From a virus (Duplodnaviria > Caudoviricetes), in IMG/VR virus record IMGVR_UViG_3300026962_000010, positions 1 to 38,388 of that record: DNA of 38,388 bases, one strand, 5' to 3'. The translations under genes and the position numbers were made by a program. Shown here in pieces: positions 1 to 38,388 of this stretch. A model generated the notes under the pieces. The model worked only from the letters and a program-made list of their open reading frames with translations, was not told where the DNA came from and did no database searches. The first letter of the stretch is position 1. The number at the start of each line of letters is the position of its first letter.

Positions 1-110
1 ACGACGGTCGGCGTGTCGGAGCCTGATGCCGTCGCTGTGTAAGCCAGCCACAGCCCGCTCCCGGTCGCCGACGACGGTCGGAGCGTCAGAGCGCAACGCC
101 GTGGCTGTGT
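1..110. repeat. Degenerate 40-bp direct repeat (1-40 and 71-110) in host intergenic DNA
   Basis: acgacggtcggcgtgtcggagcctgatgccgtcgctgtgt vs acgacggtcggagcgtcagagcgcaacgccgtggctgtgt, 32/40 identical by hand count, 70-bp period. Confidence 0.6.
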
Positions 111-227
111 CGAGTACGCAGCGAGAACGCGTCGCCGTCCTGCTTTCTTTCGACGCCAGACCCACAGGGAGTTGCCTCTCGGGCTGAGACCGGTAGCGTT
201 TACGCTGCCCCGGCCGAACGCCAGCGT

Positions 228-533
228 ATGCCACGCGCCAAGGAGAGCTTCGACCGGCTCCACCCCTGTGACTTCTACACGCCGGAGGAGCTACTGGTCG
301 AAGACCAGATGTACACGGTGTACGAGATCGCTCGCCTGCTGCAGGGGCTCGAACCGGACGCCGAGATCGAGGAGGAGACCGAGTCGGTGCTACTGGACTG
401 GGCCATCCCGTGGGTCATGACGAACGCCGACGATCTCGTCGTCGCCGAGCCACCCGCTGAGGACGCGCCGGGCTACTACGGCCTGCGACGAGCAGCCGAC
501 CTCGACGACGCGGAAGCCGACGGCTCGGAGTAG
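228..533 (+). CDS. Conserved haloarchaeal protein (DUF5827-like), host gene
   Basis: Acidic 101-aa ORF with PCDFYTPEEL..MYTVYEIARLLQGL..LLDWAIPW signature recalled from haloarchaeal DUF5827 proteins. Confidence 0.7.
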   Translation: MPRAKESFDRLHPCDFYTPEELLVEDQMYTVYEIARLLQGLEPDAEIEEETESVLLDWAIPWVMTNADDLVVAEPPAEDAPGYYGLRRAADLDDAEADGSE

Positions 534-547
534 TTCTTCGCGAGCCG

Positions 548-1339
548 CTACTCGCTGAACAGCGACGCGTAGCGCTCGCTGGCGGATCGTGCCCCGCGTC
601 GGAGGTAGCCGATGTCGGTGCCGGCGATGAGGTAGTCCAGCCCGCGCTCGTGCCAGGCGTCGATCTCCGCGGGTCCGGTCGCGAGCGTGCCCACGGGGAC
701 CTCCGCAGCTGCGCCCGCCGCGAGCACGCGGTCGAGCGCGTCGCGGAACGCCGGGTCGTCGTACTCGCCGAAGCAGCCGAGATCCGCCGAGAGGTCGGCA
801 GGCCCGACAAACAGCGTGTCGACGCCGTCGACGCGGGCGATCGCCTCAGCGTGGTCGACACCCGCGGCGGACTCGATCTGTGGCAGCACCGCGACGGCGT
901 CGTTGGCCGACGTGAAGGATACATCCAGATTGGCGCCGTAGCCGTTGGCGCGGCTGCCGGCGACGCCGCGAACGCCCTCGGGCGGGTAGCGCGCGGCCGA
1001 GACCAGTGCCTCGGCTTCGGCGGCGCTCTCGATGCGGGGCGCCATCACGCCCGCGGCGCCGAGGTCCAGCGCCCGCTTGACCTGTGTGGCGTCGTTCTCC
1101 GGGACCCGGACCACGGTGTCGGTGTCGCCCGCGGCGTCGACAGCGCGGACGAGTTTGCCCGCGCTCTCGACTGACAGCGGCGTGTGTTCGGTGTCGACGA
1201 CGACGAAGTCGAACTCGAGGGCGCCGACCATCTCCGCGGCCGCGGGGGAGCCAAGCGATACCCAACTTCCGATCGGTGCGTCGCCGGCAGTGAGCAGCTC
1301 TCGGAGCGCCATCGCCTCGGTCCGTCCGTGGGTAGTCAT
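548..1339 (-). CDS. HpcH/HpaI aldolase family protein, host gene
   Basis: Family motifs DFVVVDTEH, VVRVP, RALDLGAAGVMAP, RYPPEGVRG, QIES, FVGPADLS. Confidence 0.93.
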   Translation of the reverse strand: MTTHGRTEAMALRELLTAGDAPIGSWVSLGSPAAAEMVGALEFDFVVVDTEHTPLSVESAGKLVRAVDAAGDTDTVVRVPENDATQVKRALDLGAAGVMAPRIESAAEAEALVSAARYPPEGVRGVAGSRANGYGANLDVSFTSANDAVAVLPQIESAAGVDHAEAIARVDGVDTLFVGPADLSADLGCFGEYDDPAFRDALDRVLAAGAAAEVPVGTLATGPAEIDAWHERGLDYLIAGTDIGYLRRGARSASERYASLFSE

Positions 1340-1420
1340 GACTCAGAAGGCGTCCCCAACGGGCAAAAGTCGGCGGGTTCCGGCCAGTACGGTCGCTGGT
1401 CGGCTAGCAGTTCGTGAGAA

Positions 1421-1442
1421 TGGCCGGGGCGGGCTCCGAACC
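1421..1442 (-). other. Provirus attachment site: duplicated 3' end of a tRNA (possibly elongator tRNA-Met)
   Basis: Minus strand reads GGTTCGGAGCCCGCCCCGGCCA = T-loop, 3' T-stem, 3' acceptor strand and discriminator. The 5' part of the tRNA is absent. It lies 30 bp before the integrase start. Confidence 0.75.
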
Positions 1443-1471
1443 TGAAGTTTACATGCCCCACGGCCGAGCCG

Positions 1472-2719
1472 ATGTGTATGACCGACGACCCGAAGCAGGT
1501 CATCCAGCGCCGGACCGAGATCTGTCGCGAACGCCGCGACATCGCCGAGGCCGACGCCGACGCCATCCTCGAGGCTCACCGGAACATGGAGCTCGTCGTC
1601 GTTTCCGAGCAGCACCACAGCGACATCCTCATGCGCACGGTGAAGATGGCTCGCGAGATCGACGACGGGACGCTCGCGGCCGCCCTCGAGGACCGTGACG
1701 CCGCCGAGGACGTCGTCCGCTGGATCAACCGGAACTACGACAACCCCGAGAGCAACCGGAGCTACCGACAGGCGCTGCGTGCGTTCGGCCGCCACGCCCT
1801 CGGCGTCGACGACCTCCCCGACTGCCTCGAGTGGGTTCCCGCGGGTTACCCGAGCAACTACGATCCCGCGCCCGACCCCGGGAAGATGCTCCGCTGGGAG
1901 GACCACGTCGAACCGATGCTCGACGCCTGCATGAACGTCCGCGACGAGGCGCTGATCGCCCTCTGTTGGGACCTCGGCCCGCGCACCTCGGAACTCTACG
2001 AACTCCAGGTCAGCGACATCTCCGACAGCGACTACGGGCTGAAGGTCTCGATCGAGAACGGCAAGAACGGTAGCCGATCGCCGACGATCGTCAAGTCCGT
2101 CCCGTTCGTCCGCGACTGGATCGAGCACCATCCCGGCGATCGCGACGACTACCTCTGGACGAAGCTCTCCTCGCCCGAGCGCATCTCCGCGAACATGCTT
2201 CGCAAGGCACTCTACGAGGCCGGTGACCGGGCCGATGTCCAGCTCCCCGCGAAGCCCACGCCGACTCGCTTCCGGAAGTCCTCGGCCAGCTACCTCGCCA
2301 GCCAGAACGTCAACCAGGCCTTCCTCGAGGATCACCACGGCTGGGTCACCGGCTCCGACAAGGCCGCCCGCTACGTCACCGTCTTCTCCGACCAGAGCGA
2401 CCGCGCGATCGCCTCCGCCCACGGCGTCGACGTCGAGGTCGACGACGAGGGACCGGAGATGATCGAGTGCGTCCGATGCGGTGAGTTGAACGATGCCGCA
2501 CGCTCGCGGTGTTACGCCTGCGACCAGGCGCTCACTCAGGAGGCCGTCGAGAAGGAGGAGCTGGTCGACACCCTCCTCGACCGGCTCGACGAACAGATGC
2601 TCGACGCCGACGACCGGGACGAACGCCGCGACATCCTCGAGGGGAAGCGCGTCGTCGAGGAGCGCCGGTCGGAGATGGACCTCGACGCCCTTCATGAGTT
2701 GCTCTCCTCCGACGCCTGA
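1472..2719 (+). CDS. int: Tyrosine recombinase/integrase with C-terminal Zn ribbon
   Basis: RDEALIALCWDLGPRTSEL (catalytic R), GKNG (K), TRFRKSSASYL (xxxR), HHGW..S..ARY (H/W, Y), CVRCG..CYAC; adjacent to att. Confidence 0.92.
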   Translation: MCMTDDPKQVIQRRTEICRERRDIAEADADAILEAHRNMELVVVSEQHHSDILMRTVKMAREIDDGTLAAALEDRDAAEDVVRWINRNYDNPESNRSYRQALRAFGRHALGVDDLPDCLEWVPAGYPSNYDPAPDPGKMLRWEDHVEPMLDACMNVRDEALIALCWDLGPRTSELYELQVSDISDSDYGLKVSIENGKNGSRSPTIVKSVPFVRDWIEHHPGDRDDYLWTKLSSPERISANMLRKALYEAGDRADVQLPAKPTPTRFRKSSASYLASQNVNQAFLEDHHGWVTGSDKAARYVTVFSDQSDRAIASAHGVDVEVDDEGPEMIECVRCGELNDAARSRCYACDQALTQEAVEKEELVDTLLDRLDEQMLDADDRDERRDILEGKRVVEERRSEMDLDALHELLSSDA

Positions 2720-2847
2720 CTCGCCAGCTCTAGAGCGGCGCTGAGCTCCGGGTCATCTGCGAACCGATCGGCGAGCCGCTCGAGCAGGTCGTCTTTGTCG
2801 TCCTCGCTCATCTCTTCGGCGTCGGTTGGTTGGTGTGTTGCGCTCAT
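2692..2847 (-). CDS. Small acidic protein (51 aa), convergent with and overlapping the integrase 3' end
   Basis: Hand translation MSATHQPTDAEEMSEDDKDDLLERLADRFADDPELSAALELASQASEESNS; ATG overlaps the upstream stop. Confidence 0.6.
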   Translation of the reverse strand: MSATHQPTDAEEMSEDDKDDLLERLADRFADDPELSAALELASQASEESNS

Positions 2848-3185
2848 CGCTGGGGTTCTGTATCGCGGTTACTGGTTGATACTGGGCCGAACTGTGCCTC
2901 GACAGCTTCCCGAGCCGCTTCGCCCTGATCGTTCGTCACCATCGAGTCGACGATCGAGTAGCAGGTCACGAGTCGGTCGCCGCACCGGAACAGCACGGTC
3001 TGAGTCTGTTCGTCATAGCGAGCTTCGTCGTGGTCGGGGACTCGATCCTCGCCGTTCTGTGCGTGGGACATGTCGAGCTGCTCGCCCCGGTCCCAGACAC
3101 GGGTTGGATGCTGCGCGGGATCGCCTCGCTGTGGCCAGCGCTGGAGGTTGAGGTGCTTCGTGGCGAAGACACTCACCGGGACCAC
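2844..3185 (-). CDS. Hypothetical viral protein (possible RelE/DUF4258-like fold)
   Basis: 113 aa in a coupled operon; T-x-H...R-W-x-Q-R N-terminus and a terminal LVTC strand. Confidence 0.55.
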   Translation of the reverse strand: MVPVSVFATKHLNLQRWPQRGDPAQHPTRVWDRGEQLDMSHAQNGEDRVPDHDEARYDEQTQTVLFRCGDRLVTCYSIVDSMVTNDQGEAAREAVEAQFGPVSTSNRDTEPQR

Positions 3186-3349
3186 CTCCGGAGGGCGACC
3201 GCGGCGACGAACAGCCCGAGGACCGCACTGACGCCGACGACGTCCAGCAGCGTGACGCCGATCGTCGCGAGCGCGGCCGTCAGCGTGCCCACGCCGGCGG
3301 CGAGGATCAGCAGTGAGAGGATGCGGCCGGGGGCGATCTGGGTACTCAT
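3173..3349 (-). CDS. Small 2-TM membrane protein
   Basis: MSTQIAPGRILSLLILAAGVG...LFVAAVALRRWSR; start at internal ATG 3349 coupled to the upstream stop. Confidence 0.7.
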   Translation of the reverse strand: MSTQIAPGRILSLLILAAGVGTLTAALATIGVTLLDVVGVSAVLGLFVAAVALRRWSR

Positions 3350-3558
3350 GCTCGCCCCTCCGGTCGCTGCTCGGTCTTCGCGACGACCGTCCGGCACGAC
3401 GTCCGCGGGCAGCGCATCCGTTCGATCCAGATGCCGTCCTCGATGCTGGTGCTGTGGACCCACCCGCCGCCGGACGTAAACTCCTCGTCGTCGCCGGTCG
3501 GGTCGTGCCCGCAACTCGGGCAGCGGTCGGGGAGCTGTGCGCGAAGATCGTCCGCCAT
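3346..3558 (-). CDS. Small CPxCG-type zinc-finger protein
   Basis: CPSCG...CPRTSC, 70 aa. Confidence 0.7.
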   Translation of the reverse strand: MADDLRAQLPDRCPSCGHDPTGDDEEFTSGGGWVHSTSIEDGIWIERMRCPRTSCRTVVAKTEQRPEGRA

Positions 3559-3701
3559 CAGGCGTCACCCCTGGCCTCGGGTCGCTCGAGGACGTACCAC
3601 TCGTCGCGCTCTTCGTAGTAGGCGACGGTCGCGTCGGTCGGCTCGAGATGCTGGGCCGTCTCCCGCGAGACCTTGTCGACGACTTTGTAGTCGCCGCTCA
3701 T
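3558..3701 (-). CDS. Hypothetical protein (47 aa)
   Basis: Hand translation MSGDYKVVDKVSRETAQHLEPTDATVAYYEERDEWYVLERPEARGDA; fills the gap with ATGA/TGATG overlaps. Confidence 0.65.
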   Translation of the reverse strand: MSGDYKVVDKVSRETAQHLEPTDATVAYYEERDEWYVLERPEARGDA

Positions 3702-3952
3702 GCCGGCACCTCCACGTCCGCGAGGACGCAGTCCTTACACGGGCCGCGCCAGCGCTGCTGTTCGGCGGCCCGCGTGCTCTCGTCGGGGTCGTCGCCGAGG
3801 TTGCGACAACCCGCGTCGTCGTGGTAGATCCGCGGCGTCGTCCGCGAGTCGCTGCCGGGCGAGCCAGCGGGGCGGACGTACACCGTGTCGTCGGGATCGC
3901 CGGGGTCGTGCTCCTGGCGGGCAAGCAGGTCTTCGCGAGTGACCTCACCCAT
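3698..3952 (-). CDS. Small putative metal-binding protein
   Basis: YHxxxxC...CxxC pattern (IYHDDAGC, CKDC). Confidence 0.7.
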   Translation of the reverse strand: MGEVTREDLLARQEHDPGDPDDTVYVRPAGSPGSDSRTTPRIYHDDAGCRNLGDDPDESTRAAEQQRWRGPCKDCVLADVEVPA

Positions 3953-4749
3953 CAGTGCTCACCTCCGGGATCGTTGACGGTGTCCAGGTCGTCGAGGCTC
4001 CCCTCCGAGTCACCGCCATCGGCGGCTACCTCGGCGCGGTCCCGCTCATCCTCGGTGAGCGTGTCCTGTTCAGTCTCGTCGTCGACGTCCGGGATGTAGA
4101 GGTGCGGAAGCACCTCCTCGCGAACCCACGCCCCGAACACTTCGGAGATGGTGTCGCTGTAGAGGGCGACGTAGCCACTCTCGTAGACGATCCCCTCGAC
4201 GCGGGTGTCGTCCCAGAAGTACTCGAACCCGAGCCCGATGGTGCCGCCCTGGGCGGCGTCGAGATCTGCCGAACGGTGGTAGTCGATCGACGTCTCCTCC
4301 ATCCCCCCGCCGTAGTCTTCTTGGCGGCTGACGTTCCAGGCGTTGGGTGCGTCGGCCTCCTCGCGGATCCGCGCGGCGAACTCGTCGACGTCGACGCGCG
4401 TCTCTGTCACCTCGACGCCGGTCTTCGCGGCGATGCGCTTGACCAGCCACTCGCCGTCACCCTCCGAGGAGACGCCGATGAAGCCGGGGTCGGTGGAGAC
4501 GTCGGCGTAGAACTCCACCTTCTTGCGCTGGATCACGTCCTCGCGGGAGGTGGTGATCTTCCCGTTGTCGATGTGGACCTTCTGGATCTGCTCCTCGACG
4601 TAGTCCGCGGCGCTGCCGAAGTAGAGCTCGTGGCCGTCGAGGTACTGGACGCTCTCTGCGTCGACCGCGGGGAGCTCGCCGTCCATCTTCGACTCGATCG
4701 TCGGATCCCGCGCCTCGTTGAGCGTGAGGAACAGGGACGCGGCGTGCAT
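3952..4749 (-). CDS. Hypothetical protein (265 aa)
   Basis: Acidic ORF with halophile codon usage, coupled at both ends. Confidence 0.8.
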   Translation of the reverse strand: MHAASLFLTLNEARDPTIESKMDGELPAVDAESVQYLDGHELYFGSAADYVEEQIQKVHIDNGKITTSREDVIQRKKVEFYADVSTDPGFIGVSSEGDGEWLVKRIAAKTGVEVTETRVDVDEFAARIREEADAPNAWNVSRQEDYGGGMEETSIDYHRSADLDAAQGGTIGLGFEYFWDDTRVEGIVYESGYVALYSDTISEVFGAWVREEVLPHLYIPDVDDETEQDTLTEDERDRAEVAADGGDSEGSLDDLDTVNDPGGEH

Positions 4750-5363
4750 CAGGCACCCACCTCCTCGGGCCGCACTTCTTCACCGGGCTCGAGGTCGTCG
4801 TACCCCTCGCGCCAGTGGCGGTGGTCCGGGCCGATCACGCGGTCCTGCATCCCCTGTTCGCGGATCGCATCGGCGCTGATCAGGCGGATCGAAGTGTGTT
4901 TCCCGACCTCGTCGTAGTTCTCGATTGCGCCGTCTTCGGCGATCTCGAGGTCAGCATCGTCGTCGAACTCCTGCCAGCGGACGACGGCGTACTCTTGACC
5001 GTCGCGAGTGACGGTGTGGAACCCTCCGTCGGCGATCGCCCGCGTCGACGCCGTCTCGAAGCCGGTCGCGAGCGTGCCGGGATCCGCCTCGGGCTCGCTG
5101 CCGCCGACGGCCCACTGCACGACCGCCTCGAGGCCGGGATCGACGGCGTCGGTCAGCGTGGCCAGCTGCTCGCGCTCGCAGTCGTGACACAGCCACCGGC
5201 CGGTCCGGGCGTAGTGGCCCTCGGCGCTCGTTTGCTTGCACCAGGCACAGGTCTTGGTGTCGTCGTGGTCGTGATCGACGCCGGCGTGGTTGCGCTCGAC
5301 CGCGCAGATCTGACACAGCGACCCCGAGCGGATCTGGGTGTCGCACTGCTCGCAGTTAGGCAT
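4749..5363 (-). CDS. Zinc-finger protein (four CxxC pairs)
   Basis: CEQC..CQIC, CAWC..CHDC; acidic C-terminus. Confidence 0.75.
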   Translation of the reverse strand: MPNCEQCDTQIRSGSLCQICAVERNHAGVDHDHDDTKTCAWCKQTSAEGHYARTGRWLCHDCEREQLATLTDAVDPGLEAVVQWAVGGSEPEADPGTLATGFETASTRAIADGGFHTVTRDGQEYAVVRWQEFDDDADLEIAEDGAIENYDEVGKHTSIRLISADAIREQGMQDRVIGPDHRHWREGYDDLEPGEEVRPEEVGA

Positions 5364-5589
5364 CGTCGACCTCCGTCCCGCAGTCGATACAGACGACGAT
5401 TCCCGTCGGCGCGTCGTCGTGCTCGGTTGCCGTGACGGTGCGGTCGTGGTCGCAGTCCGCGGGATCCGGGAGGTCCAGCGCGGCGGCGTTCCGTTCCGTG
5501 ATCCCGACCGGGTCGTCGTTCTCGTCCTTGGGCGCGTTGTGGTGCTCGGCGTCGAGGACGACGTCGTCGGAGTGGTCGTCGTCGCTCAT
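5356..5589 (-). CDS. Small protein with NAPKDE module and C-terminal CxH/CxxC
   Basis: 77 aa; EHHNAPKDENDDPVGITE, CDH...CIDCG. Confidence 0.7.
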   Translation of the reverse strand: MSDDDHSDDVVLDAEHHNAPKDENDDPVGITERNAAALDLPDPADCDHDRTVTATEHDDAPTGIVVCIDCGTEVDDA

Positions 5590-5747
5590 GCTTCACCTCC
5601 AGCGTAGGCGACGTCGACGCGGTCGGTCGGCGACTGGTGGACGCTCTTGGGGTTGGGGTCCGGACAGTTGGGGCAGCGCGCCGACGCCGGGTAGCGGACC
5701 TCGTGCGCGCCACAGACCACAAACTGCCCCTCGTAACCGGCGGCCAT
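5586..5747 (-). CDS. Small Zn-binding protein (53 aa)
   Basis: Hand translation MAAGYEGQFVVCGAHEVRYPASARCPNCPD...GGEA; coupled overlaps on both sides. Confidence 0.6.
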   Translation of the reverse strand: MAAGYEGQFVVCGAHEVRYPASARCPNCPDPNPKSVHQSPTDRVDVAYAGGEA

Positions 5748-6106
5748 CAGGCGTCACCTCCGTTGACCCGCTCGCCGTACACGTCAATCTCGACGCGCTG
5801 GGACGGCGGCACCTCGATGATGCTGCCCCCAATTTCGGCGGTGACGGCACTGCTCAGCCGCTTGTGGAGGTAGCCTTCGGCGATCTGGTCGCCCTCGAAG
5901 CGGACCTCGAACGTTCCGGCGTGGTCGTGCTCGTCGGTGGTGTCCTGGTAGCCACGGACGGTGAGGTCCGACGGGCTCGCCTCGGGGACACAGATCTCGC
6001 CGGCCTCGGCGCCGCCGATCGAGACGACGGCTGCGTAGTCGCGATCGTGATCGTGGTACACGTCCAGCAGCTCGTGGCCGCTGACGCGGACGGTCGTGCG
6101 CGTCAT
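5747..6106 (-). CDS. Hypothetical protein (119 aa)
   Basis: Acidic ORF, GGAGGTG SD upstream, coupled. Confidence 0.7.
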   Translation of the reverse strand: MTRTTVRVSGHELLDVYHDHDRDYAAVVSIGGAEAGEICVPEASPSDLTVRGYQDTTDEHDHAGTFEVRFEGDQIAEGYLHKRLSSAVTAEIGGSIIEVPPSQRVEIDVYGERVNGGDA

Positions 6107-6408
6107 CGGTCACCTCCGTCGGTGATGTCGATATCCGCCTCGTCGACGTCGTTCACCGCGATCACGTCTTCGGGCTGGTAGTCGGCGCCGGTGAACTGCG
6201 TCCTCGCCAGCACCTCCTGGATCTCGCGGTCGTGGGGCGGCCGCAGTGCTTCCCACGCCTCCTCTCGGGACTCGGCGCGGACGGCGACGAGCGCGGACTG
6301 GCGGAGCTGGAGGTCGATCTCGTAGACGTCGCCGTCCTGCTCCGTGATGCCCGCCGGATCGTCCTGTTCGTCCTTCGGCGCGTTCTCGTGCTCGTCGCTC
6401 GCCATCAC
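6103..6408 (-). CDS. Hypothetical protein with NAPKDE module
   Basis: 101 aa; EHENAPKDEQDDPAGITE, then VRAESREEA. Confidence 0.72.
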   Translation of the reverse strand: MMASDEHENAPKDEQDDPAGITEQDGDVYEIDLQLRQSALVAVRAESREEAWEALRPPHDREIQEVLARTQFTGADYQPEDVIAVNDVDEADIDITDGGDR

Positions 6409-6863
6409 GCACCACCTCGGATGTAGTTCGCGACGCGCTCGAGCATCGAGTCCGGCTCGTCGTGGGGCTCGGACACGGCGGCCATCGCCTCGAGGGCGAT
6501 CTCGTGTGCGGGCCCGGCCGTGACTGCCTGCTTGACGTTGTGGTAGTCGACGATGTCCCAGGCGTCCAGCTTGTCCAGGTGGTTCTGGTAGAGCGCGATG
6601 TAGACGCGCTTGCGCTGCTGGCTCTCGACGCGATCGAGGGCGACGTCGTTCTCGACGGCCGCGATCTCGCGCGCCAGCGTGCCGATGTCGGTCTCGCCAT
6701 CCCGGACCGCCCGGATCACGTGGCGCCGACGCGAGTTACTCAGCGCCTGATACAGGTCGTCCGCCGCGATCTGGTCTGTAAGCTGCGGGTAACTAATGGT
6801 CCCTGCGTCGATGCTACTTTCGTCGTGGGGCTCATTTGCCCCGGTGGTCCTGTTTGAAGCCAT
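6405..6863 (-). CDS. Haloarchaeal winged-helix protein (DUF7344/ArsR-like)
   Basis: ALSNSRRRHVI...LAREIAAVEN...RKRVYIALYQNHLDKL...IVDY; ATG at 6863 preferred over GTG at 6887. Confidence 0.8.
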   Translation of the reverse strand: MASNRTTGANEPHDESSIDAGTISYPQLTDQIAADDLYQALSNSRRRHVIRAVRDGETDIGTLAREIAAVENDVALDRVESQQRKRVYIALYQNHLDKLDAWDIVDYHNVKQAVTAGPAHEIALEAMAAVSEPHDEPDSMLERVANYIRGGA

Positions 6864-6949
6864 CTTGCTGGTGGTCTGCAGGGCCACGCTCCGCGACCCA
6901 CTGGCGTCGGCTTTGGACGGGTGACGTCGGTGGGCGCGATCGAGCGCGG

Positions 6950-7177
6950 TTAGTTCTCTGCCGATGCTTCGTCAGTCGATCGAGCTCCGGTGTTGGATTT
7001 CCGCAGTTCAATCTCACCTCCTCCGAAGCCGGCGGCGACGACGACCTCGTCGCCCTGCTGGAGTCCCGCTTCGTGCAGGAGCTCCGGCGGGAGCGAGACC
7101 ACGACGCTGTTTCCAGACTGTCGTAGCGTCCGATTTGCTCGTGCCTCGCCCGCTTCTCGGTCGTAGTCAACCGGCAT
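6950..7177 (-). CDS. AbrB/MazE/SpoVT family DNA-binding protein
   Basis: RTLRQSGNSVVVSLPPELLHEAGLQQGDEVVV. Confidence 0.88.
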   Translation of the reverse strand: MPVDYDREAGEARANRTLRQSGNSVVVSLPPELLHEAGLQQGDEVVVAAGFGGGEIELRKSNTGARSTDEASAEN

Positions 7178-7281
7178 ACATGATGTCTTACTTCCGGTCA
7201 TACCTTAAGTCTTGTCCACAGTATGGGTGTGGGGTCACACTTTTAGTCCCTCCGGCGCCTGTCTTATTCGAGTAAGACTTA
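7178..7281. promoter_or_regulatory. Divergent promoter/operator region between two AbrB genes
   Basis: AT-rich; TATA-like CTTAAG (7204-7209) and TTTTAG (7241-7246); GTCTTA/TAAGAC palindrome 7261-7278; TAAGTCTT 7206-7213 inverted at 7274-7281. Confidence 0.65.
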
Positions 7282-7508
7282 TGGGCCACACACAGGCAGG
7301 TATGTGCATGGGGAAGGGCGGCGAATCCACCGACGAATGGGCCGTTACTGAGGAGCGGAAGCTCCGGAAATCTGGGAACAGCACGGTGCTGTCGATGCCG
7401 CCCAACATCCTCCAGGAGGTCCGCCTCGCCGTTGGCGACGATGTCGAGCTCGTCGCGAACCGCGACGAGGGGACCATCACGATCCGGCCAGCCAGCGACG
7501 CGGAGTAG
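7281..7508 (+). CDS. AbrB/MazE/SpoVT family DNA-binding protein
   Basis: RKLRKSGNSTVLSMPPNILQEVRLAVGDDVEL...ITIRP; start may be 7281, 7302 or 7308. Confidence 0.88.
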   Translation: MGHTQAGMCMGKGGESTDEWAVTEERKLRKSGNSTVLSMPPNILQEVRLAVGDDVELVANRDEGTITIRPASDAE

Positions 7509-7520
7509 GGGCATCTTTCT

Positions 7521-7890
7521 CACAGCGCCGCGACTCCACAGCGCCGCGGCTCCCGATCGACGACCGCCGCCGAGAGCCTGGTGGCGCATACGTGACCCGA
7601 CACGCCGCGGCCCCATAGGTGTCGGCCGCGGGGTTCCGAACGGTTCCGGTCGGTGACAGATCACCAGCGGGCGCCCTGATCTGCATGTTCCGATTGGTGT
7701 TCCGATCGGTGTCGCGCCACGCATACTCTGCTCGAGGAAACCCAGCACCGTATAAGGCTGAGGAGGGGGGTTACACCTGCAACCCCCCACCCCAGGGATT
7801 TATCAGGAAAACCAGCACTGGGAGGCTTAACCAATCAATCACCGTGAGTTAACCAATCGCCGACGGGTGGCGATACACTTACTTCCGGTC
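7521..7890. repeat. Repeat-dense non-coding region
   Basis: Tandem cacagcgccgcg(a/g)ctc 7521-7552; aggaaa(c/a)ccagcac at 7735 and 7805; G6/C6 inverted repeat ~7765-7788; ttaaccaatc at 7827 and 7849. Confidence 0.6.
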
Positions 7891-7913
7891 CGACTGATCG
7901 CCGATGCAACACG

Positions 7914-8771
7914 ATGACGTGGATCTGCGCGGACTGTGGCGCGGAGCACGAGTCAAACCAGCCACCCTGCCTGCAGTGTGCTGGCGAGACGTTTGTCCGC
8001 AAAGAGGAGTATGTCGAGTCCGGGGGCCCGGAAGCGGGCGACAACGCAGGACCGCGGTGGCGGTGTGAGGGGTGTGGGAAGGTGTACTCGAGCAGGTCCC
8101 CGCCATGTAGTCGGTGCGGGTCGATGCAGCTCACGAACGACCCGGACGCAGAGATTGACCAGGGCGACCCGACTGCCGAGCGCGTCCGGTCCCGGGGTGG
8201 CTTGTGGTACGCCTCGCGCGCTGTGGCCGTTGTGGCGGTGGTGCTACTGCTGCTGGCCGGGATGTCGGTGGTGTCGGGCGACCCTGTCGGCGGTCAGTTG
8301 TTCAACAGCCAACCCGAGCCGATCGAGGTCGCTGGCTACGACGACAGCTACGACGGCGTGAATCTGACTGCGATAGAGCGCGAGGTCGCCGTCGAGATCA
8401 ACACGCGGCGCTCTGGGGGATCGCTCGAGTGGAGCAGTGATCTTCACGCCGCTGCGGAGTACCACAACCACCGGGCGGTCGAGAACAACTACCGCGGGTG
8501 GGCTCGCGATCGCGACACGCTGGAGCAGGACGTCCAGTCGTTCGGCGTCGACTGTCAGGCGTTCGACGGCGCGACGAATCAGTACCAGCCCGTCGGCGGC
8601 CAAGCGTATGTCGAGACGGGAGCAGCGTCTGAGGTAGCAACGGCGATCGCCGAGAACCTCTGGCAGTATGAAGAGACCCGATCCGGCTTGGAGGGGCCTC
8701 ACAGCCACATCGCGATCGACCTCTTCGTCACTGACGAAAAAGAGACACTGCTTGTCGTCTACGTCTGCTGA
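7914..8771 (+). CDS. Membrane-anchored CAP/SCP-like domain protein with two N-terminal Zn ribbons
   Basis: CADC..CLQC, CEGC..CSRC, one TM helix, IEREVAVEINTRR...LEWSSDLHAAAEYHN (CAP-like). Confidence 0.72.
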   Translation: MTWICADCGAEHESNQPPCLQCAGETFVRKEEYVESGGPEAGDNAGPRWRCEGCGKVYSSRSPPCSRCGSMQLTNDPDAEIDQGDPTAERVRSRGGLWYASRAVAVVAVVLLLLAGMSVVSGDPVGGQLFNSQPEPIEVAGYDDSYDGVNLTAIEREVAVEINTRRSGGSLEWSSDLHAAAEYHNHRAVENNYRGWARDRDTLEQDVQSFGVDCQAFDGATNQYQPVGGQAYVETGAASEVATAIAENLWQYEETRSGLEGPHSHIAIDLFVTDEKETLLVVYVC

Positions 8772-8840
8772 TCTCTGGCCGACGAATTGGCCGCGATGGC
8801 CGACAGTTCCGGACGGTCCCGGGGGTGTGGTTCGATGAGT

Positions 8841-8884
8841 CTTAACCAACTCCGGCGGCGCCGCTGGTCGAATCGTTGGTTAAG
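8841..8884. repeat. Inverted repeat between convergent genes (possible terminator or binding site)
   Basis: cttaaccaac (8841-8850) / gttggttaag (8875-8884). Confidence 0.6.
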
Positions 8885-8907
8885 GACTGCAGAAAGAGCG
8901 CGGATGC

Positions 8908-9126
8908 TCAGTCCCGCAGGTGGTCGACCCACCACTCCGAGCGGACGAAGCGCTGCTCGCAGTCGGGGTCGTGCGGGATCTCGTCGATGTTCTCGCCGGT
9001 CTGACCACACGCGAGACAGGTGACCTCGCCGGTCAACTCACCGAGCTTGAAGCCGTCGACGTCGACGGGCGTCTCGCTGCGCTCGAGGTGAAAGCGAGTC
9101 TCGGGATCGCTGAAGCTCCGGATCAT
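8908..9126 (-). CDS. Small Zn-binding protein (72 aa)
   Basis: MIRSFSDPE...CLACG...HDPDC; internal ATG coupled to the upstream stop. Confidence 0.7.
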   Translation of the reverse strand: MIRSFSDPETRFHLERSETPVDVDGFKLGELTGEVTCLACGQTGENIDEIPHDPDCEQRFVRSEWWVDHLRD

Positions 9127-9482
9127 GGCCCCCTCGTCGTTGCCTGCCCGCTGGTGGCATCTGCCTCGTGCCAGACGTCGCCGTCGATGTCGACGCGGTC
9201 GAGCTGCTCGCGACCAACAGGCCGCCAGGCACAGCCAGTCCACTCGGCCTCCTCGAGCGCCCACGCGACGCCGGGCTCGACAGCCGTCTGGATCCGCAGC
9301 CGGCGACTGTCGCCGTGGATCGGCGAGACGATCAGCTCGAGTTCGGGCTCGTCGCGATCGTCGCCATCGCGAGCCTGCTGGCGGACGAGGTCGTCGACGA
9401 TCCGCTGGGCCTGGGCGTTGGCCTCGCTGTCGAGCTGGACTTCGAGGCGACCCCGCAGCGCGAGCGCGTCAACCTCAGGCAT
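9123..9482 (-). CDS. Hypothetical protein (119 aa)
   Basis: MPEVDALALRGRLEVQ...; acidic part of the longer ORF, coupled. Confidence 0.65.
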   Translation of the reverse strand: MPEVDALALRGRLEVQLDSEANAQAQRIVDDLVRQQARDGDDRDEPELELIVSPIHGDSRRLRIQTAVEPGVAWALEEAEWTGCAWRPVGREQLDRVDIDGDVWHEADATSGQATTRGP

Positions 9483-9666
9483 CGTCGGCCTCCAGGGCCT
9501 CTTTCGCTTCGTCCTTCGCGTCCGCGAGGTCGTTGAGGTTGGCGCGAGACTCCGACTCAGTCCAACCATACTCGTCGGACGACCTCGCCTCGAGGAGCGC
9601 ATCGGCACAGTCGGCTAGCTCCTGGAGTGTCTCCTTCGAGACCTCCACCGCCTCTCCGTCACTCAT
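9475..9666 (-). CDS. Small acidic helical protein
   Basis: 63 aa, strongly D/E-rich. Confidence 0.65.
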   Translation of the reverse strand: MSDGEAVEVSKETLQELADCADALLEARSSDEYGWTESESRANLNDLADAKDEAKEALEADDA

Positions 9667-9784
9667 CGGCGCCCTCCAGCCGGTCGGCCAGCCGGTTGAG
9701 CGCCGGCTCGGTGACGATCGTCCCGAGCAGCCCGTGGTCGGAGAGGTCGGCGACCTTCCGGAGTGCGGTCGCGAGTAGGCTCAT
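9659..9784 (-). CDS. Hypothetical protein (41 aa)
   Basis: Hand translation MSLLATALRKVADLSDHGLLGTIVTEPALNRLADRLEGADE; coupled. Confidence 0.5.
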   Translation of the reverse strand: MSLLATALRKVADLSDHGLLGTIVTEPALNRLADRLEGADE

Positions 9785-9912
9785 CGCTGCCCCTCCGTAT
9801 TGGCGCCGATCGGCGGCTCGTCGTCGTCGAAGTGCTCAGGGCAGCGCGCCCGCTGGTCGGTGCCGCGGACTGCGACGTTGGTGCAGCCTTCGGTGGCGCA
9901 GAAGTACTTCAT
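9781..9912 (-). CDS. Small Cys/His Zn-finger protein (43 aa)
   Basis: MKYFCATEGCTN...RCPEH. Confidence 0.6.
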   Translation of the reverse strand: MKYFCATEGCTNVAVRGTDQRARCPEHFDDDEPPIGANTEGQR

Positions 9913-10064
9913 CGCTCTGCCTCCACGGGCCGCTCGGCGTGGATCCATGCGCCCTCGTCAGCGCGGTCGGGGTTGGCCACGATCAGGCCGGCGGCGCCGG
10001 CGTCGACGCGGGCCTCCAGCCGGGGGGCGTGCCCAGCCGGGACGGGGATGTGGTCGTCAAACAT
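9909..10064 (-). CDS. Hypothetical protein (51 aa)
   Basis: MFDDHIPVPAGHAPRLEARVDAGAAGLIVANPDRADEGAWIHAERPVEAER; SD GGAGGT upstream. Confidence 0.55.
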   Translation of the reverse strand: MFDDHIPVPAGHAPRLEARVDAGAAGLIVANPDRADEGAWIHAERPVEAER

Positions 10065-10455
10065 CGCCCACCTCCACGTCCCGCCACGCGTTCTCGATCG
10101 GTACGACGGCCAGCCTTCCTGCAGGGAAGTCGTAGCTCCGTCGCCCGCCGAGTTCGTCGAGCCCCTCGAGGGAGAGGTCGTTGGCGTAGTAGCACTCGTA
10201 GGCGGCGTTGTCGATCGTCACGCCCGGCAGGAACGGGTGGACGCCGTAGGTCGCCAGGTCGAACCCCTCCTGCTCGTAGTACGCTTCGAGATCGTCGGCG
10301 ACGCGCTCGCGGACGAAGAGTACCTGCCGCGTGACGATGTCGATCGCGAGGCTGCCCGGGACGGGATCGGTGCGGACGTCCTCGAGGGCGGCGTCGACGC
10401 GAGCCGCGTAGTCGCCCTGGCCGTCGGGCTCGAACTCCGACAGGTCGTCAGTCAT
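10057..10455 (-). CDS. Conserved haloarchaeal mobile-element protein
   Basis: 132 aa acidic; DIVTRQVLFV..YYEQEGFDL..HPFLP..YDFPAGRL. Confidence 0.78.
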   Translation of the reverse strand: MTDDLSEFEPDGQGDYAARVDAALEDVRTDPVPGSLAIDIVTRQVLFVRERVADDLEAYYEQEGFDLATYGVHPFLPGVTIDNAAYECYYANDLSLEGLDELGGRRSYDFPAGRLAVVPIENAWRDVEVGDV

Positions 10456-10781
10456 GCGTCCACCTCCGTGACGTGGCGGCCGAGATCGGGATCGATCGCG
10501 TCCTCGTCAACCCACTCGGGGATCTCGCGGCGGCCGGTCGCGAACGCGACCCGACGGATGTGCTTGCATTCGACGTCGCGGTAGCGGTGATCGGCGCACT
10601 CGCAGGCGCCCTCGCGGGCGTCGACGAGATAGCTCGACCCGGACTCGGAGACGACGACGTAGAGGTCGTCGGCGCCGTCGACGCGAGGCAGGTCCTCGAG
10701 GACGGTCAGGTACTGGGTCAGCGCCCGAACGTCGTGTTGGTCCAGCTGGGCAGCGTCGCTCATGGATCTGGTCGTCGACAT
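10452..10781 (-). CDS. SWIM zinc-finger protein
   Basis: VVSESGSSYLVD...CECAD...CKHIRRV (CxC...CxH). Confidence 0.88.
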   Translation of the reverse strand: MSTTRSMSDAAQLDQHDVRALTQYLTVLEDLPRVDGADDLYVVVSESGSSYLVDAREGACECADHRYRDVECKHIRRVAFATGRREIPEWVDEDAIDPDLGRHVTEVDA

Positions 10782-11221
10782 CAGGCGCTCACCTCCTCGC
10801 TGTAGCCGTACTCAACGCCGGCACGCTCGGCCTCGTTGCTGTGGTAGCTGAGCCACGCCTTGGCCTCGAACTGGGCGTCGTCGACGGCCTCGCGCTCGCG
10901 GTGGCCGGCCTCGACCCAGTCGTCGCCGTCCTCGATCACGGTCGCGCAGGACTCGGCGATCACCTCACCGGCGCGCTGCCGGCAGGCGTGGGCGATCGTC
11001 CCCCACGCCTCGCGGATGGACTCCTCGACATCGTCCTCGGCGTGGCGCACCTCGGCAGCCTCGTCGGCCGCCGCGGCGGCATCGCAGAGTCGTGCGAGCT
11101 CCTGATCCTCGCGGAGGTTCTCGTGGATTTGGTCGGCGAGAACGGTGCTCTCGAAGTCGTTCGGGAGGGTGCCGGCGAACTGCCGCTGGCGCTGGACGGC
11201 GCCGTGGGGACGATCGGACAT
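10781..11221 (-). CDS. Hypothetical protein (146 aa)
   Basis: MSDRPHGAVQRQRQF...; acidic, TGATG coupling. Confidence 0.72.
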   Translation of the reverse strand: MSDRPHGAVQRQRQFAGTLPNDFESTVLADQIHENLREDQELARLCDAAAAADEAAEVRHAEDDVEESIREAWGTIAHACRQRAGEVIAESCATVIEDGDDWVEAGHREREAVDDAQFEAKAWLSYHSNEAERAGVEYGYSEEVSA

Positions 11222-11559
11222 CAGGCGCTCACCTCGCCACCGGACTGCTCCACCGTCTCGATCACGAGGTCGACCAGCGACGTGTCGGTGTCGACGACGT
11301 CGTCCCAGCCACGGGTGTCCGCGACGTGGGCGACGTAGTGGTCGATGTCGTCGACGTCGAAGGTGTGCGTGAGCTCGCTGTCGGCGACGACCCACACCTG
11401 GTGGGCCAGCGCCGAGTGGTAGTGCGTCGCGCCGGTCGTGTCGACGCCCAGTTCGTAGGCGTTACTCGGCAGGTCGATACCGTCAAGTTCGTGCCGTCCG
11501 TCGTCGGGAGTGCTTCGGTTCATAGTCGGTTTTCCGAAGCGGGTCCGGTGTGCCATCAC
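11221..11559 (-). CDS. Hypothetical protein, first gene of the SWIM operon
   Basis: LGVDTTGATHYH...YVAHVADTRGW; start could be 11523, 11556 or 11559. Confidence 0.72.
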   Translation of the reverse strand: MMAHRTRFGKPTMNRSTPDDGRHELDGIDLPSNAYELGVDTTGATHYHSALAHQVWVVADSELTHTFDVDDIDHYVAHVADTRGWDDVVDTDTSLVDLVIETVEQSGGEVSA

Positions 11560-11715
11560 CGGGCCGACCTTACTCGGTCAGCGCCCCGCTTCACATACTG
11601 AATATCGTAAGTCATCCACTTATAGATACCGGATATAGTATACACAGTTTCCGGTGCATACTGTTTCCCGTAAGAACTATGGCGGTGTAGTGGCACATAC
11701 GGCATAGGGTAATAT
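11560..11715. promoter_or_regulatory. Second divergent AT-rich control region
   Basis: CTTATAGA/TATAGTATA TATA-like tracts; repeated CATAC and GTTTCC words between divergent genes. Confidence 0.6.
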
Positions 11716-12090
11716 ATGGCAGCCACCGAAACAGCCGAGTCGATGACTGACGAGGGCCGTGCGCTCATGACGGAGACCGAGCGGCGGATCATCGCCGGCG
11801 AGAAAGACGTGTCGGATAACTACCGTTACAAGGTCGAGTCGCTGGTCCGGAACCGGGTGCGGAAGAAGCTCGGTGACGACGTCGACGTCCTCCACAGGGA
11901 TTTCCCCGAGGTGTTTGAGATGGTCGAGTCGGAGGTGTGTGGCAGCGTCGATGAACTCGACCGCGCCCGCGAGGCGTACCGCGACCTCGTCGCCGCTCGC
12001 GAGGACGTCGACACTGACGGGATCGAGGCGGCGCTCGCGGAGCTGGGCGCGGCGCTGGACGTGGAGGAACCAGAGGGAAGCGATGTCTGA
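11716..12090 (+). CDS. Putative transcriptional regulator
   Basis: RALMTETERRIIAGE..VSDNYRYKVESLVRNRV motif typical of haloarchaeal mobile-element proteins; divergent position. Regulatory role is inferred. Confidence 0.62.
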   Translation: MAATETAESMTDEGRALMTETERRIIAGEKDVSDNYRYKVESLVRNRVRKKLGDDVDVLHRDFPEVFEMVESEVCGSVDELDRAREAYRDLVAAREDVDTDGIEAALAELGAALDVEEPEGSDV

Positions 12091-12376
12091 ACGGGCGCGC
12101 TTCTGGGCGCATGGAGTGATGGACGTACTCTACCACACCGCGAGCCTCACCGAACAGCTGGTGCCCGTTGCCGTCGCGTTCTGGACGGTGGCAGCTGTGG
12201 CCAGCATCGTCGCGACACCGATCGTCGGCCTCGAGTCGTTGGCGGGTGTCGGCATGGGCGCCCTCTGCGTGGCGTACGTCACCGTCGTCGGCGTCGCCGC
12301 CCGCCGGCTCCGGATCGCGACCCAGCCGCCGACGGCCCGCCCGACGACCGATCTTCGCGAGGAGGTGACGCTGTGA
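12083..12376 (+). CDS. Small 2-TM membrane protein
   Basis: MSERARFWAHG... with two hydrophobic helices; coupled to 11716..12090. Confidence 0.68.
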   Translation: MSERARFWAHGVMDVLYHTASLTEQLVPVAVAFWTVAAVASIVATPIVGLESLAGVGMGALCVAYVTVVGVAARRLRIATQPPTARPTTDLREEVTL

Positions 12377-12888
12377 CCGACCGCGACCTCTCGATCGACC
12401 CCGAGTCGCCAGCGCTGCAGTACGAGATTGTCGAGGACCAGTGGGGTCGCTGGCGGCTTGAGCGCGCACACCCCGAATACCCACGCACGCCCGACGAGGA
12501 CGTCGCCGTCGCGGAGCTCCGGAGCGTTCTCCCGACGGACGAGCACGACCGGCTGTATGTCCCCGACGCGCTCTGCGGGGAGCTCGACGCCGAGCCAGGC
12601 GACATCGTCTCACTCGCCACCGTCGCCAGCGCGTCGGCGTCGGTGTTCGTCGACGCGATGTCCACGGCGCTCCAGCCGCTGATCGAGTCGATCGCGGACG
12701 TGGCGGAGGCGTTCGTCGAGGGTGCCGCCGAGGCTTTCAGCGGCCTCGGTCATGCCGACGACGGCGAGGACAGTGATCGCGATGGTCGCTTGCCCGAACC
12801 GATCCGCGAGGCGCGCGAGCGGCGCGACGCACAGCGAGAAGCGCACCGCGACGCCGTCGGCTGGGACGACCGCGCCGACGACGCCTGA
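12373..12888 (+). CDS. Hypothetical protein (171 aa)
   Basis: Acidic ORF, GGAGGTG SD, GTG start. Confidence 0.7.
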   Translation: MTDRDLSIDPESPALQYEIVEDQWGRWRLERAHPEYPRTPDEDVAVAELRSVLPTDEHDRLYVPDALCGELDAEPGDIVSLATVASASASVFVDAMSTALQPLIESIADVAEAFVEGAAEAFSGLGHADDGEDSDRDGRLPEPIREARERRDAQREAHRDAVGWDDRADDA

Positions 12889-12892
12889 CTCG

Positions 12893-12906
12893 TTTCTTTT
12901 TCTCTT
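12893..12906 (+). terminator. Archaeal oligo-T terminator candidate
   Basis: tttctttttctctt immediately after the stop at 12888. Confidence 0.55.
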
Positions 12907-12948
12907 GGTGGCCAAACAGTTTAGTACCACACCGCCAACCGGTCTCGC

Positions 12949-13995
12949 ATGGACCGACGCCGCTACCTGACACTGGCCAGTCTCGGCATCGCCGGCCTCG
13001 CCGGCTGCGCCGGTGAAGAACCCCCTGAAGAGGTCACCGACACGACCGAGCCCTCCACCGACGCCCCCGAATCGACGCCGGAGGACACGTCGACGGACGA
13101 TCCCACGGAGGAACCGACAGAGGAGCCGACCGACACGCCTGCCGCCGAGGACGTCTCGGCCGTGATCGGTGAGCTCGTCGAGGGCGAGGACATGAGTCTC
13201 GTCGTCGAGGACTTCGAGCGCGGCGTCGACCTCGGCGAGTTCAACCAGCCCGACAGCGGGAACGAGTTCGTCGTCGCCTCGATCGCGCTGAAGAACACGA
13301 GTGACAGCTACACCGAGGTCAGCAACCTCCTCCAAACGCGGCTTCGCGACGACGAGGACTACCAGTACGACCAGGCGATCGCGACCGGCGATACGCAGTC
13401 GTTCAACGGCGGGCAGTTCGCGCCTGGCGAGGTCAGCCGCGGCGACATCCCGTTCGAGGTGCCGACCGACGCCTCCGGCCTCGAGCTCGTGTTCGACTTC
13501 AACGTCTCGCTGTTCGGCGGTCTCGAGCGCGCGACGATCGACCTCACGTCCGAGGCGGACAGCGTCCACCAGCTGGAGCAGACCCTTCAGGTCGAGATCT
13601 ACTCACCCGGCGACACCGTCGAGTACGGTGATGTCGAGACGACGGTCAACGAGTTCCGGACGGAGTCCTCGCTGGGGAGTTTCACCCAACCCGAGCAGGG
13701 GAACGAGTACGCGATCGTCAACATCTCGATCACGAACAACACCGGCGAGGAACAGACCTTCTCGACGATCCTCCAGATGATGCTGAAGGACGGAGAGGGG
13801 TACAGCTACCAGGAGGATCTGATGGCGACCAGCCAGCTCGACCGAGCGTTCGACGAGGGGACGCCACTTTCGGATGGTGAGACGCGGCGTGGGGAGCTGG
13901 CCTACGAAGTCCAAGAGGGGCTGTCGCCACTCTACTGGGCGTTCGAGTTCAGCGTGTTCGCGAGCGGGAACAAGACGTTCTGGGAAGTGCAGTAA
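12949..13995 (+). CDS. Tat-exported lipoprotein with tandem DUF4352-like domains
   Basis: MDRRRYL twin-Arg, LAGC lipobox, T/P/E linker, two repeats of F.QP..GNE(F/Y)...N...L.D.E.Y.Y...GE..RG...(F/Y)EV. Confidence 0.85.
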   Translation: MDRRRYLTLASLGIAGLAGCAGEEPPEEVTDTTEPSTDAPESTPEDTSTDDPTEEPTEEPTDTPAAEDVSAVIGELVEGEDMSLVVEDFERGVDLGEFNQPDSGNEFVVASIALKNTSDSYTEVSNLLQTRLRDDEDYQYDQAIATGDTQSFNGGQFAPGEVSRGDIPFEVPTDASGLELVFDFNVSLFGGLERATIDLTSEADSVHQLEQTLQVEIYSPGDTVEYGDVETTVNEFRTESSLGSFTQPEQGNEYAIVNISITNNTGEEQTFSTILQMMLKDGEGYSYQEDLMATSQLDRAFDEGTPLSDGETRRGELAYEVQEGLSPLYWAFEFSVFASGNKTFWEVQ

Positions 13996-13997
13996 TC

Positions 13998-14294
13998 ATG
14001 AACGTCGGGGGTGTCCGGGTCAAACGTCTGTACCCACCGAAGATCGCGGCCCCGAAACCGTGGGGCAGCCGCATCGACCGTGTTTCTGCGTGGTGCCAAC
14101 ACTTGAGTGTCCTACTCGCCATCAGCCTTCTCGGATACTCGGTATGCGTTGGCCCCAGCATGTTGACGGTTGCATCGTTCGTGCTCACCCTCACGTCCGT
14201 GGTCCGCGCAACTGATGTCGTGTTTCTGACCGCATCTGGGAGCAATAGCGACCATGGAGCCGCGAATCTGACTCTCGGAAAAGAAGACCCGTAA
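13998..14294 (+). CDS. Possible small membrane protein
   Basis: 98 aa with two hydrophobic segments; atypical codon usage. Confidence 0.45.
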   Translation: MNVGGVRVKRLYPPKIAAPKPWGSRIDRVSAWCQHLSVLLAISLLGYSVCVGPSMLTVASFVLTLTSVVRATDVVFLTASGSNSDHGAANLTLGKEDP

Positions 14295-14870
14295 TCACCC
14301 CTCCATCCACACGCCCTCGTCGAGCCGTCGACGCACCTCGCGCTCGCCCGCTGGGACATCGTAGCCTCGGCCACGGTAATGATCCAGCGCTCGGAACGGC
14401 GACAGCGCGTTCGCTTCCTCATGAGCCGCGACGAGCGTCCGTCCCTCGCCGGCAGCGAACAGCATGACGTGGACCTGCTGGTCAGCGAGCAGTCCATCGC
14501 GCCACGCCCAGGAGCCGACCTCGACGCTGCCGGCGTAGGGCATGGGTAGCCGCTTCAGCGCCGCCAGCGGCATCCGGCGGGCACCGCGTTCCCACAGGAT
14601 CTGCTCGACCTCCTCGGGCGGCGCGTCAATCACGCCGACGACCTCGTCGAGGCTGAGCGTGTAGGCCGCGTAGTGCTGCCCCGGCAGGCGTCGACGCGCC
14701 AGTCGGTCCAGCAGCGGGAGCACGATCCCGCGGATCGTCTCCCACCAATCGGCGGCGGGACCGAGCAGGCGTCGCGTGCGCGGCCTGCGGAGCGCTCTCG
14801 CGAACAGCAGCAGCGCAGTGGTTGCGACGAGCGGTGCAGCGATCTCTACCGGAGTGATTGTACCAATCAT
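14295..14870 (-). CDS. Hypothetical protein with N-terminal TM helix
   Basis: 191 aa; GSWAWR..QVHVMLF..AAHEE.N...HYRG conserved-looking His/Glu motif. Confidence 0.72.
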   Translation of the reverse strand: MIGTITPVEIAAPLVATTALLLFARALRRPRTRRLLGPAADWWETIRGIVLPLLDRLARRRLPGQHYAAYTLSLDEVVGVIDAPPEEVEQILWERGARRMPLAALKRLPMPYAGSVEVGSWAWRDGLLADQQVHVMLFAAGEGRTLVAAHEEANALSPFRALDHYRGRGYDVPAGEREVRRRLDEGVWMEG

Positions 14871-14909
14871 GGCGAAAAGCCAATACTTCTACCGCTGCTC
14901 TACTGCGGC

Positions 14910-15137
14910 GTGGGGCGACTTCAGAACGCTATCGTGACTGTGTTCGTGTCGGGTTTGACAGCCTATGCAGGCTATCATGTTCTCGGGATGTTCGTCGACT
15001 GGAGGCCTCCAGAGACGGCGACCGAACGCGATCTCCTCGCAGGGATCGAGCAGTCACTGTCGATGCTGACGCCGAGTTCAACCGCAGCTATCCTACTCGT
15101 CGTCGGCCTGCTGGGCTACTTCACCGTGTACCGGTGA
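14910..15137 (+). CDS. Small 2-TM membrane protein
   Basis: GTG start; MGRLQNAIVTVFVSGLTAYAGYHVLG...AAILLVVGLLGYFTVYR. Confidence 0.55.
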   Translation: MGRLQNAIVTVFVSGLTAYAGYHVLGMFVDWRPPETATERDLLAGIEQSLSMLTPSSTAAILLVVGLLGYFTVYR

Positions 15138-15140
15138 GCC

Positions 15141-16673
15141 TCACGACAGCGACGCGAGCGTCAGTTCCACACTCCAGGGCCGGCGGCCGTAGGAGTCCCA
15201 CGCGAGCTGCCAGTCCTCGACCGCGTAGTCGCCGCCGGGGATCGACGCCGCGGCGGGCGGGCTGAGCGTCACCGTCTGTCGCCCGCTGGGCGAGGTATCG
15301 TCGACGACGTCCTCGCCGCCAGGCACTTCCCGGGAGACGACCGCGTCGGGCACCCCACAGACGTCGACGATCGCCGCCGCCTCGGCGTCGGATAGGCTGA
15401 GCGGGAGCGTCCACTCGCCGCCGGCTGTCGTGCCGGACTGGCTGACCTGGCCCACCTGCTCGGGAGCGAGGCCGAGTGACCCGGTCGCGAGATCGAGCGT
15501 CCAGGTGCCGGTCTCGCTTGGGGGTGTGCGCTCGTCGAGCCGAGGCTCGAGGCGCTGGAGGGTGAGCGACACCTGGTAGCGATCGACTGCGACCTGCTCC
15601 TCGTCGTAGGCGTTGACGTACCACTCCCCAGTCCGGAACGGCGGGCTGCGGTCCGCCGGCGGCTCGATCGTCGGCGCGCGGACGCGCCCGCCCTGGTCGA
15701 CGGCCTCGAAGCGGCCGCCGAACCCCTGTTCGATCGAGAGGTCGCCGGCACGGTCGAACTGCCGCCAGCGGCCGATCTGGTTCCGGAGGACGGTCACCGA
15801 GAGCGACAGCGTCGACGCATCCAGCGAGACCGAGTCCGGCCGGGCGAGCAGTGGGCCCGACCCATCGGCCGGATGGATGAGCCACGCCGGTATCGACCCA
15901 CCGGACACGGTCGTCTCGGCGGTGACGTGGCCGCCCGGGATCGCCGTCGCGAACGACTCGATCGACGGCGTCGCAGTGGTCGAGAGGGAACCGCCGGTGG
16001 CGCTGACGGTCGGCGTCGACGGCGCGATGGTCGAGGCCGTCTGCTCGCTGCCGCCGACTTGGGTCAGCGCGACGCCGGCGCCCTGGACGCTCGTCTCGGC
16101 GCGGATGTGGACCCGCGGCTCGACGACACTCGCCGCTGGCCCGACGGCCGTTGCGGCGCTGGTGGTCGCCGCCTGAACGGCTGCGATCGACGCCGCGGCG
16201 CCGACGGTCGTCGAGACGCCGTCCGGGTCGCCGCCGGTGAACGTCGCGATACCGCCGAAGCCCGCCCCAACGCCCGTTGCCGAACTGCCTGTCGTGCCGG
16301 CGTTGGAGCCGGCCGAGCTGGTGGTTCCGGCCCCTGGGGAGGTTGCAGCCAGCGATCGCCCGCCAGCCCGGACAGGGTCAGGGCCGAGGTCGGCGTCGTC
16401 GACCGTCGGCGTCGCGGTGTCGTCGCTCGTCGATATCGATATCTCCAGCTGGAAGTCTGTGTGTGAGCTACCCCAGGAGAGTGCGTATTCGCTTGCACCA
16501 TCTAGGGATTGCGTGACGACTTCCTCACTGCTGGTTCCTGGACTCCCGACGACATCGATAGTGATGGACTGGCCGTTAAGCGTGTACTGGAGCCCTTCCA
16601 GCCGGGGCTTCCGAGCGGTACTGAAGGACTTCGTCGCGGTCGTGAGTGACCCCGTTGATTCGTACGTGGGCAT
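15141..16673 (-). CDS. Minor tail / tail-tip protein
   Basis: 510 aa, S/T/G/A-rich, last gene of the tail operon. Confidence 0.72.
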   Translation of the reverse strand: MPTYESTGSLTTATKSFSTARKPRLEGLQYTLNGQSITIDVVGSPGTSSEEVVTQSLDGASEYALSWGSSHTDFQLEISISTSDDTATPTVDDADLGPDPVRAGGRSLAATSPGAGTTSSAGSNAGTTGSSATGVGAGFGGIATFTGGDPDGVSTTVGAAASIAAVQAATTSAATAVGPAASVVEPRVHIRAETSVQGAGVALTQVGGSEQTASTIAPSTPTVSATGGSLSTTATPSIESFATAIPGGHVTAETTVSGGSIPAWLIHPADGSGPLLARPDSVSLDASTLSLSVTVLRNQIGRWRQFDRAGDLSIEQGFGGRFEAVDQGGRVRAPTIEPPADRSPPFRTGEWYVNAYDEEQVAVDRYQVSLTLQRLEPRLDERTPPSETGTWTLDLATGSLGLAPEQVGQVSQSGTTAGGEWTLPLSLSDAEAAAIVDVCGVPDAVVSREVPGGEDVVDDTSPSGRQTVTLSPPAAASIPGGDYAVEDWQLAWDSYGRRPWSVELTLASLS

Positions 16674-16702
16674 GAGTTACACGGACACCAAGTAATGCAG
16701 AT

Positions 16703-17437
16703 TCATCCATTGATACTCCCCGTGTTGTAGAGGTTTGATACTTCGGTGCCTGAAAGCGCCTTATTGTACACTCTAATATCATCAATATGACCGTTAAGAT
16801 AATTCTCCCCACGGCCATTATTGCCGAAATAGAGTGAATGTGACGAAGCGTTGAAATCATTGTATCCAGTTGTCAGGTCGCTATTAGCATCAATGTATAG
16901 TTCTGTCCCACCACCAGCCGTCACAATCCACGAAATGAAGTACCAAGTTCCTGTTGACGGAGTTGAACCACTACTAACGGTTTTATTTCCCCCACCCTCA
17001 TCTATCTGCACCTGCCAACTATTTTCGAGATCACTGTAGCCCACAAACCACCACGTATCACCATCTCCAGCATTTCCCCCATCCTCTCCAGCGAAAATCA
17101 CATTATTGGAATGCAGCGCATCAAACTTGGCCCACCCTGTGATTGAAAAATCAGAATTTTCAAAGGTGGAATAATTATGGTCTACCTCTATGTAATCATC
17201 TGTTCCATCCAATAATTTGCTGTATTCGCCCACCTCTGCTTCTGTCGAATATCCCGCAGAGGAACCATCAATCGCGTCGAAACTGCCCCACGAGTCATTA
17301 ACGTTTTGCTCAAACTCCCAACGCGACACCCCGCTGTCGGGTATTGCAGTCGCCAACTGGATGGTGTCGTTGACGACTTCGATGTTGTTCTTCGATGCAT
17401 TCTCCCAGTCGGATTGCGTGCCCCATTCGAGCGGCAT
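16703..17437 (-). CDS. LamG/concanavalin-A-like domain protein, putative receptor-binding adhesin
   Basis: LDGTDDYI, FSITGW, W YFI..V, LYIDA, YLNGHIDDIRVYNKALSGTEVSNLY (LamG_3 signature). Confidence 0.88.
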   Translation of the reverse strand: MPLEWGTQSDWENASKNNIEVVNDTIQLATAIPDSGVSRWEFEQNVNDSWGSFDAIDGSSAGYSTEAEVGEYSKLLDGTDDYIEVDHNYSTFENSDFSITGWAKFDALHSNNVIFAGEDGGNAGDGDTWWFVGYSDLENSWQVQIDEGGGNKTVSSGSTPSTGTWYFISWIVTAGGGTELYIDANSDLTTGYNDFNASSHSLYFGNNGRGENYLNGHIDDIRVYNKALSGTEVSNLYNTGSING

Positions 17438-17442
17438 CGGTC

Positions 17443-17880
17443 TCAGTCCAGACTCAGCGACTGCCCGCTGAGCGTAAATTCGTTGAAGTTCGTGAGGTTG
17501 AGCGACGTCTGGTTGCCGTCGCTGTCCTCGATCGGGAACGTGAACAGCAGGTGGTCGCTCGCAGTCCCGCCGTCGCCGGCATCGTCGGAGTCGAAGTTGA
17601 CGACGACGAATCCCGAGTCGACCGACTGGTCGGAGTCGCTGGTGTCGAAGGTGACGTCGGCGACGTCCACCTGCCAGTTCCCGTTCGCGTTCTTTGACGT
17701 CGACAACGCGGCGGTCTGCCGCCCGTAGTTCGACCCCGACGGCTCGGTCGTCACCGACCCGATGTCGTCGGCGTCAGCCAGCGCGTCGGTGCCGTCGTTG
17801 TAGAGGCCGACTGGGTGGGATTCGCCGTCGACCTTGTCGAGGATGTACTCTTCGCCGGTGTTCTGAAGCTGATTGGTCAT
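17443..17880 (-). CDS. Minor tail/fibre-base protein
   Basis: GEEYILD..VGLYND.TD.L...TTEP..SNYGRQ; position in the tail module. Confidence 0.7.
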   Translation of the reverse strand: MTNQLQNTGEEYILDKVDGESHPVGLYNDGTDALADADDIGSVTTEPSGSNYGRQTAALSTSKNANGNWQVDVADVTFDTSDSDQSVDSGFVVVNFDSDDAGDGGTASDHLLFTFPIEDSDGNQTSLNLTNFNEFTLSGQSLSLD

Positions 17881-17894
17881 GGTGAATCAGGGCG

Positions 17895-17929
17895 CCGGGT
17901 CTGGGTCTCGGCCCCGGCTGGCGTCATCG
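17895..17929 (-). promoter_or_regulatory. Late-gene intergenic motif, copy A
   Basis: ccgggtctgggtctcggccccggctggcgtcatcg, 31/35 identical to 28983-29017. Confidence 0.7.
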
Positions 17930-17938
17930 AGTCGGCTG

Positions 17939-19420
17939 CTACACAGTCTGGGTTGTGCCGCGGCGGTACAGCTGTGTCGAGAGGGTGAGATTCAGTGCGC
18001 CGTCGGAGCCGGTTGGCGTCGCCGTGATCTCGTTCTCGCCAGTCGCGAGGTGGCCGGTGAGATCGACCACCGTCCGCCAGTTGCTGCTCGAGCTCCCCGC
18101 GACGGTCGTGACTGTCGTGCCGTCGACGGCGATCTCGACATCCGTTGGGTAGGAGCCACCGCTATCGGCGCGCCCCTGGACGACGAGGTCGACGCGATCC
18201 TCACGGATGATCTCGCCAGGGTAGTCGGCGACGAGGAGGCGTTGGGGCGTCGACGACGTGGTGTCGTCGAGGCCGCTGGTCGCCTGGAGCTCGGTGAGGT
18301 AGCCCTGGTGGCCGCGCTCGAAGGACCGGACGCTCCGCTCGGGTTGGCGCTGCTGTTCGCGACTCCGGGTGATCCGACGCGTGCCGAGCAGGACGTCCTG
18401 GACGTGGCCGTCGGAGTCCCAGCGGTCGGTCAGTTCGACGACGCGCAGGTCGCGATCGACGCCGCGATCGGGTAGTGTCATGTGGACGCGATCGCCGAGT
18501 TCGAGGTCGACGCCGACGACGGCCGTCTCGATCTCGAGCAGGCGCGGGTCGGCGTTGATCTCCGCGATCCGGCGGTCGAGGATCTCCTGCAGCACCGACT
18601 TGGTTTGGATGTCCTTGTCGGTATACGTCTCGTAGACGCGCCGGCCTCCGGCGTAGAAGCTCGCGACGGCCTCGGCAGTCACCTGACTCGGCCCGGACTT
18701 TGCGCCGAAGCCCCGTAGGTGCGTTACCTCTCGGCGGTCGTCGACGCTGATCGTCGGGTCGCCGACGACGTTCTGGTTCGACGGCGACAGTGTGACGCTG
18801 CCCGTCCGGTCGGTCCCTCGGGAGCCGGCGTCGAGGTACTGGAGCGCGAACTGATCCGCTCGCTGGAGCGTGCCGGATGCCTCGGTGACGTGGTTGGTGT
18901 AGTGGAGTTCGGCGCCGTCGATGGCCGCAATCTCGCGGATCGCCTTCGCGTAGGAGGCGTTCGACAGCGTGATCGGGCCGATTTTGCCGTTGAACGTCCG
19001 CTCGCTGTCGTCGCTCAGTGTTACCGTCGGCACGCCGTCGAACGTCTCACTGAACGACTCGTCGAGAAGGTAATCGACGTACAGGTACGGTTCGGCGTCA
19101 TCGAGTTCCAGATTTGACGGCGTCGGTGGCGCGTCGGCAGCATCCCGCTCGGCGGAGACGACCGTCACCGTCGCCGTCTCGCCGCTCTGGCTGATGTCGT
19201 CGAACCGGCCGCGCATCACCGTCGCCCCGCTCGGGTCGTCGATGCGGAGGACGTCATTCCGGCGGTCGAGCGCGCTGTCCAGCGTCTGCCAGGCGTCCGA
19301 GAGCAGCGTCGCGTCAGCCTTCCGCATGAACCCGAACGCGTCCTCGTGAGCGGCCGTCTGGGCGGTGACGCTGGCCTGCTCGGTCAAGTCTGGGAAGGAT
19401 TCGACAGTGACGGTGAGCAT
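17939..19420 (-). CDS. Tail-tip/hub protein
   Basis: 493 aa directly after the tape measure; THLRGFG, LELGDRV..D motifs of siphovirus minor tail proteins. Confidence 0.75.
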   Translation of the reverse strand: MLTVTVESFPDLTEQASVTAQTAAHEDAFGFMRKADATLLSDAWQTLDSALDRRNDVLRIDDPSGATVMRGRFDDISQSGETATVTVVSAERDAADAPPTPSNLELDDAEPYLYVDYLLDESFSETFDGVPTVTLSDDSERTFNGKIGPITLSNASYAKAIREIAAIDGAELHYTNHVTEASGTLQRADQFALQYLDAGSRGTDRTGSVTLSPSNQNVVGDPTISVDDRREVTHLRGFGAKSGPSQVTAEAVASFYAGGRRVYETYTDKDIQTKSVLQEILDRRIAEINADPRLLEIETAVVGVDLELGDRVHMTLPDRGVDRDLRVVELTDRWDSDGHVQDVLLGTRRITRSREQQRQPERSVRSFERGHQGYLTELQATSGLDDTTSSTPQRLLVADYPGEIIREDRVDLVVQGRADSGGSYPTDVEIAVDGTTVTTVAGSSSSNWRTVVDLTGHLATGENEITATPTGSDGALNLTLSTQLYRRGTTQTV

Positions 19421-19426
19421 CGAGGA

Positions 19427-22147
19427 TCAGCTCCGTGGATCGTAACGACTGCCGTTGCGCGTCTCGATCGTCAGGTCGAACTCCTCGCCGAGTTGGACGA
19501 TCGCCCGCCGGGTCTGCTGGAGCTCGCGGACGATCGCCTCACTCCGGTCGGCCTGTTCGATCGCGCCGGCGAGCTCCTCGGCGTCGGCGCCGCCGTCGAC
19601 GACCACCTCGCCGCGGTCCGAGACCTGCGAGGCGGGGACGACCCGCTCGCCGGCGTGCAGCATCGCGAGGCCGGGGTCGTCGATGAGGCCGCCCGTATCC
19701 AGCGAGGGCAGGTCGAGCGACTGGCCGCCGACGCGCTCGTGCGGGATGTTGAGCGAACCGCCGCCGATGGTTTCCGACCCGCCGCCGAGGACCTCGGGGA
19801 TGTTGATGGTCGTCGACGGGATGTTGAGACTGCCACCGCCAACGGAGACGCTCGGGATGGACAGCGAGTCCGGCAGGACGCTGTTGAACGCATCGACGAG
19901 TGCGTTCGCGGCGCTATTCGCCGCGCTCGTCGCCGCCGACACGAGGTCAGACGCGGCGTCGTTGCGGATGTAGCTCGCGATGTCCTGGAAGATGTCTTTG
20001 AAGATGCTGTTGCCGATGAGTTTCTGGTAGAGGTCTTGGGCGAGGCTGATGACGCCGTCGACGAGCCCGCTGAAGACGCTCGTTACTGTCTCTTTCCAGC
20101 TCTTGACGAGCGACTCGATGCGGCCGAGCGTCCGGTCGAGGTACCCCTCGATGATCGACCACGCCTGCTCCCAGTCACCGCGGATCAGCGCCAGAACCGT
20201 CCGGATGATCGTCAGCATCGCGTCGGTGGCTTGCCCCACGACCAGTTCGATCGTGGTGAACGCAAGCCGGAGGCCGGCGACGATCTCGTCGCCGAACGTG
20301 TCCCACAGCGCCGTCACAACGGTTACCCACGCCTCGATCCCTGCTCGTAGCCCGGTGAGGAACGTGTTGACGTACGGCTCAGCGAACGTGACGAAGTCCT
20401 GAATGACGCTCCGGATATGGTCGAACGTCGCCTGTGCCTCGGCCGTCAGTGCATCACCGTGGGTCTGCCAGAGCGACTGAATCCGGTTGAGCGTCGGCCG
20501 GATGAGGTTGCCCCAGATGAACTGCAGAACAGACTGGATGGTCTTACGGACCGTCGTGAACGCAGTCCCCACGGCGTTGAGGATATCCTGGCCATGTTTG
20601 TCCCAGAGTGACTGAATCCGGTTCAATATCGGCTGGTGGACGTTGCTCCAGATGAAGGTGAGGACGCCTCGGATGGTGCTGGCGACGGTGTTGAAGACCG
20701 TTTTGACGGTGCTCATGATGGCGGCACCGTGTTGGCCCCAGAACGCCTGAATGCGCGACAGCGCCGTCTGTATCAGCGACTGGACGACACCGAAGATGCG
20801 CTTCGTGTGCCCGCGGATGTTCCAGAGGTTCGTCTGCCAGGCGCCGGCCAGCAGCGCGATAGCGGCGATGGCGATGCCGACCGGTCCCGTCAAGAGACTC
20901 AGTGCGCCCCCGACGGCGCCGATGACGGCCGTCATCCCGCCGAAGTAGGAGACGGCCGACGCGACTGCGACGGCGAGTCCACTGAGTGCAGTGGCGACGA
21001 GTCCGACGGTTCCGGCGACGCCGTCGCTCTGCTGGTTCCACTTTGAGAACGCCTGAATGGCGTTGTTGATGTGGCCGAGCAGCGTCGATGCCGCGGGGAG
21101 GACGTTCTGCCCGATCTGGATAGCGACGTTCCGAAGCCGGTTCTGTGTGACCTGCAGTTGACTGTTGAACGTCGACGACGCCGCCTCGTACTCTTCTTGG
21201 AGCGACGTCCCGTTGTTCATCTGCCGGTTGGCCATCGCCTGGGCATCCGCCAGCCCCTCCATGTTCTGGGAGAGTGCGTTCAGCGCCTGCTGGGACGTGG
21301 TCGACAGCGTCGAGCGCAGCGCATCGGCCGCCTCGTCGCCCTGGGCCATCGTCGACGCCATCTCGCGGAACAGCGCCGTCGGGTCCTCCTCGCGCATCGT
21401 CGCGAACTCGTCGGCGCTCATGCCCAGCGCGTCGGCGAGTGCCTCGACTTTCTTCGGCGCCTGGATCTCCTGGGCCATCCGCCGGAGGCGTGTCCCGGCC
21501 CGCTCGGCGGACTCGGAGGCCTCGTTCATCGCGGCGTTGAGTGCGAGGATGTCCTCACTGGAGGCGCCCATCTGTGTGAGGACGCCCGAGCTCCGAAGCG
21601 CGGAGTCGGTTATCTCCGAACTGGACGTCGCCATCGAGTTCGACAGCTCGTTGATGACGTTGCCTAGGTCGTCGACGTTCTGCATCGGCTCGTCTAGCAG
21701 CGTTGAGAGTCGTGCGAACGCCTCGCCAGCTTGCGTCGTCGAGAGGTCAGTCGCGACGGCCATCTGTGCGACGGTCTCGGTGAACTGCCGGATGTCCTCG
21801 CTCCCCTCGACGCCGAACCGCCCTGCCTGCGCGGTGATGTCCGCGAGTTCCTTCTGGGCGACCGGCATCCGGGCGGCCATCTCCTGGATCGCGGCACCCA
21901 TTTCGCGGGCGGTCTCCGGGTCGGTGACCTTCTCGACCTCGATCATCTGCTCCTCGAACGCCGCCGCCTGCTGGGTCGCCTTCGCGAGCCCGCCGACGGC
22001 GAGAGCGCTCAGCGCGGCGCCGGCGAGCCCGGCGGCCTTCTTGACACTACCGAGCGCGTCGACGGCGCTATCGGTCGCCTCGCGCAGGCTGGAGGCGTCG
22101 CCGCCGATGGCGACCTGTACGTCCTCAGATGCTCCTGTGACTGCCAT
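19427..22147 (-). CDS. Tail tape measure protein
   Basis: 906 aa Ala-rich; AFEEQMIEVEKVT TP901-like core, periodic Trp/Phe repeats, C-terminal TGG...AMLHAGERVVP. Confidence 0.95.
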   Translation of the reverse strand: MAVTGASEDVQVAIGGDASSLREATDSAVDALGSVKKAAGLAGAALSALAVGGLAKATQQAAAFEEQMIEVEKVTDPETAREMGAAIQEMAARMPVAQKELADITAQAGRFGVEGSEDIRQFTETVAQMAVATDLSTTQAGEAFARLSTLLDEPMQNVDDLGNVINELSNSMATSSSEITDSALRSSGVLTQMGASSEDILALNAAMNEASESAERAGTRLRRMAQEIQAPKKVEALADALGMSADEFATMREEDPTALFREMASTMAQGDEAADALRSTLSTTSQQALNALSQNMEGLADAQAMANRQMNNGTSLQEEYEAASSTFNSQLQVTQNRLRNVAIQIGQNVLPAASTLLGHINNAIQAFSKWNQQSDGVAGTVGLVATALSGLAVAVASAVSYFGGMTAVIGAVGGALSLLTGPVGIAIAAIALLAGAWQTNLWNIRGHTKRIFGVVQSLIQTALSRIQAFWGQHGAAIMSTVKTVFNTVASTIRGVLTFIWSNVHQPILNRIQSLWDKHGQDILNAVGTAFTTVRKTIQSVLQFIWGNLIRPTLNRIQSLWQTHGDALTAEAQATFDHIRSVIQDFVTFAEPYVNTFLTGLRAGIEAWVTVVTALWDTFGDEIVAGLRLAFTTIELVVGQATDAMLTIIRTVLALIRGDWEQAWSIIEGYLDRTLGRIESLVKSWKETVTSVFSGLVDGVISLAQDLYQKLIGNSIFKDIFQDIASYIRNDAASDLVSAATSAANSAANALVDAFNSVLPDSLSIPSVSVGGGSLNIPSTTINIPEVLGGGSETIGGGSLNIPHERVGGQSLDLPSLDTGGLIDDPGLAMLHAGERVVPASQVSDRGEVVVDGGADAEELAGAIEQADRSEAIVRELQQTRRAIVQLGEEFDLTIETRNGSRYDPRS

Positions 22148-22168
22148 GTGGAGAAGTGGGTGCGGCGG

Positions 22169-22456
22169 CTACTCGCCGCCGAAGTCGTTGTTTATTTCGT
22201 CGAGCAGGTCAGCCCGCGCTGCCTGCCGACCCGCTTCGAGGTCACGTTTCTGCTCGGCGACGTTCGACGATGTCGTCGAGCCTGCGCCACTCCGCTGCTG
22301 CTCGCGGGCGTGTTGCTTGTCGAGAACGAGCTGCCGCCGGCCTTCGAGGTAGCGTCGAATCTCGGCCGCATGGAGTTGTGGGATGGACTGATAGTCGTAG
22401 CCAGCCTCCTCGTGGAGAATCGCCTCGATGCGGGCCTGTCGAGCATGGTAGCCTAC
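22169..22456 (-). CDS. C-terminal extension of tail assembly chaperone (gpT-like), in the -1 frame, no own ATG
   Basis: -1 frame reads ...YHARQARIEAILHEEAGYDYQSIPQLHAAEIRRYLEG...DLLDEINNDFGGE*; sits between chaperone and TMP; 5' boundary approximate. Confidence 0.72.
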   Translation of the reverse strand, partial: VGYHARQARIEAILHEEAGYDYQSIPQLHAAEIRRYLEGRRQLVLDKQHAREQQRSGAGSTTSSNVAEQKRDLEAGRQAARADLLDEINNDFGGE

Positions 22457-22947
22457 GTCGCGTCCAGTGCTGCCTCGTCCATCTCGCCGTCGGTCGCCTG
22501 CTCCATCGCCTGGCCCAGCAGATTCTCGGCCATCCCGTCGCCGATCCCGTCCAGCGCCTCCATCGCTGCCAGGTTGTCCTTCGTCTGCTGTTCCTGCACG
22601 GCCCGAAAAACCTCGTGTCCGCTGCCGTTCTTGACCGCCTGAATCAGCCCGGGGACGATGAACTCGGGGACGCTGTCGTACCCGTCGGCGCCGAGGCCCT
22701 CCAGGATGAACGTCCGGAGGAACTCATCGACGCGATCGTCGTCGGCCTCGTCCTCCTCGAGGACGTCCTTCCACTCCTCGAACTCGCCGCCGGCCATCGG
22801 CTTGACCTTCACGGCCTTGTCGGTACCGGGGATCCGCTGCTTGACGCCTTGGAGTTCGCCTTCGCTGTTGCGCGAGACGCCGAAGTCCTCGGCGTGAGCG
22901 ATCTCCAAGTCCTCGCCGTCGTTGAGTCGTGTGTCGTGCTCAGTCAT
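22453..22947 (-). CDS. Tail assembly chaperone (gpG-like)
   Basis: 164 aa acidic, between tail tube and TMP. Confidence 0.78.
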   Translation of the reverse strand: MTEHDTRLNDGEDLEIAHAEDFGVSRNSEGELQGVKQRIPGTDKAVKVKPMAGGEFEEWKDVLEEDEADDDRVDEFLRTFILEGLGADGYDSVPEFIVPGLIQAVKNGSGHEVFRAVQEQQTKDNLAAMEALDGIGDGMAENLLGQAMEQATDGEMDEAALDAT

Positions 22948-24191
22948 CAGTTGGTAGCCTCCAGTTCGATAGCGGGGTCACCGCTTGCGGCGAAGGTCTC
23001 CGAGATGCTCGAGACCGCCTGTCCGGAGGCCTCGCGCTGGCGCTCGCCGGATTCCTGAACGACCGTGTTCTTGAACCGGACGATGCCGCCACCGACTTCG
23101 TGCTCGTAATCCTGCTGTTCCTTCTGCAGCGACTCCATCATGGAGTCGTGGCTGACTTTCGGACCGGCGACATCCGCCTCAATGGTGACCGTCCGGTCGG
23201 ACTCGTCGATGGTCGGCAGTCGAGAGACGTGGACCGAGTTGGTCGACAGGTCGTTCTCAACGGTCCAACTTGCCGTCTGGACGCGGGGCCGGACGGGCGA
23301 CCCGACAGGGCGCTCAACGCGATCTCCGACGAAGTGCTCGTAGTTGGTGCCGATGGGGTCGGCGTGACTGCCGGCGCCGAGTGCCGGGATGCCCTGGTCG
23401 CCGTCGACGGGCTGATCGTCGTCGCTGTAGGTCAGCCCACCGGCGATCTCCAGTAGCGTTGTGCCGCTCCCGTCGGTGACTGTCACGTCGCCCTCGGGCT
23501 GGTCAGCCAGCCAGACGACGTCGATGTCGTCGAACGACTCGGTGGTCGTGACAGCAGTCGTGCCGTCGAGGGAGATCGTCTCGGTCGTCGACGCCCCCTC
23601 GGACTCGATGGTGACATCCATCGTGTCGGTGTCGGCCGTCGACGTGAGCTCCAGCGTCGTTCCCGCGGACGGCTGGTGGATGGCGTAGCTCCGAACCTTC
23701 GTCGGCTGGAACTCCAGCTCCATCAGAATCGGATTCTCGTTCGAGGGGTCGTTGGTCGGGTTGACCGTGTTGACCTTTGCGCCGCGGACGACGCTGTAGA
23801 CGCGCATCCCGGCGCCGTCGTTGCCGCCCGGCACCTCAGTGCGCTCGACGGCGAGCAGCGACGCCAGCAGTTGGTTGTACTCGTCGCGGAGGATGCCGTA
23901 GGCTTCGGCGCCGACGGGGTTACCTGAGCCGTCGACGGGGAAGCGCTGCCAGTCGTAGCCGATGCTGGCGGAGGGGTCTTCCGTGCCGCGATTGTGGTCC
24001 TTCGCGTCAGGCGTCCCGATGCCGTCCTGGCGCGCGTAGCTGGCGCCAGGGCTGGCACTGAACGACCGGATGGTGTCAGAGAAGCGGTTCCACTCGGGGT
24101 CGGTCGGGACCTCCATCGGCGCGGGTTCGACAACCCACTCGTAGCGCCCAGGGAGCGTCCCGCTCTCGGCAGTCTGTGTGTGTTCGCTCAT
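22947..24191 (-). CDS. Major tail (tube) protein
   Basis: 414 aa beta-rich acidic protein following the terminator gene and preceding the chaperone. Confidence 0.78.
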   Translation of the reverse strand: MSEHTQTAESGTLPGRYEWVVEPAPMEVPTDPEWNRFSDTIRSFSASPGASYARQDGIGTPDAKDHNRGTEDPSASIGYDWQRFPVDGSGNPVGAEAYGILRDEYNQLLASLLAVERTEVPGGNDGAGMRVYSVVRGAKVNTVNPTNDPSNENPILMELEFQPTKVRSYAIHQPSAGTTLELTSTADTDTMDVTIESEGASTTETISLDGTTAVTTTESFDDIDVVWLADQPEGDVTVTDGSGTTLLEIAGGLTYSDDDQPVDGDQGIPALGAGSHADPIGTNYEHFVGDRVERPVGSPVRPRVQTASWTVENDLSTNSVHVSRLPTIDESDRTVTIEADVAGPKVSHDSMMESLQKEQQDYEHEVGGGIVRFKNTVVQESGERQREASGQAVSSISETFAASGDPAIELEATN

Positions 24192-24194
24192 GTG

Positions 24195-24353
24195 TCAGTC
24201 CTTGCGGTGGATAGTGTCGTAGTGGTCGACGAGCGCCTCACCGACCGCTTCAGAGACCTGCGCCGTGCCGTTCGAGGCGAACTCGACAGGCTCGTCCATC
24301 AGGTCGGCGTTGAAGAGGCGCCGCGTCGCGGTGTTCTCGTTCGTGACGAACAT
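24195..24353 (-). CDS. Small virion-module protein (52 aa)
   Basis: Hand translation MFVTNENTATRRLFNADLMDEPVEFASNGTAQVSEAVGEALVDHYDTIHRKD. Confidence 0.68.
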   Translation of the reverse strand: MFVTNENTATRRLFNADLMDEPVEFASNGTAQVSEAVGEALVDHYDTIHRKD

Positions 24354-24355
24354 CG

Positions 24356-24886
24356 TCAGGGTCGCTCCGTGTGCTTGAGTCGGGCGACGACGGTTCGACG
24401 GTAGTGCGTCGGCGACCGCTCGATGTCGTTGGCCTCACTCGGTGGCTCGGCGTTGGCCCACTCGTACCCCTCGGGCGTCGGCGGGCCCGCGTCGGCCTCG
24501 TCGGCCTCGAACAGCACGCGGTGGGTCTCGCGAGCGAGGGCGTTCGCGACGACGTCCGGGTGCGACCCCTCCGACTGGTAGACGTCGGCATCCTCCGGGC
24601 CGCCCCAGCAGTCGATCTGGACGGACGTGATGACGTCTTGGATGCCACCGTCGCCGCCGGCGTCGATGCCGGAGTAGCCAGTCTGGCCACCGCCGACCGG
24701 CGTCGCGTCTTCGCTGGCGATGGCGATCTGCGGGTAGTCGTTCGCGCCGTCGTAGTCGGCGAACCGGATGTCGCCCGCCGCTGTCGGGTCAGTTGGGTCG
24801 CCATTCGTGAACGTGACCGGCACTGCCGAGGCGTCGAAGTACTCGCGCAGGAACGCGACGAGGTCGCGCTTGACGTCTCGAGGCAT
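24356..24886 (-). CDS. Tail terminator-like protein
   Basis: YPQIAI...SVQIDCW motif; synteny. Confidence 0.7.
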   Translation of the reverse strand: MPRDVKRDLVAFLREYFDASAVPVTFTNGDPTDPTAAGDIRFADYDGANDYPQIAIASEDATPVGGGQTGYSGIDAGGDGGIQDVITSVQIDCWGGPEDADVYQSEGSHPDVVANALARETHRVLFEADEADAGPPTPEGYEWANAEPPSEANDIERSPTHYRRTVVARLKHTERP

Positions 24887-25233
24887 CAGTCAGTCACCAC
24901 CGTCAGGACCGTCACGCCACCGTCGTCGACGTAGGTATCCAGCAGGCGGTACGTCCGGCCGTTCGGCCCGTCCAGCAGCGCCGGGTAGCCTTCGCCGGAC
25001 CCAGCAGGGACGAGCGTGACGCCGTCGTCGACGACGCGGAGCTCCAGGTCGGTCTCGACCTCCGTCCCGTCGGTGTCCGTGGCGGTCTGAGGCATCCCGC
25101 GCGACTCCAACACAGCGGTGACGGTGCCGGTCTCACTGTAGGACGGCGTCGACCGGCCGCCGCCACCGCTGGCGTTGCGGACGGTGTACGCCTGCCCCTG
25201 GGACTGAATCATGCGGGCGATGGGGCCGTGCAT
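24886..25233 (-). CDS. Head-closure/stopper-like protein
   Basis: 115 aa beta-rich, GRTYRL near the C-terminus; synteny. Confidence 0.62.
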   Translation of the reverse strand: MHGPIARMIQSQGQAYTVRNASGGGGRSTPSYSETGTVTAVLESRGMPQTATDTDGTEVETDLELRVVDDGVTLVPAGSGEGYPALLDGPNGRTYRLLDTYVDDGGVTVLTVVTD

Positions 25234-25234
25234 C

Positions 25235-25609
25235 TCAGCTCACCTTCTGAATCCGAATCGAGGCAATCAGGTCGCCCGTGTCACGGACGTCCTTTCGGTC
25301 GGCGATGCGCTTCATCCGGTCCTGCACAGCGAGCGCCGCACAGCGGATGATGTTTTCCTCGGAACTGAGCGGGATGCCCTGGGACGCCGCGATGCGCCGA
25401 ACCTCGCTGGCCGTGTTTGCCTCGACCCGCTCCGCTGCGGGGCGAGCGTACGGCCGCGCCTCCATCTTGCTGGTCCCCTTCTCGTTGTAAATCGCGTACT
25501 CGACGGTCGGCCCAGCGATATAGGTGGTGTCACCGTCGAAATCCGCCGAGACGCCCTCGATGAGCTCGGTCGCGGCGTCGAAGCCAGTGATGGTCGTCCC
25601 CCAGCTCAT
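25235..25609 (-). CDS. HK97 gp10-like neck/tail-completion protein
   Basis: VEYAIYNEKGTSKMEARPY.RPA and DTGDLIASI motifs. Confidence 0.8.
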   Translation of the reverse strand: MSWGTTITGFDAATELIEGVSADFDGDTTYIAGPTVEYAIYNEKGTSKMEARPYARPAAERVEANTASEVRRIAASQGIPLSSEENIIRCAALAVQDRMKRIADRKDVRDTGDLIASIRIQKVS

Positions 25610-25998
25610 CAGTCTTCACCCGTCGTCGAGATGTTGCGGCCGTCGTCGCGGATGACGCGGCCGGAGTGGCCGAACTCGTCGCCAGGGTCGAGCCGGCGGA
25701 CGCGCTTCCGGAGGTTGCGAATCTCGCTGGTCTCGTAGGTCGTCGACGACCGGCCAGTCTGGACCGTCTCGGCGCGCCGGTCGAGACCCTCGGCGATGCG
25801 CAGCGCCGTCAGCACGGCCTCGAAGTCCTGGCGGTGCTGGGAGTCCTCGAACGTGGTGTCGGTGCCGTCGTACTCGCGGTCGATTTCGCGAGCGACCCGA
25901 GCGATGAGCCCGCCCTCGCCGTCGTCGCCCTGGATGTCACTGTCTCTCAGCTGTGTCTGAATCTCGACACGGACATCGTCGGCGCTGGCTTCGGGCAT
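25609..25998 (-). CDS. Head-tail adaptor-like protein
   Basis: 129 aa helical, after the capsid genes; synteny. Confidence 0.62.
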   Translation of the reverse strand: MPEASADDVRVEIQTQLRDSDIQGDDGEGGLIARVAREIDREYDGTDTTFEDSQHRQDFEAVLTALRIAEGLDRRAETVQTGRSSTTYETSEIRNLRKRVRRLDPGDEFGHSGRVIRDDGRNISTTGED

Positions 25999-26004
25999 GG
26001 TGCG

Positions 26005-26403
26005 TTACTCCTCCAGTTCGGCGAGGCGGTCGTCGAACACGTCCTCGGCGCCGCTCCGGTCCTCCTGCTCGGCTTCGAGATTCTTGAGCGCCCGGACCGC
26101 TGCGGGGTCCTCGATGTCCGCGACCTCGGTCTCGAGGTCGTCGATGGTGTAGTCCTCCGGGTTCAGCGGGAGCGTCCCGCTCTCGCCGTCGAGGTCCTCG
26201 ACGTCGACGTCGTCGCTGTCCGCAGCGTCGGGCGGTCCGTGCCCGCCGCGCTCGATGTGGCGGTGCATGGTGAGGAGCATCTGCCCGCGCTGGTCGTCGA
26301 CCTCGGCGTAGCCGTCCTCGTCGAACGCCAGCGGCGAGTCGTCGCCGAGCACCTGGCTGTTGTGGAGTTCGGTCGCCTCGCCGGACTCGTGTCTGAGCCA
26401 CAT
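26005..26403 (-). CDS. Hypothetical virion-module protein
   Basis: 132 aa; C-terminal P.DYTIDDL...E...EDR small helical domain. Confidence 0.7.
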   Translation of the reverse strand: MWLRHESGEATELHNSQVLGDDSPLAFDEDGYAEVDDQRGQMLLTMHRHIERGGHGPPDAADSDDVDVEDLDGESGTLPLNPEDYTIDDLETEVADIEDPAAVRALKNLEAEQEDRSGAEDVFDDRLAELEE

Positions 26404-26408
26404 GGCGA

Positions 26409-27275
26409 TTAGGTGTCGATGGCGATGTTGGCCGACGGCTGCGTGGCGGCGAAGCCGACACGCTCGTCGATCTGCCAGACGGTGCTCTCGATCTCCTCCT
26501 TGTAGTAGCTGGAGACATCCAGTGCGCGGCGGGTGGACTCCCAGCCGAAGCTGGTCGGGTCGACGAGGTAGGCCTCGCCCTCGTCGTAGTTGCCGGTGTT
26601 GTCGAGGAAGACCGGCACGTCGCCGGCGACGCCGAGGAACGCCTGCTGGCCGACCATGTTCCCCTGGGGCAGAATCCCCTGCTGGAGGACCTGGTCGCCG
26701 AGTTCGGACGCCTGCGTGAACTTGTCCATGTTCAGCAGGGCGTTCATGTTCTGGCCGCCGGTGAGCAGCCGCAGCTCGCCCATGTCGAGTTCGTCCTGGA
26801 AGGCCTGCTGGCGAGCGAGCGTGATGTCCTCGTACTCGATGACGCCGCTGGACTCGTTGCCGGCGTCGATGGGGCCGGCGCTGTTGGTGTTGTTCGAGAG
26901 GATGTTGTAGGCGATGCCGTCGACACGCGTCTCCTCGGCCCGGACCAGGTCCTCCTCCTGATCCATCGTGATGTCGATGACGTTGTCCTCGACGTCCTCG
27001 TCCGGGATGACGATTTCCAGCCCGTACTTCGTGTGGGCCACCTGGACGGTGTCGTAGTCCTTCGTCGCTCGCGGGAACTCACTGCCGGGCGGGACCTCGG
27101 CGACGTCGCCGTCGAAGTCGCCGTCGGAGACGGGAAACTCCACCGCGTTGGAGTCGTTGTTGGTCGCGTCGTAGTCGCGGAACGCCGTCCGCGACTGGTA
27201 CTTCTTGTTGCGGATCTTTTCGACGACCGCACGCACGTCGTCGTCGCTGATGATGTCGGATGCAGTCTGAGCCAT
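26409..27275 (-). CDS. Major capsid protein (HK97 fold)
   Basis: 288 aa; AEVPPGSEFP, KYGLEIVI.DE, GVAGDVPVF, ERVGFAATQPSA..AI; synteny. Confidence 0.88.
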   Translation of the reverse strand: MAQTASDIISDDDVRAVVEKIRNKKYQSRTAFRDYDATNNDSNAVEFPVSDGDFDGDVAEVPPGSEFPRATKDYDTVQVAHTKYGLEIVIPDEDVEDNVIDITMDQEEDLVRAEETRVDGIAYNILSNNTNSAGPIDAGNESSGVIEYEDITLARQQAFQDELDMGELRLLTGGQNMNALLNMDKFTQASELGDQVLQQGILPQGNMVGQQAFLGVAGDVPVFLDNTGNYDEGEAYLVDPTSFGWESTRRALDVSSYYKEEIESTVWQIDERVGFAATQPSANIAIDT

Positions 27276-27307
27276 GTTGAATCAGTTGAAGTGGTTGTTG
27301 TCAGTCG

Positions 27308-27694
27308 TCAGAGCAGGACCCACGCGTAGCCGGCCGGGGCGTCCTGACCGCGCCAGGAGCCGCCGGCGTCCGAGAGTGCGTGGGCAGGCCCCCCAGCACT
27401 CGTTTCGAGCTCGCCGTCGGCGCCGGTCGTCCCGAGGTCGAGGTCGTCGCCCTCGGTCACCGAGGCTTCGACGGCCGCGATGGTGGGGCCGCCGACGACG
27501 ACCGGCGCGATGCCGCTCGCTTCGGTCGCTCGGCCGCGGGCACGGACGCCGAGCAGGTTCTCGGTGTCGGTGCCGGGTTCGACCTCACCGCCAGTGATGC
27601 CGACAGCGTCGCCGGCTGCGGTGGTGTCGCTCGCATCGGAGTAGCCGATGGTCGTGGTGCTGTCGCCGCCGTTCTGTCCGGGTTCTCCAGTCAT
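27308..27694 (-). CDS. Capsid decoration/cement protein
   Basis: 128 aa G/A/T-rich (AGDAV, LLGV, V.EGD.L); immediately upstream of the MCP. Confidence 0.68.
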   Translation of the reverse strand: MTGEPGQNGGDSTTTIGYSDASDTTAAGDAVGITGGEVEPGTDTENLLGVRARGRATEASGIAPVVVGGPTIAAVEASVTEGDDLDLGTTGADGELETSAGGPAHALSDAGGSWRGQDAPAGYAWVLL

Positions 27695-27697
27695 CGC

Positions 27698-28963
27698 TTA
27701 GAGCACCTCCAGGGCCGCGTCGTAGTCGTCCGCGTCGGCCAGGTCCGCAGCCTCTTCGCGCAGTGCCTCGACGCGGGAGTCCGGCAGCGCGTTGCCGAGT
27801 GACGAAAGCTTCTGGTCGATCTCCTCGATGCGCTCGCGGTCCTCGTCGGTCGGACCGCCGTCGCCGCCCCCGCCAGTCGGGCCAGAGCCGGTCTCCGGCG
27901 TCTGGGTGAGCGCCTCGACGTCGAGGTCGCCGTCGTCGGTCTCGAACTCCGCAGCCATCGCGTCGAAACTCATCGCCTCGACGGTGGCTTCGCGAAGACC
28001 CTTCTCGTCGGTCAGTGCCTCCGCCATCATGTCCTCGACGACGTCGACGCGCTCGCGCATCGCCTCCGCCGTCTCGGCGTCCATCACCTCGGGCTCATCG
28101 ACCTCGGCGGCCTCCTCGATGAGCTCCTCGTGTTCGTCGATCTCTGCCTCCAGTTCGGAGAGCCGGTCGGGGAGGTCGGACTCGACGACCGTCGGGTCGT
28201 CCTTCTGCCGAGCCGCCGCGACCAGCTCCTTCTCCTTGTCAGTCAGGTCCATGTTCAGTGTGGAATCGTTGGTGCCCCGGCTGCTCTGACCCTCGCTGCC
28301 GTCTGGGCCGTCATCACCGCCCGGGTAGTCATTTGCCAGTGCGTCGACGGTGGCGCCGAACTGCGCCGACAGCGCCTCCGCCATCTCGCCGTCGATCGCC
28401 GGCGACTCGCCGACGGTGATCTGGTTGGAGGGCACGGCGCCATCGGCGACGAGCGCAACGTCGCGAGCGCCCTGGACGTCCGTCACGTCGTACAGTGCGT
28501 CGGAGTCACCCTCCTCGCCATCGACGTGTTCGACCTCACGCATCACGACCGGCGAGATCTGGGCGAGGCCCGTCTCGACGGCGTCCTCGGCCTCCCAGTC
28601 GGCGACGAACCCCTCGAAGAGGAGGCCGACGTCCTCGTCGAACGCCGTGGCCGTGACCTCGCCGACCTTCTCGTCCATCGTGACGGCGCCAGTCAGTCGC
28701 GGGCCGTCATCGGTCAGCTCGACGCCGACGTGTTGCTCGGGGTCGAGCGAGTCGGCGAGCGTCAGCGGCTTACCCTCGAAGATGCCGTCCTCGGCCATCG
28801 CTTCGAGGACGTCAGCCGGCCAGCGCGTTCGCTTGCCGGAGAGTCCGCTCGTGACGTCATCGACGCCGAACAACACGCCGTGGACTGGCAGTTGGTTATC
28901 GTCCGGTTCGCCTGCGACGGCGGCCACCGCGGCCCCGTCGCTCAGGAGGTCGAGTGTGCTCAT
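27698..28963 (-). CDS. Prohead protease/scaffold protein
   Basis: N-terminal protease-like part (GKPL...H, ISP, DVALVADGA.PS) plus acidic coiled-coil C-terminus; synteny. Confidence 0.72.
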   Translation of the reverse strand: MSTLDLLSDGAAVAAVAGEPDDNQLPVHGVLFGVDDVTSGLSGKRTRWPADVLEAMAEDGIFEGKPLTLADSLDPEQHVGVELTDDGPRLTGAVTMDEKVGEVTATAFDEDVGLLFEGFVADWEAEDAVETGLAQISPVVMREVEHVDGEEGDSDALYDVTDVQGARDVALVADGAVPSNQITVGESPAIDGEMAEALSAQFGATVDALANDYPGGDDGPDGSEGQSSRGTNDSTLNMDLTDKEKELVAAARQKDDPTVVESDLPDRLSELEAEIDEHEELIEEAAEVDEPEVMDAETAEAMRERVDVVEDMMAEALTDEKGLREATVEAMSFDAMAAEFETDDGDLDVEALTQTPETGSGPTGGGGDGGPTDEDRERIEEIDQKLSSLGNALPDSRVEALREEAADLADADDYDAALEVL

Positions 28964-28982
28964 GATCTCTGTATCAAAACGA

Positions 28983-29017
28983 CCGGGTCTGGGCCTCGGC
29001 CCCGGTGAGCGTCATCG
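28983..29017 (-). promoter_or_regulatory. Late-gene intergenic motif, copy B
   Basis: ccgggtctgggcctcggccccggtgagcgtcatcg, matches 17895-17929. Confidence 0.7.
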
Positions 29018-29025
29018 GTGGTCGA

Positions 29026-29910
29026 TCACTCGCCAGTCCAGACGGTGTGGCTGCACCGGCAGTTCGGGTGCTGCGGGAGGTTGCCGTAGGCCTTCGCCGC
29101 CTCGTAGGGCGCGCCGGCGGCGTAGGACTGACACTGGGGGCAGGCATCGACCGCGGTCAGGACGTCGACCTTCGTGACGCCAGCGCGCTCCCACTCCTGG
29201 AGTCGCCCCCAGTTGTGGGAGTTCATCAGCTCCGTCCGCGCAACCATCGTCGCGCGGTTCATCGCCGCTCGCGGCGTGCCGTCCTCCACTCGGCCGATGA
29301 TGTCGGTGAGGTCGCTGGCGATCTCCCGCGGCCCGTCACCGCTGGCGAGGCCGTTGGTGAGCTCCCGGCGGATGTCGCGGGCGACGTCGTCGGTCAACCC
29401 GCGGAGTTCCTCGAGGTTGCGGGAGAACAGATGCTCGAGTTGCTCCTGATGGACGGGCAGCCGGATGGCCGCGCCCGCCGAGGCCTCGCCGCCGATGGCG
29501 TTCAGCGCCCCCAGTTCGCGTTGCGCATCTTCGACGCCTTTCCGGTAGGCCGTCTCGATGAACTGGTTCTCGCTGCCGTACTCCGAGAGGACATCCGCCT
29601 CCAATTGCGACCGGAGCCAGCGCTCGAAGGCGTCGACTTTGTCCGCGTCGGTCGTGAACTCGAACTGACGCCTTGTGGGTGCGTCAGCCAGCGCCTCGGT
29701 CTGCAGGCCGAGGGCGTCGTTCTCGACGATCCCCTCGCGGATGGCTGCCCGAATCGTCGCTAGCCGGCCGCGGAGCCGCTGGGCGTAGCGCTTGCGGATG
29801 GACTTGACGCGCGCCGGTTCGTCGCGGTCGCGGGCCCGCTCGACGAGCCGCTCGTGGGCGGCTGTCTGGGACGGGACGTCGGCGCCGCCGGCGGTGGCAG
29901 TCGCACTCAT
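29026..29910 (-). CDS. Head morphogenesis protein (SPP1 gp7/MuF family)
   Basis: RATMVARTE, CPQC, PQHPNCRC. Confidence 0.92.
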   Translation of the reverse strand: MSATATAGGADVPSQTAAHERLVERARDRDEPARVKSIRKRYAQRLRGRLATIRAAIREGIVENDALGLQTEALADAPTRRQFEFTTDADKVDAFERWLRSQLEADVLSEYGSENQFIETAYRKGVEDAQRELGALNAIGGEASAGAAIRLPVHQEQLEHLFSRNLEELRGLTDDVARDIRRELTNGLASGDGPREIASDLTDIIGRVEDGTPRAAMNRATMVARTELMNSHNWGRLQEWERAGVTKVDVLTAVDACPQCQSYAAGAPYEAAKAYGNLPQHPNCRCSHTVWTGE

Positions 29911-30290
29911 CGGTGGTTGCCCCTCCGGAGCGCCTGCTCGTGCGCCTCGAACTGTGCCTCGCGGTCCAGGGCGGATGAGATGTCGGCGTTGATGTCGGTC
30001 GCCCCGCCAGTCATCCGGTTGACTGCCTGGGCCTGCGCCGCCGTCGGGATCGCCGTGTTACCCCGGAGGTTGCCACACACGACCTGGGTGCCGCCGCCGT
30101 TGAGGCACGCGACGGCCAGCATCCCCGGCGGGATGTCGTCACCAGGGTCGCCGGACGGGTCGACTGGGCGGATCCAGAACCGATGCCCGCACCCGTCGCA
30201 CGTCGTGAGGACGTCCACCGGCGGGAGGTCCTCGCGGACAACGCTGTCGCACTCAGGACACTCAACGGGGAGAGTCTCGTAGTCAGTCAT
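29907..30290 (-). CDS. Zn-ribbon protein inserted between portal and gp7
   Basis: CPECD...CDGCGHRF; coupled overlaps on both sides. Confidence 0.65.
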   Translation of the reverse strand: MTDYETLPVECPECDSVVREDLPPVDVLTTCDGCGHRFWIRPVDPSGDPGDDIPPGMLAVACLNGGGTQVVCGNLRGNTAIPTAAQAQAVNRMTGGATDINADISSALDREAQFEAHEQALRRGNHR

Positions 30291-31807
30291 CAGTCGTCAG
30301 CCTCCGCGGGGCCTGCTGCCTCTTGGACTGTGCCGGCGAGGCCCTCGGCCGCCTCATCGACGTCGATCTCGCCGTCGACGAAGACGTCCTCGGGCAGGTC
30401 CATCGTCGTCGTGAGGAACGCCTCCAGGTCGAGGACTGCGTCGACGGGGACGGCGTCGCCAAGTCCCGAGTTGAGTGCCGCCATGAACGTCTCCATCTTC
30501 TCGATTTCCCCGTCATCCAGCGACGCGATCGGGTTGTCGCTCTCCTCGGGTGCGAGTTTGAGCTTGACTCCCGACGAGTCGAGCTCGGGGTGACGCTCGG
30601 CGACCTCGCGGAACGCCTGCGTCCAGTCACGCTCGACCGACTCGCGCTCCTCTTCGATCGTGTCCTGGTAGGCGTTTTCCTGCCGATCCGAGACGTGATT
30701 CGCGATCGACTCGCCGAACGCAGTTGCGTACTTCGGCGTCGGCAGCGGCGCGAGGATGTCCGAGACGTAGTGGCCCAGTTCGTCGTTGAGGTCCGGGACT
30801 GTCGGCTCCCACTGGTCGAGTTCGATCGACCCGTCGTGGCCGATGATGTCGCCCGGGCCCATCCCCTCGACATCGTTGACCCAGTCGTCCTGCTCGTCGC
30901 TGTCCCACTCCTCGAGGATGACCTCGTCTGGGAGCTCAGTCTTCTCGGTGTTGAACTGCGCCGACCAGACGCCGTACGCCTTGGTCTTGATGGCTCGGGC
31001 TCGATCCCGCTTGATCTCGCGATACTCCTCGAGGTCGTCGGCGACTGACTTCAGGATGGGCGTCCCAAAGATGCCCTCCTCAGTCGCCTCGTCGCCGCCG
31101 ATGTCGGGGTCGAGCGTCCGCTTCAGGACGTCGTTCTGGGAGAGGTAGATCTCGTCCTCGTCCATCCCGCCCTGGCGCCGGCCGACGATCGACTGGTCGT
31201 CGAATTGGACGTATGCGGCCGCTTCCTCTCGTGGCGTAACCTCGTCCTCCTCGGCAGTCTCGGTGTCGTCGGGTTCGAGCAGGATATTCGTGTTGGCGTA
31301 GGTCCGCGCCGACACCGTCTCCGGGCGGATGTGCTTGAAGCCCGTGATCGGGCCGTCGGGGTCGTCCTTGCTGTCCTCGGCCTTGAGGTACTCGTTGAGT
31401 GTCGTCCCCTTGGTCCAGCGCTGGGCGATGTCGACTTTTAGATACGGGTAGAACGGCTGGCGCTTCTCGCCGCCGATGACCGCACAGTTCTGGATGAACC
31501 CGCCTCGTGGTGCGAACTCAGGGACATCCTCGCCACCCATGAAGTACGCCTGCGTGGTGTCGTCGTCGGCCTCGATGCGGACCCCGGGCTTGACGACGTC
31601 GCGGACGAACTGGTTAACGTTCGCCCGGACGATCCCTACGCTGCGGTAGTACTCGTGGTACTCGTCGATGTCGTCGGGCGGGTTGATGTCGTCGACGTCG
31701 CCACTCTCGATGTGGATGCGGGAGTTCTTCGTGACTGTCTCAACGGTCTGGCTGATACGTTCGGCGAGCGCTTCGACGCGGCCGCGGATGGGGGTTCGTG
31801 AGGACAT
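30290..31807 (-). CDS. Portal protein
   Basis: 505 aa directly after TerL; HIRPETV, GIFGTPIL motifs. Confidence 0.85.
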   Translation of the reverse strand: MSSRTPIRGRVEALAERISQTVETVTKNSRIHIESGDVDDINPPDDIDEYHEYYRSVGIVRANVNQFVRDVVKPGVRIEADDDTTQAYFMGGEDVPEFAPRGGFIQNCAVIGGEKRQPFYPYLKVDIAQRWTKGTTLNEYLKAEDSKDDPDGPITGFKHIRPETVSARTYANTNILLEPDDTETAEEDEVTPREEAAAYVQFDDQSIVGRRQGGMDEDEIYLSQNDVLKRTLDPDIGGDEATEEGIFGTPILKSVADDLEEYREIKRDRARAIKTKAYGVWSAQFNTEKTELPDEVILEEWDSDEQDDWVNDVEGMGPGDIIGHDGSIELDQWEPTVPDLNDELGHYVSDILAPLPTPKYATAFGESIANHVSDRQENAYQDTIEEERESVERDWTQAFREVAERHPELDSSGVKLKLAPEESDNPIASLDDGEIEKMETFMAALNSGLGDAVPVDAVLDLEAFLTTTMDLPEDVFVDGEIDVDEAAEGLAGTVQEAAGPAEADD

Positions 31808-31809
31808 GG

Positions 31810-33267
31810 TTATCTGATGTTGCCTTTGGTGGGCGAGTTCCCGGAGCGCCGGCGGACGGACTTCCCGACGCCGTCCAGCCGGTCGCCGTGTCCGTGCCGC
31901 GCCCAGTTCGCAAACGCCATTCCGTCCGGCCAGTCGTCGTGGCCGCCAGCCGGCGCTTCGTACTTCGCCTTCCCCGTCGGCGTGAACGACTTCTCGAGTT
32001 TTGTCGTCTGCCGGATGAGCTTCCGGTGGTTCGGCAGCGCTAGCTCGTCGTCCTCGAGGTCGGCAATCAGCCGCTGGTAGATGTTCTGCTTCGTCTTGTT
32101 CGAGCTGGTGACGACGCGGATGACGGAGCCGAGCCCGGCTTCGGCGAAGTCCGCTGCGAACCCGCCGACGCCGTTCTCCTCGATGAGGATCGTCTCGTAC
32201 CCCGAGGACGGCGTCGCGCCGCTCCCCGTCGCCGGCGACGGCGTCGACGCCCAGTGCTCGAGGTCGGGTTTGCCCTGGTGAAGGATTTCGAGCAGTTCGA
32301 CGAACCGCGGACCGCCCATCGTCTCGAACGCCCAGATGTTCCAGTACGTCCCGGCGGCGTCGATGTCGAAGACGACCATCTCGTCGCTGCCGCCACGCGC
32401 CGGGTCGATGCCGAGGTACCGGCCGCGCCCCGGCTGCCGGTCGACGTCGGGTCGGATGTTCGGCTTCAGCGTCTCGTGCGGGATCGCGGAGTTGCCGTCT
32501 TCGGCGAACTCACCCTCGTACTCTTGGGCGAACGTCTCCGAGTCCAGCTTCTTGCGCTGCTTCTCGATGTAGGACTCCTGGGCGTACGGGCTGATGCGCG
32601 TCGGCCAGTGTGGGCTGTACCAGTCGTCGTCCTGCGTGACTTTCCGGTAGTAGTACCCGGATTTGCCAGCGGGCGTCGAGAAGAGGCAGTACTCGAACAC
32701 CGGATGGGTGATGAAGAACTGCTCAATCTCTTCCTCGTAGACGACGTCCTTCTCGTAGGCGGCCTCGTCGACGATGACGCACGTCGGGCTCTTCCCGCGG
32801 TTCCCCGGCTGGTCCTCTTGGCCGACGTTCCCCAGCGTTCGCGAGAGCAGCCGGGTGCCGCTGGAGAACTTCCACGTCTGCTCGTTATCCTTGACGACGC
32901 CGTACTGCTCGAGGGAGAGTGGCCCGTCGCGGAAGCGCTGTTTCGCTTCCTCGAACATCTCGTCGGCAGTCTCCTGAGCAGGCGCCGTGAAGAGCACGTC
33001 AGTCGGTTCGCCGACGAGCTGGGGCGCCCAGAGGGCGTGGTCGGCGCCGATGGTGCCCGCAGTCATCGTCGCCCCGACCTGTCGGCCTTTCTGCGGGGCG
33101 GCGTGGGCGGCGTCCTCCTGTTCGAGGTAGTCGAGGAGCTCTGCCTGGTAGTCCGTCGGTGTCCAGTCGAAGAGAATCTCGACACGCTCGGACCGCGGGA
33201 GGCCGACGCACTTCTGGTAGAGCTGACGGAGCGGCGACTCCGAGTTCGAGGTAGGCTTCGTGCTCAT
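31810..33267 (-). CDS. terL: Terminase large subunit
   Basis: TDYQ Q-motif, KGRQVGAT deviant Walker A, VIVDEAA Walker B, STP coupling motif, GIDPA and HDDWPD nuclease motifs; start ATG 33267. Confidence 0.95.
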   Translation of the reverse strand: MSTKPTSNSESPLRQLYQKCVGLPRSERVEILFDWTPTDYQAELLDYLEQEDAAHAAPQKGRQVGATMTAGTIGADHALWAPQLVGEPTDVLFTAPAQETADEMFEEAKQRFRDGPLSLEQYGVVKDNEQTWKFSSGTRLLSRTLGNVGQEDQPGNRGKSPTCVIVDEAAYEKDVVYEEEIEQFFITHPVFEYCLFSTPAGKSGYYYRKVTQDDDWYSPHWPTRISPYAQESYIEKQRKKLDSETFAQEYEGEFAEDGNSAIPHETLKPNIRPDVDRQPGRGRYLGIDPARGGSDEMVVFDIDAAGTYWNIWAFETMGGPRFVELLEILHQGKPDLEHWASTPSPATGSGATPSSGYETILIEENGVGGFAADFAEAGLGSVIRVVTSSNKTKQNIYQRLIADLEDDELALPNHRKLIRQTTKLEKSFTPTGKAKYEAPAGGHDDWPDGMAFANWARHGHGDRLDGVGKSVRRRSGNSPTKGNIR

Positions 33268-33983
33268 GATTCGTCCTCGATGATGCTCGCGAGGTCGCCG
33301 AAGGCGTCCGCCTTCTGGGATTCGGGGTCCTCGAGCAGGCCGAGGTCCTTTAGCCACTGCCGACGATCCGTCGAGAGTCGCTTCTGTGCCGACGCCACCA
33401 CCGACTCACGGTACTTGTGCTGGTCGATGAGGCGCGGGAGCCCGTCCCGGTCGGTGACGGACTTCTTCGTCGTCTCCTTGTCGACGAGCGGATGCCCGGA
33501 TTTGAGCTCCTCGGGCTTCTCGTTCGCCCACCGATCGAGGCCGATGTCCTTCGCGTGTGTCACTGCGACGCGGAACAGCTCGGACTCGATTCCCAACGGC
33601 GGCTCGCCGTGGCGCTCCCGGTACTCCTCGATGTAGTCCGCGAAGACGTCGTCGACGAACTGGCGGAGGTCGTCGTCGAGGACGTCCTGGTAGTAGGAGT
33701 TCGCGTCGGCGTAGGCGCCGTGGGTGACGGCGTTGGTGTTGTCCTCGGGCGCGCCAGCGTTCTCGCGCTCGCCGCCCGAGCCGCCGGCGCCGCCGTGTTT
33801 GCTGCACCGCCCCTCGCCGACGTGGTCGGTTCCCTTCCCCGGCCAGGCGCCGCAGTAGCCGGCGAACAGCTTCTCGCCGTCCTGCTTCTCCCACCGGCGA
33901 CCCATGCAGGACTCGTCGGTCGGGTCCTGCTGCGGGACTTGGTCGAGCGGCTTGCCGACCAACTCTTCTTCGTTGACGTTCAT
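33264..33983 (-). CDS. terS: Terminase small subunit
   Basis: GRCSKHGG, GAPEDNTNAVTHG motifs; coupled upstream of TerL. Confidence 0.8.
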   Translation of the reverse strand: MNVNEEELVGKPLDQVPQQDPTDESCMGRRWEKQDGEKLFAGYCGAWPGKGTDHVGEGRCSKHGGAGGSGGERENAGAPEDNTNAVTHGAYADANSYYQDVLDDDLRQFVDDVFADYIEEYRERHGEPPLGIESELFRVAVTHAKDIGLDRWANEKPEELKSGHPLVDKETTKKSVTDRDGLPRLIDQHKYRESVVASAQKRLSTDRRQWLKDLGLLEDPESQKADAFGDLASIIEDES

Positions 33984-33997
33984 GGGGTCGATTGTTT

Positions 33998-34399
33998 TCA
34001 GGAGTCGAGGCCGAGCGCCGCGAGCGCGGTCTGCGTGCGGTTCGACGGCGTGTAGCCAGTGATGAACGCGCGGCGCGTCGCGGCGGACCAGGGGACGTCG
34101 TCGCCGCCCTCGGTGTCGGGTAGCGAGAGGTCGACGACGGCATCATCGTCGGCGCGACGGAGGAACCAGTGCGCACCGTCGTACGCCGGATCGACGTCCG
34201 CCCAGTCGAGTCGGTAGACGTCGTACGCGCCGACGCCGCCCGTCGCGTGGAAGTACGTCTCGGCCAGCAGGTAGCACGCGCCCTGAACGGGATCGACGTC
34301 GTCGTAGTCGTACTCGTCTTTTCGGACGTCCGGGTTCTCGCGGACGTACTTGCGGAGCTGTGCCGCGATGTCGTCCGGCTCGACGAGGACTTCAGCCAT
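33998..34399 (-). CDS. Putative Cys-His-Asp (transglutaminase/papain-like) enzyme
   Basis: GACYLLAE...AHWFL...VVDLS spacing. Confidence 0.55.
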   Translation of the reverse strand: MAEVLVEPDDIAAQLRKYVRENPDVRKDEYDYDDVDPVQGACYLLAETYFHATGGVGAYDVYRLDWADVDPAYDGAHWFLRRADDDAVVDLSLPDTEGGDDVPWSAATRRAFITGYTPSNRTQTALAALGLDS

Positions 34400-34619
34400 C
34401 GCCGTTCTCCTCGCCGCCCTGGAGATCCTGCGCGGCGTCGACGCCCTGGCCCATCGCGTCGCCCCAGAGGTAGTAGCCGGCGCCGATCGCGATCGCGGCA
34501 GCGGTCAGCAGGATCAGCGTGTCGGGCTCGCGACCGGCCCACTCCATCGCGAGGTACGTCGCGATGAACGCCAGGAGGACGAGCCCGGCGACGATCGTCC
34601 GGATCGGTCGGGTGCGCAT
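34392..34619 (-). CDS. Small 2-TM protein (holin-like by size and position)
   Basis: 75 aa, basic N-terminus, two hydrophobic helices, acidic tail. Confidence 0.68.
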   Translation of the reverse strand: MRTRPIRTIVAGLVLLAFIATYLAMEWAGREPDTLILLTAAAIAIGAGYYLWGDAMGQGVDAAQDLQGGEENGDG

Positions 34620-34622
34620 CGG

Positions 34623-34907
34623 CTAGTTCTCTTGCCCGTCGTTGTTCGTCGGCGTCTCTTGCATCAGGAGGTACTCCGCGACCTCCGGGCCGCTGAGTAT
34701 CACGGCGATCAGGGCGAACGCGTTCAGTGGCGGTGCGCCCAGATGCATCGCGTAGACGCCGGCGCCGACCGCCACGAGCTGCGTGATCGCCTTGATGATC
34801 TTGTAGGTGCGGAAACTCATCCCGAAGGTACTCCTCAGCGTGTTGTCGAGTCGGTCGTTACAGTCTCGGATATCGGACCCGAGGGTGCGGTGATCGTTGG
34901 TGGCCAT
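34623..34907 (-). CDS. Small 2-TM membrane protein
   Basis: MATNDH...KIIKAITQLVAVGAGVYAMHLGAPPLNAFALIAVILSGPE; ATG 34907. Confidence 0.72.
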   Translation of the reverse strand: MATNDHRTLGSDIRDCNDRLDNTLRSTFGMSFRTYKIIKAITQLVAVGAGVYAMHLGAPPLNAFALIAVILSGPEVAEYLLMQETPTNNDGQEN

Positions 34908-34928
34908 AGGGTCATGCAGGTCGTCGAA

Positions 34929-35116
34929 GGGCCGCCTGGGGAGTTGCACCCCGCGCTCGGAGAGCGCACTGGGAGCGGCCGAGGCGGCGGGCAGGAGTGC
35001 CGGACGCGACCACACGCGGGGTCTTGGGTTCGCCGTATGTTGGGGCTAGCCCGCCGCTCGTCGAGCGATGCAGACCCTCGGCCTCCTCCGTTCGGGAGTC
35101 CAGACGGCGTCATCGG
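34929..35116 (-). ncRNA. Candidate structured RNA ending in a tRNA-like mini-element
   Basis: Non-coding gap with multiple perfect complementary arms and a GGGG-UGCAACU-CCCC T-arm mimic (see findings). Confidence 0.55.
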
Positions 35117-35123
35117 GGCTGGC

Positions 35124-35300
35124 TCAGGCAACGTCGGGGTCGATCGGCTCGACGTCGTCGGCGTCGACGCCGAAGCGGTGGCCCGCGATCTCGACGCTGT
35201 AGATCACCGTCCCGTCGGCGCGGGTGTCCACGTCGACGACGTCGGCGACGCGCTCCTCGCGCTGGAGTGGCGAACAGCGGACACGGTGGGGGTAAGGCAT
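35124..35300 (-). CDS. Small beta-rich (SH3-like) protein (58 aa)
   Basis: MPYPHRVRCSPLQREERVADVVDVDTRADGTVIYSVEIAGHRFGVDADDVEPI. Confidence 0.65.
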   Translation of the reverse strand: MPYPHRVRCSPLQREERVADVVDVDTRADGTVIYSVEIAGHRFGVDADDVEPIDPDVA

Positions 35301-35302
35301 GG

Positions 35303-35389
35303 TCAGTCGGAGAGGTCGAAGAGGTCGGTCCACGGGACGACGTGCTCGAGCTCGTAACAGCGGAGTCGGCGGTGGGCGTGTTCGCTCAT
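35303..35389 (-). CDS. Possible 28-aa peptide
   Basis: MSEHAHRRLRCYELEHVVPWTDLFDLSD; ATGA overlap with the upstream stop. Confidence 0.4.
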   Translation of the reverse strand: MSEHAHRRLRCYELEHVVPWTDLFDLSD

Positions 35390-35859
35390 GGGCGTGCGGC
35401 GGTCGGGGTGGCGTCGGGGACGTCGACGACGGCGTCACTCGCGGCGGCGGTCGCGAACGCCTGGTTGACGACGTCCTTCTGGTGCGGGCCGACCGGCTCG
35501 GGGAGCTCGGCGACGACGGCGTCGGCGAACGCCCGGGTGTCGACGCGGTAGCCCTTCGCGCGGAGCGTGTCGATCGCCGCGAGGATCAGCGCCTTGCGTC
35601 GATCGGCGTCGAGATCGCGCGCGTCCCAGATGCGGCCGTAGGCGCTGTCGACGCCACAGTCGCAGAACGTCGTCCCGGCGTCGTGGACCACGGGGCCAGG
35701 GACGTCCTCGACGGAGGTCTGCCAGCGGCAGCGCTCCGAATAGGTTTCCGTGGTGTCGTTGTACTTGTCGCCCGGCTTCTGCACTTCGCGCCGCTGGCGG
35801 GCGAAGCAGTTCGAACAGGTATCGCTGGCGCTGAGGATCTCGCTTTGGAAGATGGGCAT
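35386..35859 (-). CDS. Zn-binding hypothetical protein heading the putative late unit
   Basis: CSNCF...FCDCG; ATG 35859 (GTG 35886 alternative). Confidence 0.72.
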   Translation of the reverse strand: MPIFQSEILSASDTCSNCFARQRREVQKPGDKYNDTTETYSERCRWQTSVEDVPGPVVHDAGTTFCDCGVDSAYGRIWDARDLDADRRKALILAAIDTLRAKGYRVDTRAFADAVVAELPEPVGPHQKDVVNQAFATAAASDAVVDVPDATPTAARP

Positions 35860-35886
35860 GGAAACAGGAACTGCAGGAGTGGCCAC

Positions 35887-36000
35887 GGCCCCACTCTCGG
35901 GTTGGTCACGAACTGGTCGGCTGCTGGTCTGTAGGAGTTACCGAAACGAGTGCGTCGGGATGCTTAACTCATCGCCTTGCCCCGAATCTCGGGGCAACCG
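35887..36000 (-). promoter_or_regulatory. Candidate late promoter region with hairpins
   Basis: Minus strand: TTGCCC..GGGCAA hairpin, CGATGA-GTTAAG TATA-like word, GAGTTA/TAACTC inverted repeat. Confidence 0.45.
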
Positions 36001-36225
36001 TCAGGTGTCGAGCTCGTAGCGGTGGCCGCGGGCATCCGCCCAGCGTTGGGTGACCTCGAGCAGGCCCGCCTCGCCGAGCCGCAGGAGTGCATCGTCGACG
36101 GTGGACTCCGGCGCGGCGGTGATCTCGACCAGCTCCGGCTGGGTGCAGGGGCCGCGCTCTTGGAGGACGTGGGCGACGTGGCGGGCCGCCGGCGGGAGGT
36201 CGGCGTCGACGGTGAGTGGCTCCAT
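36001..36225 (-). CDS. Winged-helix (MarR/TrmB-like) regulator
   Basis: LPPAARHVAHVLQERGPCTQPEL......STVDDALLRL...GLL......DAR...Y. Confidence 0.85.
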   Translation of the reverse strand: MEPLTVDADLPPAARHVAHVLQERGPCTQPELVEITAAPESTVDDALLRLGEAGLLEVTQRWADARGHRYELDT

Positions 36226-36434
36226 CAGTCGAGGTCCTCCAGGGCAGGCATGGTCGAGCAGCAGTTCGCCTGCCGGGCGCATTTCTCCTCGGCTTCGGCG
36301 ACGGTCATCTCGACGACCTCGTCGGCGTGGGTCTCGGGGGTGTGGCAGTCCTCCCGGGCGTGCCAGATCGGTGGGCCGCACTCCGATCGCTCGAGCTTCT
36401 TGCGCGAGACGTAGGCCGGAGCGTCGTCACGCAT
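36225..36434 (-). CDS. Small putative metal-binding protein
   Basis: IWHAREDC...CARQANCC; resembles 3698..3952. Confidence 0.62.
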   Translation of the reverse strand: MRDDAPAYVSRKKLERSECGPPIWHAREDCHTPETHADEVVEMTVAEAEEKCARQANCCSTMPALEDLD

Positions 36435-36822
36435 CGGCGCCGAACACCTCCAGGACGACCACCCGCGCGGGCTCGAGCAGGTCGTGATCCAGCGTCACCG
36501 CCGCCGGGTCGAAGACGATCACGTGGTCGTCGGTCCCGTAGTTCCGGAGCACCTGCCCGTCGGCCTGGACCAGCACCGTTTCCAGTGCCCGCTCGCGCTC
36601 GAGGTAGGTCGCGTCGGGGTGGGCGCCTGGCGTCGTCGCCATCGCCTCGAGGATCTCGGTGTCGATCAGGCAGAGTGGGCGGCCGTCGACGTAGCGATCG
36701 TCGTCGACGACAGCCTGGCGCGTCCGGAGGATGATGTCCCCCGGGGCCACGTCCGGGATGTAGAGTGCGTCGTCGTGCTCCTGGGCAGCGTCGACGAGCT
36801 CCCAGGCGTCGAACAGCGACAT
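36427..36822 (-). CDS. Hypothetical protein (131 aa)
   Basis: MSLFDAWELVD...; acidic part of the long ORF, coupled. Confidence 0.7.
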   Translation of the reverse strand: MSLFDAWELVDAAQEHDDALYIPDVAPGDIILRTRQAVVDDDRYVDGRPLCLIDTEILEAMATTPGAHPDATYLERERALETVLVQADGQVLRNYGTDDHVIVFDPAAVTLDHDLLEPARVVVLEVFGADA

Positions 36823-37235
36823 CAGCCGAACACCTCCTCGAGGGTTCGGCCGGGCAGGTCGGCCTGCCGGACCGAGTAGTTGCCCCCGTCGGTCTCGTGG
36901 AGCTCGCCGAGCGCAAAGACGTGCCACTGGTCGTGACTGTTGAAGCTGGGGCGGATCACTACCCACGCCCCGGCGCCGGCACGGTTGGCCGCCTCCGCCA
37001 GTTCGTGGATCTCCGACTCGTCGATGTGGGCCGTGCCGTCGGCGGCGGCCTTGAGTTCGATCATGGCCACGCGGGAGCGGGTTATCGGTGGCTCGGTGCG
37101 GGCTGCGATCACGTCCGGCCGAGCGCGGTCGGTCGCCGCGCCGCTGGATCCAGTCCGCTGGGCGTACCAGCCCGCCTCGTCCTCGAGCCAGTTCGAGAGC
37201 TCCCGCTCGGCTTTCGAGCCCTTCTGGGAGCTCAT
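36822..37235 (-). CDS. hjc: Archaeal Holliday junction resolvase (Hjc family)
   Basis: KGSKAEREL...R..SSG...PDVIA...IELK PD-(D/E)xK motif; ATG 37235. Confidence 0.92.
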   Translation of the reverse strand: MSSQKGSKAERELSNWLEDEAGWYAQRTGSSGAATDRARPDVIAARTEPPITRSRVAMIELKAAADGTAHIDESEIHELAEAANRAGAGAWVVIRPSFNSHDQWHVFALGELHETDGGNYSVRQADLPGRTLEEVFG

Positions 37236-37426
37236 CAGGCGAGCACCTCCCTTCCTGTCTTCTTGTTCCGCCACCCGACGGTGTCACCACAGCTCGGGCA
37301 GTAGCGCGGGAGGTCGTTCGGCATGGACTCCTCAGGCGCGCAGTATACGTCGCCGCAGTCCAAACACATCCAATCCTCCGCATGGACCTCTTCGCCAGTT
37401 CCCGAGTCATCGACATCGTCGCTCAC
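37235..37426 (-). CDS. Small CPxCG zinc-finger protein
   Basis: CLDCG...YCPSCG. Confidence 0.72.
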   Translation of the reverse strand: MSDDVDDSGTGEEVHAEDWMCLDCGDVYCAPEESMPNDLPRYCPSCGDTVGWRNKKTGREVLA

Positions 37427-37761
37427 CGCAGGTCACCCCCGAACAGGTCCTCGGCCGTCGTGTCCGACTCGATCGCCTCCGGATCCACGTCGACGCCGGC
37501 GTCGCGCCCGTCGACGAACGCCGGGTGGTCGCCGCCCATCGCCTCGGCGGCGCCGATCGCCCAGTCCACCTGCGAGGGCGTCAGCCCCGTGTTCCGCACG
37601 AACGCCGCCTCGAGCGTGTGGGCCATCGGGCCCGAGAGCCATGCCTGCTGGTTGTACTGGTAGAGCTCCACGAGCAACTGGTTGAGCGGCGTCGGGTAGG
37701 TCCGCATCAGGCTCGCGACGATGTCGTCGTCGCCCTCATCCGCGCCGGCGGCGCTACTCAT
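37423..37761 (-). CDS. Hypothetical protein (112 aa)
   Basis: MSSAAGADEGDDDIVASLMRTYPTPLNQLL...; SD GGAGGTG upstream. Confidence 0.68.
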   Translation of the reverse strand: MSSAAGADEGDDDIVASLMRTYPTPLNQLLVELYQYNQQAWLSGPMAHTLEAAFVRNTGLTPSQVDWAIGAAEAMGGDHPAFVDGRDAGVDVDPEAIESDTTAEDLFGGDLR

Positions 37762-38371
37762 CGTCCTCACCTCCGTCGAAGTCCGCCAGCGGCCGAGCGT
37801 AGATCGTCGCGTCACACCGACACGAGCCCTCGCAGTCGGGACACGGCGCGTCGTCGTGGACGGCGTAGTACTCCTCCACCGTCGCGACGGCGTGGAAGTC
37901 GAACGCCTCGAACAGCGGGCGGCTGTCGTGGTGGCCGTCGCGGTGCCACGAGATGCCGACGACGCCGTCGACGTCCATCGCGGCAAGCCACTCGAGCCGA
38001 TGCCGGACCAGTTCGGTGCCGACGCCCTGGCTCTCGTACTCCTCGTCGACGACCAGCATGTGGTGGATGCCCGTCCGCTCCCACGGCTCGAAGTCGACGT
38101 CGACCTCGATGTAGTCCTTGGCGTACTCGCGGTCGACGATCGTCGCGATTGCGAACCCGGCGATCGTGAGCGCGCTGGGTTTCAGGACGAACCCCTGCGT
38201 GGGTTGGTCCACGTCGACCCGCGCGTCGTGCAGCCACTGGTCGGCGTGCTCTTCGACGGCGCCGAAGCGGTCCAGCCACAGCTCGCGGCAGCGGCTCTGG
38301 TGGCACTCCTGGAGCGGGACGATCATCGGGTAGTCCGGCGAGACCGTGTCGACGCGATCACTCATCGTCAT
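37754..38371 (-). CDS. GNAT-family N-acetyltransferase with C-terminal Cys cluster
   Basis: LVVDEEYESQGVGTEL acetyl-CoA motif A, LFEAFDF, CPDC..SCRC. Confidence 0.85.
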   Translation of the reverse strand: MTMSDRVDTVSPDYPMIVPLQECHQSRCRELWLDRFGAVEEHADQWLHDARVDVDQPTQGFVLKPSALTIAGFAIATIVDREYAKDYIEVDVDFEPWERTGIHHMLVVDEEYESQGVGTELVRHRLEWLAAMDVDGVVGISWHRDGHHDSRPLFEAFDFHAVATVEEYYAVHDDAPCPDCEGSCRCDATIYARPLADFDGGEDDE

Positions 38372-38388
38372 CGGTCACCTCCTGCAGC

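Follow-up and report, generated by a model that had tools for sequence, protein, structure and literature searches.

A predicted t-element-like RNA, preceded by a kink-turn-like module, ahead of the packaging genes in tailed viruses of haloarchaea

The t-element of haloarchaeal 5S rRNA (Holzle 2008 as cited in PMC4326828 and PMC7714728) is the first point of comparison for the element studied here. A preliminary description of this locus had named it as a precedent, and the cited sources agree that the host 5S t-element is cut by tRNase Z and that t-elements are also cut by RNase P (PMC4326828, PMC4946936, PMC7714728). As described in the literature cited here, t-elements act on rRNA in haloarchaea, on organellar transcripts or on long non-coding RNAs, and mascRNA and menRNA are released from longer transcripts as tRNA mimics (PMC4919922). 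Archaeal mRNAs have been described as not further processed (PMC7531240), and for long halovirus transcripts, processing has been reported in phiH1 and suggested in HF2 (PMC8707807). Haloviruses of the HF1 group possess an aberrant 'tRNA-Pro(TGG)' before terL (PMC7230728); PMC7911831 is further comparison literature. The present element was found undescribed in a literature search, on whose verdict of novelty Holzle 2012 (which may list t-elements before mRNAs) and supplementary motif tables may bear.

The window, i.e., the whole stretch of 38,388 nucleotides analysed, is a linear 38-kb record of a tailed virus in which the genes for the terminase subunits (terS and terL), portal, capsid and tape-measure proteins are all located on the minus strand. 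The host is most likely haloarchaeal, since homologues of the element occur in Haloarcula proviruses; element-bearing proviruses are present in cultured Haloarcula strains, loci L130, L136, L148 and L151 being from Haloarcula lysogens. On the minus strand, the element occupies 34980 to 34929, in the interval between the gene for a 58-aa protein (35124–35300, minus strand) and the gene for a 94-aa membrane protein (34623–34907, minus strand), a putative holin and the first gene after the element. The distance of 21 nt between the discriminator at 34929 and the ATG at 34907 is as previously reported. A second membrane protein of 75 aa (34392–34619, minus strand), a 133-aa gene and terS (33264–33983, minus strand; phrog_9231, E 1.5e-37) come next, and beyond terS the minus strand continues with the terL, portal, capsid and tail genes. 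Further upstream, the minus strand encodes a small winged-helix protein (36001–36216), MarR-like below the cut-off, and an acetyltransferase-like gene (37754–38371). Several homologous loci likewise have a winged-helix-like gene upstream of the element, a candidate late regulator.

The tRNA-like domain (34929–34980, minus strand) was defined by sequence, fold and pair counts on 11 and 19 homologues, and we regard its structure as real with very little reservation. The minimum free energy (MFE) fold of the 52 nt is the structure originally drawn, with −29.1 kcal/mol (z −2.24; equally good folds in 4 of 200 shuffles; z −1.30 for the plus strand). It consists of an acceptor of 6 bp (34980–34975 with 34935–34930), a middle stem of 5 bp (34966–34962 with 34958–34954), a T-arm with a 4-bp stem and the 7-nt loop already noticed in the preliminary description (34952–34938), and a discriminator C at 34929 with no encoded CCA behind it. 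The acceptor had been counted as 7 bp, a reading rejected here because the seventh pair is present in only 2 of 11 homologues. The single hairpin of the earlier model is present, but is 5 bp long, its outer pair being found in only 7 of 11 homologues. The lack of an anticodon loop was correctly noted: the middle loop varies from 3 to 21 nt and contains no conserved anticodon. Unlike in tRNA, a 2-nt bulge separates the 4-bp T-stem from the 6-bp acceptor in the acceptor/T helix. The distance from the T-loop to the discriminator is 12 nt, as in tRNA, in 17 of 19 core variants and 13 nt in the other two (L191 and L195). G+1 is found in all 19 core variants, CCA behind the discriminator is absent in all 22 loci compared, and the acceptor sequence is variable among homologues. 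In a longer context (111 nt and 202 nt) the MFE of the window itself takes other helices, so folding energy alone is not decisive; the whole tRNA-like domain is kept in the MFE of 8 of 11 full-length homologues. A structural descriptor (T-arm, acceptor 12–13 nt away, middle stem and matching linker dinucleotide), written after the element was known, has the element as its sole match in the window, and finds 3 matches in 40 Markov-resampled 38-kb controls.

Homologues were sought with sequence patterns, covariance models and protein-led searches. The T-arm 15-mer matched 119 loci in viral contigs (28 of 64 parts scanned), only two of them true homologues; many of the rest are T-arms of phage tRNA or tmRNA. 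Narrower patterns gave 8, 24 and 31 loci in viral, genome and metagenome contigs, the covariance model was run on two samples of 151 genomes from the class and from the family to which G001 belongs, and two further viral scans contributed to the set. Most pattern matches were rejected as chance or ordinary tRNA, including tRNA and tmRNA T-arms and Streptomyces coding sequence, as were the weak model matches L192–L194, L198 and L201. The result is a set of 19 distinct core variants in haloarchaeal tailed viruses and proviruses, from which the window itself (L179) was left out, plus five divergent loci. A BLAST search against 50,697 phage records returned chance-level short matches only. Searches led by the 94-aa protein returned the window's own protein alone and no related locus, and the terS-led search returned one truncated locus. 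Nine regions of isolated haloviruses with a homologous membrane or terS gene contain no match to model R1 (best 9 bits), a statement that covers those stretches alone (BJ1, CGphi46, HRTV-4, HRTV-29, HRTV-DL, HRTV-DL1, BLv36, HATV-3 and Humcor1). Sequencing runs gave neutral results: no RNA data set was listed for them, and the single contig compared spans the downstream gene but not the element.

The acceptor stem covaries among the 11 and the 19 homologues, the check that the preliminary description had proposed for the fold. Across the 19 variants, 97.9% of cells are paired, three pairs are changed on both sides and none of 500 shuffles reaches the score. L191 and L195 are misaligned by one column, which accounts for the six unpaired cells. 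The near-invariance of the T-stem and middle stem is partly a consequence of the search patterns, which fixed those stems.

The linker AG (34969–34970, minus strand) occupies the place of a D-loop, with equivalents of A18 and G19 predicted to contact G55 (34947) and C56 (34946) of the T-loop. The earlier statement that a D-arm is absent is thus right as to the D-stem and overlooks this D-loop mimic. In the 19 variants, AG occurs with G55 in 13, GG with U55 in five (including L190), AG with U55 in one (L195, the single exception to the rule) and GG with G55 in none, a 13:1:0:5 distribution with a naive Fisher p of 5e-4. A maximum likelihood tree in which those columns were masked requires three changes for the GG/U55 state; the well-supported branches force only one change of the 18/55 state, and the loci are mosaic. 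Genome G109 contains two proviruses (L191 and L195) whose near-identical elements differ at T-loop base 55. As a control, 67 distinct tRNAs predicted by ARAGORN in the fetched loci were inspected, 63 of them with a T-loop match: YAG was found in the D-loop of 12 of 12 tRNAs with G55 and GG in 50 of 51 with U55, a control that is asymmetric because 23 of the 51 U55 tRNAs also carry YAG. We read the linker/T-loop swap as a mimic of the tRNA elbow, the tertiary contact being predicted from these base combinations. Phage tRNAs with a UGCA T-loop (L015, L066, L079, L103 and others) carry AG instead of GG in the D-loop in 12 of 12 cases, a pairing of which the literature search found no description.

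By the sequence features that mark a t-element, the locus is predicted to work like one. It has an acceptor-like stem, a T-arm and the 12-nt ruler; the D-loop/T-loop elbow contact is seen at sequence level as 18/55 covariation in 18 of 19 variants, whose independence is limited; and there is no CCA behind the discriminator. Three other identities were considered and rejected. It is not a tRNA, as there is no D-stem, the middle loop is of 3–21 nt, ARAGORN predicts 0 genes and there is no Rfam match. A tmRNA is contradicted by C3–G70 in 19 of 19 variants, the missing CCA and the negative ARAGORN result. An attP-type tRNA fragment was dismissed because host tRNA matches reach only 30–31 bits and the neighbours are membrane and terminase genes. 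No Rfam 15 family reached its gathering score on the window, ten homologous loci or the five divergent loci; the best relevant match was tRNA-Sec on L270, with 27.5 bits against a cut-off of 47. Three weak model matches (L197, L199 and L200) are genes for host tRNAs; they have a UUC anticodon and an acceptor and T-arm similar to those of the element, and represent a possible origin of it.

The element forms the 3′-terminal part of a conserved structured RNA of about 190 nt (35121–34929), of which the upstream kink-turn-like and hairpin domains are absent from the preliminary description. The RNA fills the whole intergenic gap, because the stop of the 58-aa gene (35124) lies only 3 nt before the kink-turn-like module. 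This module (35071–35121, minus strand) contains a C-stem, a GAU bulge, tandem G.A and A.G pairs, a C.C pair and a short stem, and a second kink-turn-like motif (35108–35081, minus strand) is nested in it. The conserved motif GCAUCG (35066–35071, minus strand), seen in alignment A3 and in the patterns, follows. Helix B, a stem of 8–9 bp with a variable loop (35057–35049 with 34992–34984, minus strand), ends about 4 nt before the acceptor. It has 6–9 contiguous pairs in 21 of 22 loci, being absent in L180, and shows compensatory changes in the window relative to other loci. Among 21 distinct instances of the kink-turn-like module, GA/GA was found in 19, C.C at 3b.3n in 16 and a 3-nt bulge in 19; a Watson–Crick stem of at least 2 bp directly behind the core was found in 11 of 21, representing five sequence types. 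The sequence features of a kink-turn as defined in PMC5061560 (a C-stem, a bulge of 3 nt, tandem G.A and A.G pairs and a stem behind them) are thus present, and the module is a predicted L7Ae site.

In 401 genomes of the class of G001, the T-arm pattern and the upstream pattern match the same eight places in seven genomes, and the reversed-pattern controls gave 0 and 1 matches. This shows linkage and not frequency, as four of the seven genomes are seeds and the patterns were made after those matches. The kink-turn pattern alone found 16 loci in a viral scan (four known, four new and eight dropped as chance, by eye and for want of an R1 match rather than by the descriptor) and seven places in genomes (six known and one new). 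All five new loci are divergent and have a T-like arm 12 nt from an acceptor-like stem of 6–9 bp, compared with 28 of 270 control stretches; the 12-nt distance was required by the descriptor, and the controls include true elements. In three of the five, the T-loop is a canonical UUCRA and GG is present in the linker or in a D-like hairpin, and two (L265 and L274) have the non-canonical T-loop CGAGACC. All five precede small membrane genes, three of which belong to phrog_18714. Enlarged forms were observed in L278 (about 1270–1500), where a 207-nt tRNA-like domain contains a D-like hairpin and a long insert, and in L265 and L274 (about 1300–1410, with the CGAGACC loop). Long C/A-rich unpaired tracts occur in the middle loop (L123, L130, L196, L219 and L227), in the kink-turn loop (L157, L170 and L227) and in the spacer (L265 and L274).

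These domains raise the possibility of a cis-regulator that is not cut at all, whose kink-turns (through L7Ae) and tRNA elbow would bind a host or viral protein and control transcriptional read-through or the way in which the first late gene is translated. The three domains occur together in all eight places in the 401 genomes, which is more than a cleavage signal needs, and L7Ae controls archaeal mRNAs via leader kink-turns (PMC5539422, PMC6298567). The alternative folds in the long-context MFE of the window and the recurrent C-rich unpaired tracts are consistent with such a role too. We nevertheless consider it unlikely: the 12-nt ruler and the closed acceptor end, features read by processing enzymes, are kept even in divergent loci, AUG codons cluster directly behind the discriminator, and there is no conserved alternative pairing, an alternative CGAUG/CAUCG helix having been rejected as broken in L122, L170, L191 and L227.

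The link of the element to packaging genes is the firm part of its genomic context. Where the sequence reaches, the order is element, small membrane genes and then terminase genes, which belong to at least four PHROG families in the terS slot and two terL families. Proteins similar to the 94-aa protein, as judged by eye, follow the element in L123, L148, L227 and L286. The exceptions to the membrane-gene context are L168 and L180, where the element (L168:1752–1816 and L180:2487–2551, minus strand) directly abuts a terS-like fragment (phrog_21336) and the flanks switch at the element ends; in L180 the upstream domains are absent as well. These junctions possibly result from deletion, recombination or an assembly chimera. 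In addition, CRISPR arrays in metagenome loci L155, L162, L167, L182 and L183 contain a 36-nt spacer that matches the core of the L128-type element without any difference; TTC lies directly 5′ of the protospacer. The elements of L168 and L180 differ from this spacer by one C-to-T change, which keeps the pair as U.G and is possibly an escape variant.

Sites of packaging initiation (pac) are often located in or near terS. It is conceivable that the locus acts as DNA, serving near terS either as the start of packaging or as a recombination site, or that it is a relic of the 3′ end of a host tRNA-Glu, with an incidental fold. The weak model matches to host tRNA-Glu (three loci, 30–31 bits) and the exact switch of the flanks at the element ends in L168 and L180 agree with this. 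The G.U wobbles in homologues, however, fit the minus strand, on which the element lies, and the 18/55 swap and kink-turn geometry are tertiary features of RNA. Moreover, the element stands before the different terminase families given above, and no integrase was found among the neighbours scanned around it. We rate a role in DNA or a relic as very improbable.

Seventeen of 19 variants have an AUG no more than 13 nt behind the discriminator, against a background of 0.12 per site. In 11 of 19 variants, amounting to about three or four lineages, it lies 1–6 nt after the predicted cut. All 11 begin an ORF of 9–20 codons, the stop of which overlaps the start of the membrane gene as ATGA or TGATG, and translational coupling at such overlaps has been demonstrated in Haloferax (PMC6728339). 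The window belongs to another class, with an out-of-frame AUG at +13, opening a predicted ORF of 26 codons (34835–34915, minus strand) that overlaps the membrane gene, and the main AUG at +21; it is not leaderless. The first AUG is 54–76 nt away in L265, L270 and L274 and at +48 in L195, and L168 has none nearby. In BJ1, HRTV-DL and HRTV-DL1, which lack the element, the homologous membrane gene is also coupled to a short upstream ORF. Hence, the coupling is not specific to the element, and only the position of the first AUG at the predicted cut is new. According to PMC7531240, 72% of Haloferax mRNAs are leaderless, and a 5′ triphosphate may aid leaderless initiation, whereas a processed 5′ end is a monophosphate. 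Searches of PHROGs, Pfam and the Atlas matched neither of the two membrane proteins of the window to a holin, and L195 is the sole homologous locus with a PHROG holin (phrog_27838), as the second gene after the element. The identity of the membrane genes as a lysis operon and the timing of the late mRNA, both suggested earlier, are hypothetical.

The reading to which we give slightly better than an even chance is that of a tRNA punctuation mark, at which tRNase Z, and probably RNase P, would cut and so make the 5′ end of the late mRNA. Transcription would occur by read-through from upstream, because both flanking genes have the same orientation and the gap shows no evident AT-rich promoter; a sigma-70 promoter scan, a method ill-suited to archaea, gave 0 sites. 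The transcribed element would fold a tRNA elbow, and tRNase Z would cleave after the discriminator (34929). In variants with an AUG 1–6 nt past the cut, a leaderless mRNA would result, and the short first ORF would hand ribosomes to the membrane gene via ATGA/TGATG coupling; in the window, the cut would leave a leader of 21 nt. Cleavage by RNase P before 34980 would let the upstream mRNA end in helix B and an L7Ae-bound kink-turn, which may protect it, like MALAT1 after the removal of mascRNA.

The same cuts could instead serve the RNA that they set free, in which case the 52-nt tRNA-like piece or the RNA of about 190 nt plus CCA would be a decoy or sponge and sequester host proteins with an affinity for tRNA elbows or kink-turns. 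A self-contained structured RNA that occupies an entire intergenic gap is compatible with this, larger versions occur (the 207-nt tRNA-like domain of L278), and mascRNA and menRNA are set free in this way (PMC4919922). The element is single-copy and always in one genomic place, its acceptor sequence is variable and there is no conserved anticodon loop, and we find such a function improbable. The tRNA decoy of the preliminary description, in the form of an anticodon decoy, is unlikely in view of the middle loop of 3–21 nt; the missing anticodon loop and the variable acceptor indicate that the RNA is neither a translation tRNA nor a bait for anticodon nucleases.

If the punctuation mark is cut as predicted, a viral mRNA would be matured by host tRNA-processing enzymes, and translation in archaea could begin at a processed 5′ end. 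Such cutting would also suggest how long halovirus transcripts are processed, and would give the so far unexplained tRNA-like sequence ahead of terL in viruses of the HF1 group a role that can be tested. A wider proposal, which we put forward only tentatively and consider rather doubtful, is that haloarchaeal tailed viruses start late expression by RNA processing and not from a late promoter, with a kink-turn-gated tRNA mimic that recruits host tRNase Z, a leaderless mRNA and a short-ORF relay to membrane and packaging genes. Were it true, different tRNA mimics in the same slot (the element family, its enlarged forms and the 'tRNA-Pro' of the HF1 group) would represent a general strategy of archaeal viruses, and processed 5′ ends could start translation in archaea. 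What appears to be new, as far as comparative sequence analysis can tell, is a covarying t-element-like family, including a tertiary base swap, ahead of the packaging genes in many viruses of haloarchaea.

The stemless D-loop, the T-arm and a helix replacing the anticodon arm are also found in the tRNA-like domain of tmRNA and in D-armless mitochondrial tRNA-Ser, and the viral element resembles both in these respects. Unlike tmRNA, it has no G3.U70 alanine identity, no encoded CCA and no tag reading frame. In plant mitochondrial t-elements and tRNA punctuation, and in MALAT1/mascRNA, a tRNA mimic likewise sets RNA ends via RNase P and RNase Z (PMC1920247, PMC4919922), but these systems are eukaryotic or organellar and have no kink-turn module. 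The tRNA-Pro of the HF1 group shares with the element a tRNA-like sequence in the packaging cluster. It is annotated on the plus strand in the HF1 and HF2 records (L287:2358–2428 and L288:2132–2202); the TGG loop and T-arm, however, have their sense orientation on the strand of terL. There the sequence begins 4 nt after the upstream stop, lacks CCA and is separated from the terL AUG by 17 nt. It differs from the element in its full cloverleaf with a D-arm and a 7-nt anticodon loop, occurs in another virus family, where terL is the very next gene, and has no match with model R1, so that it is not an R1 homologue. The host 5S t-element was recognized in three of six fetched loci (L258, L261 and L262), with a short acceptor, a stemless GG linker and a T-arm, and 13 nt from the T-loop to the 5S start, the same ruler as in the viral element; the 5S upstream regions of L256, L257 and L260 have no canonical T-loop at that place. 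Both elements combine a short acceptor, a stemless linker and a T-arm with 12 nt plus a discriminator to the downstream RNA, and both lack CCA and an anticodon. The 5S version features a YGG linker and a UUCGA T-loop, whereas the viral one adds a middle hairpin of 5 bp, often A18/G55, a 4-bp T-stem with a 2-nt bulge, and the upstream kink-turn and hairpin domains. The 5S t-element precedes an rRNA, and the viral element precedes an mRNA.
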